A stretch of DNA of 64,000 bases from Minisyncoccia bacterium (GTDB taxonomy: Bacteria > Patescibacteriota > Minisyncoccia > Phycocordibacterales > UBA9973). Every line of letters begins with the position of its first letter. Position 1 is the first letter of the stretch. This document shows, piece by piece, positions 1-64,000 of this stretch. The notes beneath the pieces are model-generated. The model was not told where the DNA came from. It saw only the letters and a list, made by a program, of their open reading frames with translations, and made no database searches. A program made the translations under genes and the position numbers. The stretch spans positions 7,113-71,112 of the forward strand of contig JBAQFO010000012.1 in NCBI GenBank assembly GCA_049287305.1, read 5' to 3'.

Positions 1-776
1 CCAAGAGCTTCTCCCAGGGAGGTGGTGCTTTTTTCATATTGAGCTATGCCTCCCAGCGCAACGATGGGGTCTGCGTCGTAAAGCTGTATATCTTCCAAAT
101 TTTCCACCACTTTTTCTCCCATATTTAACACATCTAAATATAGAAGGGACAGATTCTGTGGGACTTCTATCTTTGACATCGCATTCATTCGTGCTCGAGT
201 TTCCTTTATTATTGGACCAAGTTGAGACAGGTTGCCGCTGTCGGAATCGTTTTCGTCAATTACAAATTTTTGCAATATATCCATCACGCTTCCCTGTATT
301 GGGTATTTAACGTAGATGCCGTTCAGTGTATCGTTGAATTTTTTCGTAGCAGTCACGCTGTTATCAGGCAACACCCTTATGTCAGAAAGTGTATATATTT
401 TTCTTTGAGTAGAATTTTTTATATGCTCGGCGAGGGAACTGCTTATCTGCTCAACTGTGGACTGATCCATAACCCCTGCTTCATTCAAGGCGGCTATTGT
501 AGAGAAAAGTTCTCGGGAGAACTTATCGGTTTCGGTTAGGGTTTCATTGCTATTCCCTAAGTTTCCTTCCTCACCCATACTTGCCTCCTGCTCTACTTTT
601 AGTTTGTTCACCGTTGTAATATCGGGCACCCCTGGAGTGGTTTCTCGGTTGTCGGGGTCTAGCCCCCACAAGACTTCTTCCCAGTCGGGCACACCATCTT
701 GGTCGGTGTCGTTATATACCAGTTCTGCCACAGTATAGTCTCCGTAAAGTAACACGTTTTCACGATTAACTTCCAA
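1..776 (-). CDS. Hypothetical protein, 3' end beyond window start (partial)
   Basis: Own reverse-complement translation of 1..776 gives a stop-free frame running off position 1 (>=258 codons): ...LEVNRENVLLYGDYTVAELVYNDTDQDGVPDWEEVLWGLDPDN.... It is absent from the ORF track because no stop falls inside the window. Start is uncertain: TTG at 776..774 follows AAGGAG with a 6-nt spacer, and alternative GTG/TTG codons lie up to 827. Confidence 0.5.
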   Translation of the reverse strand, partial: MEVNRENVLLYGDYTVAELVYNDTDQDGVPDWEEVLWGLDPDNRETTPGVPDITTVNKLKVEQEASMGEEGNLGNSNETLTETDKFSRELFSTIAALNEAGVMDQSTVEQISSSLAEHIKNSTQRKIYTLSDIRVLPDNSVTATKKFNDTLNGIYVKYPIQGSVMDILQKFVIDENDSDSGNLSQLGPIIKETRARMNAMSKIEVPQNLSLLYLDVLNMGEKVVENLEDIQLYDADPIVALGGIAQYEKSTTSLGEAL

Positions 777-927
777 GCCTCCCTCCTTGTTTTTAAGCGG
801 CAAGCCGTTTTTGATGAAAAAAAGCACAACGAGAAAAACAATTGCGCATACAATTAAAATTACCTTCTTATGTTTTGCCCAAAATAATTTAGTTATGTGC
901 TAATTATAGCATCTTTTTTAAAGTAAA

Positions 928-1752
928 CTAGCTTTTGGCCAACTTTATCCAGTCTAAAAAAGGCAAGTCCTCCGCCCGCGTATTTCCCAACCTCTCCACA
1001 TCATCCGAATGAGGATTTTTAGACAAATTTTTGAGATTTGAGGAGAGTTTTTTTCTTTTGTGGGCAAATCCGGATTTTACCACTTCCCAAAATCTGCTTT
1101 CATCCACCGAATTGCTGGTAAAAAATTGGCGGGATATGTTTTTTATGGAAATTACTGCCGAATCCACCTTTGGAGCGGGAGAAAAATAACGCGCTGGCAC
1201 CTTCATTATCATTTTTGGCTCCCCGTAAGCCTTGACTGAGATTGACAGGATGCTTTCTTTGCCATCTCGGGCTACAATTCTCTGCGCCACTTCCCTCTGG
1301 ACTAGGAGCACCATGCTCTCCGGCTGTTCTTCGGCGGTTAAGAATTTTTTAAGTATTGCACCCGTGATGTTGTAGGGGATGTTTGCGATTATTTTGTATG
1401 GAAGTGGCTCAAAATTTTTCTCATGGTCTGGGGATTTTTTCCGAGGACCTGAGAAAAATTTTGAAGCCACTTCCCCAAAAGTGAAATCTAATATATCTTC
1501 TTGTATTAAGATTAATTTTTTACTATTTATTTCTTTTGCAAATTTAATTTTCAAAAACTCAAAAAGTTCGCGGTCTTTTTCCACCGCAACAACCATCCCC
1601 GCGTGTTCCAGTAATTTTTCCGTGAGAGCTCCCTTCCCCGGCCCGATTTCCAAAACCACGTCATCAGTTTTTATTTCTCCCGTTTCAATAATTTTTCGTA
1701 GAGCCGGTTCCGATTTCAGAAAGTTCTGACCCAAAGATTTCTTGGCTTTCAT
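928..1752 (-). CDS. rsmA: 16S rRNA (adenine1518/1519-N6)-dimethyltransferase RsmA/KsgA
   Basis: SLGQNFL motif plus a SAM-binding region (VLEIGPGKGALT). Start taken at the internal MKAKKS codon, where TAATG overlaps the stop of the upstream gene. The ORF-track start at 1818 is probably an extension. Confidence 0.9.
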   Translation of the reverse strand: MKAKKSLGQNFLKSEPALRKIIETGEIKTDDVVLEIGPGKGALTEKLLEHAGMVVAVEKDRELFEFLKIKFAKEINSKKLILIQEDILDFTFGEVASKFFSGPRKKSPDHEKNFEPLPYKIIANIPYNITGAILKKFLTAEEQPESMVLLVQREVAQRIVARDGKESILSISVKAYGEPKMIMKVPARYFSPAPKVDSAVISIKNISRQFFTSNSVDESRFWEVVKSGFAHKRKKLSSNLKNLSKNPHSDDVERLGNTRAEDLPFLDWIKLAKS

Positions 1753-3347
1753 TAGGTTATAATCATTACTCCAATAATGAAAATAAGATATGCCATGTAG
1801 ACGAAAAATCCTTTCCACTCCTTATAATTTTTCTGGGTGATAAAATACCAAGACAGAAGGCTGGCCACGATAGATGGCATCCAAAGAAAACTCATTTCAA
1901 AATACCAAGGAATCAAAAGAAAGAAAAAACAAATAGTTCCCGCAATTAATTTTTGTGCTCTCCCTAGCCCCAAGAGAACAGGCAAAGTTTTTATGCCGTC
2001 GACCTTATCCCCCTCAAAATCTTTTATGTCGCGAATGTTTGTAACCGCAGTGAAGAAAATAACTATGGCAACAATCAGTCCGAGAGGAAAGGTCACAATG
2101 CTCTTGTCCGGGCTTATCATGAAAAACCCCAGCATTATAACGGATAAACAGGCAAGGCTGACCAAAAAAGAATTTACCAACACAAACCTTTTTAGTCGAA
2201 GGGGAGGATTGGAGTAAATGTAGTAAACGAACAAGAACATGCTGACAAAAAATATTGCGTAATGACTTGAGGCGTAAGCAAAAAGGAAAGTCAAAAGCAG
2301 AAATATTTTTGAGGCTGTCTCCATGTCGCTTCGAGAAAGCTCTTTCGCGATGATGGGCCGGCCGGCGTTGGAGATAGAATCAATCTTCTCGTCGTAGATG
2401 TCGTTTTGGCATACGCTATACATCCAGGCGCAAACTATAGAGAAAAAAGCGAACAAATAACTCGCGACATCTATCCAATTCGCAGGCCAAGCGGTGAAGA
2501 TAAGACTGCTACCGAACACATAAAGCAAAAAGAAATGAAATATTCTTTCCGGGCGGGTATTTTTCATCATCGCCTTAAATTTTTCTCTTGTCCCTACAAA
2601 GAACAAAAGCATTCCGGAGATTACGGCAACTACTAAATTAGCTCCAATCATGAGTTTGTTAAAGGCCAGGTCAACAAGCCCAATGTCGTTAGCGGTAAAG
2701 TTGGGGTGAATGTTGTTGGGCAGGATGTTTGAAGTCATTAATGATTCCATCACTGCAAAAGAAGCGTCAATATTTTGCGGCAGAGCCAAAGCCAAAAGAG
2801 AAGGCAGGGAAAATATAAAAAATATTAAACAGTAAAAAGCAAAACCTGCTCCGAGCGCTCTCCACACGCTTCTCTTTATGGTGTATACGTAAACCAAGCA
2901 AAAAATAATTCCCATAAAAGTTTCAACCTGTATGCCAAGAGTAATTCCCGAGGTTATATTCCAACCAAAAAAAGTAACGAAGCTCCAGAGGAGCTCTTGG
3001 CCAGACATAAAGAAATAACTTATTAATTGACCGCCGATTCCCGCGAAGATAACATCAATAATGGGCGCAATCAGTATGATTAATAATCCAAAAGTGCAAA
3101 CTACCGATACCTCGTGGAGATTGCGTCTGCCAAACAACATTAAAATCAGCATCAGGGAGATGTTTATAGCCAAATAAGATACACCGTAATGAACTATTGT
3201 GGGTGCGTCAATTAGAACAAAATGGCCGGGCTGAAAACTCGGAAACTGCTCAAAAAACGTTCGGATAACCACAACTCCCGCCAGGGAAATAAACCATGAT
3301 TCAAAAGTAATCGGGACAGATCTGGCATATAAGCGAAGTTTTTCCAT
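1752..3347 (-). CDS. Polytopic membrane protein with C-terminal UbiA-family prenyltransferase domain
   Basis: About 13 predicted TM segments. The C-terminal half carries both Asp-rich UbiA motifs (CQNDIYDEKID and DIKDFEGDKVDG). The N-terminal roughly 250 aa form an extra TM domain of unknown function. Confidence 0.75.
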   Translation of the reverse strand: MEKLRLYARSVPITFESWFISLAGVVVIRTFFEQFPSFQPGHFVLIDAPTIVHYGVSYLAINISLMLILMLFGRRNLHEVSVVCTFGLLIILIAPIIDVIFAGIGGQLISYFFMSGQELLWSFVTFFGWNITSGITLGIQVETFMGIIFCLVYVYTIKRSVWRALGAGFAFYCLIFFIFSLPSLLALALPQNIDASFAVMESLMTSNILPNNIHPNFTANDIGLVDLAFNKLMIGANLVVAVISGMLLFFVGTREKFKAMMKNTRPERIFHFFLLYVFGSSLIFTAWPANWIDVASYLFAFFSIVCAWMYSVCQNDIYDEKIDSISNAGRPIIAKELSRSDMETASKIFLLLTFLFAYASSHYAIFFVSMFLFVYYIYSNPPLRLKRFVLVNSFLVSLACLSVIMLGFFMISPDKSIVTFPLGLIVAIVIFFTAVTNIRDIKDFEGDKVDGIKTLPVLLGLGRAQKLIAGTICFFFLLIPWYFEMSFLWMPSIVASLLSWYFITQKNYKEWKGFFVYMAYLIFIIGVMIIT

Positions 3348-3392
3348 AGAAAAATAATAGCACGAAGCTAGATTTTTTGCTCTCTCGTTCTT

Positions 3393-5420
3393 TTATAGAT
3401 ATATTGTTTTTATCCCGCTGTCTTCACCTTCTTTTTCCAATAAATCAGCGGGGAGGTCGCTCAGAAACTCGGATGGAGCATTTATATTACGTGAACCGAA
3501 AATAGTGCGGAAGTTGGCAAACGATAAAAATAATTTTTCTTTGGCTCGGGTGAGAGCGACATAGAAAAGTCGGCGCTCCTCTTCCCTGTCTTCTCCACTT
3601 TGTCCCTCATTTTGTCTTTGGTGTGGGAAGAGTCCGTCTTCAAGTCCGGTAATAAAAACATGCTTGAACTCCAACCCCTTGGACGCGTGCACTGTCATCA
3701 ACTTTACCGCACTTACTTCTTTTTTCTTGTCATCGTTTATTATCAAGCTGTCTTGGTCCGAGGCGAGCGAGGCGTCTTCCAAAAGTTTTTCTATCCCTGT
3801 GCCGTCTTCTAGGGCATCGTATTTGAGTGCCAGGGTGGCAAGCTCCTTTATGTTTTCAAGTCTTTCTGTTTCTTCTTCGCTTCCGTTTGCGAGCTCTTGC
3901 TCAATGCCAGACTTTTTCACCACAAATTTTATTACTTCGCTTGTTTTGGAATTTTGTATTTTTTCTTTTATTTCTTCAAGGACTTGGAAGAAAGTGTCAA
4001 TTTTCACCCTTACTTTAATGGGGAGGGTTTCTTTTTGTCCGGCAAATAGCTTTGTCAGAGTCACCTTGCCTATTCCGCGAGTGGGGAAATTTATAATTCT
4101 TTTTATATCTGATAAGTTGTCAGGGTTTAAGGCCGCGCGCAGATAAGCAAGAGTGTCTTTTATTTCTTTTCTTTCAAAAAACTTAATACCCAAAACTTGA
4201 TAAGGGATGTTATAGCGAAGCATGGCTTCTTCGAGCGCGCGAGATTGGAAATTCGCTCGATACAGAACCGCCATCTCCGACAAAACCAGTCCGGCAGTGC
4301 TTTTGCTCAGGTCCTCGGTTCTCCGGGTCCCTATCCCGGCCAGACCATTCTCAAAAGCAGCGCCGGACTGGTCAAGCACCCCCAAAATTTTTGTCGCCAC
4401 AAAATCCGCTTCGTCGGTTTCGTCCAGCGCCTCGTAAAGTCCTATTTTTTCACCAACAGCGTTGTCGGTGAATAAATTTTTGTCGGGGCGATAAATATTT
4501 TTCTTTATTATTACATTAGCCGCTTCCAGAATGTTTTTTGTTGAACGGTAATTTTGTTCCAGCATTATTATCGTGGCATCGGGATAGTCTTTTTCAAAGC
4601 TTAGAATATTTTTCAAATTAGCTCCGCGCCACGAATATATATTTTGGTCGGCGTCCCCCACCACGCAGATGTTTTTATTGTTTTCGGACAAAAGTTTGGA
4701 CATCAAATACTGCACTTCGTTTGTGTCCTGGTATTCGTCCACGTGGATGTATTCCCATTTTTCCTGATATATTTTTCTAATTTCAGGCTTGTCTTGCAAT
4801 AGTTTTGTAGCCTTTAAAAGCAAATCGTCAAAATCAAGTGCATTTTCTTTCATCTTTCTTTTTTCATACAGATTCCAAACCTGAGACACAATTCTGCCCC
4901 AAGGACTTGCCCCTCCGGCTTCCCTTTCCGCGTAGTCCGCCAAGTGAATGAATTTTCCTTTCTCTCTTGAGATAATACTTTTTATTTTTTTAGGTTCGTA
5001 TTGCTTCGGGTCTACCCCTAATTCTTTCTGGATATCTTTAATGAGCCCGACAGCATCATTTTCGTCCAATATTGTAAAATATTTTGTTAGTCCCAAAATT
5101 CTGGCGTTCTCTTTTATAATAAACACCCCCAAGGAGTGGAAGGTAGATACAAACGGAATTTTATTTTGCCCTTTGGCGTTTTTTTCTATTTCCGCAATCA
5201 CCCGTTCCCGCATTTCTTTGGCGGCTTTATTGGTAAAAGTTACGGCCAGGATTTTTTCGGGAGAAACGCCTTCCTTGATAAGATTTACTATCCTATGAGT
5301 AATTGTTTTAGTCTTTCCGGCTCCCGCGCCCGCAACAATAAGAAGCGGCCCCTTCGTGTGAAGCGCCGCCTGCCGTTGTTCTTTATTTAAACCTCTTAGG
5401 TGTTCTGTGTCCTTGTCCAC
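3393..5420 (-). CDS. uvrD: ATP-dependent DNA helicase UvrD/PcrA family
   Basis: Walker A GAGAGKT close to the N-terminus, 675 aa with the typical UvrD helicase motif order. Confidence 0.9.
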   Translation of the reverse strand: MDKDTEHLRGLNKEQRQAALHTKGPLLIVAGAGAGKTKTITHRIVNLIKEGVSPEKILAVTFTNKAAKEMRERVIAEIEKNAKGQNKIPFVSTFHSLGVFIIKENARILGLTKYFTILDENDAVGLIKDIQKELGVDPKQYEPKKIKSIISREKGKFIHLADYAEREAGGASPWGRIVSQVWNLYEKRKMKENALDFDDLLLKATKLLQDKPEIRKIYQEKWEYIHVDEYQDTNEVQYLMSKLLSENNKNICVVGDADQNIYSWRGANLKNILSFEKDYPDATIIMLEQNYRSTKNILEAANVIIKKNIYRPDKNLFTDNAVGEKIGLYEALDETDEADFVATKILGVLDQSGAAFENGLAGIGTRRTEDLSKSTAGLVLSEMAVLYRANFQSRALEEAMLRYNIPYQVLGIKFFERKEIKDTLAYLRAALNPDNLSDIKRIINFPTRGIGKVTLTKLFAGQKETLPIKVRVKIDTFFQVLEEIKEKIQNSKTSEVIKFVVKKSGIEQELANGSEEETERLENIKELATLALKYDALEDGTGIEKLLEDASLASDQDSLIINDDKKKEVSAVKLMTVHASKGLEFKHVFITGLEDGLFPHQRQNEGQSGEDREEERRLFYVALTRAKEKLFLSFANFRTIFGSRNINAPSEFLSDLPADLLEKEGEDSGIKTIYL

Positions 5421-5445
5421 AACTCCAATATAACACGGATGTTTA

Positions 5446-5742
5446 CTACTGACTTAATTTAGCCCTTAAGTCCTCCACTTTTATTTTATCTTTTAGAACT
5501 TTTTGTGTTTTGTTTATTTTATCAATTGCGTTTAACCCCCTTTTCTGCATTTCGGCTATGCTGCGAACACCACCACCTTCAGCTCGCATTGCTTCCTCAA
5601 AAAACGCAAAAGTTAGCTTGTCTTGAATTTTTTGTGGAAATTTCTGCAGATTATCAAGCAGAAAATTTCTAGCACCCTCCTCATCTTCTTTGTCCACGTA
5701 AACTAGAAATTCTTTATAAAGGTCTGAGAATGTAGCATTCAT
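5446..5742 (-). CDS. Hypothetical protein
   Basis: 98-aa ORF 2 nt downstream of the 5745..6749 gene (operon-like spacing). No recognisable motif. Confidence 0.5.
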   Translation of the reverse strand: MNATFSDLYKEFLVYVDKEDEEGARNFLLDNLQKFPQKIQDKLTFAFFEEAMRAEGGGVRSIAEMQKRGLNAIDKINKTQKVLKDKIKVEDLRAKLSQ

Positions 5743-5744
5743 GG

Positions 5745-6749
5745 TTATTTTAATTGGTCTTTTTTATTGCTAATTTCCTCCTCAAACAAACTGGACAAAA
5801 CGTAATTCCAAAACCCCTTGCTTTCCTTGTTCTTTTCTCGGTATTCCTCCTGCTGGTCTTCAATAAACAAATCTTTTATGGCGTCCTGTCCCATATCATC
5901 TTCGGTAGCATATCCTGATTTAACCTTAAAATCTTCCCATGCTTTTTTAAAATCCTTTTCGTCAAAAGCAGCAGCTGTTTCTTTTTTAGCGTTGATAAAT
6001 CCAACCTTCGGTTCTTCTTCGGGGGCGCTTTCAGAAAGTAGTTCTCTAGCCAGGGACTCTCTCATGTCTTCGTTGCCCCTTACACTATAAAAAAGAGATT
6101 CCCCGATGGTATTTTGATGAGTGTTTAACTGCTCTACCGCTTCCGTCAAAGAAACTTCAGAAGCCTTTAATCCCTCTAGTCTGTCTGAGTAATCTCCATC
6201 AATCCAGTTTATTGCTGCCATAAACCTTCCATGTTGACCCTTCGCCAACTTCTTTAGAGCTTTTTTCTTCTCTTTCGGGTCTTCTATTTCAAGCACCTTT
6301 AAATATTCTTCCGGAGAGATGTCGTTGTCCTTGCAGAACTTTTCCACCTTCTCGTTGGTTTTCTTATACTCTCCGTTTCTGTAACTGTCTAATGCTTCTA
6401 TTGGTTCTGCAATCGCGGCAAACCTTGCCTCGTCGGTGATGCACATTTCTTTCAGCTGGCTTCGGACCACGGCGATGGCTTTCTTTGGACCAATAAGATT
6501 TATTAGCTTTGCAAAACTGGGATGATTGCGTGCAATTGCAACTACGCTGTCTTCTGTCAGCATAGCTTCTATTTTTGCTGATTGGGTTAGTTTTTCTGAA
6601 AATTTTAGTCTTACTTCTTCAAGTGCTTCTATGTCGTCTTCCTCCAGTTTTCCCGAAGCAAGTCTTTTAACTAATTCTTCGTGTCCGTCTTGCTCGAGCA
6701 TTTTTCCAAAAAGATGGCTGTCTTTTTTGTCTTTCAGCACTTCCGCCAA
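5745..6749 (-). CDS. Hypothetical acidic coiled-coil protein
   Basis: 334 aa, Glu/Lys-rich, AT-rich host-like codon usage. No recognisable domain. Confidence 0.55.
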   Translation of the reverse strand: MAEVLKDKKDSHLFGKMLEQDGHEELVKRLASGKLEEDDIEALEEVRLKFSEKLTQSAKIEAMLTEDSVVAIARNHPSFAKLINLIGPKKAIAVVRSQLKEMCITDEARFAAIAEPIEALDSYRNGEYKKTNEKVEKFCKDNDISPEEYLKVLEIEDPKEKKKALKKLAKGQHGRFMAAINWIDGDYSDRLEGLKASEVSLTEAVEQLNTHQNTIGESLFYSVRGNEDMRESLARELLSESAPEEEPKVGFINAKKETAAAFDEKDFKKAWEDFKVKSGYATEDDMGQDAIKDLFIEDQQEEYREKNKESKGFWNYVLSSLFEEEISNKKDQLK

Positions 6750-6950
6750 AGTATGACCTTTCGGTGGGGGGTTTGGTGCTCTACTTTCTTTCCTTCCTCT
6801 TCTTTCTTCTCTTTATTTTTTTTAAACTGGTCTAGGATTCCCATATGTTTATTTAGTATAAAACTTTTAATTTTGATAAGCTAATAAAATTATTTTTTCT
6901 ATTTCATATTTTATAATATTTTTAGAAATTTGTCAAGGTCGTTTAAAGTT

Positions 6951-7538
6951 TTACTTTCCTGCCATCCTCTCTCTTATCTCAGCCATCTTTTTCTCTTTTT
7001 TTATTAAGGGGTCGTTATCCTTGTTTTTTTCTGTGTCCGTAAACGCCGCTATCCTGGCCCTTATCTCGGCTATTTTCTTAACTCTTATTTCTTCCATCTC
7101 TGCTTTTTCGGCGGCGATAGCTTCTGTGTTAATAGGCTCTACTTCACTTTTTAATTCTCTTATTTTATATCCAAGCCGAGCCACTTCTCTTTCCTGTTCT
7201 CTTTTTGTGTGTTCGCCCTCATAGTGGGTATCTTTCAGCCTCTCTAGCAACATTTGGGCATTTTTTATATTAACCTCTGCAGTAGTATACAATCTTTCAT
7301 ATGTGTCGTCTTGTGCGTCGAAAATGGCTTTTTCAACATCACCCACCATGTTATGCAACTCTTCTATGCCGTCAAAATTGTTGACTGGTTTTGTTTCTAG
7401 AGCTCGCCTAGGAGATTTTTGTGAAATTTTAGGTCTCTGGGTAATCTTATTATTTTGTAGATTTATCTTCATTACACCGACTTTTTTTATCGGTTTGCCT
7501 TTAGGAGATTTAGGACTATCCCAAAAATTTAATTTCAT
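6951..7538 (-). CDS. Hypothetical Lys/Glu-rich protein
   Basis: 195-aa ORF with predicted coiled coil and no motif. Confidence 0.5.
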   Translation of the reverse strand: MKLNFWDSPKSPKGKPIKKVGVMKINLQNNKITQRPKISQKSPRRALETKPVNNFDGIEELHNMVGDVEKAIFDAQDDTYERLYTTAEVNIKNAQMLLERLKDTHYEGEHTKREQEREVARLGYKIRELKSEVEPINTEAIAAEKAEMEEIRVKKIAEIRARIAAFTDTEKNKDNDPLIKKEKKMAEIRERMAGK

Positions 7539-7639
7539 ATATATATATATTATATAAGGCTTTTGATTTTTAAGCTAATTCTTTATATACCATCATTAAT
7601 AATATGCCTTTTAAAAGATTTTGTAAAACAAGGGGTATA

Positions 7640-7692
7640 TAAAAAATAAAATAAAAAAGACCCCGCGATAAGCATAGCTTTTCTGCGAGGTC
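7640..7692 (-). terminator. Rho-independent terminator downstream of the GC-rich lytic transglycosylase gene
   Basis: On the minus strand, the hairpin gacctcgc...gcggggtc is followed by TTTTTTATTTTATTTTTT. Two more GC hairpins lie between it and the stop codon (7760-7786 ccgaggcggaga/tctccgcctcgg, and 7695-7710 gcggacc/ggtccgc). Confidence 0.55.
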
Positions 7693-7795
7693 TGGCGGAC
7701 CTCGGTCCGCACTTGATTTTTGATGTGATTTGATGTTCTTCTGCATGCTTCCTCCTTTGCCGAGGCGGAGAATGTCTCCGCCTCGGCTTCCTGTC

Positions 7796-9376
7796 TCACT
7801 TCTTGAAACGCGCCTTTGCTTCGGAGCGCGCGTCCTCGAACACCTGCGAGAAGAATTGACGTGACGACGGTGAAACCGTCACGTGGAACGTTCTGCTCCC
7901 CGTCACCTCCTCTATGAAGCTTAGGTATCCATAGTGCTCGAGGTCTTCCAGGATGAATGTCAGGCACCTCCGCTCTCCTTTCGGGAGGTAGAGATATGAA
8001 ACATCGAAGACTTGGCCACTCGTGTGCGTAGGAAATGCCGTCCGAGCGTTGACGATTTTTCCCTTCTTGAGTAGCTCCTGATACTCAAGGTGTCTGACGA
8101 GAGAAGTCACGTCCAACGGCACGAACTCCTCTTTCGGGTAGAGCTTCACGTGCAGGCGGCGGGTTTCAAACGCCACGGTCAGCAGCGCTCCATGGGCAGC
8201 CGGAGAGTTCTGGAGGTAAAGTTCTTGATTCTCCAGGTCCTTTTCGGCGATTGGCCCATTTCCCGAAGTCCGAAGCTTGAAGCCGAAGTAATCCGGCTCT
8301 TCGAACAAGGGCTCAAGCCCTTTTCCGCCACCGTCGCGCGGGTTTAGGTCACGAAGGTTTTTGTAAATCAAGTCCTTCTTGGTGAGCCAGAACCACATGC
8401 GGCTGGGAACCTCGCCCTTTACGTTGACGTTTTCCCTGTATCTCCGGGCCAGCTTTTTGAATTTAGCTGGTTCGGTCTGGTAAAGGTCGAAGAGCTCTGC
8501 GGCTGCGACGACGCGGAACCAATAAGTCGGAGACCAATCCCTTCCCATGTGATAGCGAATCTTGTGATAGATTTTGCTATTAAATGAGGGGTGGTTGAGG
8601 AAGAAAAGCCTCGGCATTGTAACTGGTTCGCCGAAGGCCTTCTTGCCAAGAGAGACCATCTCTTTGACGCACCCTCTTCCACAGTGGAAAGCAAACACCG
8701 CCAGGTCTTCCCCGCCGAGGTCCGCCTCCAACCGTTTCAGGTAATGCGCCGCCGCGAAGATCGACTTCTTGGCGTTGAGCCTGTCGTCTTTCACCACGAC
8801 GGTGTAAGAGACAGTTCTCCACCCGGTTGCCACCTTGCGCCGCTTCTTTCCCTTCCCTTTGTATTTCCATCCTTTGGGAACTTTTTTCTTGCGAACCTCC
8901 TTATTTACCAATCCCGCATCCACCCCTGTGCCTTCGGTGAACTGCATGACTCCGCGAGGACCGGTCGGGCTTTTCGCCCTTGGGTCTCCGCAGCTTTCAA
9001 TCCAAGCCATACCTTGCAGCATGGTCTGGGAGAAACCGCTCTCACGAGCAGCTTCTCTGAAAATCGGCTGAAGAGCATTAATACGTTCGGCGCATTGCAC
9101 AGCGACCGGGCTGCGCAATATTCCAAACTTCTGCTCTTCTACCACCCTCTCTGTTCGCTCAGAGAGAGCGGTTTCCGACATGTTTTCCCGTCCTACGCCA
9201 ACCGAAAGCTGGTGTTTGGGGACGAAAAACGACGGTTTTGTAAGCGCGTTTGTCGTTGCCGTGCCCAGCGTCCGCTGGAACATGACGAAAAGAGTGATGA
9301 GGCCGGTTACGAGAAGAACCTCGCACACTGCCAACACCACCCACCACATACGAGGAACCTCTCTGCAGCTTTTCAT
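7796..9376 (-). CDS. Membrane-anchored lytic transglycosylase (SLT domain) protein, GC-rich gene
   Basis: N-terminal TM segment, then SLT catalytic signature GMAWIESCGDPRAKSPTGPRGVMQFT. GC content is visibly higher than the flanking genes, and the gene has its own terminator. Confidence 0.8.
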   Translation of the reverse strand: MKSCREVPRMWWVVLAVCEVLLVTGLITLFVMFQRTLGTATTNALTKPSFFVPKHQLSVGVGRENMSETALSERTERVVEEQKFGILRSPVAVQCAERINALQPIFREAARESGFSQTMLQGMAWIESCGDPRAKSPTGPRGVMQFTEGTGVDAGLVNKEVRKKKVPKGWKYKGKGKKRRKVATGWRTVSYTVVVKDDRLNAKKSIFAAAHYLKRLEADLGGEDLAVFAFHCGRGCVKEMVSLGKKAFGEPVTMPRLFFLNHPSFNSKIYHKIRYHMGRDWSPTYWFRVVAAAELFDLYQTEPAKFKKLARRYRENVNVKGEVPSRMWFWLTKKDLIYKNLRDLNPRDGGGKGLEPLFEEPDYFGFKLRTSGNGPIAEKDLENQELYLQNSPAAHGALLTVAFETRRLHVKLYPKEEFVPLDVTSLVRHLEYQELLKKGKIVNARTAFPTHTSGQVFDVSYLYLPKGERRCLTFILEDLEHYGYLSFIEEVTGSRTFHVTVSPSSRQFFSQVFEDARSEAKARFKK

Positions 9377-9895
9377 TTCAGTCTTTCCTTATCTGTGTAT
9401 TTTTCCGTTAGCTGTAAGCCCAAAAGGCCATTTCTTGGGTTTACAGCTAACTTTATTTTCAAGGTAGATTCTTGCGCATTATACACCTTTTAGCCTTATT
9501 TGTCAATAAGCTGGTTTTATTAAAATTGAGTGTAAAATACCCCTTTTTTATCCAACTATAGGTAAGTTTCCGAAAAAGGTGTTAAGTTTTTATTAAAATA
9601 TACACTTTTCAGAAAAAATAGGTTTTCCACATATCTCCCCTTTTAGGTTGACTTGAGGCTTTTCATTGGCTACCCTATAGGTATAGTTCTGATTAGGGGT
9701 CCGGTGCTAGCTGTCCGAATGATAGAGTTGATAGTAATAATCGTGAGAACCTTTGTGAGCAGTGCTATAGGTCGTGCTGTAATTCTACCTTATATTAATT
9801 AACTTAATTGGTAGAATAAGGAAATCTCGCGGTAATTTGTTTAGTTTATTAAACCTCAATTTAAAATATTAAGATCTTCCATTGCCTTTTTCCTC

Positions 9896-10909
9896 TTGTT
9901 CGGGGTCCTTTTTTTCCCCCTCATGGTGGAAGCGGGATTCTTTTCTTATTTGGCTGGAGAAAGCGCCAACGCCCAGGTTGTTCCCGCGGTAGCGCAAAAT
10001 AACAGCAACTCTCAGGTAGCCTTTGCTCTTGAACCTATGGCTACATTTGGGTCAGAAAAGAACGACATGCCAGGCGAGGTTGTTATTTCTGACAATGCCC
10101 TTCATGCCCACATTGGCCCGCTCGGCTCCGGCTCGGCGGGCATTTCTAGTGGAGGAACAGGGTCCGGTGACTTCTCTTTTGATGAAATAAGCTTTTACGA
10201 AGTGAGAAAGGGAGACACCTTGGCGCAGGTAGCCGAACTCTTTGATGTTTCCGAAGACACCATTCTTTCCGCCAACGACATGAAGAAGGGCGACAAGCTA
10301 AAGGTGGGTGAAGTCCTTCTTATTCTTCCTTTCTCGGGAGTGGAATACACCGTGGTTAAAGGAGATACTCCGCAAGGTATAGCCAACAAGCACAAGGTGA
10401 GCTTGAATGACATTTTAATACACAATGACATAGACTTGGATTCTCCGCTTTCTATCGGAGACAAGCTTATGATACCGGGAGCAAGTTTGCCGAGCGAGAC
10501 TAAACCAAAAAACGGGGCGGGCAACGTGGCCAAAGGAAAAGGGTCTTCATCAATGCCAAGCATTGTCGGCTTCTTTAAGAATCCTATTTCCGGAGGTAGA
10601 AAATCAAGAGGCGTAACCTCTACCCATAAAGGGGTTGATATCGCGGCTCCAATAGGCACACCTATTTATGCTTCAGCCGGAGGAAAAGTTTTGACCGCGA
10701 AAATGGGGTGGAACGGAGCTTTCGGAAACATGGTAATCTTGCAACACGAAAACGGTACTAAAACTCTTTACGCCCACATGTCAAAACTTGGCACTACAAC
10801 CGGCTCCCAAATAAACCAAGGAGATGTGATCGGATACGTGGGAAACAGCGGACGTTCAACGGGCCCCCATTTGCACTTCGAAGTTTTAGGAGCTAAAAAT
10901 CCTTTCTAG
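9896..10909 (+). CDS. LysM-domain M23 family metallopeptidase (cell-wall hydrolase)
   Basis: Two LysM repeats (VRKGDTLAQVA..., VVKGDTPQGIA...) and the M23 motifs HKGVDIAAP and GPHLHFEV. A signal-peptide-like N-terminus means the true start may be a non-ATG codon slightly upstream. Confidence 0.85.
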   Translation: MFGVLFFPLMVEAGFFSYLAGESANAQVVPAVAQNNSNSQVAFALEPMATFGSEKNDMPGEVVISDNALHAHIGPLGSGSAGISSGGTGSGDFSFDEISFYEVRKGDTLAQVAELFDVSEDTILSANDMKKGDKLKVGEVLLILPFSGVEYTVVKGDTPQGIANKHKVSLNDILIHNDIDLDSPLSIGDKLMIPGASLPSETKPKNGAGNVAKGKGSSSMPSIVGFFKNPISGGRKSRGVTSTHKGVDIAAPIGTPIYASAGGKVLTAKMGWNGAFGNMVILQHENGTKTLYAHMSKLGTTTGSQINQGDVIGYVGNSGRSTGPHLHFEVLGAKNPF

Positions 10910-10939
10910 TTTTAAATATTTATTTTTCAAACGTTGTAT

Positions 10940-11689
10940 TTACTCCAAGTAAGTTAAAGCTACCATGGCGAAAACTCCTGCCACCACGGCGGCTATTTGT
11001 AGCACTGAGTATGTTACTTTTTTTGTTTTATGAAGTTCCGGGATAAGGTCAGCAACGGCGACGTAAATAAATCCGCCGGCGGCAATCGGCAAAATCCACA
11101 AAGAAAAATTTTCTCCGACGTTACCCAACATTAACGCCACGAAAACACCCAAAAAAGAACAAATAGCTGAAAGAAAATTTAGCCACAGAGCTCGGGTTTT
11201 GGTGTATCCTGAGTGAAGTAAGACGGCAAAGTCCCCTATTTCTTGAGGGATTTCGTGGAGAATAACCGCCACCGTGGTGGCAACCCCCACCGCCGGACTT
11301 ACCAGGAAACTCACGCCGATGATGATACCGTCTATAAAATTGTGCACTCCGTCAGAGAAGAGAATTAATCTTCCTGCCGGATGAATATTGGGCTCGGAAT
11401 GGTCTTCGCCATGATGGTGCCAGTGTAGGAATTTTTCCACTATGAAAAATATTACTACCCCCAGAATTATAAGAATACTTACAGATGCGGAGTTCATCGA
11501 ACTTTCAAAAGCTTCCGGTATCAGATGAATGAATGCATCTCCCAACAAGGCGCCTACGGCCAAAGAAATAAAAATAAAAATATATTTACGCAGAAGTTCT
11601 TCTTTAATGGACAGAGTAAAAACTCCCACAAAAGATACTAAGCTTACTATTGTTACGCTAACCAGGGCGTAGGCGTATGTTATTATCAT
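10940..11689 (-). CDS. zupT: ZIP-family divalent metal (zinc) transporter ZupT-like
   Basis: HWHHHGEDH His-rich loop, HNFIDG and HEIPQEIGDF motifs, 8 TM segments. Confidence 0.85.
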   Translation of the reverse strand: MIITYAYALVSVTIVSLVSFVGVFTLSIKEELLRKYIFIFISLAVGALLGDAFIHLIPEAFESSMNSASVSILIILGVVIFFIVEKFLHWHHHGEDHSEPNIHPAGRLILFSDGVHNFIDGIIIGVSFLVSPAVGVATTVAVILHEIPQEIGDFAVLLHSGYTKTRALWLNFLSAICSFLGVFVALMLGNVGENFSLWILPIAAGGFIYVAVADLIPELHKTKKVTYSVLQIAAVVAGVFAMVALTYLE

Positions 11690-11786
11690 TTGATAATCGT
11701 ATACTAAATAAAACTATTTGCAAAACTTATAAAAAAGCGATGGGCGGGGGTCAGAACGATGATGCCGTTCCGACTACCCCGCCCCT

Positions 11787-11909
11787 TCAGCTGATCCACC
11801 ACAATGCTACCGCGAGGAAGACTATCATGATGGTTGCGAACTGCACGTTGTTGGGAGGGCCTGGTCTTTCCTCCCGCAACTCTGCCCAGTAACGCTCTAG
11901 CAGATTCAT
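11787..11909 (-). CDS. Small single-TM protein (40 aa), GC-rich
   Basis: Own translation: MNLLERYWAELREERPGPPNNVQFATIMIVFLAVALWWIS. SD AAGGAG lies 9 nt upstream, and a GC hairpin (ggcgggg/ccccgcc) plus T-run follows the stop. Not in the ORF track (under 60 aa). Overlapping track ORFs in other frames lack such signals. Confidence 0.35.
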   Translation of the reverse strand: MNLLERYWAELREERPGPPNNVQFATIMIVFLAVALWWIS

Positions 11910-12054
11910 ACGATGGGTCTCCTTCTGCCCCGAATTCTACATATAAAAATTTTTTAGTCAACCAACAGGTTTGGATTAAGTCCGTATAAAAAAACAAGGC
12001 GGGGACGAGGCGATGTTCTGCCTCTTACTCCCCGCCTTGCGGCGATCGTGCGTG

Positions 12055-12204
12055 TTACGAGATCAATGCGATGACGGCGGTCAGGAGCAGTGTTGCTCCG
12101 GTGACCCACCGCAACCAGATTGCCACGTACCACCACGGCTTTTTTTCGGTCTGTTTGACGTCGTCGCCCCAGACCGAAGTGCCTGCCGGTGTCAGAATGG
12201 CCAT
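12055..12204 (-). CDS. Small single-TM protein (49 aa), GC-rich
   Basis: Own translation: MAILTPAGTSVWGDDVKQTEKKPWWYVAIWLRWVTGATLLLTAVIALIS. SD GGAGG lies 6 nt upstream. A perfect 11-bp-stem hairpin (caaggcgggga/tccccgccttg, 11995-12038) followed by TTTTTTT on the minus strand is a classic intrinsic terminator. Confidence 0.4.
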   Translation of the reverse strand: MAILTPAGTSVWGDDVKQTEKKPWWYVAIWLRWVTGATLLLTAVIALIS

Positions 12205-12313
12205 TCGGCACCTCCTTCGTTTTTGATACTACAACTATCTTATAATTAGTCAAATTTATAACTTCAGAGGCTAGAATATTTATCTTCTTTGTGTTAAGAT
12301 AATCCAGTTGAAG

Positions 12314-12384
12314 CGGGCCGTAGTATACCGGTAGTACAAGTGCTTTGGGAGCATTTAGACTGGGTTCAATTCCCAGCGGCCCGA
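12314..12384 (+). tRNA. tRNA-Pro (anticodon TGG)
   Basis: Cloverleaf by hand: acceptor cgggccg/cggcccg, anticodon loop tttggga, T-arm ctggg-ttcaatt-cccag. No encoded CCA. Confidence 0.8.
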
Positions 12385-12388
12385 CATT

Positions 12389-12459
12389 GCGGGATTAGTT
12401 TAATGGTAAAATAACAGTTTTCCAAACTGTGGTTGGGAGTTCGATTCTCCCATCCCGCA
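12389..12459 (+). tRNA. tRNA-Gly (anticodon TCC)
   Basis: Acceptor gcgggat/atcccgc, anticodon stem acagt/actgt with loop tttccaa, T-arm gggag-ttcgatt-ctccc. Sits 4 nt after tRNA-Pro. Confidence 0.85.
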
Positions 12460-12473
12460 CAGAGTAAGGGACA

Positions 12474-12496
12474 AAAAGCAAATTTATTTGCTTTTG
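12474..12496 (+). terminator. Intrinsic terminator after the tRNA-Pro/tRNA-Gly pair
   Basis: aagcaaat-tt-atttgctt hairpin followed by TTTTG. Confidence 0.5.
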
Positions 12497-12568
12497 AGGA
12501 GATTCGAAAGATTTTTTGCTGTAGTGAGCTTGTCGAATCTACCAAAAAATACCTGGCTATGTAATAGC

Positions 12569-12588
12569 CGATTCTCCCATCCCGCACA
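12569..12588 (+). repeat. 20-nt direct repeat of the tRNA-Gly(TCC) 3' end (att-like remnant)
   Basis: cgattctcccatcccgcaca occurs at 12442-12461 (inside the tRNA) and again at 12569-12588, preceded by the small hairpin ggctatgtaatagcc. Confidence 0.6.
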
Positions 12589-12592
12589 ACAT

Positions 12593-13714
12593 TTAAGCAG
12601 CAGCTTTTTTAACTTCTTCAATCGAGTCGCCTTCAGCGACTACTTCCAAATTCTTATTTAATCTTCTAAATTTCCCTCCTTCTTTGCGAGGTTTGAGGAT
12701 GATGTCGTCTGAAACTTTTCCCCCTGTGCTCCAGCTTGAGTGTATACCCCAAGAAACAGATTCTTCAACATAAAAACCCGTTTCATCTTCAAACATAAGT
12801 GTTCCATCTTCTAACAAAATATTGTAGCCGAAGCCTGCTCTTACGACAGCTCGAGTCTTTGTATCATTCGGTACATATTCACCTATTTTGTGTAAAATTA
12901 TTGCATTTTTGTCTAGAATATAAATGTTATTGTCATGTTTTACCATCCATAAATTTCCCACGCTTGGTATTATTGGGTTATCGTATTCCTTAGATAGTTT
13001 CCCTGTTTCTGCGGAGAAAAGTCTATATTTAATGTCACCGAAAAAACCTCCATAAGTCACAATAACCGCGCTATCTTTCCGGACGCTACCTATTGCAGGA
13101 ATTTCTTGTTTAACGACTTCATGCCCCTGCTGATCGACAACAAAGTAACCATCTTGTTTGTTACCGACTATGCTAAAGCGGCCTACCGATTCAAACTTTG
13201 CTCTCATGGCCTCACCTCCCCTATTCTCGTAAATTTCTTTTTGCACAGCTTCTTTAAACTTTTCTTTATCCAAAAATTCTAAATTCGGAAATGTATTATC
13301 TATCTCATAAACTTTTTTACATAAATCAGAAATTGTATTTATGTCGTGCTCCAACAATTCAACGAACTCCTCCTGTGCAATATTAGCTAAAAAAAGCTCA
13401 ACAGCCTGTCGTATTTGGGTTACAAGATCATCGTATTCTTTAAATTTAACTAATTTTTCTGAGCTGTTCTCCTCGTTCTCATGCTTCGCCTGGTAGTTTA
13501 CGACACACTCATCAACTTGAGATAAAAATTGAGGCGCGAGTTCGGCTAACTGTTCTATCTTTTTCCTATTCTGTAATTCTTTTTTTTCTTGTTCTGCTAA
13601 AAAATCAGATCTCGTTACGGGGCCAAAATCAGTCGCACCGCGGATTATCGCTTCCTCTACCTCTTTTATATTCTGGTTACTATTTTCAGTATTCAAAAAG
13701 TTTTCTAAAGGCAT
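12593..13714 (-). CDS. Hypothetical protein
   Basis: 373-aa ORF with an acidic helical N-terminus and a Gly/Trp-containing beta-rich C-terminal half. No recognised motif. Confidence 0.55.
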   Translation of the reverse strand: MPLENFLNTENSNQNIKEVEEAIIRGATDFGPVTRSDFLAEQEKKELQNRKKIEQLAELAPQFLSQVDECVVNYQAKHENEENSSEKLVKFKEYDDLVTQIRQAVELFLANIAQEEFVELLEHDINTISDLCKKVYEIDNTFPNLEFLDKEKFKEAVQKEIYENRGGEAMRAKFESVGRFSIVGNKQDGYFVVDQQGHEVVKQEIPAIGSVRKDSAVIVTYGGFFGDIKYRLFSAETGKLSKEYDNPIIPSVGNLWMVKHDNNIYILDKNAIILHKIGEYVPNDTKTRAVVRAGFGYNILLEDGTLMFEDETGFYVEESVSWGIHSSWSTGGKVSDDIILKPRKEGGKFRRLNKNLEVVAEGDSIEEVKKAAA

Positions 13715-13744
13715 ATCAAGATCATATCACATCTTAAGTCTAAG

Positions 13745-14185
13745 TTACAAAATAACGTCACTGACTACTTTTATCTTTGCTTTTTTGTCTTTTAGGCTCA
13801 AAAATACAACCAATAAATCTACCTGCCACTCTTTTTCGTTAGGCACTTTTTTAGATAAAAGATATGTTTGAATTGTCCGGGACAGCCTCTTTTGTTTCCA
13901 GGGATGCATATTGTCTTCTGGATGATATTGGTCCAGGGTTTCATGCCCGCCTAGACTCGAGTTAGTCGAGGCTGGTGTAACCATTTCCAGGCTTTGTTTT
14001 GAAACTGATTTTACTTCCACAAAATGTATTTTATTGTCTTTCTCAGCAATTACGTCTATTTCACCCCATTTTTCAGTGAAGTTTCTTTCTAAAATTAAAA
14101 AATTATGTTTCATGAGAAACTTTACCGCCACGTTTTCCCCAATCTCTCCCACTTTTTGACTTTCGGAAGTAAATTTTTTAGGCAT
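13745..14185 (-). CDS. yraN: YraN/UPF0102 family putative endonuclease
   Basis: GEIGENVAVKFL...ILERNF...GEIDVIAEKDNKIHFVEVKS matches the UPF0102 core, with a roughly 40-aa insertion. Confidence 0.7.
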   Translation of the reverse strand: MPKKFTSESQKVGEIGENVAVKFLMKHNFLILERNFTEKWGEIDVIAEKDNKIHFVEVKSVSKQSLEMVTPASTNSSLGGHETLDQYHPEDNMHPWKQKRLSRTIQTYLLSKKVPNEKEWQVDLLVVFLSLKDKKAKIKVVSDVIL

Positions 14186-14421
14186 TTGAGTTATATTTCA
14201 CAAAACATCCCCAGTTTCACATGGAACATGTTTCACGTGAAACACTTAACTATATTTTAATGTCTTTTATCAAAATATCCTTATTTTACAATGCGTTTCT
14301 ATAAAAACAGGGGTCTTTTACAGGTTTTCAAAAGTGTCCTTTATAAACATTACCAACAGAGTTATCCACAGTTGTGCATAAAATCCTTATAAAGCTGGAT
14401 TTTTCTAAAGGACATCACTAA

Positions 14422-14495
14422 TGGTGCGGCCAGGGAGAATCGAACTCCCGTCTCATCCTTGGCAAGGACGTGTTCTACCACTAAACCATGACCGC
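14422..14495 (-). tRNA. tRNA-Gly (anticodon GCC), CCA encoded
   Basis: Reverse complement folds into a cloverleaf: gcggtca...tggccgc-acca, anticodon loop ttgccaa, T-arm gggag-ttcgatt-ctccc. Confidence 0.85.
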
Positions 14496-14626
14496 TAAAA
14501 AATAACCTTTTCATTATAGTATGTCTGTATGACTAATGCAATTAGCAAACAAGCTTGTAAAATAAGCCTTATTTGCCAATTTTATTATAATAGTGTAATA
14601 TATACGTATTAGTAAGTGATTAATTA

Positions 14627-14698
14627 GCACCCGTAGTGAAATGGATATCACAACAGTCTTCGGAACTGTCGTTGGGGGTTCGAATCCCTCCGGGTGCA
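14627..14698 (+). tRNA. tRNA-Arg (anticodon TCG)
   Basis: Acceptor gcacccg/cgggtgc, anticodon stem acagt/actgt with loop cttcgga, T-loop ttcgaat. Confidence 0.8.
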
Positions 14699-14708
14699 CA
14701 AAAGTAAA

Positions 14709-16262
14709 ATGGACTCTTCGAAAAACTTAATAGAAAAAATCCCCAAACAAGTTTCACATGTAACCACAACCTTAGAAAAGGCTGGTTTTGAGGCGTTCCT
14801 GGTGGGCGGATGCGTTAGGGACCTAATCATGGACAGGGAACCAAAGGACTGGGATATCACCACCAATGCAAAGCCAGAACAAATAATGGCATTGTTTGAG
14901 AAAACCGTATATGAGAATACTTTTGGGACCGTGGGGGTCTGCGTTCCGCGTGAAACGGAAAAAAGTGTTTCACATGTAACGCGAAAAGAGGAGGTTACTC
15001 ATGAAACATTCGAATATGATATTATTGAGGTGACTCCCTATAGAATTGAGACAAAATATAGCGATTTTAGACATCCGGACGAAGTCCGATTTAGCGATAA
15101 GCTTGAAGATGACCTTAAAAGACGTGACTTCACAGTCAATGCCTTAGCATTAAGAATTAGCGATAATTCTAAAGGACATGTAGTGGACCTATTTGGAGGC
15201 ATAAAGGACATAAAGGACAAAACATTAAAAGCCGTGGGGGAGGCGGATGATAGATTTTCGGAGGATGCGCTCCGAATGTTGCGAGCAGTGCGCTTCGCTT
15301 GCCAACTTGATTTTTCTGTGTCGTATGAAGTAACCCAAAGTATTGTAAAAAATTCGGAATTAATAAAAAAAATATCGGCTGAAAGAATTCGTGACGAGCT
15401 TGTAAAAATAATTATGTCAAAAAATTCCGCGAGTGGAATTACTATGCTCTCTAAATTCGGATTGTTAAAAAATATTATTCCGGAGCTTGAAGAGGGGATA
15501 GGGTGTGACCAATCCGGAGAACATATTTATGATGTGTGGACGCACTTACTTATGGCTATGCAGCATGCCGGGGACAAGAATTGGCCTTTAGAAATAAGGC
15601 TCTCCGCGCTGTTTCACGATATAGGCAAACCCCGAACGAGAAGGCTTGCTGAAGATAAAACCAAAAAAATGTATACGTTTTACGGACACGAAGTGGTGGG
15701 CGCCAGGATGACGAAAAAAATAATGGAGCGATTAAAGTTTCCGAAAAAAGAAATTGATTTCGTGGAAAAAATGGTGCGTAGCCACATGTTCTTTTCCGAT
15801 ACGGAACTCATTACTCTTTCCGCTGTGCGAAGAATTATTGCTAAAGTTGGAAAAGAAAATATCTGGCTCTTGATGAATGTGCGGGAGTGCGACCGAGTTG
15901 GCATGAAGAAAAAAGAAGCGCCGTATCGTCTGCGCAAGTATTTTGCGATGATAGAAGAGGCGCTCCGTGATCCGATATCGGTCAACCAGCTTAAAGTTGA
16001 CGGAGAGTTTATGATAAAAGAGCTTGAAATCAAACCTGGTCCCCGCATGGGCTGGATTTTGCACGCACTTTTAGAAGAAGTGCTGGATGCGCCGGAGAAA
16101 AACACAGTGGAGCATCTGTCCGACCTGGTAAAATCCCTGAACATGCTCGGCGATGCTGAACTAAAAGCCCTAGGGGAACGAGGGAAAGAGAAGAAAGAAG
16201 AATTAGAAGAGAAAGAGGTAGAAAAATTGCATTCCAAGCACGGAGTGAGGAAAAATTCGTAA
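14709..16262 (+). CDS. cca: CCA-adding enzyme / tRNA nucleotidyltransferase with HD domain
   Basis: GGCVRDLIMDREPKDWDITT Pol-beta nucleotidyltransferase head plus HD region (HDIGKP). Start taken at the ATG right after tRNA-Arg; the track's upstream GTG overlaps the tRNA. Contains insertions encoding a VSHVT repeat. Confidence 0.85.
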   Translation: MDSSKNLIEKIPKQVSHVTTTLEKAGFEAFLVGGCVRDLIMDREPKDWDITTNAKPEQIMALFEKTVYENTFGTVGVCVPRETEKSVSHVTRKEEVTHETFEYDIIEVTPYRIETKYSDFRHPDEVRFSDKLEDDLKRRDFTVNALALRISDNSKGHVVDLFGGIKDIKDKTLKAVGEADDRFSEDALRMLRAVRFACQLDFSVSYEVTQSIVKNSELIKKISAERIRDELVKIIMSKNSASGITMLSKFGLLKNIIPELEEGIGCDQSGEHIYDVWTHLLMAMQHAGDKNWPLEIRLSALFHDIGKPRTRRLAEDKTKKMYTFYGHEVVGARMTKKIMERLKFPKKEIDFVEKMVRSHMFFSDTELITLSAVRRIIAKVGKENIWLLMNVRECDRVGMKKKEAPYRLRKYFAMIEEALRDPISVNQLKVDGEFMIKELEIKPGPRMGWILHALLEEVLDAPEKNTVEHLSDLVKSLNMLGDAELKALGERGKEKKEELEEKEVEKLHSKHGVRKNS

Positions 16263-16387
16263 TTATCTTTCCCCTATAAATTGAAAAGCACCAGAGAAGC
16301 TGTGCTTTCCTAGTGCTGATATCTCAGGACATTTTCCCTTTTCGGGCGGAGTCCCCTGAGGTGGACCCCGCCCGCGCCCTCGGTTGT

Positions 16388-16549
16388 TCACTTCGTCGCC
16401 GTTGCCGTTGAGGGCGAAGAGGGTGAAACTTCGTGAGCAGTCAAGTTCGAACAGACCTTGACTACCAACAACATGACCACGATAATCCCCATAATGGTGA
16501 GACGCCTGGCACGCACAATTAGGTCTTCCACACTCTCTCCTTTCAACAT
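16388..16549 (-). CDS. Possible small single-TM protein (53 aa) in a GC-rich intergenic patch
   Basis: Own translation: MLKGESVEDLIVRARRLTIMGIIVVMLLVVKVCSNLTAHEVSPSSPSTATATK. GC-rich hairpins downstream. Speculative; the patch could instead be a structured RNA. Confidence 0.25.
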   Translation of the reverse strand: MLKGESVEDLIVRARRLTIMGIIVVMLLVVKVCSNLTAHEVSPSSPSTATATK

Positions 16550-16654
16550 CTATGTAGATTATAGTATATTATATAGAAAATGTCAATATATTTAGTCATA
16601 ATTTTAATCATTATAGTCAACAATTATATAATATATTTAGAAAATGGCTTATTT

Positions 16655-16694
16655 TTGTCAAAAAATATTGACACAGAATATTTTACGAGTATAA
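16655..16694 (+). promoter_or_regulatory. Sigma70-like promoter with palindromic operator upstream of the TrmB-family regulator gene
   Basis: TTGACA (16667-72), 16 nt, TATAAT (16689-94). The -35 element is the right arm of the palindrome TGTCAA-aaaata-TTGACA (16655-16672). Confidence 0.45.
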
Positions 16695-16701
16695 TAAGGG
16701 A

Positions 16702-17490
16702 GTGAACGAACCCATAAATGAATTAAAAGTTTTGCTTTTAGAAATGGATTTTTCTGCGAAGGAGGCGGATGTGTATTTAGCAATTTTATCTCTGGGTCGA
16801 GGCACAGCATCGAAAATAGCTCGCGAGGCGCATATTCTTCGAACAACTGTCTATGAAATTTTAAGTTCTTTGTTTTCTAAAGGGTTGGTTACACTCTCAG
16901 GAAAAGAACCAAAACAAGAGTATGTTGCCGAGTCTCCGGACAATTTAAAAATTTATATTTCTAAACAGTTAGAGAAGAAACAAACAGATTTGAAACAAGC
17001 AGAGTCAATTTTAATTCCTCAGCTGAAGGCTAGGCACAATTTAGGCAACAGGCCGAAGGTGATGTTCTATGAAGGACGAGAAGGATTAGAAAAAGTTTAC
17101 GAAGATACACTTACCTCAAAAGAAACCATCAGAGTTTACGCGAACTTAGAACCGATGAATGCAGGGTTACCGGGATATTTCCCGGAATATTTCAAAAGAC
17201 GCACCAGACTTGGCATCGGCGTCCGAGCCATAGGGCCCAGAACAGAAGCTAATATTGAATTAGTTAAGAGAGATGCCGAAGAAAAACGTGAGACGGCTTT
17301 AGTGCCGAAAGATAAATATGACTTTTCTCCGGAAATAAATATTTATGACAACAAAGTAATGATAGCGTCATGGAAAGAAAAGCTCGGAATTATAATTGAG
17401 AGCCATGAAATAACTGATGCAATGAAAAAAGTTTTTGAACTGGCGTGGGCAGAGGCGAAAAGGTTGGATAAAGAAATAGAAAGTAATTAA
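16702..17490 (+). CDS. TrmB-family transcriptional regulator
   Basis: N-terminal wHTH ADVYLAILSLGRGTASKIAREAHILRTTVYEILSSLFSKGLV typical of TrmB-like regulators. Its stop overlaps the convergent Cys-rich gene. Confidence 0.75.
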   Translation: MNEPINELKVLLLEMDFSAKEADVYLAILSLGRGTASKIAREAHILRTTVYEILSSLFSKGLVTLSGKEPKQEYVAESPDNLKIYISKQLEKKQTDLKQAESILIPQLKARHNLGNRPKVMFYEGREGLEKVYEDTLTSKETIRVYANLEPMNAGLPGYFPEYFKRRTRLGIGVRAIGPRTEANIELVKRDAEEKRETALVPKDKYDFSPEINIYDNKVMIASWKEKLGIIIESHEITDAMKKVFELAWAEAKRLDKEIESN

Positions 17491-19178
17491 TAAACTTCCT
17501 GCTGATAGCAAGTTTCACAGTAAACTGTCTCCGGTCGGTCAGGGGAGCAAGAGGACATTATTTCTTTTTTACATTTAACGCAACTTCTTTGCCAAAGTTT
17601 CATAGGATTTCGCCTACTCAAACGTTCAAAATGTCGACAGTTCGGACATAAAATCGGCAGAGGAATTTTCATTTTTCTATAAAACTGTAATTCATTTGGA
17701 ATTATCTTAAAAGCCTGTGTACACTGATGGGTGCATTTTTGCTCATGATCGCAAGCTATAACTTCTTCGGTTATTGAATCTTTTACCATGGTTATGTTGT
17801 CGGGAACATCTTTGGTCTGAATAGTAACGTTGTAGGATCGAGCCTCATCATCTCCCCAAAAAAAGCCCATTTTTAAGGATTCCTCTTTGGTAATAGGGAA
17901 GTATTCCTGTGCCGTGCTCTCATTGTAAGGAATAGATGAAAGTTCACTAGGAAAAAATTCTCCGTATCCGTAAGAAAGCCCTCGCTGGTCTTTATATGGA
18001 TTTTTCAACATTCCATCTTTAATAATTTTCACGAGTTCATGAAATTTTTCCTTAGAGTATTTTTTATTGAGTATGCAATATTCTTTTGAGCGTAAACCTA
18101 CACATCCAAACAAAAATCCAGATGATTGGCAAAAAAGCCCGTATTCTATATCGTGCGAAGAATCGGTGTGAATTAAGAATTTACAATTATTTACCTCTTC
18201 TGGGCTTACGCCCTCATATACAAGTTCGCTGCCACCCATTCCAAAAACATCAGAAATATCCTTACTTGAAAAAACCCAAGAGCTATATCTTGCTTTCTCA
18301 AGATTGAATCCATCAAAAACATAGTAGCAATCTTTAGCATTTTCCAAATGATCCCCGACACAATTTACGCAATTTACTTGCTTGGTATTTCTTACTATTG
18401 AATTCTTTTTGATATTTTCGAATTTATCTAACAGATCGTTGCGAGTTTTTCTAGAGCCTAGGTCAAGCTCACCAATTTTTTCTTTATAACTTTCTGGAGA
18501 AAGTTTTTTACCAAAAAAATAATTACTTACAGAACGCAAATTGACTCCTCCGATAGAGTTCGTTATATTTCTGCTCGAAGCAAGGTAATGGCTGTCTACT
18601 ACAGCTTCTCCTTCCTCAATAAATGTACTTCCGTAGGACTTATCTACGTTTAAACATTCATAAAGATTTTCAGAATAATGCGAATAGGTTGAGTCGTAAG
18701 TGTTTTTTAAAGCTACAGCACGAGCTACATATGCCGAATCCTCACTATCTCTAAAACCATACGATAAGTAAGTATTTTTATTTGCGTAAGAAATATTTGT
18801 GTAATCAGAGTTAGTGCATTGCACTATCCATATGCCAAGTCTAGGAACTTTAACCAATAAATCTTTTATTTGCGCAAAGAAAGTTTTAGACTTGTCATAA
18901 TCTATGCCGTAAGCCATAGGGTCCCAAGCATCACTTGTATAGCAGGTATGGCAATATACAGGGAACGATACGTCACTTCGGTATACGGATATAAAATCTT
19001 TTTTACACAAATCACACTGACGTTTGTGCAGACTACGCTCGTTACGCCAGGAAAATCTTCTTTGTGCTCTACAGTCGGGGCAAAAAGTAGGGAATGGCAC
19101 GCTTATTTTCTTGTAGAAATTTAAGTCTTCACTCTTTAGCGTGAAGTCCTTTTTGCAGTTTTGGCAATTCTTTTCCAT
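17487..19178 (-). CDS. Cys-rich protein with N- and C-terminal double zinc-ribbon modules (paralog B)
   Basis: 563 aa with CxxC pairs at both ends (CQNCKKDF...FCPDCRAQRR...CDLCKKDF...YCHTCY and ...LCPNCRHFERL...CVKCKK...VYCETCYQQEVY). Paralogous to 20277..22049. Confidence 0.7.
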   Translation of the reverse strand: MEKNCQNCKKDFTLKSEDLNFYKKISVPFPTFCPDCRAQRRFSWRNERSLHKRQCDLCKKDFISVYRSDVSFPVYCHTCYTSDAWDPMAYGIDYDKSKTFFAQIKDLLVKVPRLGIWIVQCTNSDYTNISYANKNTYLSYGFRDSEDSAYVARAVALKNTYDSTYSHYSENLYECLNVDKSYGSTFIEEGEAVVDSHYLASSRNITNSIGGVNLRSVSNYFFGKKLSPESYKEKIGELDLGSRKTRNDLLDKFENIKKNSIVRNTKQVNCVNCVGDHLENAKDCYYVFDGFNLEKARYSSWVFSSKDISDVFGMGGSELVYEGVSPEEVNNCKFLIHTDSSHDIEYGLFCQSSGFLFGCVGLRSKEYCILNKKYSKEKFHELVKIIKDGMLKNPYKDQRGLSYGYGEFFPSELSSIPYNESTAQEYFPITKEESLKMGFFWGDDEARSYNVTIQTKDVPDNITMVKDSITEEVIACDHEQKCTHQCTQAFKIIPNELQFYRKMKIPLPILCPNCRHFERLSRRNPMKLWQRSCVKCKKEIMSSCSPDRPETVYCETCYQQEVY

Positions 19179-19182
19179 GTCT

Positions 19183-20310
19183 TTATTTATTACTGACTTT
19201 TTTCTCTTTGAAAAATTCTCGAGGGGACAGTTTATACACTTGTTCGTACTTTGTCCTACCAGTGTTTACGATAAGTATCTTTGCGTCTTTTGGGATTTCT
19301 TTTTTCATCTGTAAAAGTATTGCTAACCCCGCTATCCCAGAATATTCGCAGTCAATATTTTCGGACTTGGCTAGATTGTATGCTTGGTCTAAGTATTTTT
19401 CTTCTAAAAGGTAGACTCCTGATTTACTCCCACAAAAACCTGCGTAGCGATAAAACTGAATCCACTGTTCGTCAAAATGCACAAAAGGCAAATGAGGAGA
19501 GTAAAGCTTGTCAGCTTTAGAGCGAGGGTTGTTCGTAGTTGCTCCTATAAAGTTGCAATTTCTAAGTTTCTCAATATTTCCCTGGAAGCGGGGGTCTTGG
19601 ATAGCCGTGGAAACTTCTTTTTTATTAACGTTCAATATGTTTTCGTAAAGATTCCCGGTTCCGAAAGGAATGAAGCAGTAATCAGGAGAGTTGTTAATCG
19701 TTTCGTAGCTTAGCCAATCATAAAAGCGAGTAGCCGGATCTAGCGCTTCATTAGAAGTTATGTCAAAGCCAGAAGGATTGTTAGTTAGCGCTAGGATATC
19801 TCTGAACTGCAGTGGAGCTTTGCTTAAATTTGTCTCGTAAATTTCACAGCCAATAATTCTAATAGCTGTTAAAATATTTTGATCAATATTTGTATCTACA
19901 AGAACTTTTAAGTTAGGTAATCCGTATTTTTTAAGTTGTGTCTGGATAGCAAAGGCTGCAGAACCGGAAGAAATTATAGACATAGCAGGCAGCGGCCCTT
20001 TAATTTGTCCACGTTCTTTTGCCAACAAAAAATCGCGATAGGTAACGATTATTTCCCACGCCATTCTATCTTTATGAGTACCGGTAGGATTTTCACTTTC
20101 ATCTTTTAACCAGACGTTTGAAAATTCGGGAACTCTTATTTTAATAGTAGGAGTAGCTGGAAATTTTGGGTTGTCAGCAGGAAATTCAGGTTTTGCGGGG
20201 TTATTTTCCGAAGCTATGTGTATAGATTCCAATATTTTCTTCTCTTCTTTAGTTAAATATGCCATATACCCATATTCTAATAGACTTCTTGTTGATAGCA
20301 AGTTTCGCAA
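19183..20310 (-). CDS. PLP-dependent fold-type-II enzyme (threonine synthase/cysteine synthase-like)
   Basis: ENPTGTHKDRMAWE equals the xNPTGSFKDR PLP-lysine motif. 375 aa, with Gly-rich loops GTGNL and SGSAAFA. Confidence 0.7.
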   Translation of the reverse strand: MRNLLSTRSLLEYGYMAYLTKEEKKILESIHIASENNPAKPEFPADNPKFPATPTIKIRVPEFSNVWLKDESENPTGTHKDRMAWEIIVTYRDFLLAKERGQIKGPLPAMSIISSGSAAFAIQTQLKKYGLPNLKVLVDTNIDQNILTAIRIIGCEIYETNLSKAPLQFRDILALTNNPSGFDITSNEALDPATRFYDWLSYETINNSPDYCFIPFGTGNLYENILNVNKKEVSTAIQDPRFQGNIEKLRNCNFIGATTNNPRSKADKLYSPHLPFVHFDEQWIQFYRYAGFCGSKSGVYLLEEKYLDQAYNLAKSENIDCEYSGIAGLAILLQMKKEIPKDAKILIVNTGRTKYEQVYKLSPREFFKEKKVSNK

Positions 20311-22049
20311 TAAACAATCTCTTTGCGGTCGGGAGAGTAAGGGGTTTGAAACTCATTTTCGCATGCGGAATATTTATGAGGATGCTCCCTCGTGTTTTTA
20401 TAAATTTTATTTGAGGAATTTGCGCCATCGCATTGGCATTTTCGGCTATATAGTTTTGGTAAATTTCTTTTCTGAATTCTTTCGTAATATCGGCAGTTGT
20501 AGCACAAGCGAGGCAGGGGAATGTTCATTTTTTTGTAAAAATCGAGTTCATTTTGCGTTATTTTATATGCTTTGGTGCATTGATGAGTGCATTGGCCTTT
20601 ATGGCTACAGCCAATTATTTTTTCAGTGATAGAGATGTCTATTTCGCGGAGTGAGTCCGGTAAGTCACCGGAATTTATATCACTTTTATGGTCTTTGTAT
20701 ATTTTTTCCCGCCAAAAGTAACCCTTGGCGGTTGCTTCTTCTTGGGTAAGCGGGAAAAGTTCTTGGGAAACTGTTTCGTTATAGCCAAAAGGGGAAAGGT
20801 CGGTCGGGAAATAATCCCCATATTCATACACCCTTCCATTCTTGTCTTTATAGGGTAAGTCATCCATGAATTTTATCAATTTAGGCACAAGCTCCGCGTA
20901 TTCTTCTTTGGAATATTGCTTATTTAAAATGCAGTAATTTTTATCTCGAAGCCCCACACATCCGAAGAGGTTGGAGCAACCATGGCAATTATATGAATAA
21001 TAAATATCGTGGGAGTTAAATATGAATCTAGAGAAAAAGACCTTATTGCCAGGGTAAACCGTAGAAGTATTGTAGCAGTCTTCGGAATTGGTTCCGCAAT
21101 GGTCACAGTCGTAGGAATTATTGATTTCCGAATAAGCGAGCCAGATATTGCCATAATCTTTTGCGCCGCCGAAAATGCCAAAACAATTACTACAGTTTTT
21201 TGCATTTTCCATGTTGTCACCAGTGGAATTTGTTGATTTTATAATCCGCGCAAACTTGTGAGGGTAGTTTAAAATGAACTCCTCAAATTTCTTTTTGAAT
21301 TTTTCAACTTGAGAAAAAGAAGACAGGTCTAACCCTTTCAGTTTTTCCTCGTAGGTTTCTTTGTCTAGTTGTTCGTTGAAAAAACAGTACGAAGCATTCC
21401 GCAGGTTTACACATCCGAAGCAATTGCTGCAGTTTTTGCAGTTAAAAAGGAAAGCCGAATCCAGGCACGAGTCGCACTCCCTGCTGTATGTAAGGCGAGA
21501 GCAGGAAATACAGTCAGAGCTCTCATAGCTCAAGTCGCTTTTAGAAACCCAATGTAAGTCTACGCTATCTTTGGTGTTGAAAGTGAAAGCCGAATACATT
21601 ACGTTCTCGTTAAAATCTCCACCCACTACGAGGTAACAATTCTTGTTTCCTTCTGTAATGCTGCAGAAATCGCTATTTACCGGATTTATGTTCATGAGAG
21701 CCACATCCGGGACCTTCCTCCATAGCGTTTTCAGCTGTTCAAATAAGGGTTTACCGAAGTCTATGTCTTGTCCGTATTCCATTACGTCCCAAGAGTCTCC
21801 CCACCAAGTTTTGTGGTCATAAACTTTTTGATCCGAGTCGGGAGAAAATATAGAAAATATCTCTTTTTCCTGCCCCGGTGCGTCGGACTTTCGTTTGTAA
21901 AGAGTTCTTTCGTTCCGAAAGAGCATTCTTTCTTGCAGGCGACAATCAAAACACAATTTTGGGGTCGGAACTTTTATTTTTTCATAAAAAACAAGCTCTT
22001 CCTTTTCTACTTCAAAATTATTTTTACAATTTTGACAAACTTTCCGCAT
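20277..22049 (-). CDS. Cys-rich protein with N- and C-terminal double zinc-ribbon modules (paralog A)
   Basis: 590 aa with the same terminal modules as paralog B and an identical C-terminal VYCETCYQQEVY. Central heptad-like Cys/Ser/Asn repeats and the block FGCVGLRDKNYCILNKQYSKEEY. Confidence 0.7.
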   Translation of the reverse strand: MRKVCQNCKNNFEVEKEELVFYEKIKVPTPKLCFDCRLQERMLFRNERTLYKRKSDAPGQEKEIFSIFSPDSDQKVYDHKTWWGDSWDVMEYGQDIDFGKPLFEQLKTLWRKVPDVALMNINPVNSDFCSITEGNKNCYLVVGGDFNENVMYSAFTFNTKDSVDLHWVSKSDLSYESSDCISCSRLTYSRECDSCLDSAFLFNCKNCSNCFGCVNLRNASYCFFNEQLDKETYEEKLKGLDLSSFSQVEKFKKKFEEFILNYPHKFARIIKSTNSTGDNMENAKNCSNCFGIFGGAKDYGNIWLAYSEINNSYDCDHCGTNSEDCYNTSTVYPGNKVFFSRFIFNSHDIYYSYNCHGCSNLFGCVGLRDKNYCILNKQYSKEEYAELVPKLIKFMDDLPYKDKNGRVYEYGDYFPTDLSPFGYNETVSQELFPLTQEEATAKGYFWREKIYKDHKSDINSGDLPDSLREIDISITEKIIGCSHKGQCTHQCTKAYKITQNELDFYKKMNIPLPRLCYNCRYYERIQKRNLPKLYSRKCQCDGANSSNKIYKNTREHPHKYSACENEFQTPYSPDRKEIVYCETCYQQEVY

Positions 22050-22063
22050 GGATTTTTATGAGA

Positions 22064-22723
22064 TTAAAACTTCTTGAAAAATTTGTTGATGATATGCATG
22101 CTCATGTGAGAGAAATTGAAAAGCACGGCGGCGGTGAAAAGCCCCAAGGACAGATTTTTGTTTATAAAAGACAGGAGAATTGCCAGGAAGGCAAAAAATG
22201 CCGGAACAAAAATACGAATTGTGCCACGGTGGATTTCTTGACGGCTCACCTCAATATTTTTAATGTGTTCGGATTTGAAGATGTATCCTCTAATCCAGAA
22301 AAGGCAGAGACCAATGATTATGGTGTGGATGCCGAAAATAATTATTGCGAGCTGGTTGTTGTTGTATCTGCCCAGGAGGGAAGTAGAAAATGGAATGAGG
22401 GTGATGAAGAGAAAGAAAATAGCATTGATGTTCGTCAAATTTCTATCAATATTTTTTGCATAAACTGAAACAAAGAAATGATGCGCCCGCCAATAAGTGA
22501 AGAGGAGAGAAAAAGAAAGCAGATAGGACATGAAAGCAGGAAGCATGTATTTTATTGTGAAGTAAAGTTCGCGAGTGTTGTTGGGGCTTACCAGGTCCGG
22601 TGCTTTGATATCAAAAACAAGGATAGTCATGACGATGGCGAATATGCCGTCTGCGAGCTGTTCTAGTCTTGCTGGTTTCATGCTTAAAATATACCATATA
22701 TTTAAGTATGTTAAAATAAGCAA
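22064..22723 (-). CDS. DUF1211/TMEM175-like putative potassium channel membrane protein
   Basis: RLEQLADGIFAIVMTILVFDI matches the TMEM175-family signature helix. 6 TM segments. Confidence 0.7.
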   Translation of the reverse strand: MLILTYLNIWYILSMKPARLEQLADGIFAIVMTILVFDIKAPDLVSPNNTRELYFTIKYMLPAFMSYLLSFSLLFTYWRAHHFFVSVYAKNIDRNLTNINAIFFLFITLIPFSTSLLGRYNNNQLAIIIFGIHTIIIGLCLFWIRGYIFKSEHIKNIEVSRQEIHRGTIRIFVPAFFAFLAILLSFINKNLSLGLFTAAVLFNFSHMSMHIINKFFKKF

Positions 22724-23497
22724 ATGAAAATCGGGATTTTTGATTCGGGCTTAGGCGGACTTATTGTGGCGAAAGCCATCCGAAAATCTCTGCCGAAATA
22801 CGACTATGTATACTTAGGAGATACCAAGCGGGTGCCCTATGGCAATCGTTCACACGACACCGTGCTTCAATTTACCAGGGAATGTGTGAATTACCTATTT
22901 GAAAAAGAGGCTTGCGGAATTGTCATCCTGGCCTGCAATACGGCCTCGGCTCGAGCCTTAAGGGAACTACAAAAAGAGTTCAAAAACAGAAAAATTTTGG
23001 GAGTTTTAATTCCGGCGGCAGAAAAAGCGGCGCAATTCAATAACATCGGAATTTTGGCTACAGCAGGCACAGTTGCCTCCGGTTCTTTTCCGCGAGAAAT
23101 AAAAAAATTGAACAAGAAAGCAAAAGTTATTCAAGTTGCCGCGCCAATGCTAGTGCCGCTGGCGGAAGCGGGGGAGAGCAAAAATGCAGTTCCTTTTTTA
23201 AAGAAGTATTTAGCTCCGTTTAAAAATAAAAAATTTGAAACACTAGTGCTGGGCTGCACTCACTATCCTTTGTATAAAAAAGAAATCAAAAAACTTTTAC
23301 CCAGGGTAAAAATAATTTCTCAGGATGAAATAGTTCCGGTAAAGTTAAAAAATTATTTGGCTAGGCACGAAGAGATATCAAAAAAGCTCTCCACGAACAA
23401 AACAGCAAAAATTCTAGTCACGGACGAAACCCAAACGGTAGATGTCCTTGCTCGCAAATGGTTTAGGGGTGTGAAAACACGCTTAATTAAGTTGTAA
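22724..23497 (+). CDS. murI: Glutamate racemase
   Basis: IGIFDSGLGGL, ACNTASA and GCTHYP motifs. Confidence 0.9.
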   Translation: MKIGIFDSGLGGLIVAKAIRKSLPKYDYVYLGDTKRVPYGNRSHDTVLQFTRECVNYLFEKEACGIVILACNTASARALRELQKEFKNRKILGVLIPAAEKAAQFNNIGILATAGTVASGSFPREIKKLNKKAKVIQVAAPMLVPLAEAGESKNAVPFLKKYLAPFKNKKFETLVLGCTHYPLYKKEIKKLLPRVKIISQDEIVPVKLKNYLARHEEISKKLSTNKTAKILVTDETQTVDVLARKWFRGVKTRLIKL

Positions 23498-23653
23498 ATT
23501 GTCATTCTTGACTTGTTTTTATTAAAATGTTTATAATAGAAACATGGAAAGGAAGGCGCAAAATATGTATATGGCCAACACAAACCCAATAGTTCGGGGT
23601 TGGTTATTGCGTTGCATTTCTTAACTATCTTTAAAAAAATGAAACTCAAAAAA

Positions 23654-23680
23654 ACAGCCCTGAACAGGGCTGTTTTTCGT
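23654..23680 (+). terminator. Intrinsic terminator at the left border of a GC-rich island
   Basis: acagccct-gaac-agggctgt followed by TTTTT. Confidence 0.6.
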
Positions 23681-23729
23681 TCATTGACAACTGAAGAGAG
23701 AGTCTACCCCAAAAAGAAAGGACCTTACC

Positions 23730-24173
23730 ATGAGCAAAATTACCCTTCTGGAGAAGAAGGAAATTATTGCAGTCACGCCGCATGTTCGCTTCGTGGCTTC
23801 CGATTTCTTTCGTGGTTGGCAAGTTGGTTTGAATTTTGAGAATCTGTTCCTTGGTGTTGTTGAAGAAACAGGTGGACAGTCAGTCGAGATTGAATTGCAC
23901 GACCTTTCCGAGTGGTTGGTAAACGGTCCAATCATTGAGGAGTTGGGTGGGGCGTCAAAGACGGGTATCTCTCTGGCGACCTTCGCCGCAATCGCTGCGA
24001 CCGGATGCTCCTTCGTTGCCCACGTTCTTGACGAGGACAGCAAACCCTGGGCAGTTTTCTATCGCCAAGAAGGGGCGCAGCATGTCGCCGGAGCGGATTC
24101 CACCGACTACAAATATTGGTGGTATGGCGGCGGGCGGTTTGCTTCTCCGCATCTCACCCCGTGTATTCTCTGA
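23730..24173 (+). CDS. Hypothetical protein (GC-rich island gene 1)
   Basis: 147-aa ORF with a GC-rich codon profile and an upstream AAGAAAGGA ribosome-binding site. Confidence 0.5.
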   Translation: MSKITLLEKKEIIAVTPHVRFVASDFFRGWQVGLNFENLFLGVVEETGGQSVEIELHDLSEWLVNGPIIEELGGASKTGISLATFAAIAATGCSFVAHVLDEDSKPWAVFYRQEGAQHVAGADSTDYKYWWYGGGRFASPHLTPCIL

Positions 24174-24287
24174 CAATTGGTTTACTAAATAGAAACACAT
24201 GCGTGTAGTTTGTGTGTTCACCTGACTGAGTGTGGGTTTCCTGCACTTTCCATTAACTCCGGTAACGCCAAAAAAGGAGGTGAAAAC

Positions 24288-24497
24288 ATGAACCGCAACA
24301 ACGAAGAGACGTTCGAACTGGAGTGCCGACATCTCGTCCAATTGCTCCGGCAAGAAGAGGGGTTGTCTCTGCAAGATCTGCAGGATCAGGACAACCCTGT
24401 CGCGCTCGAGCTGGTGGAAGACTTCTGTGAAGAGGCTGGAATCTCTCGAGAGTGGTTCGAGGGGTTCGTGGGTCGGATGATTCTAGCGCTCAATTGA
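24288..24497 (+). CDS. Small acidic protein (GC-rich island gene 2), paralog of gene 3
   Basis: Start at the internal ATG, 5 nt after AAGGAGGTG. Product MNRNNEETFELECRHLVQLLRQ...DNPVALELVEDFCEEAGISREWFEGFV. Confidence 0.5.
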   Translation: MNRNNEETFELECRHLVQLLRQEEGLSLQDLQDQDNPVALELVEDFCEEAGISREWFEGFVGRMILALN

Positions 24498-24698
24498 GCG
24501 TACGGGAGAAGCACCGCTTCCGCCGACAACAATCGCACGCCCGCAGACGCGTAGTTTGCTGGGCATTGCAATTGGATATTGGTTTAACCAATATCTTCCA
24601 TCAACCTGGGTTCTGGCTCAGTTCAAACTGAGCTGCAGTGCGAGTCGCTCTAACAAAGCGACTCGCACTGCCCCAAAACTGCGTGAAAGGAGAAGCAG

Positions 24699-25106
24699 AT
24701 GCACAGCAATTCCACCCTCAACATCCTCAACGAGGAAGCCGCCGAGCGAGAGCTCCGAGGGCGACGGACCAGCAAGCAGTGCGAGTCGCTTGAGTGGCAA
24801 TGCCGGCTACTCGCCAACGTGCTCGCCGCCTGCTGCCTGACCATCAGCGAACTCGAGGATGACCCGACCTCAACCGACCGTGTCGCAGAAATTTTCTGCC
24901 ACGACACTGGTCTCGAGCGGGGAGACTTCGATCGTCTCGTTCAGGACGTGCGCGCCACGCTTGCCTCGGCGAGCCGGAAGCTGAGAGATACGTCTCTCAG
25001 GTTCCGCGGGAGTGGAGGTCGGCACCGAAACCTCGACGAGGTTGAGCGTCAGCCCGACCCCCTGGGACGTACTCGGGCTCAGTATGGCTGGTGGCCGAAA
25101 GACTGA
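24699..25106 (+). CDS. Hypothetical protein (GC-rich island gene 3), paralog of gene 2
   Basis: AAAGGAGAAG ribosome-binding site. The segment ...LEWQCRLLANVL...DDPTSTDRVAEIFCHDTGLERGDFDRLV aligns with gene 2. Confidence 0.5.
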   Translation: MHSNSTLNILNEEAAERELRGRRTSKQCESLEWQCRLLANVLAACCLTISELEDDPTSTDRVAEIFCHDTGLERGDFDRLVQDVRATLASASRKLRDTSLRFRGSGGRHRNLDEVERQPDPLGRTRAQYGWWPKD

Positions 25107-25181
25107 GCTGCAGCACGGGTCGTTGGATGACCAGCGATCCGTGCTGCCCCACTACCACTTCAAATGTAAGGGGCACAAGAC

Positions 25182-25448
25182 ATGACACGCAAAGTAGAAA
25201 ACGACAGCGATGCAGAAAGTCTCCACAAGAGGCTCCAGCAGATCAATGGGGTGCGTAAGCAGCACGGAGAAAACGACAAAACCATCGCTGCGCTGACAGA
25301 ATCTCTCTCGCATGACGGTTTCTCGGACGAGGGAGAAGCTTGGAATACACTGGTAGAGTACTATCAAACTCACCGTCGCGTTGAAAAGATTTACGTGGCA
25401 GATCGACCTCTGTTTCCAGACGGCAGAAAGTCGTGGTATCCGCTGTAG
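25182..25448 (+). CDS. Hypothetical protein (GC-rich island gene 4)
   Basis: 88-aa ORF with an upstream AAGGGG ribosome-binding site. Confidence 0.45.
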   Translation: MTRKVENDSDAESLHKRLQQINGVRKQHGENDKTIAALTESLSHDGFSDEGEAWNTLVEYYQTHRRVEKIYVADRPLFPDGRKSWYPL

Positions 25449-25470
25449 AACTACTCAACAATCATCGAAA

Positions 25471-25519
25471 TGACCGTGCGCAAGGTGTACACACCTACGC
25501 ACGGTCATTCTCTTTTTTG
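25471..25519. terminator. Intrinsic terminator at the right border of the GC-rich island (possibly bidirectional with xth)
   Basis: 10-bp stem tgaccgtgcg/cgcacggtca followed by TTCTCTTTTTTG. Confidence 0.65.
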
Positions 25520-25524
25520 TGAAA

Positions 25525-26313
25525 CTATATCTCTATTGAAACAGGACAGTGGTCGGAACCCATGACTTCGGGCAGAATTTTTGCAGACTTAATTTTTTTT
25601 GCGAGTTTTCCGGAAACAAAAATATAATCAATTCTCCAGCCTACGTTTCGCACGCGAGCATTGGCGAAATGGCTCCACCAGGAATAATGTCCGTTGCCTT
25701 CTGTGAAAATCCGGAAAGTGTCTACAAATCCTGCTTCTATTATTTTATCTATTCCTTCACGCTCTTCGTCGGTGAAGCCTTTGTTGCCGATATTTTCCTT
25801 AGGACGCGCCAAGTCGTCCTCTGTGTGTGCCACATTCAAATCCCCACAGAAAATTACGGGCTTTTTTTTCTCCAAACTAGTAACAAATTCCAAGAATGCC
25901 GGGTCCCATTGTTTGTGCCGGAGCGGGATGCGGGAGAGGTCGTCTTTGGCGTTCGGGGTGTAGACAGTGACCACATAAAAATCTTTAAATTCTGCCGCGA
26001 TTACTCGCCCTTCGGTGTTTGGGTCGCCGTAAGAATCTTCCAACTTGTATTTTTTTTCAATATTTTCGGGAAAGCCTAAAATTACGGATAAAGGCTTTGT
26101 TTTTGTGAATATAGCAGTGCCGCTGTAGCCTTTTCGGGTCGCCGAATTCCAGAACTCTTCGTATTCAGGCAAATCCACAACACTCTGATGTTGTTCAGCT
26201 TTCGTTTCCTGCAGGCACAAAATATCAGGGTTGTGTTTTTTAATGAAGGGCACAAAAAATCCCTTCTTGTGCACCGCCCGTATTCCGTTTACATTCCAGG
26301 AAATTATTTTCAT
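25525..26313 (-). CDS. xth: Exodeoxyribonuclease III (AP endonuclease)
   Basis: MKIISWNVNGIRA...CLQETK plus the C-terminal SDHCPV motif. Confidence 0.9.
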   Translation of the reverse strand: MKIISWNVNGIRAVHKKGFFVPFIKKHNPDILCLQETKAEQHQSVVDLPEYEEFWNSATRKGYSGTAIFTKTKPLSVILGFPENIEKKYKLEDSYGDPNTEGRVIAAEFKDFYVVTVYTPNAKDDLSRIPLRHKQWDPAFLEFVTSLEKKKPVIFCGDLNVAHTEDDLARPKENIGNKGFTDEEREGIDKIIEAGFVDTFRIFTEGNGHYSWWSHFANARVRNVGWRIDYIFVSGKLAKKIKSAKILPEVMGSDHCPVSIEI

Positions 26314-26351
26314 TAACTAATTTTAGCACATGAGGTCTTCTGATTGTAAAT

Positions 26352-27224
26352 ATGGTATTTTCGTGTTTTACTTTAGTAGTGATAACTTTAAATAACAAGA
26401 AAACTTTTCAGGCACTTATTCTAATTTTAATTTTCTCCTTCGCGGGGTTCCTGGTGTGGTATTTTGCCGTGAGTCCCGTAATCGAGGCTTCTTGGCAACA
26501 GCAGTTTGCCGTTCCTTCCGAGGCAATTTTCAATGGCAACATGGTTACTATTAAAAATGTGCGCAATTTTCGCTACTCTCCAACAGAGAAGGACCAGCAC
26601 CCGAATTATTACGATAAAACTTATGATTTAAGCACCGTAAAGGCCGTGTGGTATATATCCGAACCTTTTAACGAAAACAAACTGGCGGCACACACTTTTC
26701 TGTCTTTTGAATTTGAGAATGGGGATTTCTTGGCAATAACTATTGAGGCAAAAAAGAAAATTGGGCAAGAATACAGCACCTGGAAGGGAATCATGCGAAA
26801 TTATCCGCTTATGTATATAGCGACGGATGAACGGGATTCGGTGATGCTCCGAGCGAACGTTCGGCAGGATAAAGTTTACGTATATCCTGTAAAGCTTTCA
26901 AAGCCGGAAAACGCGGAGGCTCTGCTTACCGATATGCTGGTAAAAATGAATAAGCTAAACGAAGAACCTGAGTGGTATAACACTATTTGGCATAATTGCA
27001 CTTCGGAAATTGCCTATCACGTGAATCGCATAAGCGGGGACAGAATTTCATCTTATAGCTGGGAATATTTTATAACAAGCGAAGCGGATAAGTTTGCTTT
27101 AGAGAATGGCTTGCTTGACACCAAACTTACAATAGAGGATGCTCGAGAAAAATATTTAATTACCGAGAAGTCGCTCACTATAGGCGATGTTCTAGAATAT
27201 TCTAAATTAATAAGAGAAGAGTAG
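26352..27224 (+). CDS. Membrane-anchored protein, DUF4105-like
   Basis: N-terminal TM segment. A conserved WHNCTSEIAYHV-like segment is reminiscent of the Lnb N-terminal/DUF4105 family (from memory, moderate confidence). Confidence 0.5.
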   Translation: MVFSCFTLVVITLNNKKTFQALILILIFSFAGFLVWYFAVSPVIEASWQQQFAVPSEAIFNGNMVTIKNVRNFRYSPTEKDQHPNYYDKTYDLSTVKAVWYISEPFNENKLAAHTFLSFEFENGDFLAITIEAKKKIGQEYSTWKGIMRNYPLMYIATDERDSVMLRANVRQDKVYVYPVKLSKPENAEALLTDMLVKMNKLNEEPEWYNTIWHNCTSEIAYHVNRISGDRISSYSWEYFITSEADKFALENGLLDTKLTIEDAREKYLITEKSLTIGDVLEYSKLIREE

Positions 27225-27233
27225 AGAAAAAAT

Positions 27234-28142
27234 TTAAGGTTTGTTGTGAAATTTTTTATGAATGTCCCGTAGGTGCTTATCGGTGACGTGAGTATAAATT
27301 TGCGTGGTGCCAATATTGGCATGTCCAAGTATTGCTTGGACCGAACGCAGGTCAGCGCCGTTGCCGAGCAGGTCGGTGGCAAACATGTGTCTCATGACGT
27401 GCGGAGTAACCTTTTTGGAAATGCCTGCTTTGATTGCATGTTGTTTTACTATACGTTCAACCGATCTTTTGGTCAGAGGACTTGCTTCTCCTTTTTCTTT
27501 ACCCATTTGCACAAAGAGCGCCTCGCTCATATCTTTGCGAGCTCCAAGATATTTTTTTACAGCATCTTTCGCGTCTTCCGATATAAAAACTACCCGCACT
27601 TTTCCTCCCTTCCCGCGTATAGACAGCTCATCTGAATGTAGGTCTATATCCGAGGTTAGGGAACACAATTCGGAGACACGGAGACCAGTAGAAAACAAAA
27701 GTTCAAGAATTGCTTTGTCCCGCAGGTCTTTTAAGTCAGACCCGCTTGGAGACTTTAAAAGTCGGGACAACTCTAAATGAGTAATTAAATCCAGAGACCT
27801 TTCTCCCACTTTAGCGAGCTCTATTCTATCAGGAGACATGGAGCTTATATTTTCTCGCGCCAAGTATTTTAAAAATGCCCTAATAGCGATAAGGTAGTAA
27901 TTTTGAGTTTTTTTAGAAAGCGTATCTCCGGTAGCTTTGTTGTTGCCAGTTGACTGTCGGTTGAGCCATAGGCGGAATTCTCGAACTACGGTGTCGTTTA
28001 TTTTACCGGGGTCATCTAATTTTATATATTGTAGAAATACAGAAAGGTAGTGGTCATAATTTTCTACAGTCTTCAGGGCTCGTCCTTTTTCTATTTCTGT
28101 ATATTCCAAAAATTGGGTTTTTAGTTGCTTTAAGGATGCCAT
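27234..28142 (-). CDS. xerD: Tyrosine site-specific recombinase XerC/XerD
   Basis: Catalytic-domain signature RHMFATDLLGNGADLRSVQAILGHANIGTTQIYTHV. Confidence 0.85.
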   Translation of the reverse strand: MASLKQLKTQFLEYTEIEKGRALKTVENYDHYLSVFLQYIKLDDPGKINDTVVREFRLWLNRQSTGNNKATGDTLSKKTQNYYLIAIRAFLKYLARENISSMSPDRIELAKVGERSLDLITHLELSRLLKSPSGSDLKDLRDKAILELLFSTGLRVSELCSLTSDIDLHSDELSIRGKGGKVRVVFISEDAKDAVKKYLGARKDMSEALFVQMGKEKGEASPLTKRSVERIVKQHAIKAGISKKVTPHVMRHMFATDLLGNGADLRSVQAILGHANIGTTQIYTHVTDKHLRDIHKKFHNKP

Positions 28143-28219
28143 GTGATTATTTTAACACAAATATTGTGCGACACGCCCTCAACTTGCATTTTTAGCTATA
28201 TTATGCTAATATACGAAAC

Positions 28220-28483
28220 ATGTTAGCTACAAAGAAAAAACAAACAGTTATTAAGAAACATCAAATACACGACAAGGACACAGGGTCTCCCGAAGTTCAG
28301 GTGGCCGTTTTGTCTACCCAGATTGATGCTCTCGCGAAACATTTAAAGAAACACAAGAAAGATAACCATTCTCGCCGAGGTCTCATCAAGATGGTGGCCG
28401 ACCGACGCACTCATTTGAAATATTTAGAGCGAAAAGATAAGACTCGTTACAGCGCATTGGTGAAGAAAATGGATCTAGTGTAA
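28220..28483 (+). CDS. rpsO: 30S ribosomal protein S15
   Basis: GSPEVQVAVLSTQI...HKKDNHSRRGL...RRTHLKYL. Confidence 0.9.
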   Translation: MLATKKKQTVIKKHQIHDKDTGSPEVQVAVLSTQIDALAKHLKKHKKDNHSRRGLIKMVADRRTHLKYLERKDKTRYSALVKKMDLV

Positions 28484-28493
28484 TTAACTTATA

Positions 28494-28603
28494 GAAAGGT
28501 TGCGTGATTTTAGAGTACAGATTTTTTGAAGCTTAAAAAATCCTGAAGTTCTCGGCTCGTCAGCCTCGAAACCCTCTAGAATCACGCAACCTTTCTTTTT
28601 TAG
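28494..28603 (+). repeat. Roughly 60-nt conserved core enclosed by a 22-bp inverted repeat (terminator-like), copy 1
   Basis: gaaaggttgcgtgattttagag ... ctctagaatcacgcaacctttc encloses the core tacaGATTTTTTGAAGcTTAAAAAATCCTGAAgTT..CGGCTCG..AAACCC, and a T-run follows. A second copy of the core lies at 40721-40820. Confidence 0.5.
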
Positions 28604-28669
28604 TGCTATAATTTAGAAGGTTGAAACTTTTAATATTTTTATAACTTTTTAGTTTGAATTTTTTTATAT

Positions 28670-29179
28670 ATGACAGTCATAAAACATAAGGAGCAAAGGG
28701 TAGGAGTTTTCATAGATACTCAAAATGTTTATCACTCAGCTCGTAACCTGTATCAGGCACGGGTAAATTTCGGCGCGGTTTTGAAAGAGGCTGTGGCAGG
28801 CAGGAAGCTTGTGCGGGCGGTGGCATATGTTATCACCACGGAAGCAGGGGACGAAAAGAATTTCTTTGAAGCATTATCCAAGCTTGGGATTGAAACCAAA
28901 ACCAAAGATTTGCAAATATTCGCGGGAGGGGCGAAGAAGGCCGACTGGGATGTGGGGCTTGCCGTGGATGCCATTAAAATGTCTCCGCGCTTGGATTCCG
29001 TCGTCATCGTTTCCGGAGACGGGGATTTTATTCCGCTCGTGGAATATCTGCAGACTATCGGCGTGCAGGTTGAAGTCGTTTCCTTTGGCAAATCAACTTC
29101 CGGCAAACTCCGCGAAGCCGTGGATGATTTCGTGGATCTTTCCCTGGATCCGAAAAAATACTTAATGGGCACAAAATAA
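28670..29179 (+). CDS. NYN-domain / LabA-like (DUF88) protein
   Basis: VFIDTQN...DWDVGLAVDAI...VVIVSGDGDFIPLVEYL. Confidence 0.75.
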   Translation: MTVIKHKEQRVGVFIDTQNVYHSARNLYQARVNFGAVLKEAVAGRKLVRAVAYVITTEAGDEKNFFEALSKLGIETKTKDLQIFAGGAKKADWDVGLAVDAIKMSPRLDSVVIVSGDGDFIPLVEYLQTIGVQVEVVSFGKSTSGKLREAVDDFVDLSLDPKKYLMGTK

Positions 29180-29363
29180 TTCTGAAATAATTTCTTGCTT
29201 TTTGAAGGCAAAGTGCTAATCTAGAAAGGTACCTGCCTCGACAGCAAGGCGGGATTACCAGTTAATCAGTTCGCGTTCGGACATATAGTAGTGTTCTCAT
29301 TTTGAGGAACAATACTGCAGTTCGAACACGAACTCTACCCCAGGGGTTCCCTCGGGATAAAAT

Positions 29364-31475
29364 ATGCAAAAGAAAGAATATAGCGTGGAGATAGGAGGCA
29401 AGACAATGACCGCCCTTTTTACCGATTTGGCGGACCAGGCTCACGGTTCGGTGATATTAAAATATGGCGAGACTATAGTTCTGGCTACTGCTTGCATGTC
29501 TAAAGATAGTCAGGCGGGGCTGGGATTTTTTAACCTGACAGTTGATTACGCTGAGAAGTTTTACGCGGCGGGGAAGATTTTAGGCTCTCGTTTCGTTAGG
29601 CGCGAAGGCAAGCCCTCAGAAGAAGCTATTCTTGCCTGCCGAGTTATAGACCGAACTCTTCGCCCGCTTTTTGACCAGTCTATTCGTCACGCAGTGCAAG
29701 TGATTGTGACTGTTTTGTCTGTAGATGACAACGACCCTACTATTCTTGCGGTGAATGCCGCGTCGCTAGCGCTATCTGTTTCTAATATCCCATGGGCGGG
29801 TCCTGTCGGCTGCGTGCGTATCGGAAAATATGACGATGACACATTTAAGATAAATCCTCCGCAGTCTTTGCGCCTGGATGACACTCTTTATAAGTTTGAC
29901 CTGACTGTTTGCGGTAAGAACGGAAACATAAACATGATTGAAGCTTCCGCTCACCAGAGCAATGAGAACGAACTTGAAGAAGCGCTCAAGGTGGCAAGCG
30001 CGGAGATATCAAAAATAGAAGAATTCCAAAAGAAAATCGTTGCGGAAATTGGGAAGGCTAAGAGAGAGATTGAGAAAGAAACAGTCTCCGCCGAGTCGGT
30101 CGCGTTATTTAATGGAAACATTTTACCTAAAATGGAAGACGCTATTTTTGCGGGCGCAGGAAAAGAAAAAATTGATGCCTTACATACCGAATGGAATAAT
30201 CTCGTAAGAGAAAAGTTTCCGGAACAAAAAAGCTTTTCGGAAGAGGATGCTCTTTTTGACGATACTGAAAACGATATTCTTCACCAAAAAGCTGTCAAAG
30301 AAAATAAGCGTGCCGACGGAAGGAAAATGGACGAGGTGCGAGACCTGTATGCGCAAGCTGGCGGACTCTCTAGCCAGTTGCACGGCTCCGGAATATTTTA
30401 TCGCGGAGGAACGCACGTGCTTTCGGTCTTAACACTCGGAGGACCCGAAGACAGAAATCTCGTAGATGGTCTTCAGTTAAAAGTTGAAAAAAGATTTATG
30501 CATCATTACAACTTTCCTCCTTACTCAGCGGGAGAAGTTGGCAGGTCCGGATTTACCAATCGTCGCGAAGTAGGACACGGAGCATTGGCGGAAAAAGCTC
30601 TTTCAATGGTGCTCCCTCCTGTTTCGGAATTCCCTTATACGATGCGCTTGGTTTCCGAATCCATGGCGTCCAACGGCTCAACTTCTCAAGCTTCAATCTG
30701 CGCTTCGTCGCTGGCGCTAATGGACGGCGGGGTGCCAATACTCGCGCCGGTAGCGGGAATTGCAATGGGCCTTATGTATGAAAGCGATAACAAGTATAAA
30801 ATTTTGACAGACATCCAGGGACCAGAAGACCACCATGGGGATATGGATTTTAAAATCGCGGGAACACGAAATGGGGTAACGGCGATTCAGCTAGACGTAA
30901 AAGTTGAGGGCGTGCCGATAAAAATATTAGGAGAAGCGATGAAGCAAGCCAAGACCGCCCGTGCAACTATCCTGGACCGCATAGAAAAAGAAATTCCAAA
31001 ACCGCGCGCAGCAATTTCTCAAAACGCGCCGACAATACTTATTATAAAAATTAATCCAGATAAAATAGGTATGGTTATTGGGGGCGGAGGAAAAACTATC
31101 AAAGAAATCAAGGAAAAAACCGGGGCGGAAATAACAATTGACGACGATGGAACCGTATACCTCACGGGGAAAAATGGCGCGGCGGAAAAGGCTAAGGAAA
31201 TAGTGGAGTCAATGACCCACGAATTTAAAGTAGGCGAAGTGTTGAAAGGTGAAGTCGTGAAGATTGCGGACTTCGGAGCTTTCGTGGCGCTTAATCCATT
31301 TACCGACGGGATGGTTCACATATCTGAGCTTGCCCCGTTTCGTGTAGAGCGAGTTTCAGATATAATAAAGGAAGGAATGATTGTGCCGGTGAAAGTCATA
31401 AGTGTTGACTCGGAAAGAGGAAAGATAGGTTTGTCCATAAAGGAAGCCAATCCGGAATTTTTCAAGAAGGCATAA
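29364..31475 (+). CDS. pnp: Polynucleotide phosphorylase
   Basis: 703 aa with duplicated RNase PH domains and C-terminal KH plus S1 domains. Confidence 0.95.
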   Translation: MQKKEYSVEIGGKTMTALFTDLADQAHGSVILKYGETIVLATACMSKDSQAGLGFFNLTVDYAEKFYAAGKILGSRFVRREGKPSEEAILACRVIDRTLRPLFDQSIRHAVQVIVTVLSVDDNDPTILAVNAASLALSVSNIPWAGPVGCVRIGKYDDDTFKINPPQSLRLDDTLYKFDLTVCGKNGNINMIEASAHQSNENELEEALKVASAEISKIEEFQKKIVAEIGKAKREIEKETVSAESVALFNGNILPKMEDAIFAGAGKEKIDALHTEWNNLVREKFPEQKSFSEEDALFDDTENDILHQKAVKENKRADGRKMDEVRDLYAQAGGLSSQLHGSGIFYRGGTHVLSVLTLGGPEDRNLVDGLQLKVEKRFMHHYNFPPYSAGEVGRSGFTNRREVGHGALAEKALSMVLPPVSEFPYTMRLVSESMASNGSTSQASICASSLALMDGGVPILAPVAGIAMGLMYESDNKYKILTDIQGPEDHHGDMDFKIAGTRNGVTAIQLDVKVEGVPIKILGEAMKQAKTARATILDRIEKEIPKPRAAISQNAPTILIIKINPDKIGMVIGGGGKTIKEIKEKTGAEITIDDDGTVYLTGKNGAAEKAKEIVESMTHEFKVGEVLKGEVVKIADFGAFVALNPFTDGMVHISELAPFRVERVSDIIKEGMIVPVKVISVDSERGKIGLSIKEANPEFFKKA

Positions 31476-31494
31476 AACCAAGCTTTAAACTCAA

Positions 31495-32367
31495 ATGGAA
31501 CCAGATAAAAAATTACCCAAGATGGTTGTAGAAACTTACGCTGAAGACATGGCGGAAGTTCTTGAGAATGACAGAGAGGGGCTGGTGAAAAAAATAATTC
31601 ACGGACAAGAGGAAGAGGAGGCCCGAAAGAAAAATCTGTCTCCAGAATCAAGGCAAAACAAGCTTTTCATGGAGGTCAGCATATTCTTACTTATCCTTGG
31701 GGTAGCAACCTTGGTATATTTTATGTTGAATAGCGGGCCAAAAACCGTTCCGGTAGAAAAGCAGTTCACGCCGATTATCTTCAACGACAAAACTTCATTC
31801 ATTGAAGTTTCTGAATTAAAAAAAGAAGCCCTGGAACAAACGGTTTTAAATCAAATAAATAAAACCTCGGTAAAAACCCGCGGGGTAGAAGGAGTTTATC
31901 TTACTTTTGGCAGTCAAAGGGTTGGGTTGAGGCAATTTTTAACCCTAATAAAAAGCAGCCTGGTCTTGCCAAAGCAGGAAGAACTAGTGAGCGATGATTT
32001 CTTGATGGGTGTTGTGAATGTTGGAGCGGAAGAGGGGAGCACTAATCGCGATGGCTTCTTTATTCTTATAAAAGTTCGCAATGTCATTGACATATTCGAT
32101 TCCATGCGGGCTTGGGAGCCAAAAATGTTTCTGGACCTATACGGATTCCTTGGATACCAATTAAATCCGGATACTTCCTACCTCCTGACAAAAGATTTCG
32201 AAGAGGGAATAGTGGAAAACAAAAACGCTCGGCTTCTCTACGATAAAGACAAAAACTTGGTGCTTATGTATGTATTTGGTGACGACAACTCTGTCATTGT
32301 CACCAACTCCGAAGATGCCGTAAAAGAAATTGTCCTCCGTATAGCTTCAAAGAAAACTAAAGAATAA
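31495..32367 (+). CDS. Hypothetical single-TM protein
   Basis: 290-aa ORF with one TM segment (IFLLILGVATLVYFML) and no motif. Confidence 0.55.
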   Translation: MEPDKKLPKMVVETYAEDMAEVLENDREGLVKKIIHGQEEEEARKKNLSPESRQNKLFMEVSIFLLILGVATLVYFMLNSGPKTVPVEKQFTPIIFNDKTSFIEVSELKKEALEQTVLNQINKTSVKTRGVEGVYLTFGSQRVGLRQFLTLIKSSLVLPKQEELVSDDFLMGVVNVGAEEGSTNRDGFFILIKVRNVIDIFDSMRAWEPKMFLDLYGFLGYQLNPDTSYLLTKDFEEGIVENKNARLLYDKDKNLVLMYVFGDDNSVIVTNSEDAVKEIVLRIASKKTKE

Positions 32368-32379
32368 GAATATAAGAGA

Positions 32380-33996
32380 CTAAACAATAGGTAATTCCAC
32401 GTAGAATTGTGACCCTTTTCCTGCGCCTTCGGACTCGGCCCACACTTTGCCTTTATGGGCTTCTACCACCATTTTCACTGTAAATAGCCCGTATCCCGTA
32501 GAATCCACATTTACTTTTATAGATTCTTTTCCGCGTCCTCCCTCGGTGAAAAGGTTATGCTTGTCTTCCTCTGTTATTCCGAGACCGGTATCTTTCACAG
32601 ACAGCAGAATTTTCCCTCCATCTGACAATGCCACAGAAATTGTTCCTTCCTTGGTGTATTTAATAGAATTTTCAATTAAATTACTAACCACTTCTTTTAG
32701 CCAAAAAGCATCTCCGACAACTTTGTAGGTATCTTTTTCAATATGTAATTCCAGTTTCAAGCCTTTTGCTTCCACCCCAAGCCTTTTTTCATCTACTGTT
32801 TTAAGGACAACTTCTTTGAAATCCAGTTCCCTCATTTCGTATTTTATAAGGCCATTTTGCAAGTTGGCTACGTTCAGCACCAAGTCTACTGTTTGTATTC
32901 CGCCATCGTCAAATTCCAACCCCTGCTCGGCCACTTTTCTAACATCCGGATTTATGTCCCCGAAAGTCCCATCCAAAAGTCCGGCAAAAATAAATTTGGT
33001 GCGGGTGAACGAGCCCTTAACCTTGTGGGTGATGAGGTGAACCAAAGACTCTCTTTGCTTGATTAATATTTGTAAGTTCTCGTTTAGTCTGGCAAGCTCT
33101 TCCTTCTGCCTTACTTCTTTGATTACGGATTTTATCAACAAATCTCCGGAAATAGTCACCAAGATTAAAGTAAGAGCGGTAACTATGCGGACGTTTTCAA
33201 TGTTTCTTATAAAAAGAATACCCAGAACTATTATCCAAATGCTGGCCATCAGCACTTGAGTGGCTATAAGTTTCATTTTGAAAGTTTTAAAGCGGACAAT
33301 CATGTAAGCAATGAAGGCAACAAAAATAGGCATACCGACAAGCCCAGCTTGGGCAATAGTCCAATTTTCGGTGAAGCTTCCAATGATGTTTCCCGAGGAA
33401 AAAGCGATTAAAAATAACACTACACCAATCCCGAAAATAGTTATTTCCGATTTCCGATTTCCGGCCTTTTTATATTGCATAGCCACAAATATTACTATTC
33501 CGAGGATAGAAACAGCTTCAAAAATATAGGTATAGTATTGAGCGATAAATCCTTCTATTGCTGTGCAGTAGCTCAAATCAACCCCTATTAAGTTAAAAGG
33601 AGAGGCCAAAAAAAGTGCGATCGGGGAATATGCCAATAGACCTAACAACTTTGCTTTTAATCCCAAGTCCTGATTCTTAACAAATAAATATGTTATATAG
33701 AAACCAAGCAGATAAATGAGTGGTTCTATCAAAATTTGTAGCGACCAGAAAAACATTACCACATCCGGTCTGTTTGTTGCCCAAAGAATAAGGTCAAATA
33801 TAGCCCAAACAGAGAAAAGCAGGTTTATAATCAGGATTGTTGTGCCGACTCTGGATTTACCGCTTTTAAAAAATACCAACAATCCAACAAAGAGTGCAAC
33901 AATGACGGCGGGGATGTGAGAATAGAAAAAAAGAGTCGGGATGTTGGAGGAATATATAAAATATTGAGGCGCATCCCAGGGGCACAAAAGTTCCAT
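32380..33996 (-). CDS. Sensor histidine kinase with polytopic N-terminal membrane domain
   Basis: HisKA His-box HLITHKVKGSF and a HATPase_c domain with N, G1 and G2 boxes (NLIENSIKYT, DTGLGI, GYGLF). No response regulator gene in the window. Confidence 0.8.
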   Translation of the reverse strand: MELLCPWDAPQYFIYSSNIPTLFFYSHIPAVIVALFVGLLVFFKSGKSRVGTTILIINLLFSVWAIFDLILWATNRPDVVMFFWSLQILIEPLIYLLGFYITYLFVKNQDLGLKAKLLGLLAYSPIALFLASPFNLIGVDLSYCTAIEGFIAQYYTYIFEAVSILGIVIFVAMQYKKAGNRKSEITIFGIGVVLFLIAFSSGNIIGSFTENWTIAQAGLVGMPIFVAFIAYMIVRFKTFKMKLIATQVLMASIWIIVLGILFIRNIENVRIVTALTLILVTISGDLLIKSVIKEVRQKEELARLNENLQILIKQRESLVHLITHKVKGSFTRTKFIFAGLLDGTFGDINPDVRKVAEQGLEFDDGGIQTVDLVLNVANLQNGLIKYEMRELDFKEVVLKTVDEKRLGVEAKGLKLELHIEKDTYKVVGDAFWLKEVVSNLIENSIKYTKEGTISVALSDGGKILLSVKDTGLGITEEDKHNLFTEGGRGKESIKVNVDSTGYGLFTVKMVVEAHKGKVWAESEGAGKGSQFYVELPIV

Positions 33997-34018
33997 GTTT
34001 ATATTCTACACGTAAAGG

Positions 34019-34951
34019 TTAATAATTGGAAGCCGAATACAAGAAATAGCTACCTATGACTATAATCAAGATTGAAACCAGTTTGTGGACCAGATGTTTT
34101 CGCGATATTTTTTCTATTGATATATTCGGAAGGAATACAGTGAGAAATATTCCAATAATAAAGACAAAAAGAGGTTGGTAGCTGCTAACAACCAAAACCA
34201 CAGCCACTGGAGCCAAAAGAGTCGCAAAATTATTAGCCAAATTGCCTATTATGTATAAAACTTCTCCGGCAACATTTAAAGAAAAAATTTTTATTCCTGA
34301 ATGGGAAAACATTTCCGTAAAATCGTTCCTGAATTTTTTAACAAAAATAAATATGAATACTCCCACAATACAAAGACTCACATATTGCCAAAAAACAGCT
34401 ATCCAAAAACTCTCTACCAAGGCCACTTTTTTAAAGAGCGTGTCGTGGAGGGCAAAGAGGAAAGAGGAAATGGTTATGAGAACTAGCACTTTTGTTTTTA
34501 GGCTGACATTATTGTCGGCGTCAATTTCTATGGTTAAGGCGATAATGCCGAACATTATAAGGAGGGAAGCGAAAAGTTGAGAAGTGTTTAACGACTCTCC
34601 CAGAATGAAATAACTCAGGAAGTAGCCAAACACAGGCACCAGCTGAAATAGGGGCACTACGATAGAAGCCTCTTCTTCGTTCATTCCTTCTAGATAAAAA
34701 TACAAAGCTCCGGCACTTAAAAACCCGACAAAAAGCAGGGTCCACAAATCAAGGCTGCTTATATCGAATAGAGTAGAATGGTAAAAATAAACAAGAAAAG
34801 GCAAAACAAGGACAGATGAAAGGGCAGAGAATATAAACAAGGCGCCGACACCTCTGCTTTTTAAGTATTTTGAGAGTAAATATTTATCAAGGTGATTGAC
34901 TATGCTCCAGAGTAGGGGGGCTATTAAGGCAATAAGGAACCAGTTTGACAT
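34019..34951 (-). CDS. EamA/DMT-family transporter
   Basis: 10 TM segments in two EamA-like repeats. Confidence 0.75.
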   Translation of the reverse strand: MSNWFLIALIAPLLWSIVNHLDKYLLSKYLKSRGVGALFIFSALSSVLVLPFLVYFYHSTLFDISSLDLWTLLFVGFLSAGALYFYLEGMNEEEASIVVPLFQLVPVFGYFLSYFILGESLNTSQLFASLLIMFGIIALTIEIDADNNVSLKTKVLVLITISSFLFALHDTLFKKVALVESFWIAVFWQYVSLCIVGVFIFIFVKKFRNDFTEMFSHSGIKIFSLNVAGEVLYIIGNLANNFATLLAPVAVVLVVSSYQPLFVFIIGIFLTVFLPNISIEKISRKHLVHKLVSILIIVIGSYFLYSASNY

Positions 34952-34954
34952 AAA

Positions 34955-35143
34955 TTATTCAGGAAGCTCTTCGGTTATTTCGTCTCCACCAACCGCCTCA
35001 TCTTCTGGAACTTCTTCGGTAATTGTGAAATTTCCGTCTATAAAAGATCTTTTGTAAGTAAAAAAAACAGAGACCAGCACTATTAGTATGAAAATGGCAA
35101 TCAAAGTCTTTGATTTATTGTCCATTTCGTTATTATACCACAA
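34955..35143 (-). CDS. Small membrane protein with acidic C-terminal tail
   Basis: 62 aa with one TM segment; lies 3 nt upstream of the EamA gene. Confidence 0.4.
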   Translation of the reverse strand: MWYNNEMDNKSKTLIAIFILIVLVSVFFTYKRSFIDGNFTITEEVPEDEAVGGDEITEELPE

Positions 35144-35169
35144 AAATTAAAACGTGATATCATGAAGCC

Positions 35170-35730
35170 ATGAATATTGAGGTGGAAATAAAGGTAAAGG
35201 TAGACAACTTAGCCGAAATTAAAGAAAAAGTTTCTAAAATAGGTCATCTTGTAAAAGCGATAAAGCAAATAGATGATTATTATATTCCCATACACAGGAA
35301 TTTTTTTACAAACAAGCCTCATCCTGTAGAATACCTAAGAGTAAGGACCAATCCCGATAAGGTTGTTTTGGAATATACTAAAGCAATAAACAAAAGAGAA
35401 GACGGAGATTATGATTATGCGGAAGAATACGAAACGGAGATTTTAGATAAGGGAGAGCTGGAGAAGATTCTTGGATTTATGGATTTCAAAATGGTTGTGA
35501 CGGTAGAAAAAGACCGGGAATACTGGATGTGCGATAAAGTTGAGATGGCTCTGGATAGTGTTAAAAACTTAGGCACATACATTGAAGCGGAAGCAAAAGG
35601 GGATTTTAGCAACGAGAAAGAAGCTAGGGCAGAGTGTATAAGATTTTTGGAAAATCTTGGAATAAAGGATGCGGAGAATACTCAGGTCAAAAAAGGATAT
35701 CCGGAGTTGCTTTTTGAAAAGCTGGATTAA
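35170..35730 (+). CDS. CYTH-domain protein (CyaB-like class IV adenylate cyclase / triphosphatase fold)
   Basis: N-terminal EVEIKVKV and the alternating acidic/basic beta-strand pattern of CYTH domains. Confidence 0.65.
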   Translation: MNIEVEIKVKVDNLAEIKEKVSKIGHLVKAIKQIDDYYIPIHRNFFTNKPHPVEYLRVRTNPDKVVLEYTKAINKREDGDYDYAEEYETEILDKGELEKILGFMDFKMVVTVEKDREYWMCDKVEMALDSVKNLGTYIEAEAKGDFSNEKEARAECIRFLENLGIKDAENTQVKKGYPELLFEKLD

Positions 35731-36809
35731 TTTATCTTTTCAATTTTTTCCCAAGGCAGATTTTCTTTTCCGAAGTGTCCGTATGTGGCAGTCTGCGTGA
35801 AGATTGGGGCACGGAGATTTAATTTTTTTATTATTTCGCGCGGGCGGAAATCAAAATTCTTTTTAACAATTTCAGACAAATCCTCACCTTTCTCATTTAT
35901 CGCTTCTATCATGAGCGGTTCCGCCATGCCTATGGCATAAGCCACAGACACTAAAACATCTTTTCCATAACCGGCAGCGACTAAATTTTTCGCCACGAAT
36001 CTGGCCATGTATGCGCCGGAGCGGTCCACCTTGGTTGAATCTTTTCCGGAAAAACATCCTCCGCCGTGGGGAATTATGCCTCCGTAAGTATCCACCATTA
36101 TTTTTCTTCCTGTGAGTCCCGTGTCAGCTTCAAATCCGCCCTGGATGAATTGCCCAGTAGGATTTACTAATATTTTCACTGAGCTCTTTTCCTCCTCTGA
36201 CAAAAGAGGGTAGATAATTTTTTCGGTAATTTCTTTTTTTATTTCTTCCTGGCTAACCTCCGAAGAATGCTGAGTGCTGACAAGCACGGTGTTTAATTTC
36301 CCGTTGGTATAGGTAACTTGTGTTTTGCCGTCGGGGTGAAGCCACTCTACTTCTCCCGCCTTTCTGGCTTCTTCCAAGCGCTTAGATAGTTTGTGGGCAA
36401 GCACGACACCTTTAGGCAAGAATTCGGCTGTTTCATCTGTGGCAAATCCATACATTATTCCTTGGTCACCCGCCCCTCCCGTATCTACTCCCATAGCAAT
36501 CTCGGGAGATTGGGCTACTATGTGCGCTGACACCTCTAGTTTATCTGTATAGCCTATGTTTTTATACACATCTTTTGCAATTTGCACATAGTCTACATTT
36601 GCCCTTGAGGTAACTTCACCCCCTATTACAAGTCTACCGTGCCCCCCAAATGTCTCCACCGCCACCCGGGATTCCGGGTCAAGAGCAAGATAGGCGTCTA
36701 GGATGGCGTCCGATATCTGGTCGCAGACTTTGTCCGGGTGTCCGGAAGTAACACTTTCCACGGTATAGTTGTCGTTATGTTTGTAAAACATTAGATATGA
36801 GTATAGCAT
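35727..36809 (-). CDS. metK: S-adenosylmethionine synthetase
   Basis: TVESVTSGHPDKVCDQISDAILDA. The true start is possibly the internal Met (about 36791). Confidence 0.9.
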   Translation of the reverse strand: MLYSYLMFYKHNDNYTVESVTSGHPDKVCDQISDAILDAYLALDPESRVAVETFGGHGRLVIGGEVTSRANVDYVQIAKDVYKNIGYTDKLEVSAHIVAQSPEIAMGVDTGGAGDQGIMYGFATDETAEFLPKGVVLAHKLSKRLEEARKAGEVEWLHPDGKTQVTYTNGKLNTVLVSTQHSSEVSQEEIKKEITEKIIYPLLSEEEKSSVKILVNPTGQFIQGGFEADTGLTGRKIMVDTYGGIIPHGGGCFSGKDSTKVDRSGAYMARFVAKNLVAAGYGKDVLVSVAYAIGMAEPLMIEAINEKGEDLSEIVKKNFDFRPREIIKKLNLRAPIFTQTATYGHFGKENLPWEKIEKIN

Positions 36810-36865
36810 ATTTGTCCTACCAACCCAGGGCTTGCTATGAGAAATGGAAATGGTATTATTGGTGC

Positions 36866-37222
36866 ATGTTGGATAAGAAAAAAATTAAAGAACAATTGGA
36901 AAAAGAGCGGGATATCCTTCTTGAAGAGATGAAAAACATGGGCAAGTTCAACGAAGAAACGGGGGACTGGGAGACAACACCGGAAGAACAGACTTTCCCT
37001 GAAGCTGACCAGAATGACATGGCCGACAGATTTGAAGACTTTGAAGCCAGGAGCTCAATGATGAAAACTTTGGAGCCGAGGCTTCGCAATATTCTCAAAG
37101 CCCTTAAAAATATCAACCGAGAATCATTCGGCAAATGCGAAGTTTGCAAAAAAGATATTGAAATGGCGCGCCTTGAAGCAAACCCTGCAGCCCGAACCTG
37201 CAAGAAACATTTAGAAGAGTAA
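36866..37222 (+). CDS. DksA/TraR-family C4 zinc-finger protein
   Basis: C-terminal CEVCKKDIEMARLEANPAARTCKKH. Start taken at the internal MLDKKK codon, since the track ORF otherwise overlaps the divergent metK start. Confidence 0.7.
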   Translation: MLDKKKIKEQLEKERDILLEEMKNMGKFNEETGDWETTPEEQTFPEADQNDMADRFEDFEARSSMMKTLEPRLRNILKALKNINRESFGKCEVCKKDIEMARLEANPAARTCKKHLEE

Positions 37223-37242
37223 TCTAACTTAAAACAAGCCTG

Positions 37243-38832
37243 ATGTCCTTTGCAAAAGTATATTCAGCGCAAGTAAATCTTCTCTCGGGGAAAATCGTTA
37301 CTATTGAAGTGGACCTTTCCAAGGGTCTGCACACTTTTAGCCTTGTGGGATTGCCGGATAAGGCCGTGGATGAATCTAAAGACAGAGTAAGCGGAGCGAT
37401 AAAAAATTCCGGATACAAATCTCCGAAAGCCAAGAATCAGAAAATCATAGTTTCTCTTTCTCCCGCGGATTTGAAAAAAGAAGGGCCGTTTTTTGACCTC
37501 GGCATCGCAATTTCTTATTTGAAAGCAGCCGGGGACATAAAATTTGAGGCAGAGAAAAAAATATTCCTCGGAGAGCTGGGGCTGGACGGAACATTGCGGC
37601 GAATCCGCGGAGCGCTGCCGCTGGCGCAGGAGGCCAAGAAAGAAGGCTTTGAAGAAATATATTTACCGAAGGAAAATGCGGAAGAAGCGGCACTGGTGGA
37701 AGGGATAAAAATTTTTGGAGCCGAAAGTTTGGCGGAAGTCGTGGAGCATATAGACGAAACTCCTGCCCGCAATGCTTCTAGCATAGCTAGTGCAGGCGGG
37801 AAAAAACCCGAACAAAAAGAAACAAAGAAAATACACACCCAGCCAAAAACGGAGATTGGATATAAGAAAGAAATAAGCGGGGCCGACTTTTCGGACATTC
37901 GCGGACAAGAAGGCGCCAAAAGGGGCCTTGAAATAGCCGCTGCGGGAGGACACAACATAGCCATGTTCGGACCGCCAGGCACCGGCAAGACCATGCTTGC
38001 CCGAGCATTTTCACAACTACTTCCGGATTTGGCTGTTAATGAAGTGCTGGAACTTACAGGAATTCATTCGGTGGCGGGAAGCACTCAAGGCAATCTGGTG
38101 TGCTTCCCGCCGTTCCGTGCTCCGCATCACACTTCGTCTTATGTTTCTATTATCGGGGGAGGAGCGTATCCGAAACCCGGAGAAGTAACTTTGGCGCATA
38201 GAGGGGTTTTGTTTTTGGACGAATTTCCTGAATTTGAAAAAAGAGTAATTGAATCTTTAAGGCAGCCACTTGAGGATAATATTGTTTCCATATCTCGTGC
38301 TCGGGGGACGGCGGTCTTTCCTTCCAATTTTATACTTGTAGCAGCGATGAACCCCTGTCCTTGTGGGAATGCTGGCAATAAGCAAAAAGCCTGCATTTGC
38401 AAACCTTCTGATTTAGATAGATACAAAAGAAAACTCTCGGGTCCGATTGTGGACCGAATTGACCTCTGGGTTTCAGTAGGCAACGTTGACTACAAGAAGC
38501 TCGGAGAAAAGGGGAACGGAGAGCATAGTGAAAAAATAAAAGAAAGAATAGATAAAGCTCGACAGGTCCAAAGTGAGCGATTTAAAAGATTCGGGAAAAA
38601 AATTACAACTAACAGCGAAATGAGTGTTAAGGATTTGGAAAACATGGTGAAGCTGGATTCAAAAGTTAGAGACCTTTTGGACCAAAGCGCCGAGAGCCTA
38701 AGCTTGTCTGCTCGCGCGTATCATAGAGTTATAAAAATCGCCCGCACCATCGCCGACCTGGAAGGAGCGGAAAACGTGGGCGCCAATCATATATTAGAGG
38801 CTATTCAATACAGGCCGAAAGTGAATTCATAG
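37243..38832 (+). CDS. comM: ComM/YifB-family Mg-chelatase-like ATPase
   Basis: N-terminal Lon-protease-like domain, Walker A GPPGTGKT, and a C-terminal ChlI-like region. Confidence 0.85.
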   Translation: MSFAKVYSAQVNLLSGKIVTIEVDLSKGLHTFSLVGLPDKAVDESKDRVSGAIKNSGYKSPKAKNQKIIVSLSPADLKKEGPFFDLGIAISYLKAAGDIKFEAEKKIFLGELGLDGTLRRIRGALPLAQEAKKEGFEEIYLPKENAEEAALVEGIKIFGAESLAEVVEHIDETPARNASSIASAGGKKPEQKETKKIHTQPKTEIGYKKEISGADFSDIRGQEGAKRGLEIAAAGGHNIAMFGPPGTGKTMLARAFSQLLPDLAVNEVLELTGIHSVAGSTQGNLVCFPPFRAPHHTSSYVSIIGGGAYPKPGEVTLAHRGVLFLDEFPEFEKRVIESLRQPLEDNIVSISRARGTAVFPSNFILVAAMNPCPCGNAGNKQKACICKPSDLDRYKRKLSGPIVDRIDLWVSVGNVDYKKLGEKGNGEHSEKIKERIDKARQVQSERFKRFGKKITTNSEMSVKDLENMVKLDSKVRDLLDQSAESLSLSARAYHRVIKIARTIADLEGAENVGANHILEAIQYRPKVNS

Positions 38833-38851
38833 TTATCCACAGGCAAGTTGT

Positions 38852-38881
38852 TGACAAGTGAACGCTCGTTCACTTATACTA
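38852..38881 (+). promoter_or_regulatory. Sigma70-like promoter with embedded perfect LexA (Cheo-type) box
   Basis: TTGACA-[aGTGAACGCTCGTTCACt]-TATACT. The 18-nt spacer is a perfect palindrome containing GAAC-N4-GTTC. Confidence 0.6.
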
Positions 38882-38929
38882 TTTACATGACCAAGTCGCG
38901 GGTCAAATTAGTAAATTAAAGACAAAGTT

Positions 38930-39130
38930 ATGAGCCAATCACAATATTTAAAGATGCTGGAGAGGGAGATACAGAAGATCAATAAGAAAATTGATTTGAA
39001 GATACTCCAAGGAGAGAATTATCTAAAAGAGGCGAGGGAACACAAGCTTCTCTTAAAGAAGGTTCGCTACCACACGAAGGGGAGCTTGCTTAGCAAATTT
39101 TTTCCTACTTTTACAAAATTTTCTTTCTAA
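38930..39130 (+). CDS. Small Lys-rich helical protein co-transcribed with lexA
   Basis: 66-aa ORF ending 1 nt before the lexA start. Lies downstream of the LexA-box promoter. Confidence 0.5.
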   Translation: MSQSQYLKMLEREIQKINKKIDLKILQGENYLKEAREHKLLLKKVRYHTKGSLLSKFFPTFTKFSF

Positions 39131-39697
39131 ATGAAGAATCTTCACCAGATAAAAATAGAATCTTTCTACGGCGAGAATAAGAGGATGCCGACGTATTCCG
39201 AGATGATGAAGCTCTTCGGCTTCAAGTCCAAGAATGCGGTTTTTAAAGTTGTAGAAAAGCTCCTGGATGCTGGACTAGTAGCTAAGGACCACTTGGGCAG
39301 ACTCGTGCCATCCGAAACATTCGGCGAAGTGCCTATGCTTGGGTTCGTGACTGCTGGGTTCCCAGCAACAGTGGAGGAAGAAATGGCAGATACGGTCAAC
39401 CTGGACGATATGCTTATAAAAAACAAACCGCTTACTTATATGCTGGAGGTTGACGGCGACTCAATGATAGAGGCGCACATAGAAAAAGGGGATATGGTTC
39501 TCGTTGAGAAATGCAACAATGCCAAAGATGGGGATATTGTGATTGCGGAAGTTGACGGAGAATTTACGATGAAATATTTTAAAAAAAGGGGCGACAAAGC
39601 ATGGCTTGAACCAGCGAATAAAAATTATAAGCCTATATATCCGGAGCACTCTTTAAATATAAATGCGGTAGTAAAAGCGGTGATTAGGAAATACTGA
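39131..39697 (+). CDS. lexA: LexA repressor
   Basis: N-terminal wHTH plus the S24 peptidase domain VDGDSMIEAHIEKGDMVLV with catalytic Ser/Lys (TMKYF). Confidence 0.85.
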   Translation: MKNLHQIKIESFYGENKRMPTYSEMMKLFGFKSKNAVFKVVEKLLDAGLVAKDHLGRLVPSETFGEVPMLGFVTAGFPATVEEEMADTVNLDDMLIKNKPLTYMLEVDGDSMIEAHIEKGDMVLVEKCNNAKDGDIVIAEVDGEFTMKYFKKRGDKAWLEPANKNYKPIYPEHSLNINAVVKAVIRKY

Positions 39698-40229
39698 GAG
39701 AATCAAAATTGCCAAACATAAAGTCCAAAATACAGCATATAATATAAAACCCTCCTCCAGCAATAACAGTCCACATCAAAGGTCCAGTTAATTTTCCTGT
39801 AATTAAATTCCAGGCACATATGGTGCTCGTTGTAACTCCGGCAAAAAAATATATAAAATGAATAGCACCTATCCAGCTAATCCTACCCGTAGAGGGGAAA
39901 CCCATGTCTGGTTTATGTTTTACTCGAAGACATATTTTTGCAAAAAGCAGGGTACTTACAGCTCCGATGACGAGTGAATAAATCCACTGATATGCACTTA
40001 CATATCCGCTGACTGTTAAATGAGCAAAACCTATGGCTATGGAGGAAATTCCCAAGATGTCTCCGTAAGTCAGGGTGTAAAAATCCTGCATATAAAGAAA
40101 CTTCTGGCGAGTGTTGGTGATAATAGAACGACGCGGTGGTAAGTTTCTGTCTAATCTCTGAGATATGTACATAGTTCCTATATAAAACAAATTTATTGCT
40201 ACCGCGAAAAACTCCCAAAAAAATTTCAT
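39684..40229 (-). CDS. Hypothetical polytopic membrane protein
   Basis: 181 aa with 5 to 6 TM segments. Confidence 0.5.
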   Translation of the reverse strand: MKFFWEFFAVAINLFYIGTMYISQRLDRNLPPRRSIITNTRQKFLYMQDFYTLTYGDILGISSIAIGFAHLTVSGYVSAYQWIYSLVIGAVSTLLFAKICLRVKHKPDMGFPSTGRISWIGAIHFIYFFAGVTTSTICAWNLITGKLTGPLMWTVIAGGGFYIICCILDFMFGNFDSLSIS

Positions 40230-40269
40230 GGCTAGATTATAGCATTTAAGGCTATTTCTGTAATTAAAT

Positions 40270-40296
40270 AAAAAAGTCCCCAGAAGGGACTTTTTT
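40270..40296. terminator. Bidirectional intrinsic terminator
   Basis: agtccc-cagaa-gggact flanked by an A-run upstream and a T-run downstream. Lies between hup and the convergent membrane-protein gene. Confidence 0.6.
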
Positions 40297-40316
40297 ATTT
40301 AATCTCGAGATTAATA

Positions 40317-40589
40317 TTACGCAACCATATCTTTCAAACCTTTTGCAGGTCGGAATTTTGGCACTTTCTTCGCGGCTACTTTAACTTGCTCTCCAGTCTT
40401 TGGATTGCGAGCCATTCTTGCTGCGCGAGCTTTTACTGAGAAGATTCCGAAGCCAGCTATTGATACTTCCTGTCCTTTCTTTAAGGTTCCAATGATAGCA
40501 TCAAACATTCCGTCTACGAGTTCTTCAGCTTGAACCTTCGTTCCTCCTAATTTTCCGTGGACCCATTCAGCTAATGCTTGTTTATTCAT
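40317..40589 (-). CDS. hup: DNA-binding protein HU
   Basis: 90 aa with the characteristic GFGIFSVKARAARMARNPKTGE arm. Confidence 0.9.
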   Translation of the reverse strand: MNKQALAEWVHGKLGGTKVQAEELVDGMFDAIIGTLKKGQEVSIAGFGIFSVKARAARMARNPKTGEQVKVAAKKVPKFRPAKGLKDMVA

Positions 40590-40720
40590 ATTGTTTTAAA
40601 TTATTTTTATAATTCTTTCGACCGGACCCCCTAAACGGGAGCTGTTTTAACCTTATAATTACTCTCTATACATTATATATCAAGGGTTTTTTTAGGCAAG
40701 GGAACGATAAATTTTGTAAA

Positions 40721-40820
40721 ATACCTACTTTTTTCGGGTACGGATTTTTTGAAGATTAAAAAATCCTGAAATTTGCTCGCCGTCGCTCGCAAAACCCCCT
40801 TCAAAAGTAGTATTTTAAGA
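40721..40820 (+). repeat. IR-enclosed conserved core element, copy 2
   Basis: aaaatacctactttt ... aaaagtagtatttt encloses the core tacgGATTTTTTGAAGaTTAAAAAATCCTGAAaTT..GCTCGCCGTCGCTCGCAAAACCCCC, which is about 80% identical to the core at 28517-28573. Confidence 0.45.
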
Positions 40821-40822
40821 AT

Positions 40823-42349
40823 TTATCTAGCGTATTCCACGATTCGGGTCTCACGGATCATGGTCACCTTGATTTCTCCGGGATACTTTAGTTCTTGTTC
40901 AATTTTTATAGCGATATCGCGGGCCATAAGCTTGGCTTCGGCGTCGGAAATTTTCTCCGGAGTAACGAATATTCTGATTTCGCGTCCTGCTTGGAGGGCG
41001 TATGATTTCTCCACAGCAGGGAAGGTGTTTACTAAAGCTTCAAGCTCTTGCAGTCTCTTTAAGTAATTTTCCACCGAGTCTCGTCGGGCGCCCGGACGGC
41101 CTCCCGAAATAGCGTCGGCAGTCTGAACTATTATGGATTCAATTGTTTCGTAAGGATAATCTTCGTGATGGGATTTCATGGCGGTAACAATGCGTTCGTC
41201 TGCTCCGAATTTCTGAAGGATTCTCATACCTATTTCTACGTGGGTGCCCTGAACTTCATGGTCTAGAGCCTTTCCTATGTCGTGAACCAGAGCTCCGGCC
41301 TTGGCGATAGCCACATCCGCGCCCAGTTCTTCGGCAATCATTCCGGCGATGTGAGCCATTTCAATTGAGTGCTGTAGAACATTTTGCCCGTAACTTGTTC
41401 GGAAATATAATCGTCCGATAATAGCTATGATACGAGGGTCAAAATTGAAGATTCCGCATTCGTATACGGCTTGTTCTCCTTTTTCTTTTATTATTTTATT
41501 TATTTCTTCCTTGGCTTTCTCCACCAACTCTTCAATCTTTGCGGGTTGAATGCGTCCGTCCAATATCAGGTTTTCAAGCGCCAAGCGAGCAACTTGTCTC
41601 CTTATCGGGTCAAAGGAGGAAATAACTATTGAGCCAGGAGTATCATCCACAATGAGCTCAACTCCGGCGGCTCTTTCAAAGGCGCGAATGTTTCGTCCCT
41701 CTTTTCCGATAATTTTGCCTTTGATTTCGTTGTTCGGGATGGATACGACGGTGGTCATAAGTTCGGAGGCAGTAGAGGCGGCCAAGCGCTGAATGGATGT
41801 GGCCAAAATGTCTTTTGCTCTCCGGTCCAGTTTTTCTTCGTTGGAATTTTCCAATTTCTGAATTCGGACCATTATGTCTTCTTCGTATTTTTTCTCAACA
41901 TCCCGTAGGAGCTCTTCTTTTGCCTCGTCTTGAGTCAATCTTGCTACTCGCTCAAGTTCCGTCCTTTTCTCATCTTCAATTCTTAATACTTTTTCCTGTA
42001 TCTTCTTTACCTCTTCAATGCGGAGCTTTATCTCTTCCGCTTCCTTGTTTACTTCCACCTGACGCGCGTCCAAAAACTCATCTTTCTTTATGAGTCTTTT
42101 TTCCGTATCTCTCCATTCTTGCTCTTTCTTCTTCTCCTCTGTTTTTAAGTTTCCAAGCAATTCGTCCGACTTTTTCTTCGCTTCGTCCGTGATCCTTTGC
42201 GCCTCTTCCTTGGCGCCAACTATCATCTGCTTGATGTCTATCTCAATAGACCTTTTCTTTCCGAGTGCAACCAATAGGCGCAGATAGTATCCGACTATCA
42301 TACCTAAAAGGAGCACTCCGACTCCGACTAGAATTATTATTATGCTCAT
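40823..42349 (-). CDS. rny: Ribonuclease Y
   Basis: N-terminal TM segment, long coiled coil, KH domain and HD domain (HDIGK). Confidence 0.9.
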   Translation of the reverse strand: MSIIIILVGVGVLLLGMIVGYYLRLLVALGKKRSIEIDIKQMIVGAKEEAQRITDEAKKKSDELLGNLKTEEKKKEQEWRDTEKRLIKKDEFLDARQVEVNKEAEEIKLRIEEVKKIQEKVLRIEDEKRTELERVARLTQDEAKEELLRDVEKKYEEDIMVRIQKLENSNEEKLDRRAKDILATSIQRLAASTASELMTTVVSIPNNEIKGKIIGKEGRNIRAFERAAGVELIVDDTPGSIVISSFDPIRRQVARLALENLILDGRIQPAKIEELVEKAKEEINKIIKEKGEQAVYECGIFNFDPRIIAIIGRLYFRTSYGQNVLQHSIEMAHIAGMIAEELGADVAIAKAGALVHDIGKALDHEVQGTHVEIGMRILQKFGADERIVTAMKSHHEDYPYETIESIIVQTADAISGGRPGARRDSVENYLKRLQELEALVNTFPAVEKSYALQAGREIRIFVTPEKISDAEAKLMARDIAIKIEQELKYPGEIKVTMIRETRIVEYAR

Positions 42350-42539
42350 AAGCTTTGCTTCAGCTTACAAGAACAAGCCACTATATTTGCGGTTTTTCCT
42401 TCGCAACGTTCAAGATTTGAGATTCTCCTGTTATCTTTTCTTTTGAAAACTTCATAATATATGGGATATTCCTGTGAACCAAATGAAATAAATTTTTAAA
42501 ATTCAACAGGATTAGTATACCAAATTAAAAGACTTATGT

Positions 42540-43145
42540 CTAGTTTGGGATTTTTGGAGAGGGAGTTTTGGACTTAGTCACTATTTCATCCACGATTCCG
42601 TATTTTTTCGCTTCTTCCGCGTCCATGAAAAAGTCTCTTTCCACGTCTTTTTCAATCTGGGCGAGAGTCTTGCCCGTATTTTTAGCCAAAAGCTTGTTTA
42701 AGTTATCGCGAGTCTTCAAAATATGCTTGGCGGTGATGGCAATGTCTGTTGCCTGGCCTTCCACGCCTCCGAGAGGCTGATGAATCATTATTTCGGCGTT
42801 CGGTAAAATGAAACGTTTGCCCTTCTTTCCTGAAGACATTATTATCGCGGCGCCTGAAGCAGCGAGGCCGACACAAAAGGTAGAAATGTCCGGACGAACG
42901 TGGTTCATGGTGTCCACTATAGCCATAGTGGAAGTAACGGAACCCCCCGGGGAATTGATGTAAAGGTAAATGTCCTTCTTGGCGTCTTCGGATTCAAGGA
43001 AAAGAAGCTGGGCTATAACTATATTGGCGGTGTGGTCATCTATTGGACCTGCCAAAAATACTATTCGCTCCCGCAAAAGGCGGGAATAAATATCATAAGC
43101 GCGTTCTCCGAATTGAGACTTTTCTATAACTGTTGGGATTAACAT
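42540..43145 (-). CDS. clpP: ATP-dependent Clp protease proteolytic subunit
   Basis: Ser-His-Asp triad context [10 protein letters not shown] and MIHQPLGG. Confidence 0.9.
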
Positions 43146-43396
43146 CCTTCTATAATATACCCATTTGGGGATTTTTCAAGTTTGAGAAAATTCGGTGTTT
43201 TTCCCCAGCTTGCATATACTTTTTAAAGTGATAACATTCTACACAATGCCATTTATGCAAAAAAAGCCGAGCGCCAAACACACCCCGCTAGATTGTATTT
43301 TCACTTTTTATATTTCTATTAACAAAGCCCCTGTCGGGGTTATTTTTTTGCCCGCCTGCAACGTTATGCGTAGCATTTCGGGCAGGCCAAAATTAT

Positions 43397-44626
43397 ATGT
43401 TTAGTATTGAAGGTATTGTCGCGAATACGGGGGAAAGAAGCCGGGTTGAAATAACCAATGGCTTGATTGAAAAAGTTTGCCAACCGACAGGGATGGCGGA
43501 CGTGGTTCTAAAAGATGAATTAATTTTCCCAGGCTTCGTAGACCTGCATGTGCATGCGAGAGAAGACACTACTCATCGGGACGATTACAAAGAAGATTTT
43601 ATTACCGCAGGGGAAGCAGCCGTAAATGGCGGAGTGGTGGCTTTTGCCGAGATGCCAAACAATCCGATGCCTCCGGTGGACGACGCAAGCTACGAAGTAA
43701 AAAAAGAGTTAACGCAAAAATGCATAGTAACCGTTTTGCCGTATGCGCTTATAGAAGAGGGAACAAAGGCTCTTTCAAAAAAAGTTCCATACAAAGCGGT
43801 GTTGGGCACAGGATTTGCTAACCATAGATTTTTTTCCGCTTACGAAGACCTTGATGCCGGTCTTGCGTATTACAGGGGAGAGTTTGTGAGTTTTCATTGT
43901 GAAGACCCGAAAATTTTAACGGAATACGCACATCATCACATGCATGAAGACCAGCGACCGCATGTCTCAGAGACTACGGCGGTAGATGTGGTTTTGCCGT
44001 TAATAAAGAAACACGGACTCCATGGAAAAATTTGTCACTGCTCCACCATGCGTGGAGTGGAAATGGTTTTGGGCGCCAAGCAAGAGGGAGTTGATGTCAC
44101 AATAGAAGTTTCTCCGCACCATCTCTACTTTGATACAAGTATGCTCACCGAAGAAACACGAAAGATGATGCAAGTTAACCCACCCATTCGTCACACCAAG
44201 GAGAATCGCCTCGCTCTTATTGATGCCCTTCGTCGTGGAGATATTGATTACCTCGCCACAGACCATGCGCCACACTCTGTTGAGGATAAGGAAAAAGGAA
44301 TTTCTGGAATGCCCGAGCTTGATACCTATGGACCCTTTGTAACTTGGTTAATTAAAGAACACAACTTTAGCTCGCAACAAGTCATACGAGTGTGCTCATA
44401 TAATCCAGGCAGATTCATGGGAGAATTTTTAGATGAAAAATATGGAGAAATAGAAGGGGGGTATGTGGGTTCGTTTACGATAATAGATATGAATAGGCCG
44501 ACAAAAATTACAAAAAATATTTTGAAAACAAAATGCGGCTGGTCGCCTTTTGAAGGAGTAACTTTTCCGGGGAGCGTGGTGATGACGATTGTAAAAGGTA
44601 AAATTTTAAAAAATGAAATCCAATAA
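43397..44626 (+). CDS. pyrC: Dihydroorotase (amidohydrolase family)
   Basis: GFVDLHVHAREDT metal-binding motif. Sits in a pyr-gene cluster. Confidence 0.8.
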   Translation: MFSIEGIVANTGERSRVEITNGLIEKVCQPTGMADVVLKDELIFPGFVDLHVHAREDTTHRDDYKEDFITAGEAAVNGGVVAFAEMPNNPMPPVDDASYEVKKELTQKCIVTVLPYALIEEGTKALSKKVPYKAVLGTGFANHRFFSAYEDLDAGLAYYRGEFVSFHCEDPKILTEYAHHHMHEDQRPHVSETTAVDVVLPLIKKHGLHGKICHCSTMRGVEMVLGAKQEGVDVTIEVSPHHLYFDTSMLTEETRKMMQVNPPIRHTKENRLALIDALRRGDIDYLATDHAPHSVEDKEKGISGMPELDTYGPFVTWLIKEHNFSSQQVIRVCSYNPGRFMGEFLDEKYGEIEGGYVGSFTIIDMNRPTKITKNILKTKCGWSPFEGVTFPGSVVMTIVKGKILKNEIQ

Positions 44627-45665
44627 TCCAAAATTAATTTTTAAAGACGGGACTATTTTTGAAGGTAAAAGCTTCGGAGCTCCGCAGTCAGTCGCGGGAG
44701 AAGTTGTTTTTGCCACCGGGATGGTGGGATATCCGGAAGCGCTAACCGATCCCTCTTTCCGCGGGCAGATACTAGTAATGACATATCCCTTAATTGGGAA
44801 CTACGGTGTGCCGAAAAAAGAATTATTAGAGTCGGGGGAAATTCAAGTTGCGGGACTGATAGTTTGCAATTATGTAAATACTCCATCGCACCACGCAAAT
44901 GAAATTACTCTGGCGGAATGGTTTAAGCAAGAAGACGTTCCGTTAATTGAAATTAAAGATACCCGGGCGCTCACGGAAAAATTGCGAGATGAAGGCGCAT
45001 CCTTGGGGAAAATAATCATCGGTGGAAAGAACGTAGCCTTTGAAGACCCAAATAAAAGAAATCTGGCGGGAGAGGTGAGCGTCAAAGAAGTTGTTTCTTT
45101 TGGCAAAGGTAAAGAAACCATCGTTCTCATAGATTGTGGAGCGAAGAGAAACATTGTCCGGAGTCTGGTGGCACGCGGGCTTCATGTTGTCGTTGTTCCA
45201 TGGAACACCGATGTTACGAAACTAGACTTTTCTTTTAGCGGAGTTGTTATTTCCAATGGTCCTGGAGACCCGAAAAAAGTTGAAGCTACTATCAAGAATG
45301 TGAAAAAAATTATAAATAAAAAAATTCCGACACTGGGAATTTGTTTGGGAAACCAAATTTTGACTCTTGCGCTGGGTGGAACAACTTACAAAATGAAATT
45401 CGGGCATAGGAGCCAGAATCAGCCGGTGGTGGAAGCGGGGACGAATAAGTGTTATTTAACAACACAAAATCATGGTTTTGCAGTTAAACAGACCCCGAAA
45501 GATTTTGTGGAATGGTTCCACAATGCCAATGACAATACGAATGAAGGGATTATCCACAAGTCACTTCCTTTCATGTCGGTGCAGTTTCATCCCGAGAGTT
45601 CCCCGGGGCCGCTGGATACGGATTGGATTTTTGATTACTTCCTAAAGAAAACAAAAATAAAATGA
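44613..45665 (+). CDS. carA: Carbamoyl-phosphate synthase small subunit
   Basis: Glutamine amidotransferase motifs GICLGNQIL and HPES. Confidence 0.9.
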   Translation: MKSNNPKLIFKDGTIFEGKSFGAPQSVAGEVVFATGMVGYPEALTDPSFRGQILVMTYPLIGNYGVPKKELLESGEIQVAGLIVCNYVNTPSHHANEITLAEWFKQEDVPLIEIKDTRALTEKLRDEGASLGKIIIGGKNVAFEDPNKRNLAGEVSVKEVVSFGKGKETIVLIDCGAKRNIVRSLVARGLHVVVVPWNTDVTKLDFSFSGVVISNGPGDPKKVEATIKNVKKIINKKIPTLGICLGNQILTLALGGTTYKMKFGHRSQNQPVVEAGTNKCYLTTQNHGFAVKQTPKDFVEWFHNANDNTNEGIIHKSLPFMSVQFHPESSPGPLDTDWIFDYFLKKTKIK

Positions 45666-48600
45666 AAAATAGTAAATTAAAAAAAATATTGGTCCTTGGT
45701 TCTGGGGCGCTCAAGATCGGCGAAGCGGGAGAATTTGACTACTCCGGGTCCCAGGCGATAAAAGCTTTAAAGGAAGAAAAAGTAAAAGTGATTTTGGTTA
45801 ATCCGAATATCGCCACATATCAGACATCCAAAACTTTTGCGGATGAAGTTTATTTCTTGCCGATAGACGAATATTTTGTGGAAAAAGTCATACAAAAAGA
45901 AAAGCCGGACGGGATATGCCTGTCGTTTGGTGGGCAGACGGCGCTCAACTGCGGACTTAGGCTTGCCGAAAAAGGAGTATTCAAAAAATACAAGGTAGAA
46001 ATTCTTGGGAGTCCTATTTCTTCCATAGAGCTTACGGAAGACAGAGAAAAATTTGCGGAACATTTAAGGGGAATAAATGTTCCAGTGCCTCCTTCCGGAA
46101 GCGCCACAACTTTCAAAGAAGCAAAAGTGATTGCGGAGAGGGTAGGGTTTCCTCTTATGGTGCGGGCGGCGTTTGCTCTCGGAGGACAGAAGTCGGGAGT
46201 CGCGAACAGCATGAAAGAATTGGAAGAAATAGTGGGAGGGGCGCTATCCATATCACCGCAAGTTTTGATTGAAAAATATCTGCATCACTTTAAAGAAATT
46301 GAATACGAAGTTGTCAGAGATAAATTCGGGAACTGTGTAACTGTTTGTAATATGGAGAACCTGGACCCTCTGGGGATTCATACCGGAGACTCTATTGTGA
46401 TTGCTCCTAGCCAGACCTTGAACAATGAAGAATACCATCGACTACGCGAAGCCAGCATTAAGATTGTGGAGAGTTTAAAAATTGTTGGAGAGTGTAATGT
46501 GCAATATGCCCTTAACCCTTCTTCCAAAAATGGAGAAGTGGATTATTTTGTGATAGAAGTTAATGCGCGTTTGTCCCGCTCAAGTGCTCTAGCGTCCAAA
46601 GCTACCGGATACCCTCTGGCTTACGTGGCGGCTAAGCTTGCGCTTGGTAAAAGTCTTCTTGAGATAGAAAATAAAATAACTAAAGTTACTCAAAGTTTCT
46701 TTGAGCCGGCGATGGATTACGTGGTGGTAAAAATGCCAAGATGGGATTTGTCCAAGTTCGTGGGAGCAGTAGAACACATAGGCAGCGCCATGAAGTCGGT
46801 GGGCGAAGTGATGGCAATAGGGCGGAGTTTTGAGGAAGCCTTCTCCAAGGCTGTCCGGATGGTGAAAGGAGAAGAAGAGGGAATTACCGATAATGTTTTT
46901 AACGGCAGCGCGGAGGTAAATAAATTCTTAAGTGTTCCGACGCCAAAGAGGATTTTTGCGGTTGCCGAAAGTATAAAAAGGGGGGTAAGTTTGGGAAAAA
47001 TTAACAAAATCACGGGGATTGATTTATGGTTTTTATACAGGATACAAAACATTGTAAATTTGGAAAAAGAGTTTTACAAAAACAAATCACTCACCCGGGA
47101 AAATATTTTAGAATTAAAACAAGCAGGCTTTTCAGATAAAAAACTCGGGAGTCTTTGTGGAAAAACCGAGCTTGCGATGCGTAGCTTGAGAAAAAAGCTG
47201 GGCATTGTTCCCTCGGTTTTCGCGATTGATACCCTGGCGGGGGAGTTTCCGGCCAAAACAAATTATTTGTATCTCACTTATCACGGGGCGCATCACGACG
47301 TTAGTCCTTTAGGCAAACAGGCAATTATGGTATTGGGCAGTGGTCCATATCACATCGGGTCGTCCGTAGAATTTGACTGGTCTTCAGTTTATACCGCCCT
47401 TGCCTTAAATAAATATGGCAAACAGTCAATAATAGTAAACTGCAATCCCGAAACGGTTTCCACAGATTATGATATTTCCAACCGGCTTTATTTTGAAAAC
47501 TTATCCTTTGAGACCGTGGCTGATATTTTTGAATTTGAAAACGCTGAAGGTTTGATTATTTCAGTTGGTGGGCAAAGACCCAACAACTTGGCAAATAAGC
47601 TGGGCGAAGCGAAGTTTAAAATTTTAGGCACTACTCCCGAAAATATTGACCGAGCCGAAGACAGGAACGCCTTTTCCGCTCTTTTGGATAAGCTTCATAT
47701 CCTTCAGCCCAAATGGCAGAGCTTTACGTCAAAGAAAGATGCGGAAAAATTTACGGAAATTGAAGGGTTCCCCATTTTGGTGCGGCCTTCGTATGTGCTG
47801 TCGGGCGCGGCGATGAGAGTTTGTTACAACAAAGAACAGCTGCATGACTTTATCGGGAAAGCGGCGATTCTTTCTCCGCTTCATCCTGTTACTATTTCCA
47901 AATATATTGAAAACGCGAAAGAGCTTGAATTTGACGCTGTGGCGCAAAAAGGAGAAATAATGATTTATGGGATTTCCGAACACGTGGAAAATGCGGGAGT
48001 TCATTCGGGAGACGCTACGATAGTTTATCCGACCCAGCGAGTTTACGCTTCCACGGAATTTCAACTGCGGGAAATTTCCAAGAAAATAGCAAAAGAACTT
48101 TCAATAACGGGACCTTTTAATATCCAGTTTTTAGTCAAAGACAATAGACCGTTCGTCATTGAAGTCAATGTAAGGGCGAGCCGAACTTTCCCGCTTTTGT
48201 CCAAGGCTATGGACATAAACTTTCCTGAAATAGCGGTAGACAGCTTTATGGGCAAGGCTAAGGTGCAGAAGGTTCCATACCCGAAGAGTGTGGTGGTGAA
48301 ATCTCCTCAGTTTTCTTTTTCAAGGCTTTTGGGAGCGGACCCCATTTTGCGGGTGGAAATGTCTTCTACCGGAGAGGCGGCGTGCTTTGGAAAGGATTAC
48401 GATGAAGCTCTTTTAAAATCAATTTTATCCACCAACAAATTTGATTTTAAAAATAAAAACGTCCTGCTTTCCCTCGGCGGGGATTTAAACAAAGCTAAAT
48501 TTTTGGAAACTGCCCGAACTCTTCAGGCGCTTGGCTATGTTATTTTTGCCACCGACACGACCGCCAACTTCTTAAAAGACAAAGATGTAAAATGTGTGAT

Positions 48601-48883
48601 GGTGCGAAAAGCCTTTGAGCGGGCGCCCAACGTGCTTGATATAATTTTGGGCAAAAAAGTTTCCTTCGTGGTAAATTTAAGCAAGACGGAGACTTTGACT
48701 GGCGAGAAAAAAGGAGAAGCCAAGCATGTTACTACCGACGGTTTTCGCATCAGGCGCGCCACGGTGGATGGACAGATTCCGCTTTTCACGGACCTGCATC
48801 TGGCGCGAGCCTTCATTAAAGCCTTGTCCAGATATAAGGTTGAGGACTTGGAAATTAAATCTTACAAAGAATATTTAAATTAA
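45662..48883 (+). CDS. carB: Carbamoyl-phosphate synthase large subunit
   Basis: 1073 aa with duplicated ATP-grasp halves and an MGS-like C-terminus. Confidence 0.95.
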   Translation: MKNSKLKKILVLGSGALKIGEAGEFDYSGSQAIKALKEEKVKVILVNPNIATYQTSKTFADEVYFLPIDEYFVEKVIQKEKPDGICLSFGGQTALNCGLRLAEKGVFKKYKVEILGSPISSIELTEDREKFAEHLRGINVPVPPSGSATTFKEAKVIAERVGFPLMVRAAFALGGQKSGVANSMKELEEIVGGALSISPQVLIEKYLHHFKEIEYEVVRDKFGNCVTVCNMENLDPLGIHTGDSIVIAPSQTLNNEEYHRLREASIKIVESLKIVGECNVQYALNPSSKNGEVDYFVIEVNARLSRSSALASKATGYPLAYVAAKLALGKSLLEIENKITKVTQSFFEPAMDYVVVKMPRWDLSKFVGAVEHIGSAMKSVGEVMAIGRSFEEAFSKAVRMVKGEEEGITDNVFNGSAEVNKFLSVPTPKRIFAVAESIKRGVSLGKINKITGIDLWFLYRIQNIVNLEKEFYKNKSLTRENILELKQAGFSDKKLGSLCGKTELAMRSLRKKLGIVPSVFAIDTLAGEFPAKTNYLYLTYHGAHHDVSPLGKQAIMVLGSGPYHIGSSVEFDWSSVYTALALNKYGKQSIIVNCNPETVSTDYDISNRLYFENLSFETVADIFEFENAEGLIISVGGQRPNNLANKLGEAKFKILGTTPENIDRAEDRNAFSALLDKLHILQPKWQSFTSKKDAEKFTEIEGFPILVRPSYVLSGAAMRVCYNKEQLHDFIGKAAILSPLHPVTISKYIENAKELEFDAVAQKGEIMIYGISEHVENAGVHSGDATIVYPTQRVYASTEFQLREISKKIAKELSITGPFNIQFLVKDNRPFVIEVNVRASRTFPLLSKAMDINFPEIAVDSFMGKAKVQKVPYPKSVVVKSPQFSFSRLLGADPILRVEMSSTGEAACFGKDYDEALLKSILSTNKFDFKNKNVLLSLGGDLNKAKFLETARTLQALGYVIFATDTTANFLKDKDVKCVMVRKAFERAPNVLDIILGKKVSFVVNLSKTETLTGEKKGEAKHVTTDGFRIRRATVDGQIPLFTDLHLARAFIKALSRYKVEDLEIKSYKEYLN

Positions 48884-48889
48884 AAATCT

Positions 48890-49807
48890 ATGAAAAATAT
48901 AATTAGTTCCGACCAACTTACAAAAAACGACCTGGAAAACATTTTATCCACGGCAAGCTTGATGGAAGAAAGCTGCAAAGAAGACAAAGTGAAAAAAGTT
49001 TTGGAAGATAAAATTGTGGCCTGTATTTTTTATGAGCCTTCTACCAGGACTCGGTTGTCTTTTGAAACCGCCGCTCTTAAATTGGGGGCAAAAGTAATTT
49101 CTGCCGAAAATGCCATGGAAAATTCTTCTGCTCACAAAGGAGAAAGCATAGAAGATACGACCAAAATACTTTGTTCATACGCGGACGTAATAGTTATTCG
49201 CCATCCCGAGGCGGGGATAATGAATAGGGCCGTAAAAGTCACCACCAAGTCGCTCATAAACGCGGGAGACGGCACTAACCAGCATCCTTCGCAGGGATTG
49301 CTTGATATGTATACGATTAAAAAAGAACATGGCAGGCTAAAAAATTTAAAAATAGGGTTTGGGGGAGACTTATTAAATAGCCGAACCCTGCGCTCGCTTT
49401 TACCATTGCTTCGGCTCTACGAAGGTAATAAATTTTATTTCATTTCTCCGAAAGAATTAGAGCTTTCGCGAGAATTCATAAAAGAATTAAAAGAAAGCGG
49501 TGCGGAATTTGAAGAATTTAGAAGCTTGGAAGAAGCCTTGCCACACTTAGATGTGCTTTATATGACCCGGGTGCAGAAAGAGCGTTTCCGAGATGTCGGA
49601 GAATATGAAAAAGTTAAAGATTTGTTTATTTTAAAAACAGAACACTTAAAAATATTAAAACCTGACGCTATAATAATGCACGCCCTTCCCAAGATAAACG
49701 AGATTGAAGAAGGGGTGGACCAAGACCCTCGCGCCGCCTACTTCCGCCAAGCCGAAAACGGGCTTTATGCCCGGATGGCGTTACTAATTTACGTTTTAGG
49801 GTTATAA
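48890..49807 (+). CDS. pyrB: Aspartate carbamoyltransferase catalytic subunit
   Basis: STRTR and HPSQGLLD motifs. Confidence 0.9.
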   Translation: MKNIISSDQLTKNDLENILSTASLMEESCKEDKVKKVLEDKIVACIFYEPSTRTRLSFETAALKLGAKVISAENAMENSSAHKGESIEDTTKILCSYADVIVIRHPEAGIMNRAVKVTTKSLINAGDGTNQHPSQGLLDMYTIKKEHGRLKNLKIGFGGDLLNSRTLRSLLPLLRLYEGNKFYFISPKELELSREFIKELKESGAEFEEFRSLEEALPHLDVLYMTRVQKERFRDVGEYEKVKDLFILKTEHLKILKPDAIIMHALPKINEIEEGVDQDPRAAYFRQAENGLYARMALLIYVLGL

Positions 49808-49814
49808 TAAAAAT

Positions 49815-50264
49815 ATGGATATGGAACAAGCAGGAAAAGAAATGGCCGGCGCGAACCCAAGAGAGTCATTTCGGCATGCTCTGGAGATACTTGCCGAAGA
49901 AGCCTATGAGGACGTAGCGTATAAATACGGAAACGAGTTTTCAAAAAACCCAAAAGAAATCTATTGGCAGGATGCTTGCCTGCAGTTTTCCGAAAGTTTG
50001 AAAGACATTCTCCAAAGAAAAAACATAAAAAGTAAGTTCAGATATCTCGATATTAAAAGCTTAAAGCCTCGCGCGCCCAAACACGTTATTTTAGAAACGG
50101 CGGATTACCTTATAGATGGGACATGGCAGCAGTTTGAAGACGGGTCTCCTCATCCTGACCACCGTTGCCTTATACTAAGAAAAAATGCCCTGGAAGAAGA
50201 TCTGGAAAAAGCCAGAGTGCCTCGGAGGTTATGGTTCTTGTATTTGGGAGCTAGTCCTAAATAA
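49815..50264 (+). CDS. Hypothetical protein
   Basis: 149-aa ORF starting 8 nt after pyrB. No motif. Confidence 0.5.
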   Translation: MDMEQAGKEMAGANPRESFRHALEILAEEAYEDVAYKYGNEFSKNPKEIYWQDACLQFSESLKDILQRKNIKSKFRYLDIKSLKPRAPKHVILETADYLIDGTWQQFEDGSPHPDHRCLILRKNALEEDLEKARVPRRLWFLYLGASPK

Positions 50265-50273
50265 AATTAACCC

Positions 50274-51347
50274 CTATTGAGACTCTAAAAATCTAAAGAT
50301 TTTTTCATTAGTTAGAACATTTTCGGCATGCATGCGGGCTCGGTCCGGGTCGGCGTCTTTGTAGTGTTCCAGAATTGCGGAGACTTCTTTTGCCACACCT
50401 TCTTCGTCGGGGACTATCTTTTCAACTTTGGCTATTTCGTTTAAGACCAGAGCGAGCTTGGCTTTTTTGTCAGCATCAGTTCGGAAATCTTTTCTTAAAT
50501 CCTCAACTGTTTTGTTCAGGTGTTTGAGATAATCTTCAAACTTCAGTCCCATTTGGGTGATGTCGGACTCCATTCTATATAAAATCTTATCCAACTCAAC
50601 TTCAATTAAAATATCGGGAACTTCAAGGGTACTGTCTTCTATTATTTTTTCAATAATTTGAAGTCTGGTTTTTTCTTTTTGCAAATTTTCTTTTTCAAGC
50701 TTTATGTTTTCCTTGAGTTTGGCCTTAAAGTCCTCTACGTCTTTGAATGGTCCGATAGCTTGCACAAATTCGTCGTTAAATTCAGGCAACTCAACCTTCT
50801 CTGTTTCCTCGTGTTCTTTGGCGTGCGCTTCGGTGTCATCATGCGCGTGTTCGGCCATATGCTTCTTCGGCGCGCGAGATTTCCTTATGTCCATGATGGT
50901 ATTTTCCATGTCTTCATCAGTTACCACGAGATTTTTTTCGGCGTCGGTAATTTTAGAAATTATTTTCTTGGCTAGGACTTTATAGTCCGGAAGTTTTATT
51001 TCAGGCAACACCGCGGTTTTTATTTTAAATCCCAGCGGATTTTTTCGCGCCAGCTTGGTAATAGCTATGTCTGGTCGGCTGATAGCATCTATTTTGTGTT
51101 CTTCCATGATTTTGGGATAGTGTTCTCCCAAGGCCATCTCGGCCATTTCTCCTAGAATTTGCGCTTCGGGGATGTTTGATAACAGGACGTTTTCCGGAGC
51201 TTTACCTTTTCTGAATCCCGGCAGTTCCAACTTGTCTCCGAGTTTTTTTATTGCTTTATTCCAGTATCCTTCAAAAATATCAGCGTCAATTTCTCCCTCT
51301 ATTTCTACTTCGCTTTTTGGTAGTTTCTTTATGTTTATTTTTGGCAT
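50274..51347 (-). CDS. tig: Trigger factor (short form)
   Basis: N-terminal ribosome-binding motif GFRKGKAP. 357 aa, apparently lacking a full PPIase domain. Confidence 0.75.
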   Translation of the reverse strand: MPKINIKKLPKSEVEIEGEIDADIFEGYWNKAIKKLGDKLELPGFRKGKAPENVLLSNIPEAQILGEMAEMALGEHYPKIMEEHKIDAISRPDIAITKLARKNPLGFKIKTAVLPEIKLPDYKVLAKKIISKITDAEKNLVVTDEDMENTIMDIRKSRAPKKHMAEHAHDDTEAHAKEHEETEKVELPEFNDEFVQAIGPFKDVEDFKAKLKENIKLEKENLQKEKTRLQIIEKIIEDSTLEVPDILIEVELDKILYRMESDITQMGLKFEDYLKHLNKTVEDLRKDFRTDADKKAKLALVLNEIAKVEKIVPDEEGVAKEVSAILEHYKDADPDRARMHAENVLTNEKIFRFLESQ

Positions 51348-51437
51348 ACGCTCATACTATATTTATCGTCGTCTTTTGTCAAAAAAACCGCTCTGCCAGA
51401 AGCCAAAGCGGTTTTTCCTTTATATTTTTGAGAGTAA

Positions 51438-51671
51438 TTACTCTACGCTGTTTATTACGTTTGCCTCTATGCTTGTGTCGGCGCTATTTAAATCTTGGTC
51501 CAATGAGTCCAACTCCTGTTCGTCGGAAGGGGACACAACTGTTCCCTCTATTGTTCCTTCGGGAATGGTGTTGTCTTTAGATTGCCAAACATATATTCCG
51601 CCGGCGATGAGTATTATTATTATAATAATTGACCCAATAAGCGCGCCGTTTGATTTTTTTTCTGGTTCCAT
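51438..51671 (-). CDS. Small membrane-anchored acidic protein
   Basis: 77 aa with one TM segment (IIIIIILIAGGIYVW). Confidence 0.4.
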   Translation of the reverse strand: MEPEKKSNGALIGSIIIIIILIAGGIYVWQSKDNTIPEGTIEGTVVSPSDEQELDSLDQDLNSADTSIEANVINSVE

Positions 51672-51711
51672 ATTATTTTTATGAGGTTAAATTTATAATT
51701 TAAAAACAATT

Positions 51712-52389
51712 TTAATCTTTCTCTACCTCTGTTTCATTTTCAGAAGAAACCTTGTCCGCTTTTGCGGCTTCCTTTTTCGCTTTTATCCCTTCTTTTAACG
51801 CTTTCACGGCACTATTTAAAGATGCGCGGGCTTCTTTTAAAAGGGCTTGAGTTTCTTGAGCTAGGGTGCGGAGAGTCGTTTTGTTTTCCGCTGTCAATTC
51901 AGTGATAGAAGTTCCGAGAAGGTTAGTGGCTTCTACTATTTTCGCCTTAGCTGCATCTAATTTTTCTTCAGCTGTGGCAATAAATCCTTCGGCGGCCGTA
52001 GTGTCTACTCCTTTGGCTTTCAGTTTGGTAACTTGTTCCGAGACTCTATCTTTTAAAGCGCTCATTCTTAGAACGGCAACATCAAATCGCTCTAAAGCTT
52101 TCTCCCTTCCGGTAATTCTGGCTTCTTTGGCTTTTGCTTTGACGGCATCCCTCTCCGCTTTCAAGCTTTCCCTCAACGCCTCCATTTTTGCCTTGGCTGC
52201 CTCTCTTTTTGCTTCCAAGTCTTTTTTAAAAGCTTCTCTTTTACTTTCCAATTCTTTCCGCATCTCTTCTCTTTGTTGTTTGTAGCTGTCTCTTGCTGTG
52301 CTATCCGCGCTGTCTTCGGCGCGAACAAAAGAAATGTTCGCAGAAAACACGATTGCTAAAACCACAAACAATCCCAAATATTTTTTCAT
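51712..52389 (-). CDS. Secreted coiled-coil protein
   Basis: Signal peptide MKKYLGLFVVLAIVFSANISFVRA followed by Lys/Glu/Ala-rich helical repeats. Confidence 0.55.
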   Translation of the reverse strand: MKKYLGLFVVLAIVFSANISFVRAEDSADSTARDSYKQQREEMRKELESKREAFKKDLEAKREAAKAKMEALRESLKAERDAVKAKAKEARITGREKALERFDVAVLRMSALKDRVSEQVTKLKAKGVDTTAAEGFIATAEEKLDAAKAKIVEATNLLGTSITELTAENKTTLRTLAQETQALLKEARASLNSAVKALKEGIKAKKEAAKADKVSSENETEVEKD

Positions 52390-52467
52390 AATTTTTTATC
52401 TTAAAACTTATAATAGCGACACTACATCATAAGTATACACCTTTGTCCGATAATTGGCGCAAGCGAG

Positions 52468-53052
52468 TTATTCGAATTTCTTCAGATAGATGCTTTGGTA
52501 TCTGTCTTGGCACTCTTTTATTACCTGTAAGGCTTCTTTTTCGTCAAAAAATCCTTTTGTTATACCAGTGCCCGGTTTTTTTAGATATTTTATGTGTTCC
52601 CAGAAATATATAGTTTCTTTCTGGAATTGTTCACCAAGGTCCTTAATTGATTTTATGTGGTCGCTTCGCCTGTCATCACTTAGCACAGCTATGATTTTAT
52701 CGTCAACTTCTCCAGCATCTTCAAACTTCATTACTCCTATGACTCTTGCCTCTACTAGGCACCCTGGAACCAAAGGTTCAACCATGTTTACTATTACTAT
52801 GTCTAAGGGGTCATTGTCGTAATCCCAGGTTTGGGGTATGGCGCCATAGGCAAATGGGTAAGCAAGCGAAGAGTAACCCACGCGGTCAAGTTTAAGTTGT
52901 CCGGATTCGGTGATTAGTTCGTATTTACTAATGGTTCCCTGATTTATTTCCAGGATTGTGTTAACTATATTTTCTTTTTCTTCTACGAAAGGTGGAAGAA
53001 CATGCAACAGGTTGAGCATGTATTTTGACGGTTTGTGATTTATGTTTGCCAT
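52468..53052 (-). CDS. ppa: Inorganic pyrophosphatase (family I)
   Basis: DNDPLDIVIV and EDAGEVDDKIIAV motifs. Confidence 0.85.
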   Translation of the reverse strand: MANINHKPSKYMLNLLHVLPPFVEEKENIVNTILEINQGTISKYELITESGQLKLDRVGYSSLAYPFAYGAIPQTWDYDNDPLDIVIVNMVEPLVPGCLVEARVIGVMKFEDAGEVDDKIIAVLSDDRRSDHIKSIKDLGEQFQKETIYFWEHIKYLKKPGTGITKGFFDEKEALQVIKECQDRYQSIYLKKFE

Positions 53053-53070
53053 ATATCAACTAGTATAGTT

Positions 53071-54282
53071 CTATTCTTTCTTTTTTTCAACAACTTCGTC
53101 TGGAGTTTCGTCCGAAGTGACTGTTTTGCCGTCGCCCTTGATATCAATTCTCCAGCCCGTAAGCTTGGCTGCCAAGCGCACATTTTGCCCCCCCTTGCCT
53201 ATCGCAAGCGACAGTTGGTCATCGGAAACTTCTACGACAGCTTTGTGCTCAACTTCGTCAACTTCAATGGAAATAACCTTCGCTGGAGAAAGAGCATTGG
53301 AGACAAATTGTTTTGGGTCGGTGGACCAAGGAATAATATCAATTTTTTCACCGGAAAGTTCTCCCGTGATTGTGTTTACCCGAGTTCCTTTTTGTCCAAC
53401 ACAGGAACCAACGGCGTCTATGTGTTCATCGTTTGAGTGAACCGCTATCTTTGTGCGGGCTCCGGCTTCACGCGCTACTGATTTTATTTCCACAACTCCG
53501 TTTTCTATTTCCGGTGCTTCCATGGCAAATAGCTTCTCCACAAATTTAGGATGAGTTCGGGAAAGGCGCAAATTTATTCCTCTTGGCGTGTCTTCAACAC
53601 TGTAAAGGTATGCTCGGACTCTTCGTCCTCGTTCCCAGAATTCTCCCGGAATTTGCTCTTCGGCTGGCAAGATTCCTGTGGCTCTGTTGAAGTCAACATA
53701 TACATTTCCTCTTTCCACTTTTTGCACAATTCCCGAAATTATTTCTCCTTCCTTTGTTCCGTATTCGTCTATGATGGAAGTGCGTTCTGCTTCGCGGATT
53801 TTCTGCACGATTACTTGCTTGGCTGTCTGAGCTGCGATGCGTCCGTAGTCATCCTTGGCTTCCAAGGGAAATATTATTTCATCGTTTACCTCCACTCCCT
53901 TTTTTATTTTTCGCGCGTCTTCAAGAAGCATGTGGTGCTCGGAATTGAAGTGAACGCGCTCATCGCCGTCTTCCTTGATGGAGTATTCGCCTTCATGTTT
54001 GCCTTTGCCGGCTTCTTCTCCGTCCAAAATAGCAATGCTTTCATCCACGACGATTTTTACTTGGAAAAAATCCGTTTTTCCTGTTTCCATGTCGAATTTG
54101 GCGCGGATTATTTGCCCCTTTTTGCCGTAATCTTTCTTGTAGGCCGCCGCCATCGCTTGTTCTATGGCTTCCAGAATTTTTGCTTTGGGAATTTTTCTTT
54201 CTTCTTCGAGCTGTTCTAAGGCTGACCTGAATGTTTTTATGTCTAACATTGATTTTGCGAAATCACGTCGCGCAACCGTCAT
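53071..54282 (-). CDS. nusA: Transcription termination/antitermination factor NusA
   Basis: N-terminal domain, S1 domain and two KH domains in the canonical order. Confidence 0.9.
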   Translation of the reverse strand: MTVARRDFAKSMLDIKTFRSALEQLEEERKIPKAKILEAIEQAMAAAYKKDYGKKGQIIRAKFDMETGKTDFFQVKIVVDESIAILDGEEAGKGKHEGEYSIKEDGDERVHFNSEHHMLLEDARKIKKGVEVNDEIIFPLEAKDDYGRIAAQTAKQVIVQKIREAERTSIIDEYGTKEGEIISGIVQKVERGNVYVDFNRATGILPAEEQIPGEFWERGRRVRAYLYSVEDTPRGINLRLSRTHPKFVEKLFAMEAPEIENGVVEIKSVAREAGARTKIAVHSNDEHIDAVGSCVGQKGTRVNTITGELSGEKIDIIPWSTDPKQFVSNALSPAKVISIEVDEVEHKAVVEVSDDQLSLAIGKGGQNVRLAAKLTGWRIDIKGDGKTVTSDETPDEVVEKKKE

Positions 54283-54445
54283 ATTGGCGCGACGCTCTTT
54301 TATTAAGTTTTTAAAAATAAAAGCCCTGTTCTGGCAGGACTTATACGAGAAAAGTATATCACATTACTACTTTAGAGGCAAGGCTTGAAAAGTTCCTCCA
54401 TTTATCCACAGGCCTAATGATTGTTTTTACTATTGTGTTATAATT

Positions 54446-57400
54446 ATGTGCATGAGTAAAAAATCTATTGTGCGATTTTATTTGCGTCCTGTTTTTTATG
54501 TGTTTTTGGTTACGGTAGCGTTAGTCCTTACTTTTACTATGTTCGTGCCCGCTTCCGCGTCTGCAGCAACGCTTAGCATCCAGCTTAGCGATAGCGCTTG
54601 CGGAGGCACCCGCGCCGGTTCTGCTGCGACTGCCTCTGCCAGCGGGACTGCGAGCGACTGGTCGGGTTATGCCATAGATTCCAATGGCTACGATGCAGAC
54701 TGCGCCAAAGTAGACATGGCGGGAATTACTGAAAGTATGGATTTCCGCGTAGGTATCCAGCTTACTGATGGGGACGCTGGTTGTAGTAGCTCCGAAGCCG
54801 GAACTTCAAGATTGTCTCCTTGGGCTAGCACCGGAGGAGGTTATACAGCTTGGGCTTCGGATTCAAATTCCTATGACCCGGACTGCGCTCAGGTTTATCT
54901 TGAAACCCGGCCCGCTCCTGACGGCGCAGCCATAAAAAACGCAAGCGTACAACTACAGGCCTCCGACAATGCCTGTAGTTCTCAGCTGGGTTCTTCTGTA
55001 GCGGGGGCATGGGTAACAGATTCCAACGGCTACGATTTTGACTGCCTCCGGTTAAAAGTGGTGGCAGACGTTGTTCCGCTCGGCACAGTCACGGTCCAGA
55101 CGCAGGCCTTCGACAAGGATGGCAATCTTATAACCAGCAAACCAGCAGTCAGTTGGACAATAAGTGGACCTCCTGGCGCGCCCAACTGTAACGGTACCAA
55201 TCTTACTGAAAAAACCTGCGAACGCATGCCCTACGGTTCTTACGCTTTTAATCCGGATGGTGTTGATGAAACGATAGGAACAAAAACTTATGAATTTATC
55301 GGTGTGGTTACTCCCCAAACGTTAGGCACGACATCTCCTCCGGCAGGGGCTTGTCCTTCCGGTCAGGCCAATCCTCACCTTGAGTATAACTCAAGCGGTT
55401 CCTGCGGATCTGTAAACAGCTGTGGCGCATCTGAATGCTCCGTTGGCGGCGGTGGCGGCAATGGTGGAGGGATGGACCAACAACTCAATTTTCTGCCGAG
55501 ATCTTCCATATTCTCTGTAATTAAATCTTTTTTCGTAACCAAGAAAGCTTCGGCTCTCCTCGCGGAAGGCGGGTACTGTCAAATTCCTACTGGCAGTGAG
55601 GGGGGTAGTTGTGGAAGTTCCCAGGCTACGTGTTTTAGTCCGTGTACTTGGTATGAACCTGGGGACGGCGGAGGTGATCCTTTGCCGACTCCGCCACCGC
55701 CAAACGACCCGCCACCGACACCCGTCCAGATCTTTTTTACTATCCAATATAAAGAAAAGGCGGTCGTTACCCCTACAGCTTCTTGCACCGTGTCTCCAGC
55801 TTCACCGATGGCAAATGGAACTAACCCAACAATTACTTTTACCACAAATTCGTCTTCAAATTACTGTTATGTTCGTAACGACAATCTCCCAAGCACTGGA
55901 AATCCTGCCCTTCCTGGGTCAAATTTCCCATCAGTAGCAGCACAACCACTTCAATTATCTGGAGGAAGCGATATATACAGCCCCGGAGCTCTATCAGCAG
56001 GGATTCATAATGGTACTATATATTGCCAAACCACATCTGGAACAACGATTACTGAGCCTAATAGCGGGTGGCAGTCTTGTCAATATACTGTTAGCGCTTC
56101 AGCAACTTACGATGTTCTTGGTACCCATAATAGCGGGGGAACAATAACTTCCACCAATCCTAGAACGAATATTGCCGCGGGGGCCTCTACAACTTTTACT
56201 CTTTCTCCAACCGGAACAAACGTAGTAGACAAAACAGATGTTTCCAGCACATCGACTTCATGTGTCTTAAACACAAGTGGATGGTCGGGCAACACCTACA
56301 CCACGGGCGCAATTAATGCCGACTGTACCTACTCTTTTAGTTTTAAATCAGGAGTCGTTTCACCGGTTCCTTACGTTGACCTTACGGCTTCAACTCCAAC
56401 CCCTACTACGGCCGCGATTGGAACACCCGTGACCTTCTCTTCAGCAATTTCCAATGATGGCACAGCTTCTACCGGAGCTTCTTTCTACAACCTGTTCCAA
56501 GTAGCAACGGCAACAAATGGTGGTGGCACAATTACGAGCCTTACTCCGGCTCTTTCCACCACTACTTTGAACGCAGGGACAACTAGGTCTGTTAATTCTC
56601 CTTCATATACATTTACCGGTTCAGCTGGAACGCGTTCAGTTCGCGCTTGCGCTGACAAGAATTCTGTCGCAGGCACGGGAACAATTTCCGAAGCATCTCC
56701 GGGGAGTGAAAACAACAACTGTAGCGCGTGGAGAAACGTGTTAGTAGGCAGTTCTTACGTTGACCTTACGGCTTCAACTCCAACCCCTACTACGGCGACA
56801 GTAGGAGTAGCGCAGACGTTCACTTCTACTATTACAAACAGCGGAACTGTCTCTACTGGAGCAGGTTTTGCAAATCTATTTCAAACATCCACCTTAGCTA
56901 ATGGTGGGGGAATAGTGACCGACTATCTAGTTAGTCCTAATATGAGTTCCTTGTTGGCGGGCACAAATGCTCCAGCTACGAAATCAATTACGTTTTCTTC
57001 AGCGGGAACTATATATATGCGTGCCTGTGCAGATAAAAATTCCGCTACCGGAACCGGAACAATTTCAGAAGTATCTCCGGGGAGTGAAAACAACAACTGT
57101 AGCGCGTGGGTAGCGATAACATTGATTCCTCAGGGAACAATAGCGGGAACGCACGATCAATATAGTGGCACAGTAGCTTCCTCGTCTCAATGTCATGCTG
57201 ATGGGTGGGCTGCTTACTCTACGGATAAAGCTCTTGACCTTAATGTCAGAATTTTAAGTGACGGAGTTTCGGTAGCGACCGGGGTGGCTGGAACTTATAG
57301 GGCAGACTTGCAAGCAGCAGGAGTTTGCACAGGGGGGACGTGTGGCTTTTATATAAATTTGGCTGGGGTGATAACTCCAGGAGTTAATCATGTAATCACA

Positions 57401-58246
57401 GCTCAGGCGCAAAATCCCGCTACTCTTGCTTGGACCTCTCTTGCCTCCACTCCCAAAACACTTAACTGTCCTTCTTCCATAGACTTAACGGCCTCCGCTC
57501 CCACTCAAAATACAGCGACAATAGGCTCAGCTAAAACATTCACTTCCAACATTTCCAACGCTGGCACAAACTCAACAGGAGTTTCTTTCTACAACTCTTT
57601 GCAAGTAGCAACGGCTGCCGGTGGTGTGGGCGCAGTAAATCCTCTTATTGCGTCAACACCTTCTCCTATGACAGCTCTTACTGCCGGGACATCATCCACC
57701 GCGAGTGCTTCTTACACATTTACCGGTTCTGCGGGAACCCGTTCGGTAAGATTCTGCGCAGATAATAATACATCCATGTCGGGAACAATAACAGAGACTC
57801 CTGCTGCCAACGAAAACAACAATTGTAGCTCTTGGACAAATGTTATCGTTAGCGCCGCTTGCTCCGCCAACCAAGGCAACGCTTGCTCTTCTTCTCCTAA
57901 CTCTTGCGGGCAAGTAAGCTCAGGTGTAATTCAATGTAGTGGTAACTGCTCAGCTTCAACCCCTTCGGAAAGTAGTTGTACCGGGGGAGTGTGCACGAAT
58001 GGCTCAACAAATTATCCTACTTGTAATAATGTGTGTGCCAACGGAGCAACTAATCCACCTACCTGCGACATCAATCCTGGCGCTAATGGGGTATGTTCTC
58101 CAAATCACTACAGCTGTTCTTCTCCTACTGCAAGCACAAGCAACGTAAACGCCCCCGACAGGTGGACATGGATATGTCCCGGGATAAGCGGGACAAACGC
58201 TTCGTGTTCCGAACTCAAAAAGAAGCCCATCTTTATTGAAGATTAA
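54446..58246 (+). CDS. Giant secreted Thr/Ser/Gly-rich surface protein with CARDB-like repeats and Cys-rich C-terminus
   Basis: Signal peptide. Three roughly 55-aa Cys-pair repeats (DSNGYDxDC), then three roughly 120-aa CARDB-like repeats (YVDLTASTPTPTTA...ENNNCSAW) that are nearly identical at the DNA level. C-terminal region with about 20 Cys. Confidence 0.8.
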   Translation: MCMSKKSIVRFYLRPVFYVFLVTVALVLTFTMFVPASASAATLSIQLSDSACGGTRAGSAATASASGTASDWSGYAIDSNGYDADCAKVDMAGITESMDFRVGIQLTDGDAGCSSSEAGTSRLSPWASTGGGYTAWASDSNSYDPDCAQVYLETRPAPDGAAIKNASVQLQASDNACSSQLGSSVAGAWVTDSNGYDFDCLRLKVVADVVPLGTVTVQTQAFDKDGNLITSKPAVSWTISGPPGAPNCNGTNLTEKTCERMPYGSYAFNPDGVDETIGTKTYEFIGVVTPQTLGTTSPPAGACPSGQANPHLEYNSSGSCGSVNSCGASECSVGGGGGNGGGMDQQLNFLPRSSIFSVIKSFFVTKKASALLAEGGYCQIPTGSEGGSCGSSQATCFSPCTWYEPGDGGGDPLPTPPPPNDPPPTPVQIFFTIQYKEKAVVTPTASCTVSPASPMANGTNPTITFTTNSSSNYCYVRNDNLPSTGNPALPGSNFPSVAAQPLQLSGGSDIYSPGALSAGIHNGTIYCQTTSGTTITEPNSGWQSCQYTVSASATYDVLGTHNSGGTITSTNPRTNIAAGASTTFTLSPTGTNVVDKTDVSSTSTSCVLNTSGWSGNTYTTGAINADCTYSFSFKSGVVSPVPYVDLTASTPTPTTAAIGTPVTFSSAISNDGTASTGASFYNLFQVATATNGGGTITSLTPALSTTTLNAGTTRSVNSPSYTFTGSAGTRSVRACADKNSVAGTGTISEASPGSENNNCSAWRNVLVGSSYVDLTASTPTPTTATVGVAQTFTSTITNSGTVSTGAGFANLFQTSTLANGGGIVTDYLVSPNMSSLLAGTNAPATKSITFSSAGTIYMRACADKNSATGTGTISEVSPGSENNNCSAWVAITLIPQGTIAGTHDQYSGTVASSSQCHADGWAAYSTDKALDLNVRILSDGVSVATGVAGTYRADLQAAGVCTGGTCGFYINLAGVITPGVNHVITAQAQNPATLAWTSLASTPKTLNCPSSIDLTASAPTQNTATIGSAKTFTSNISNAGTNSTGVSFYNSLQVATAAGGVGAVNPLIASTPSPMTALTAGTSSTASASYTFTGSAGTRSVRFCADNNTSMSGTITETPAANENNNCSSWTNVIVSAACSANQGNACSSSPNSCGQVSSGVIQCSGNCSASTPSESSCTGGVCTNGSTNYPTCNNVCANGATNPPTCDINPGANGVCSPNHYSCSSPTASTSNVNAPDRWTWICPGISGTNASCSELKKKPIFIED

Positions 58247-58470
58247 AAGGATATTAAAGTTATCCACAGCAAAAAACTCGCAATTGCCTTTGCGGGTTTT
58301 TTGTGGTATACTACTAAAGACTATCATAGTTCGCGTTCGCTGTTCCTTGATTTGACTTCTGTCGCATAGTTTTTTGTGCGATGACTATTTACGTGTCGGC
58401 ATAGCTCTCTGTTCGCAAATTCACCTAACTACCCACTTCTTCGAAAGAGTGGTTTGAGGAGGAGGCTGTC

Positions 58471-59229
58471 ATGCGTCGCTTCGTTTTGCTGTTTGTGTTG
58501 TTCTCACTGCTGTCCTCCTCGGTGGAGGCAGCGAGCCGTCGACGGGCCGTGCGGTTTCCGTCTCCGGAACCTGTTGTTCCTCCAGCTCCTGCAGTCACCA
58601 CTGTTCTCACTGTGATCTACGAAGATCCGGATGGGAACGGAGTGACTAATGCATGGGTTGGAGCGCAGACACTTGGTCCGGCTCATAAAGGGGCCAAGTT
58701 TGTCCGGTCGGTCAAGAAACCGGGGGACAACGCGTTCTCTCTGCTCGGCAACACGGTCGTGGAGGCACACCAGGACGGGATGTATCGGACGTTCTGGCTC
58801 TTCTATGGCGAGGAGTTTTACGATCAACTGCCGGATGGCACCAAGCTGCCGTGGCGGCCTGGTATCGCCATCTACAAGGTGGAAGAGACTTCGCCGGAAG
58901 GATTGGTCACGGAGTCCTACACTCAGGTGCAGGTGCCGCTTCGTGCGGAACCGGTTGCCGGGTTTGGGCCGCTTCTCAAAGCTGTTCCCACAGCTGACGG
59001 AAAGCGCATCACTCTGTATGGAGTATTTGCCACCCCGCCAGTGGCCATGCTCTATCACAGAGAGGGTCCGGGGCTCTACCGGAGCCAGGAGGTGAAGGTC
59101 ATCAACAACGAGGTTCAGGTTCCGGAAGGGATGGCGGGGCAGGATTCCCCTCTGGTCGTGTGTGCGGGTTATTCCGCGGCGGATTGCAACACCGTCGAAG
59201 TGGACATCCCGAACCCTCCGAAGTTCTAA
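58471..59229 (+). CDS. Secreted protein encoded in a GC-rich insert
   Basis: GAGGAGGAGG ribosome-binding site, signal peptide MRRFVLLFVLFSLLSSSVEA. Very GC-rich by eye. Confidence 0.6.
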   Translation: MRRFVLLFVLFSLLSSSVEAASRRRAVRFPSPEPVVPPAPAVTTVLTVIYEDPDGNGVTNAWVGAQTLGPAHKGAKFVRSVKKPGDNAFSLLGNTVVEAHQDGMYRTFWLFYGEEFYDQLPDGTKLPWRPGIAIYKVEETSPEGLVTESYTQVQVPLRAEPVAGFGPLLKAVPTADGKRITLYGVFATPPVAMLYHREGPGLYRSQEVKVINNEVQVPEGMAGQDSPLVVCAGYSAADCNTVEVDIPNPPKF

Positions 59230-59322
59230 CGCACAACAATCACAACTTCACTCTGGTTGTTTTCTTGCTGGAGTGACAAGAAGTCAAACAATCATCAACC
59301 GAGTCGCAAGGCTCAATCCCCA

Positions 59323-59370
59323 GTCCTCCTGTCTCGCTTCGGCGCAGACAGGAGGACATAAGGTTTTTTA
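59323..59370 (+). terminator. Intrinsic terminator after the GC-rich secreted-protein gene
   Basis: 12-bp stem gtcctcctgtct/agacaggaggac followed by GGTTTTTT. Confidence 0.65.
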
Positions 59371-59424
59371 ATAAAGCGTTTTAATAACATCCCAAGCGGG
59401 ATTTTTTTTGTTATACTATATAAG

Positions 59425-61185
59425 ATGCAAATAAATGAAGAGCAGGTAAAAAAATTTATTTTGGATTCCGGAATTGTTTCCAAGAAAGATTTAGCGGAAG
59501 CTGTCCTTAAGGCTGAAAAACAGAAACAAAAAATCGGAAACGTTCTCCTTTCCGACGGCAAAATATCGGAAACAGACATGAGGAGGATGGAAGCTTTTGC
59601 CTTAGGTATTCCGTTTATAAATTTAAGCGACCAAAAAATAGATTTTTCGGTGCTATCTCTTATCCCGGAGCCAATTGCCCGCAATTACAATATCGTTGCC
59701 TATAAAAAAACTGAAGAAAAGTTGGAGGTGGCAATGCTAGACGTAGAAGATTTATCAGTTATTGATTTCATAAAAAAACGTTCCGGGCTGAAAATTTTAC
59801 CCCGTTTGACCGACGAAGCCTCTATCAAGGCTGTTCTCGTGCAATACCGCCAAAGCTTGAAGGCAGAGTTTCAAAACATAATACAGAAAGAGGCGAATAC
59901 GCTCAATGCTTCGGCAAAAGAAGACGGAGAAAAGCCCGCGGAAAAATCCGAATCCGAATTGAAAAAAATGGCAGAAGATTTACCAGTGGTGAAAATCGTG
60001 GACTCTCTCATATTCCACGCGATTTTACAAAACGCTTCCGACATCCACATAGAGCCGGGAGAAAAGGAGTTGACGGTGCGATACAGAATTGATGGCATTC
60101 TTCATGACGCTATGGCGCTCGATAAAGCCGCTGGGGCGGGAATAACGGCGCGTATTAAAGTTTTGTCCAACCTGAAGCTGGATGAAAAGCGTCTTCCTCA
60201 GGACGGCAGATTTAAAATAGAACAAAACGGGGAAAAAATTTCTTTTCGTGTTTCAACTCTGCCTACTTTCTTCGGAGAGAAAACGGTTATCAGAATCCTG
60301 AAAGAAACTTCTCACGGGTTTTCTCTGGAAACCCTTGGCTTTCACGGCGAGGGGCTGGAGAGAATTCATAATTCTTTAAAACAAAAAACGGGAATGGTGC
60401 TGGCCACAGGGCCAACCGGTAGCGGGAAAACAACAACGCTTTATACCATGCTTGATATTTTAAACAGGCCGGAAGTTAATATTTCCACCGTTGAAGACCC
60501 TATAGAATACCAAATGCCGCGGGTAAACCAGACCCAAGTTAAGCCTGAAATAGGGCTAACCTTCGCCAACGGCCTCCGGTCGCTTCTCCGACAAGACCCG
60601 GACATAGTCATGGTAGGAGAAATACGCGACGGCGAAACAGCTGGGCTTGCTATTAATGCCTCCCTTACTGGGCATCTGGTGCTTTCTACTATCCACACCA
60701 ACTCAGCAGCGGGTGCAATTCCCAGGATGCGGGATATGGGAGTGGAGCCATTTCTTATAACAGCTACGGTCAAGACAATAATAGCTCAAAGATTGGTGAG
60801 AAGGCTTACCCCGACTAAAGAAAAGTATTTTTTGTCGCCTGCTGAGTTGGCTAATTTGAAAAAAATAGTGGACATGGACCGGGTTCTTGGATTTTTGAAA
60901 GATGAAAAAATAGTGGGAGCCGATGACGGCTGGGATAAAATTCCTTTTTATAAGCCTGTGCCTTCCAGCGAATTTGAGGAAGGATATTCCAGCCGAACGG
61001 GTATGCACGAAGTTCTTAAAGTTACTTCCACTATCAAAGATATGATAATCAAAGGAAGCTCTCAAGACGAAATTGAAGCTCAGGCGAAAAAAGAAGGAAT
61101 GATGACCATGATAGAAGACGGCGTTTACCAATCCGTGCTCGGGGTCACTACCTTGGAAGAAGTGTTTAGGGTTGTTTCCGAATAA
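59425..61185 (+). CDS. pilB: Type IV pilus assembly ATPase PilB (GspE family)
   Basis: Walker A GPTGSGKTTT plus the GspE N-terminal domain. Confidence 0.9.
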   Translation: MQINEEQVKKFILDSGIVSKKDLAEAVLKAEKQKQKIGNVLLSDGKISETDMRRMEAFALGIPFINLSDQKIDFSVLSLIPEPIARNYNIVAYKKTEEKLEVAMLDVEDLSVIDFIKKRSGLKILPRLTDEASIKAVLVQYRQSLKAEFQNIIQKEANTLNASAKEDGEKPAEKSESELKKMAEDLPVVKIVDSLIFHAILQNASDIHIEPGEKELTVRYRIDGILHDAMALDKAAGAGITARIKVLSNLKLDEKRLPQDGRFKIEQNGEKISFRVSTLPTFFGEKTVIRILKETSHGFSLETLGFHGEGLERIHNSLKQKTGMVLATGPTGSGKTTTLYTMLDILNRPEVNISTVEDPIEYQMPRVNQTQVKPEIGLTFANGLRSLLRQDPDIVMVGEIRDGETAGLAINASLTGHLVLSTIHTNSAAGAIPRMRDMGVEPFLITATVKTIIAQRLVRRLTPTKEKYFLSPAELANLKKIVDMDRVLGFLKDEKIVGADDGWDKIPFYKPVPSSEFEEGYSSRTGMHEVLKVTSTIKDMIIKGSSQDEIEAQAKKEGMMTMIEDGVYQSVLGVTTLEEVFRVVSE

Positions 61186-61207
61186 TTTGGCTTTGTTTTT
61201 TATAAAA

Positions 61208-62425
61208 ATGATTTTTTCTTACAGCGCAAAATCAAAAACAGGAGAGATGTTGGAGGGGGTCGTGGATTTTCCGGACCGTTTTTCGGCGATGCGGGATTTG
61301 CGTTCCAAGGGGTATACCCCCATTTCGGTTACCGAGAAGGGGGGAGGCTTGGAGGACAAATTTGCTTTCATGCAGGATATTTTTTCCAAAGTAAGCGTTA
61401 GCGAGCAAATTATTATGACGAAAAACTTAAGCGGAATGATAAAAGCGGGGCTTTCTCTGTCGCGGGCTCTTTCCGTATTAAAAAAACAGACAAAAAATCC
61501 GAAACTTAGTGAAATTTTAGTTTCTGTTTCCAATGATATTAATTCCGGAGAAACTTTTTCTTCAGCTCTTGCGAAGTTTCCAAAAGTTTTTTCAAAACTA
61601 TTTACTTCCATGGTTCGGGCGGGGGAAGAGTCGGGAAATTTGTCTGGCGCGCTTTCGGATATCGGAATAAACTTGGAGAAGTCACACTCTTTAACGAAAA
61701 AAGTCAGAGGCGCCCTTATTTATCCGGGGGTGATAATGTCGGCGATGGTGGTTGTGGGAGTGCTTATGTTCGCTTTCGTTGTCCCAACCCTGGCCGGCAC
61801 ATTTAAAGAGCTTGGTGTTGTCCTGCCTATGTCTACCCGGCTTATAATATTCGTTGGGAACTTTTTCTCCAATAATCTTATTTTGACTTTTGTTATTTTA
61901 ATTGCCGCCGCCTCTTCTCTGTTCTTTTTATTTCGGGCGAAATTTATGGCAAGATACATAGATTTTGTCGTTATGAGAATCCCGGTGATTGGCCGCTTGG
62001 CTCAGGAAATTAACACCGCCCGAACGGCTCGAACTATTTCTTCTCTTTTGTCGTCAGGGGTTTCTATAGTTCGGGCGGTGGAAATTACGGAAGAAGTTGT
62101 CCAAAATGTTTTTTATAAAAAAGTTTTGAGAGACGCCAGGGAGGGGATTGAAAAAGGAGCCCCCTTTTCCAAGGTCTTTGAAGAAAACACCAAGCTCTAC
62201 CCCGTGATGATGGCGGAAATGGTCGCGGTGGGAGAGGAGACGGGAAAGCTCTCAGATATGCTTTTGCAAATTGCTCTTTTTTACGAGGAAGAAATTGAAA
62301 ACAAAACAAAAAATCTTTCTACAATCATTGAGCCAATATTGATGATTTTTATCGGTGCTGGGGTCGGATTCTTCGCCATATCAATGATATCTCCTCTTTA
62401 TTCTATCTTGGGGAATATTAATTAA
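61208..62425 (+). CDS. pilC: Type IV pilus platform protein PilC (GspF family)
   Basis: Two GspF repeats. Start taken at the internal MIFSYSAKSKTGE codon, which matches the usual PilC N-terminus; the track start at 61172 overlaps pilB. Confidence 0.85.
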   Translation: MIFSYSAKSKTGEMLEGVVDFPDRFSAMRDLRSKGYTPISVTEKGGGLEDKFAFMQDIFSKVSVSEQIIMTKNLSGMIKAGLSLSRALSVLKKQTKNPKLSEILVSVSNDINSGETFSSALAKFPKVFSKLFTSMVRAGEESGNLSGALSDIGINLEKSHSLTKKVRGALIYPGVIMSAMVVVGVLMFAFVVPTLAGTFKELGVVLPMSTRLIIFVGNFFSNNLILTFVILIAAASSLFFLFRAKFMARYIDFVVMRIPVIGRLAQEINTARTARTISSLLSSGVSIVRAVEITEEVVQNVFYKKVLRDAREGIEKGAPFSKVFEENTKLYPVMMAEMVAVGEETGKLSDMLLQIALFYEEEIENKTKNLSTIIEPILMIFIGAGVGFFAISMISPLYSILGNIN

Positions 62426-62480
62426 TACTTATCCCCATATCTTATTTTGATGGTTAACCTTAAGTTGTATAATTAAGTTA

Positions 62481-64000
62481 ATGCTTATAACTAAACAATC
62501 CGTCTTCTTTTTTATTATATTTATTTTTGTATCAAGTATTTTTTTACCAACATTTGTTCGTGCAGAAACTTACATAGGTGACATTAGTATAAATAGTACG
62601 GGAGGAGGTAACTGTGCTCTTGTTGGTGTTTGGGATGATTTAGACAAAACCTGCACGCTAACTAAAGATCTTTCAGGACCATTAAATATTGGCTCCACTG
62701 GCATTACTCTTGATGGTGCTGGACATACTGTTTCAAGAAATGTTCAGGCTCCTTTCTTCCAAAGATTGGGAATAACCGTAAGCGGATCTAATGCAGTTAT
62801 CAAAAATATAAACGTTGAAAGTTTTTCCAGCTGTCTAGTTTTTAATGGCGGTACAACAAATAGTCGAGTTGAAAACTCTGCTTTTTCTTATTGTGGTAGT
62901 CACGGAATCTATCTTTTCAGCTCTTCGGGAGGGCACACGTTTTTAAATAATAATTTTACTAAAAATTTTCTTGGAATTTTTGTAAACTCACCGAACAACA
63001 CAATTGAAGGGAATGCATTTTCTGCAAACAATACTTATGGGGTAAGAACATATTTTGTTTCAAATAATACTATTAAAAACAATATTTTCTCTGACAATGG
63101 GTTTGGTTTGCGGATGGAATATGGTATTGGAAATAAAGTTACTGATAACACAATACAAAACAGTCGCTCAAACGGAGTGTACGCATTTTCTTCTACTCAA
63201 AATCAAAATTACATTGTAAATAATAATTTTATTAATAATGGAGATGGGCAAGTTAGCTGGAATGATTTAAATCAGTATTATGATGCGATGCCCGTGGGGG
63301 GTAATTATTGGAGTGATTATGATGCGCCGAGCGAGGGGTGTGCAGATTTAAATTCTGACAGTATTTGTGATGGACCAAGATATTTCAACATTTATAACCA
63401 TACATACGGAGATTTTAATCCATGGGTCAGGCGCGATGGATGGAAAACTTCCCCTCCTACTTGTTTTGATGGAATACAAAACCAAGATGAAACCGACGTT
63501 GATGTGGGCGGAGTATGTAAAATTCTCAGCTCAGAAAAATCAGTCATTTCATTTAGTTTTGAAAGCTTAACACCAAGTGTTGCCGGTGTTGTTAATGAAA
63601 CTGATCACACTATTTCTGCGACTGTTCCATTTGGTACCGATGTCACAGCCCTTATTCCAAGTATAGTTATTTCTACGGGAGCATCTATTGGCCCCAGTGA
63701 TAATTTAGCTCAAGATTTTAGCAGTCCTGTTGCTTATACAGTTACGGCAGAGGATAAATCAACTCAAGCATATACAGTTACAGTAACTCCTTCCTGTGTC
63801 GTGGACTGTTTTTCAAGCGTGCTTTTCTTGCCAGGACTTGAGGCAAGCAGATTATATACACCGAGAACAGATGGAAGCGAAGACCAGCTTTGGGAGCCCA
63901 ATGGCAATAGCGACGTGGAAGACTTATATTTAAATACCGACGGGGGGAGTAGGAATTCCAATATTTATACCCGCGATATTATAAAAGAGACCAATACGCC
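62481..64000 (+). CDS. Secreted right-handed parallel beta-helix repeat protein, 3' end beyond window (partial)
   Basis: Own translation from ATG 62481 is stop-free to the window end (506 codons): MLITKQSVFFFIIFIFVSSIFLPTFVRA signal peptide, then PbH1-type repeats (NNNFTKNFLGIFVNSPNNTIEGNAFSANNTYGVRTYFVSNNTIKNNIFSDNGFGL...). An extended -10 element TGTATAAT lies upstream. Not in the ORF track because there is no stop in the window. Confidence 0.7.
   Translation, partial: MLITKQSVFFFIIFIFVSSIFLPTFVRAETYIGDISINSTGGGNCALVGVWDDLDKTCTLTKDLSGPLNIGSTGITLDGAGHTVSRNVQAPFFQRLGITVSGSNAVIKNINVESFSSCLVFNGGTTNSRVENSAFSYCGSHGIYLFSSSGGHTFLNNNFTKNFLGIFVNSPNNTIEGNAFSANNTYGVRTYFVSNNTIKNNIFSDNGFGLRMEYGIGNKVTDNTIQNSRSNGVYAFSSTQNQNYIVNNNFINNGDGQVSWNDLNQYYDAMPVGGNYWSDYDAPSEGCADLNSDSICDGPRYFNIYNHTYGDFNPWVRRDGWKTSPPTCFDGIQNQDETDVDVGGVCKILSSEKSVISFSFESLTPSVAGVVNETDHTISATVPFGTDVTALIPSIVISTGASIGPSDNLAQDFSSPVAYTVTAEDKSTQAYTVTVTPSCVVDCFSSVLFLPGLEASRLYTPRTDGSEDQLWEPNGNSDVEDLYLNTDGGSRNSNIYTRDIIKETNT

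Follow-up and report, generated by a model that had tools for sequence, protein, structure and literature searches.

The 64-kb stretch of DNA analysed here in full (the window) carries a lexA gene that is the second member of a short operon, preceded by a near-consensus promoter, an AT-rich leader and a gene for a small protein of 66 residues (Table 1). Along the sequence, the control region reads ...TAG-TTATCCACA-GGCAAGTTG-TTGACA-AGTGAACGCTCGTTCACT-TATACT..., and a Mg-chelatase-like gene, comM/yifB (37243-38832), lies upstream of the promoter. Downstream of lexA, convergent genes code for a 181-aa membrane protein, for HU and for RNase Y. Signature motifs of recA, uvrA, dinB, dnaA and ftsZ were also sought, and none was found in the 64-kb window.

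Table 1. Features of the lexA operon and its control region, in window coordinates
Feature	Position	Strand	Basis or detail
DnaA-box-like element TTATCCACA	38833..38841	+	exact match to consensus TTATNCACA; 9 nt upstream of -35
-35 hexamer TTGACA	38851..38856	+	promoter scan; invariant in relatives
LexA operator (presumed), fills promoter spacer	38857..38874	+	A-GTGAACG-CT-CGTTCAC-T = AGTGAACGCTCGTTCACT, 18 nt
-10 hexamer TATACT	38875..38880	+	promoter scan; kept in relatives
AT-rich leader, no Shine-Dalgarno sequence	38881..38929	+	sequence read
Small ORF, first gene: 66 aa, 8.0 kDa	38930..39130	+	homologues, dN/dS, AlphaFold2
lexA, 188 aa	39131..39697	+	TIGR00498 above cutoff; Peptidase_S24; aligned to LexA structures

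LexA and the presumed operator in its promoter

The downstream gene had been called lexA in an earlier note made from the sequence alone, and the name stands. Its product is a LexA by the NCBIfam model TIGR00498, scoring 125.4 bits over residues 10-187 where the cutoff is 110.95, and it matches Peptidase_S24 of Pfam (E=3.8e-29). In an alignment with the E. coli protein, A75-G76 falls on the cleavage site A84-G85, and the Ser/Lys dyad is found as S111 and K148, corresponding to S119 and K156. Ala75-Gly76, Ser111 and Lys148, together with K32, S33 and N35 of the recognition helix, are invariant in the LexA proteins of the clade down to 51% identity. The Pfam model LexA_DNA_bind gives E=0.021, below its cutoff, and residues 17-60 align with the N-domains of the E. 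coli and Thermotoga LexA proteins. As judged from these matches and alignments, the gene codes for a bona fide LexA.

A promoter made of TTGACA, 18 nt and TATACT had likewise been placed before the small ORF and lexA. It agrees with the consensus at 11 of 12 positions, and a promoter scan ranks it as the best promoter-like site within 38000-40800. The statement that its spacer is a perfect palindrome has to be corrected. Perfect 8+8 nt arms surround a central CT that is not self-complementary and breaks the symmetry, and the reverse strand matches with 2 mismatches. The further assignment to the Cheo type holds for the core of the box, since GAAC-N4-GTTC is present (GAACGCTCGTTC at 38860-38871), and fails for its flanks, the CGAAC...GTTCG context being absent. 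The extended consensus of Cheo-type SOS boxes is CGAACRNRYGTTYC; the site here is TGAACGCTCGTTCA, where T and A replace the flanking C and C, and one position of the spacer is off.

The motif count on its own proves nothing about an operator. The pattern GAACNNNNGTTC, i.e. GAAC-N4-GTTC, is found twice in the window for 1.18 expected, hence without enrichment; the second copy, at 40532, lies within the HU coding region and has no flanks. By simple arithmetic, chance alone should give about one 8+8 inverted repeat with a 2-nt centre in 64 kb. We judge the operator to be real because of its fixed position in the promoter before lexA and because of its conservation. Related genomic loci, 80 in number, were collected with an alignment of the small ORF, and the counts given below rest on those that could be evaluated. 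GAAC-N4-GTTC lies between the -35 and -10 hexamers in 80/80 evaluable loci, and the consensus of the clade, drawn from the 80 loci, is GTTATCCACAG-N8-10-TTGACA-(A/G)-GTGAACG-NN-CGTTCAC-(T/C)-TATACT. The block GTGAACG-NN-CGTTCAC-(T/C)-TATACT is nearly invariant across all 80, with a spacer of 17 nt in 48 loci and of 18 nt in 31. Within the operator the central dinucleotide alone varies (CT 43, AG 32, others 5), the arms being unchanged in the 79 relatives. Compensatory substitutions in the arms were found in none of the related loci, and invariant arms of this kind point to a protein site, not to an RNA hairpin. The invariance reflects selection, since the ORF next to the operator is saturated at its synonymous sites (pS 0.82). 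The extended box has no second copy in the window, nor elsewhere in about 500 kb of related loci.

That the palindrome might instead be the intrinsic terminator of comM/yifB, or the operator of another regulator, finds some ground in a terminator scan, which flags an 8-pair stem-loop at 38856-38875, and in the lack of enrichment of GAAC-N4-GTTC in the window, but it is made extremely improbable by a poor T-tract (ATACTATTTA), by arms that are invariant without compensatory changes, by a location that never leaves the spacer of the two hexamers, also with comM 1-2 kb off, replaced or absent, by the presence of the same core before lexA in very distant lineages and by the invariant residues of the LexA recognition helix. 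To be sure, such a design is not confined to the close relatives. In a second, independent metagenome sample of loci, drawn with a LexA alignment, the layout TTGACA-N-GAACN4GTTC-N-TATAAT is common before lexA homologues down to about 36% identity, and because distant lexA genes share it, we see the operator design as widespread and ordinary.

The operator is placed where bound LexA would block the promoter, and it is kept in orthologous promoters, so that autoregulation by promoter occlusion would be the straightforward reading. The earlier note had proposed tight autoregulation, and the comparison of loci bears autoregulation out, because the operator sits inside the core promoter and is kept in all relatives and in distant lexA homologues; on this comparative ground, a real operon under LexA autoregulation is very likely. 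The operon would then be the autoregulated SOS master switch of its host, an uncultivated, ultra-small and Nomurabacteria-like bacterium of the class Minisyncoccia within the Patescibacteria. A LexA dimer on GTGAACG-NN-CGTTCAC, in the 17/18-nt spacer of a near-consensus sigma-70 promoter, would occlude RNA polymerase. Upon DNA damage, as family knowledge suggests, RecA would stimulate LexA self-cleavage at Ala75-Gly76 and the promoter would be freed.

This part is known, textbook biology. Autoregulated lexA (dinR) promoters with Cheo/SOS boxes exist in Bacillus, in Actinobacteria and in other lineages, and there, as here, GAAC-N4-GTTC overlaps the promoter of a LexA made of a winged helix-turn-helix and an S24 autoprotease. 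By contrast, the flanks in the present operon are TGAACG...CGTTCA and not CGAAC...GTTCG, lexA comes second, and a DnaA-like box stands 8-10 nt before the -35 hexamer. The SOS network of Patescibacteria has reportedly been the subject of work by Sanchez-Osuna, Barbe and Erill, in Environ Microbiol in 2017. What is new is the partner gene and the DnaA-like box, neither of which appears to have been described in the open literature searched.

Between promoter and first gene, the leader carries a small 5' hairpin, TGACC-AAGTCGCG-GGTCA, at about 38888-38905, with a semi-conserved loop motif AGTCG. In the relatives the leader measures 33-162 nt, and GTCG is found 6-30 nt past the -10 hexamer in about 55/80. 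Covariation in the hairpin is modest, with 9 double-sided changes against 3.5 in shuffles for a hand-picked subset.

A small gene attached to lexA

The earlier note had also recognized that the first gene of the transcript is not lexA and is instead the 66-aa ORF. Purifying selection on this ORF, and a lexA gene that always comes next (directly 3' of the small ORF in 80/80 genomes), support this. In the window, the TAA of the small ORF directly abuts the ATG of lexA, with a gap of 0 nt and both ORFs in the same frame. A loss of the coding frame in relatives had been named as what would speak against the gene: none of the 80 sequences analysed (the window and 79 relatives) has a broken frame, with pN 0.12, pS 0.82 and dN/dS about 0.08. 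A Minisyncoccia MAG codes for a hypothetical protein that is 100% identical to the product, whose relatives bear the labels Nomurabacteria, Paceibacterota or Patescibacteria. There are 469 homologues at E<=0.01, and an exhaustive HMM search extends the family to 266 clusters at 50% identity, nearly all of 60-70 aa. A second search of proteins, by word index and with a diverse alignment of the small protein, retrieved mostly the same close relatives.

Across this wide family, M1, N18, I21, D22, G28, Y31 and H38 are invariant. AlphaFold2, run with an alignment, predicts a helical hairpin (helices 3-27 and 32-57, pLDDT 84) followed by a C-terminal tail modelled at low confidence. The protein is basic, with a pI of 10.05 and a net charge of +5 to +12 throughout the family. 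Its C-terminal end, 14 residues long, is aromatic in character and shows moderate amphipathicity (mean hydrophobic moment 0.39; 28/32 above the shuffle mean). As the earlier note had it, there is neither a transmembrane segment, the maximum Kyte-Doolittle mean over 19 residues being 0.08, nor a LysM domain: Pfam, LysM and SulA included, matches neither the window protein nor 32 family members. The small protein has no match in Pfam, NCBIfam, PHROGs or PDB sequences, and Foldseek, against PDB and BFVD, returns nothing significant, generic helical hairpins alone. In the open literature we found nothing on the family, and no study tying LexA to small ORFs of the candidate phyla radiation.

The attachment to lexA persists over a large evolutionary distance. 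Among eight distant members of the family (35-45% identity), seven have an S24/LexA gene as immediate neighbour, all other neighbours being different; in the eighth, P0253, the next gene runs off the contig end and was left out of the neighbour tally. The order may be reversed, with lexA first and then the small ORF, as in L081, L091, L107, L115, L118 and L119. Loci collected by way of LexA were checked with an HMM scan of six-frame ORFs for the small-protein family. Where LexA is at least 54% identical to that of the window, the family adjoins lexA in 25/26 evaluable loci, downstream of it in 4; below 54% identity, a single one of about 45 loci has it. This sharp boundary of presence, set by LexA identity, makes the family a clade-specific partner of one LexA lineage. 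In one locus, L109, the promoter is kept with no adjacent small ORF, and for this reason the small protein should not be indispensable to LexA function.

The stop-to-start gap was measured in 96 operons: it is -8 or 0-5 nt in 66/96, with -8 nt in 37, 0 in 10 and 1-5 in 18. Because gaps are mostly -8 or 0-5 nt, the two ORFs would usually be translationally coupled, and no Shine-Dalgarno sequence can be read before lexA. A fusion of the small ORF to LexA by stop-codon readthrough was considered as well, the two being in frame in the window, and was rejected, since the gap extends from -40 to +124 nt among relatives. The pace of evolution is the same for the small protein and for LexA, with p-distances of 0.19 and 0.20. 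With RNase Y controlled for, distances in the small protein and in LexA show a partial r of 0.215 as against -0.118 for the small ORF and HU, a weak signal that is confounded by linkage. Joined end to end and modelled by AlphaFold2 as a single sequence without alignment, the small protein and LexA reach a pLDDT of 42, too low to be informative. All in all, the small ORF almost certainly codes for a functional protein coupled to lexA.

Loci of another LexA clade carry, after lexA, a small ORF of a different kind that has a true transmembrane helix. These transmembrane-type ORFs were compared with the family as possible homologues and were set aside, with an hhalign probability of 0.7%.

Possible roles of the small protein

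The proposed transcript would thus carry two translationally coupled genes, the first for a 66-aa basic helical hairpin with an amphipathic aromatic tail, the second for LexA. Because its translation is coupled to that of the repressor, the small protein should be made whenever LexA is made, also at the basal level. The LexA pool needs basal expression, so that a coupled first gene would be expressed in unstressed cells, and this suits a partner of LexA better than a growth inhibitor. We propose that the small protein would bind LexA (or RecA*) and thereby tune either operator binding or self-cleavage. Coupling, a linkage that survives the inversion of gene order and an evolutionary rate like that of LexA are the reasons why a partner role is favoured. 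By analogy with the systems discussed below, an accessory protein or co-regulator of the LexA/RecA pathway is thus our preferred, if tentative, reading, and we favour it over a division inhibitor.

Two known systems give an idea of what such a partner might be. In Acinetobacter, DdrR is a protein of 78-81 aa, clade-restricted and of no known family, always found beside umuDAb and identified genetically as a co-repressor; it is co-regulated by the operator of UmuDAb, an S24 LexA-like repressor (PMC7273328). A small clade-restricted protein and strict co-location and co-regulation with an S24 repressor are features shared with the present operon. However, ddrR is divergent, neither co-transcribed nor coupled, and the repressor here is a canonical LexA, the two cases being likened by description only. 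Encoded by phage GIL01, gp7 binds LexA, enhances its binding to operators and inhibits its RecA-mediated self-cleavage (PMC4551915). The mechanism that we propose is alike, yet gp7 is phage-encoded and acts on a host LexA, whereas the family described here is chromosomal and vertically inherited. Phage proteins gave no match to the small protein, be it in a PHROGs scan or in a viral fold search, and no known modulator of LexA or RecA resembles it in sequence or fold in searches of PDB, BFVD and PHROGs. As these searches gave no homology to gp7, and none to DdrR is expected, the likeness to the two is one of functional analogy, not of membership. We further observe that the same build, a basic hairpin whose tail is amphipathic, could also be that of a membrane-peripheral or a nucleic-acid-binding effector.

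The first rival, raised in the earlier note with a division inhibitor as its example, is an SOS effector: a damage-induced inhibitor of division or replication that would dock peripherally on the membrane, or on a conserved target such as FtsZ/FtsA, via its amphipathic aromatic tail. Small, lineage-specific and LexA-repressed proteins are encoded beside lexA in several bacteria, as with YneA, SosA, ChiZ/Rv2719c and DivS. SulA and SidA are SOS division inhibitors as well. The genes of this group are transcribed divergently, and their products carry a transmembrane segment and/or LysM (SulA having a fold of its own) and evolve fast. Here too the small gene adjoins lexA and is presumably under the direct control of the LexA operator, in the very position where the Gram-positive YneA, SosA, ChiZ and DivS typically sit. 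Moreover, small membrane proteins linked to lexA recur, as the transmembrane ORF of the other LexA clade illustrates, and the amphipathic C-terminal 14 residues might be likened to membrane-targeting helices of the MinD/FtsA type. Against this, neither a transmembrane segment nor a LysM or SulA domain is present in the small protein, it is not homologous to the transmembrane-type ORFs (the hhalign probability given above), and it is co-translated with LexA, which implies synthesis without stress. It is also highly conserved, a dN/dS of about 0.08 denoting a far stronger constraint than is usual among SOS division inhibitors. We hold an effector to be possible, and rather unlikely.

Another role would be that of a nucleic-acid binder, coating or protecting DNA or recognizing the hairpin of its own leader, the linkage to lexA then reflecting co-regulation only. 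The charge is as expected, +5 to +12 family-wide with a pI of 10, the fold predicted is a helical hairpin, and the AGTCG motif of the leader is displayed in a hairpin loop in many relatives. But no similarity to known DNA- or RNA-binding folds was detected by Foldseek in PDB or BFVD, and N18, D22, G28, Y31 and H38, which are invariant, are not the basic residues. Co-regulation alone, in addition, leaves unexplained a linkage that holds through the reversal of gene order. This makes such a binder improbable. Still less can be said for the 66-codon ORF as an upstream ORF only, whose translation, and not its product, would control the translation of lexA: in most operons its end adjoins or runs past the start of lexA, and no Shine-Dalgarno sequence lies ahead of lexA, but selection acts on its amino acids, the invariant residues persist across 266 clusters, and a confidently predicted hairpin fold, along with a lexA-first order in some lineages, is incompatible with a pure leader ORF, so that we give this reading next to no weight.

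The accessory role that we prefer and the effector role would each have their consequences. The family, conserved and unannotated, is tied to lexA throughout a major group of bacteria that are uncultivated and genome-reduced and have very few regulators. Should it prove to be a co-factor of LexA or RecA, the canonical SOS repressor would have its first chromosomal accessory subunit of wide distribution; should it prove to be an effector, the SOS checkpoint protein missing from these organisms would have been found. Its members are small and soluble, hence easily tested in heterologous hosts.

A DnaA-box-like element upstream of the promoter

An element of the control region had escaped the earlier note. 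Upstream of the -35 hexamer stands TTATCCACA, which resembles a DnaA box and spans roughly -53 to -45, centred near -49 with respect to the inferred transcription start. The exact 9-mer has 5 copies in the window for 0.45 expected, a number that was reached in 0/100 shuffles. Four of these five copies are intergenic and followed by G, which leaves three besides the one at the promoter. With multiple copies in the window, the factor that binds there probably has a wider regulon.

Among the relatives, a DnaA-like box lies 8-10 nt upstream of the -35 hexamer in 78/80, with a variable linker and a variable upstream flank. Related loci amounting to 443 kb contain 77 copies of the box, 74 of which are located at the promoter of the lexA operon. 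The independent metagenome sample tells the same: 20/26 copies of TTATNCACA stand no farther than 40 nt ahead of the lexA operator, every one of these 20 in the clade that has the small ORF. Two loci, L110 and L131, have an inverted box before the lexA operator. Variants found in relatives are TTATACACA and TTTTCCACA, and the TTATACACA of a distant relative still fits the consensus. From this distribution, the DnaA-like box appears to be conserved as a separate module, independently of its orientation. A search of the open literature yielded no conserved DnaA box at any lexA promoter.

DnaA boxes control promoters elsewhere, as at nrdAB, dnaA and uvrB P3 of E. coli and at sda of B. subtilis. 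The product of sda is a small checkpoint protein folded as a helical hairpin, and in uvrB of E. coli a site for LexA occurs together with one for DnaA. What the lexA promoter shares with these is a consensus TTATCCACA close to the core promoter of a gene linked to stress or replication; the site here is a putative one, and the same 9-mer is also present at the three further intergenic sites of the window. DnaA would be the most parsimonious factor, and we give an even chance to its binding TTATCCACA. If it does, the element near -49 would probably bring in an input from the replication initiator, and the module makes a connection of replication control with the SOS response amenable to testing.

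Taken together, the best explanation of the locus is that of an autoregulated SOS operon with a small accessory protein and a probable DnaA input, an account that we consider somewhat more probable than its contrary. A stronger version, in which LexA, an obligate co-translated 8-kDa partner and a DnaA read-in via TTATCCACA would form a three-component SOS switch, is doubtful. Were it true, the DNA-damage response would be coupled to the status of replication initiation in a large clade of Patescibacteria, and the partner would be, by analogy, a chromosomal counterpart in function of gp7 and DdrR, of a new family and vertically inherited.

At about 14 kb in the window, a minimum of the GC skew coincides with an inverted pair of DnaA boxes and gives the region an origin-like appearance; it holds two boxes only and is flanked by genes for a CCA-adding enzyme, a UPF0102 protein and tRNAs.

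Copies of TTATCCACA in the window

The 9-mer TTATCCACA, which matches the DnaA-box consensus and lies upstream of the -35 of the lexA operon, has five exact copies in the window, where 0.45 would be expected. The four copies besides that of the lexA promoter are all on the plus strand (Table), and these extra occurrences suggest, for the factor that binds the motif, a regulon wider than the lexA operon. One of them, paired with TTATGCACA, has a UPF0102 gene on one side and a tRNA cluster on the other, and coincides with the minimum of the window's cumulative GC skew.

Table. Features of the window and of related loci (L numbers: genomic or metagenome loci fetched by alignments of the small ORF or LexA)
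Feature	Position	Strand	Remarks
TTATCCACA and partner	14362-14381	+	head-to-head with TTATGCACA, 2 bases apart
TTATCCACA	45550-45558	+	within coding region
TTATCCACA	54402-54410	+	44 nt upstream of gene for 1266-aa CARDB protein; divergent from nusA
TTATCCACA	58260-58268	+	directly 3' of CARDB-protein gene, ahead of extended -10 (TGGTATACT)
Gene for 181-aa multi-pass membrane protein	39684-40229	-	no Pfam family; convergent with lexA
GAAC-N4-GTTC in HU gene	40530-40545		TTGAACCTTCGTTCCT
Leader palindromes, about 20-80 nt after -10	L023, L029, L036, L046, L058, L066, L075, L078
Further leader palindromes	L006, L010, L013, L017, L026, L044, L061
Transmembrane-type small ORF	L132:2112-2363, L136:2081-2230, L137:2065-2313, L141:1003-1275

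Leader and junctions of the lexA operon

The leader between the -10 and the small ORF has at its 5' end (38888-38905 in the window; leaders of L001-L096), 6-30 nt past the -10, a semi-conserved AGTCG that about 55 of the 80 close relatives share and distant ones lack. Often a 5-bp hairpin presents the motif in its loop, and the stem of this hairpin covaries (GACC/GGTC, AGCC/GGCT, GGTC/GACC), with nine double-sided changes versus 3.5 in shuffles for a subset picked by hand. This hairpin could be a 5' stabiliser or a protein-binding loop. Many relatives have further received palindromic insertions of recurring types, one exemplified by CCCCTACCCAGCCTCCCCCTA..TAGGGGGAGG..GGAGGGGGTA, a second by CGTCGCG..CGCGACG..GATTCTGCAGAATC, which lengthen the leader from 33 nt to over 140 nt and leave promoter and ORF intact. 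These elements resemble miniature repeat insertions.

The small ORF and lexA share a reading frame, with one TAA between them (38930-39697). Because the gap varies in relatives from -40 to +124 nt, an overlap of 8 nt being the commonest arrangement, a readthrough fusion of the two was ruled out as a conserved feature. No recognisable Shine-Dalgarno sequence precedes either start, and AT-rich sequence lies upstream of both. At its 3' end lexA overlaps that of the convergent membrane protein gene by 14 nt (39684-39697), and a terminator scan found no terminator-like site between the two.

A different small ORF in another LexA clade

In a separate clade, with LexA proteins 47-48% identical to that of the window and a lexA promoter of the form cttgacaataGAACnnnCGTTCtatata, a different small ORF comes after lexA. 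Its product combines a (T/S)DW..(K/R).L....W motif with a C-terminal transmembrane helix (KD19 1.65-2.46). Homology to the 66-aa family was rejected (hhalign probability 0.7%), and this second small protein, perhaps an SOS effector at the membrane, looks like an independent case of co-transcription with lexA.

GAAC-N4-GTTC sites and operator variants

Besides the lexA operator, the window has only one further GAAC-N4-GTTC, which falls within the coding sequence of HU and is without the GTGAAC/GTTCAC flanks. The HU gene of a relative has this site at the corresponding position (L054:5946). Its conservation is due to the sequence being coding, and it is probably not an operator.

Operators vary among distant relatives, L161, L162 and L170 among them. 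Several distant lexA genes have tandem boxes, and GTAC half-sites take the place of GAAC in L125, L135 and L169. At L087:2400-2500, TTATCCACA is kept and the box is replaced by the degenerate GTGTACGAACGTATAC. Finally, a 122-nt gap between small ORF and lexA contains a second GAAC-N4-GTTC-like site, GGAACCGTCGTTCT (L082:432-447).

Follow-up and report, generated by a model that had tools for sequence, protein, structure and literature searches.

The window analysed here is a 64,000-nt stretch of DNA from a Minisyncoccia/Paceibacteria (CPR) bacterium, and its last part covers the upstream half of a gene cluster for a type IV pilus (T4P). Of the components that define such a pilus, a PilB/GspE-family ATPase, a PilC/GspF-family platform protein and class III prepilin genes are present. 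Every gene listed in a preliminary description of this DNA exists at the coordinates given there, and its overall picture, in which a CPR bacterium carries a T4P locus with large, secreted, adhesin-like proteins, is upheld by the gene identities and by the pilin genes found downstream. The features that the following account relies on are these:

54402-54410, + strand: TTATCCACA box, 28 nt 5' of an extended -10 element, TGTGTTATAAT, ahead of the giant gene
54446-58246, + strand: giant gene, an open reading frame (ORF) for a 1266-aa secreted modular surface protein, with Pfam CARDB matches in three stretches
54446-54565, + strand: signal-peptide-like N-terminus of the giant protein, MCMSKKSIVRFYLRP, with a hydrophobic core and ASA/A, read directly from the translation
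54578-55045, + strand: three Cys-pair repeats of about 53-61 aa each, ending DSN[GS]YD.DC (repeat family D4)
56372-56746, + strand: CARDB-like module 1, aa 643-767
56756-57124, + strand: CARDB-like module 2, aa 771-893
57476-57850, + strand: CARDB-like module 3, aa 1011-1135
57854-58216, + strand: Cys-rich C-terminal module with 14 Cys and the conserved block GVC.P.HY.C...WTW.C.G....C
58217-58243, + strand: C-terminal tail KKKPIFIED-COOH of the giant protein, an instance of the clade-wide [KR]KKP-x-[FY]-x-E-x
58260-58268, + strand: second TTATCCACA box, 38 nt 5' of the gc252 -10 element
58269-58304, + strand: terminator-like hairpin 3' of the giant gene (-19.5 kcal/mol), with an A-run and a T-run on either side
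58284-58312, + strand: gc252 promoter, TTGCCT, 17 nt, TG-extended TATACT
58456-58465, + strand: gc252 ribosome-binding site GAGGAGGAGG, with a small GAAA-loop hairpin (58435-58454) on its 5' side
58471-59229, + strand: gc252, gene for a 252-aa secreted protein with two predicted Ig-like beta-sandwich domains
59323-59369, + strand: gc252 terminator, a GC-rich hairpin followed by a T-run
59389-59417, + strand: pilB promoter region with a small hairpin, a T-run and TGTTATACT; the corresponding L088 stretch is nearly identical
59425-61185, + strand: pilB, T4P assembly ATPase with an N-terminal MshEN domain
61172-62425, + strand: pilC, platform protein with two T2SSF domains (NCBI start at 61208)
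62481-64000, + strand: first 506 codons of a gene, running past the window end, whose 1110-aa secreted product carries beta-helix, DUF5018 and LCAT-like hydrolase domains

The pilus genes are readily recognized. PilB matches PF00437 (T2SSE) over its full length (E 2.6e-122) in addition to MshEN, and is 63-86% identical to its counterparts in 80 Paceibacteria/Nomurabacteria loci; PilC matches PF00482 (T2SSF) in two stretches (E 2e-59). A search for pilin genes downstream, as had been suggested, located three prepilin ORFs on the same contig just beyond the window end (17780-19309 in L001), with the N-termini KG/ISVMEVL, RG/FMLIEVL and EG/YAILELF, each with Gly at -1 and Glu at +5; their NCBIfam matches to ComGE, PilV and GspI are weak and below cut-off. 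The conserved core of the cluster consists of pilB, pilC, these three prepilin-like genes and a 578-aa pilin-like protein, and a scan of the window ORFs showed no pilD, pilM/N/O or pilT. The ORF left open at the window end, from 62481 onward, has matches to Beta_helix, NosD and DUF5018, in keeping with its first reading as a secreted beta-helix protein. This gene is AT-shifted (GC3 0.295) and, together with a gene for a 125-aa membrane protein, forms a second insertion that parts pilC from the pilin genes, a place that is empty in nearly all relatives.

Upstream of pilB lie two further genes for secreted proteins. The giant protein begins with a signal-peptide-like sequence, as predicted, and its three Cys-pair repeats are equally real, with DSN[GS]YD.DC at aa 78, 139 and 192 and spacings of 183 and 159 nt. 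NCBI annotates this gene with a start at 54452 and a product of 1264 aa. The CARDB assignment made by eye agrees with Pfam (PF07705, E 6.4e-10, 39.6 bits against a cut-off of 22.7, three stretches), and Ig-like modules are also present. About 20 Cys had been counted at the C-terminus; the last 130 residues contain 14 and the whole protein 47. The gene has a GC2 of 0.61 but a GC3 of 0.40, and therefore its raised GC stems from amino-acid content. Orthologues in L088 and L027 are 42% identical over aa 1-1135 and 64% identical over aa 1-439, respectively.

The second gene, gc252, lies in a segment that is indeed GC-rich, with a GC of 0.55-0.60 over about 58400-59300 as against 0.37-0.47 in most of the window. 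Both the ribosome-binding site ascribed to it, GAGGAGGAGG 5 nt 5' of the ATG, and a terminator of its own, a -29 kcal/mol hairpin at 59323-59357 followed by a T-run, could be confirmed. Its GC3 of 0.66 exceeds the gene mean of 0.437 +/- 0.08 by 2.7 sd, and its leader (GC 0.44) and 3' UTR (0.50) lie above the intergenic median of 0.37. The codon-position values (GC1 0.65, GC2 0.45, GC3 0.66) resemble what we take, from published codon-position regressions, to be those of a gene of a ~58% GC genome. The predicted fold of the protein is a generic Ig-like sandwich that offers no functional lead. The best structural match is RbmA, a biofilm matrix protein of Vibrio cholerae (PDB 4be5), which shares with the predicted gc252 structure a small secreted format and two FnIII/Ig-like sandwich domains.

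Separate promoter-like and terminator-like signals accompany the giant gene, gc252 and pilB; the interval upstream of pilB holds two separate transcription units in this genome. The TTATCCACA box, whose sequence is the DnaA-box consensus, occurs in five perfect copies in the window (0.45 expected), and in L027 and L088 it keeps the same position upstream of the giant orthologue. Across the compared loci, a -10-like hexamer follows 24-42 nt downstream of 49% of TTATCCACA copies, compared with 14% of control 9-mers.

Comparison with about 85 related loci places both genes in a hypervariable slot. Gene order is kept across these loci (TF, hyp, PPase, nusA, slot, pilB, pilC, pilins), with nusA and pilB divergently transcribed, and the interval between them ranges from 0.1 to 9.8 kb; in eight loci nusA directly adjoins pilB, leaving an empty slot beside an intact pilus core. 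Slot content across loci includes HExxH-motif proteins, lipoproteins and Ig-like proteins, and the large proteins are mosaics of common modules in differing order, the number of CARDB-like modules varying from 0 to 5. GC3-outlier ORFs are concentrated here (11 of 96 ORFs in the slot versus 4 of 639 elsewhere; odds ratio 20.5, p = 1e-7), and those enriched are genes for secreted proteins.

What these heterogeneous proteins share is their last few residues. The giant protein stops 9 residues past its last Cys, without a hydrophobic segment, and its tail recurs: among the 914 ORFs in the compared loci that encode at least 200 aa, 36 end in P.[FY].[ED]., where 0.25 would be expected. The tail-bearing ORFs encode proteins of 220 to 2928 aa, and every complete one has a signal-peptide-like start. 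All but one of the 36 lie upstream of pilB on the pilB strand, in a sample whose loci, except one, were picked via pilB or gc252 and which thus covers these neighbourhoods and not tail-bearing proteins elsewhere in the genomes; 25 of the 36 stop within 150 nt of the pilB start. The exception, in L085, sits beside a gc252 homologue, with no pilB in the 20 kb of sequence covered there. No NCBIfam model matches the tail in the giant protein or in two other tail-bearing proteins, and a literal-string search of a paper collection found no mention of the motif. Known C-terminal sorting signals were also considered, and no curated model for LPXTG/sortase, PEP-CTERM, other exosortase, archaeosortase, rhombosortase or T9SS CTD signals matches. 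Finding one tail on proteins whose bodies are otherwise unrelated points to a handling step downstream that they have in common.

We consider it probable that this is a T4P cluster with a hypervariable nusA-pilB slot, in which the tail-bearing proteins serve as interchangeable surface- or host-binding modules and gc252 as their accessory partner. Under this model, Sec would export the tail-bearing proteins, and the conserved C-terminal tail would then retain them at the envelope or the pilus. Recombination between the conserved flanks, combined with module shuffling, may reshuffle slot content among related genomes, which would diversify binding specificity.

The strongest competitor is that gc252 and the large secreted proteins belong to the general envelope or matrix, or act as secreted enzymes, and are functionally unconnected with the pilus, and that the slot is a tolerated integration hot spot. 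The adjacency of the large proteins to pilus genes could be nothing but a permissive insertion site, and several observations are consistent with this: the extreme heterogeneity of slot content, the transcription of slot units apart from pilB, the L085 pair with no pilB in its 20 kb, and the eight loci in which an intact pilus core does without any cargo. It accounts poorly, however, for a tail common to unrelated bodies, for the closeness of most tail-bearing ORFs to pilB, and for a position and orientation kept across PilB identities of 63-86%. We find it doubtful. Starting from the preferred reading of exchangeable surface-binding modules, one can go further and propose that the tail is an undescribed coupling signal that loads Sec-exported adhesin or enzyme cargo onto the Paceibacteria T4P machinery, or exports it through that machinery, with the gc252 family as a dedicated adaptor or chaperone and the nusA-pilB slot as an episymbiont host-range cassette. 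Such a signal would mirror, at the C-terminus, the N-terminal docking peptides of TcpF and CofJ. This extension is speculative, and we think it unlikely.

The distribution of the gc252 family bears on both its role and its origin. HMMER searches of 1.84 billion representative proteins returned 18 homologues only; those with readable context are all in CPR-type loci, and at every locus with readable neighbours the homologue adjoins a large secreted protein. In L088/L094 the nusA-pilB slot reads giant orthologue, gc252 homologue, then pilB; homologues also occupy the slot in L084, L011 and L090, and in L085 and L092 they lie beside a large secreted protein. Promoters resembling that of gc252 precede the homologues in L085, L087, L088, L011 and L090. 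The family's GC3 is always above that of the host yet tracks it, the difference being about +0.11 to +0.25 (gene/host 0.66/0.42, 0.75/0.58, 0.71/0.60, 0.50/0.25, 0.47/0.26 and 0.48/0.29).

These data weigh against the proposal that segment 58290-59370 was recently acquired by horizontal transfer from a lineage of high GC, possibly the host's, and landed inside the pilus locus. Part of that proposal stands: the composition of gc252 is anomalous, GC3 and both UTRs being shifted as in an acquired islet, the gene is a self-contained transcription unit with its own promoter and terminator, it is missing from 79 of 80 species-representative relatives, and non-homologous GC3-rich genes for secreted proteins gather in the same slot of other genomes. 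But this is no random insert, since in four other genomes gc252 homologues occupy the nusA-pilB interval, with a promoter and leader that are of local CPR type and homologous among family members. The donor sought in high-GC genomes did not materialize, as no homologue was found there, and no donor lineage outside the recipient clade was identified. Neither an integrase, a tRNA nor flanking direct repeats or a target-site duplication occurs near gc252; the similar sequences at the segment borders are promoter consensus and are present in L088 too. Searches of phages, plasmids and IMG/VR gave no hits. With so few homologues, mostly between nusA and pilB where their context is readable, and a GC3 that follows the host, we regard recent import from a high-GC lineage as improbable.

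It had also been suggested that the CARDB repeats, nearly identical in DNA, render the giant gene recombination-prone, with phase or length varying within populations. A 35-mer quoted as occurring twice does so exactly, at 56697 and 57075 (0 expected by chance), and two exact patches join modules 1 and 2, of 43 nt (56370 and 56754; offset 384 nt) and 37 nt (56695 and 57073; offset 378 nt). No other exact patches join these two. Among the three modules, DNA identity is 68, 67 and 62%, and protein identity 64, 61 and 51%. Wherever they overlap, two independent Logan assemblies agree with the NCBI MAG contig at 100% identity; of the two extra assemblies only L002 reaches the giant gene end, from 57080, and so this identity does not span the junction of repeats 1 and 2. 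Although the in-frame patches are in principle long enough for rare RecA-dependent deletion or duplication, and the number of CARDB-like modules differs among related proteins (three here, four in L088 and L027, five in L009), repeats that are 62-68% identical are too diverged for a phase-variable label, Tandem Repeats Finder reports no array among them, the simple-sequence tracts on which classical phase variation depends are absent, and no copy-number variation shows in what the assemblies share. We regard variation within populations as very improbable.

Most CPR/Patescibacteria are uncultivated, and how they recognize and hold partner cells is known largely from a few Saccharibacteria. If the slot does store exchangeable surface-binding proteins, and the tail does direct the handling of cargo, candidates for host specificity could be selected in any Paceibacteria genome by a simple rule (signal peptide, tail, and position upstream of pilB), and binding and localisation could be tested with a concrete peptide. 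That GC3 stays elevated in gc252 and other slot genes additionally provides a clean case for weighing repeated import against gene-specific selection in tiny genomes.

The arrangement invites comparison with the non-pilin T4P tip adhesins PilY1 of Pseudomonas and Myxococcus and PilC1/C2 of Neisseria. These, too, are large, signal-peptide-bearing, non-pilin proteins encoded in or beside a T4P cluster, in which a variable adhesive body is joined to a conserved C-terminal part thought to couple to the pilus, a coupling that would apply here only by conjecture. Unlike them, the giant protein has no detectable beta-propeller (no PilY1/Neisseria_PilC match in Pfam or NCBIfam at E 0.1 or better), its conserved part is a tail of 9-10 residues only, and the genes lie upstream of pilB and not within the minor-pilin operon. 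TcpF of Vibrio cholerae and CofJ of ETEC are secreted or displayed via type IVb pili, and a short terminal peptide docks them on the tip minor pilin. By analogy, pilus coupling could be signalled by a short linear motif at one end of a secreted protein that is otherwise unrelated; the motif considered here is at the extreme C-terminus and not N-terminal, however, the proteins are 5-20 times larger, and binding is conjectural.

Extracellular proteins that are large and rich in Cys are known from CPR bacteria (PMC4736985, PMC4508563). The Cys-rich proteins of Peribacteria (PMC4736985) and adhesin-like proteins of OD1 (PMC4508563) resemble those described here in size, signal peptide, high Cys content and beta-rich repeats, as well as in strain or species variation and a presumed role in attachment; the consulted parts of those papers mention no link to a defined nusA-pilB slot, common C-terminal tail or partner family. 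In cultivated Saccharibacteria, T4P mediates host binding (PMC11623550), and by analogy loci such as this one may mediate host attachment. There, T4P-2 of TM7x, with its adhesin candidate PilX2, implicates a CPR pilus in host recognition (PMC11623550). Both cases combine a CPR T4P system with a large accessory protein as presumed adhesin; PilX2 is pilin-like with a beta-propeller, whereas the candidates described here, in a different class of organism, are non-pilin, putative Sec substrates built from CARDB and Ig modules.

The type IV pilus (T4P) cluster at the 3' end of the window is best read as conserved machinery flanked by exchangeable cargo, in which the cargo would comprise Sec-exported, modular, Cys-rich surface proteins with a common C-terminal tail, accompanied in some cases by a small two-Ig-domain partner, here gc252. 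All of the open reading frames (ORFs) named in a preliminary description of 54446-64000 are present at the coordinates it assigned, and Pfam finds three CARDB stretches in the 1266-aa protein as well as matches to Beta_helix, NosD and DUF5018 in the open-ended last ORF.

Genes of the T4P cluster in the window
54446-58246, + strand: giant gene, encoding the 1266-aa secreted protein
58471-59229, + strand: gc252, encoding a 252-aa secreted protein
59425-61185, + strand: pilB (T2SSE and MshEN domains)
61172-62425, + strand: pilC (two T2SSF domains)
from 62481, + strand: beta-helix/LCAT gene

On the full contig, the beta-helix/LCAT gene encodes 1110 aa and has an LCAT-like hydrolase domain in addition. 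It is followed, in order, by a gene for a 125-aa membrane protein, three prepilin ORFs and a gene for a 578-aa pilin-like protein; the downstream pilins that the preliminary description suggested looking for are these three ORFs, whose N-termini are of textbook prepilin type, with G at -1 and E at +5. Promoter-like elements of the form TTGCCT, 17 nt, TG-extended TATACT, or variants of it, precede the giant gene, gc252 and pilB individually, and each of these three also has a terminator-like hairpin of its own. JBAQNI010000003.1 (GCA_049303715.1, a Minisyncoccia bacterium MAG, CPR/Patescibacteria) is 100% identical to the window. From the end of the giant gene across gc252 and as far as the start of pilB, the sequence recurs with zero differences in two Logan assemblies made independently (SRR28062879 and SRR28062869), so the junctions are not an assembly chimera.

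We compared 80 loci that surround PilB homologues of 63-86% identity; every one comes from a MAG of Paceibacteria/Nomurabacteria type. They keep a conserved gene order: trigger factor, hypothetical protein, pyrophosphatase and nusA, followed by pilB, pilC and three pilins. The distance between nusA and pilB varies from 111 nt to 9.8 kb, with the two genes directly adjacent in 8 loci, and this interval thus constitutes a hypervariable cargo slot. In the 46 loci with both flanks, 11 of 96 slot ORFs are GC3 outliers (GC3 at least 0.18 over the locus median), vs 4 of 639 ORFs elsewhere (odds ratio 20.5, p = 1e-7); the slot thus gathers GC-rich genes for secreted proteins quite generally. Most of these outliers encode unrelated secreted proteins or lipoproteins, several with an HExxH motif (L020:6052-7161, L060:3901-5307 on the - strand, L025:4515-5777, L027:8582-9877 and L015:7626-8876 on the - strand; L numbers denote loci fetched for comparison). 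In relatives, zincin-like metalloproteases thus look like recurrent slot cargo, with a single weak Pfam match, to Peptidase_M10. Another recurrent slot component, absent from the window, is a protein of 150-185 aa, anchored in the membrane at its N-terminus, that immediately adjoins a tail-bearing large protein in several relatives; its gene lies upstream in L020 (7316-7774), L024 (7542-8036) and L060 (5643-6194), and downstream in L054 (4816-5313) and L056 (4698-5732).

The large + strand ORFs of the slot have very different bodies, built as mosaics of common modules, and like ends. Across all fetched loci, 36 of 914 ORFs of at least 200 aa carry P.[FY].[ED]. at the C-terminus, where 0.25 would be predicted from internal positions. 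All 36 share the strand of pilB; 35 of them are located upstream of that gene, and the remaining one, in L085, adjoins a gc252 homologue. In 25 cases the ORF stops no more than 150 nt from the pilB start. Sizes span 220-2928 aa, and every complete member has a signal-peptide-like start. The tail consensus is [VI]-K-K-K-P-[ITG]-F-[IKE]-E-[NQFGD]-COOH, represented in the giant protein by KKKPIFIED. Since it follows either a small four-Cys module (the giant protein, L088, L084, L014, L027) or an Ig-like domain (L085, L011, L007), the tail behaves as an independent linear motif. It is without a hydrophobic anchor, no NCBIfam model matches it, and a literal-string literature search for the motif returned nothing relevant. 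A word-seeded search with the C-terminal 130 aa of the giant protein gave six candidates and at least one match, also tail-bearing, a result that carries little weight on distribution.

Because the tail is strictly conserved on unrelated bodies at one genomic position, we infer from these sequences that it would couple the cargo to the pilus or envelope. The main competing explanation is that the slot is merely a tolerated insertion site whose proteins act independently of the pilus.

HMMER searches of 1.84 billion cluster representatives identified 18 homologues of gc252, at 32-45% identity; a word-seeded search gave only gc252 itself, and its profile version at least six proteins. Family members share the blocks KPG..F, DFYD.LPDGT...W.PG.A.FKVE, GPL..A.VS.DGK and GYP.AECSTV.VDIP, and most have RRRAV..PS directly after the signal peptide. 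Wherever the surroundings could be read, members occur in CPR-type loci and adjoin a large secreted protein.

Surroundings of gc252-family members in relatives
L088/L094: 1484-aa giant orthologue, 302-aa gc252 homologue, pilB, in the order seen in the window
L084: gc252 homologue, 839-aa tail-bearing protein, pilB
L011: divergent gc252 member, 908-aa tail-bearing protein, pilB
L090: nusA, gc252 homologue, CARDB protein cut by the contig end
L092: frameshifted gc252 member, then a large secreted protein cut by the contig end
L085: gc252 homologue and 870-aa tail-bearing protein, with no pilB within the 20 kb examined

In L027, a 431-aa HExxH protein takes the position of gc252 beside the giant orthologue. 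The peptide RRRAVR(F/H)PSPEP, which follows the signal peptide in gc252 (aa 22-32, window 58534-58566), also occurs internally (aa ~175) in this unrelated, GC3-rich protein (L027:8582-9877), and may be a processing or sorting site. A degenerate DNA pattern for gc252 retrieved five metagenomic loci; two are true members, both in CPR-type loci, and the other three, on high-GC contigs, are chance pattern matches rather than relatives. One homologue, P0011, lies on a 1190-nt Logan contig (L091) with a GC of 0.58 throughout and a perfect inverted repeat at its two ends (L091:1-20 and 1171-1190; TTGCTGGTTGCTGGTTGCT); the repeats stem either from the assembly or from a small mobile unit, as its terminal inverted repeats. 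In the gc252 family, a small hairpin with a GAAA loop sits directly 5' of the ribosome-binding site (window 58435-58454, L090:2170-2190, L088:9975-9995), and with three sequences and one compensatory pair it is too weak to claim as a conserved RNA element. Rfam matches on the gc252 unit are at chance level only.

The preliminary description saw in the GC-rich insert with gc252 a candidate horizontal acquisition. The composition of gc252 is indeed anomalous: GC1, GC2 and GC3 are 0.65, 0.45 and 0.66, where the genes of the window average 0.50, 0.35 and 0.44, and the shift extends to the leader and 3' UTR. Family GC3 exceeds host GC3 every time (0.66/0.42, 0.75/0.58, 0.71/0.60, 0.50/0.25, 0.47/0.26, 0.48/0.29), and the promoter and leader start are homologous between members. 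Judged by PilB (82-86%) and NusA (82-89%), genomes with gc252 homologues are no more distant from the window than the rest, yet identity falls to 25-38% for the gc252 homologues and to 42-64% for the giant orthologues. Import of slot genes from a GC-richer gene pool stays a live explanation, in keeping with the slot's general accumulation of GC3-outlier secreted-protein genes. The GC3 excess of gc252 may also have arisen through repeated exchange within CPR, or through selection on this particular gene in favour of G/C-ending codons. The family's recurrent position, its promoter of local type and a gene GC that tracks host GC argue against a single acquisition from a host lineage outside CPR. 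No gc252 relatives were found in phages, plasmids, IMG/VR or PHROGs. Similar sequences at the gc252 borders resembled a target-site duplication and proved to be the local promoter consensus; L088 is nearly identical over the stretch upstream of pilB. The giant gene (GC 0.49) has a GC3 of 0.40, at or below the genome mean, and a GC2 of 0.61, so its raised GC comes from amino-acid content.

The three Cys-pair repeats reported for the giant protein are real, and its C-terminal region, credited with about 20 Cys, has 14 in the last 130 residues. Its CARDB-like modules (aa 643-767, 771-893 and 1011-1135) had been called nearly identical in DNA; they are only 68, 67 and 62% identical there (64, 61 and 51% in protein), and Tandem Repeats Finder detects no array. 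The sequence quoted as occurring twice is one of two exact patches common to modules 1 and 2, 43 nt at the module start and 37 nt at its end; the gene as a whole is no near-identical repeat array. The patches are offset between the modules by 384 and 378 nt, respectively, in frame both times, and judging from sequence could support rare unequal recombination. There are three modules here, four in the L088 and L027 orthologues and 0-5 in other slot proteins; the architecture of the giant protein is therefore plastic over evolutionary time. A sequence search of the PDB gave no match to it.

In most relatives showing both, pilC runs into the pilin genes without a gap, which makes the beta-helix/LCAT insertion all but unique to this genome, with one distant counterpart in L012. 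Together with the gene for the 125-aa protein (window 62481-64000 and beyond; L001:14011-17722, the same contig extended), it forms the second insertion into the pilus cluster, with the bias reversed: GC3 is 0.295 and 0.238, respectively, vs 0.44. The pairing of a beta-helix of NosD/pectate-lyase type and a lipase-like hydrolase suggests that the protein degrades envelopes.

A 9-mer, TTATCCACA, that equals the DnaA-box consensus has five copies in the window, vs 0.45 expected.

Copies of the 9-mer in the window
14362, + strand
38833, + strand
45550, + strand
54402, + strand
58260, + strand

It recurs at L027:3366, L088:5283, L090:3087 and many other slot promoters, and is conserved upstream of giant orthologues. 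Its distance upstream of a -10 element is ~28-40 nt at both 54402 and 58260, as it is in many related loci. With copies dispersed and at a fixed distance from -10 elements, we rejected an oriC; rather than a replication origin, the box would seem to be an operator or UP-like element placed upstream of promoters in this clade. Elsewhere, a second GC-rich island (7750-9400, GC ~0.50-0.59) holds a candidate foreign gene, an ORF at 7796-9376 (- strand, GC3 0.65) for a 526-aa protein with an SLT lytic-transglycosylase domain, whose PHROGs matches are confined to phage transglycosylase and endolysin domains. A third (23900-25400, GC 0.50-0.66, 0.51 in intergenic DNA itself) contains ORFs 23730-24173 and 24699-25106 (+ strand; GC3 0.55 and 0.72) with no match in Pfam or PHROGs; a tyrosine recombinase gene (27234-28142, - strand) lies ~2 kb away.

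The cargo would presumably serve in adhesion or host recognition, given its domain types, published work on surface proteins of CPR (PMC4736985, PMC4508563) and the analogy with Saccharibacteria, where host binding was found experimentally to depend on T4P (PMC11623550). Within the limits of our searches, the nusA-pilB cargo slot, the tail motif and the partner family of gc252, in which GC3 is persistently in excess, appear to be undescribed; T4P loci and large Cys-rich adhesin-like proteins are already known in CPR.
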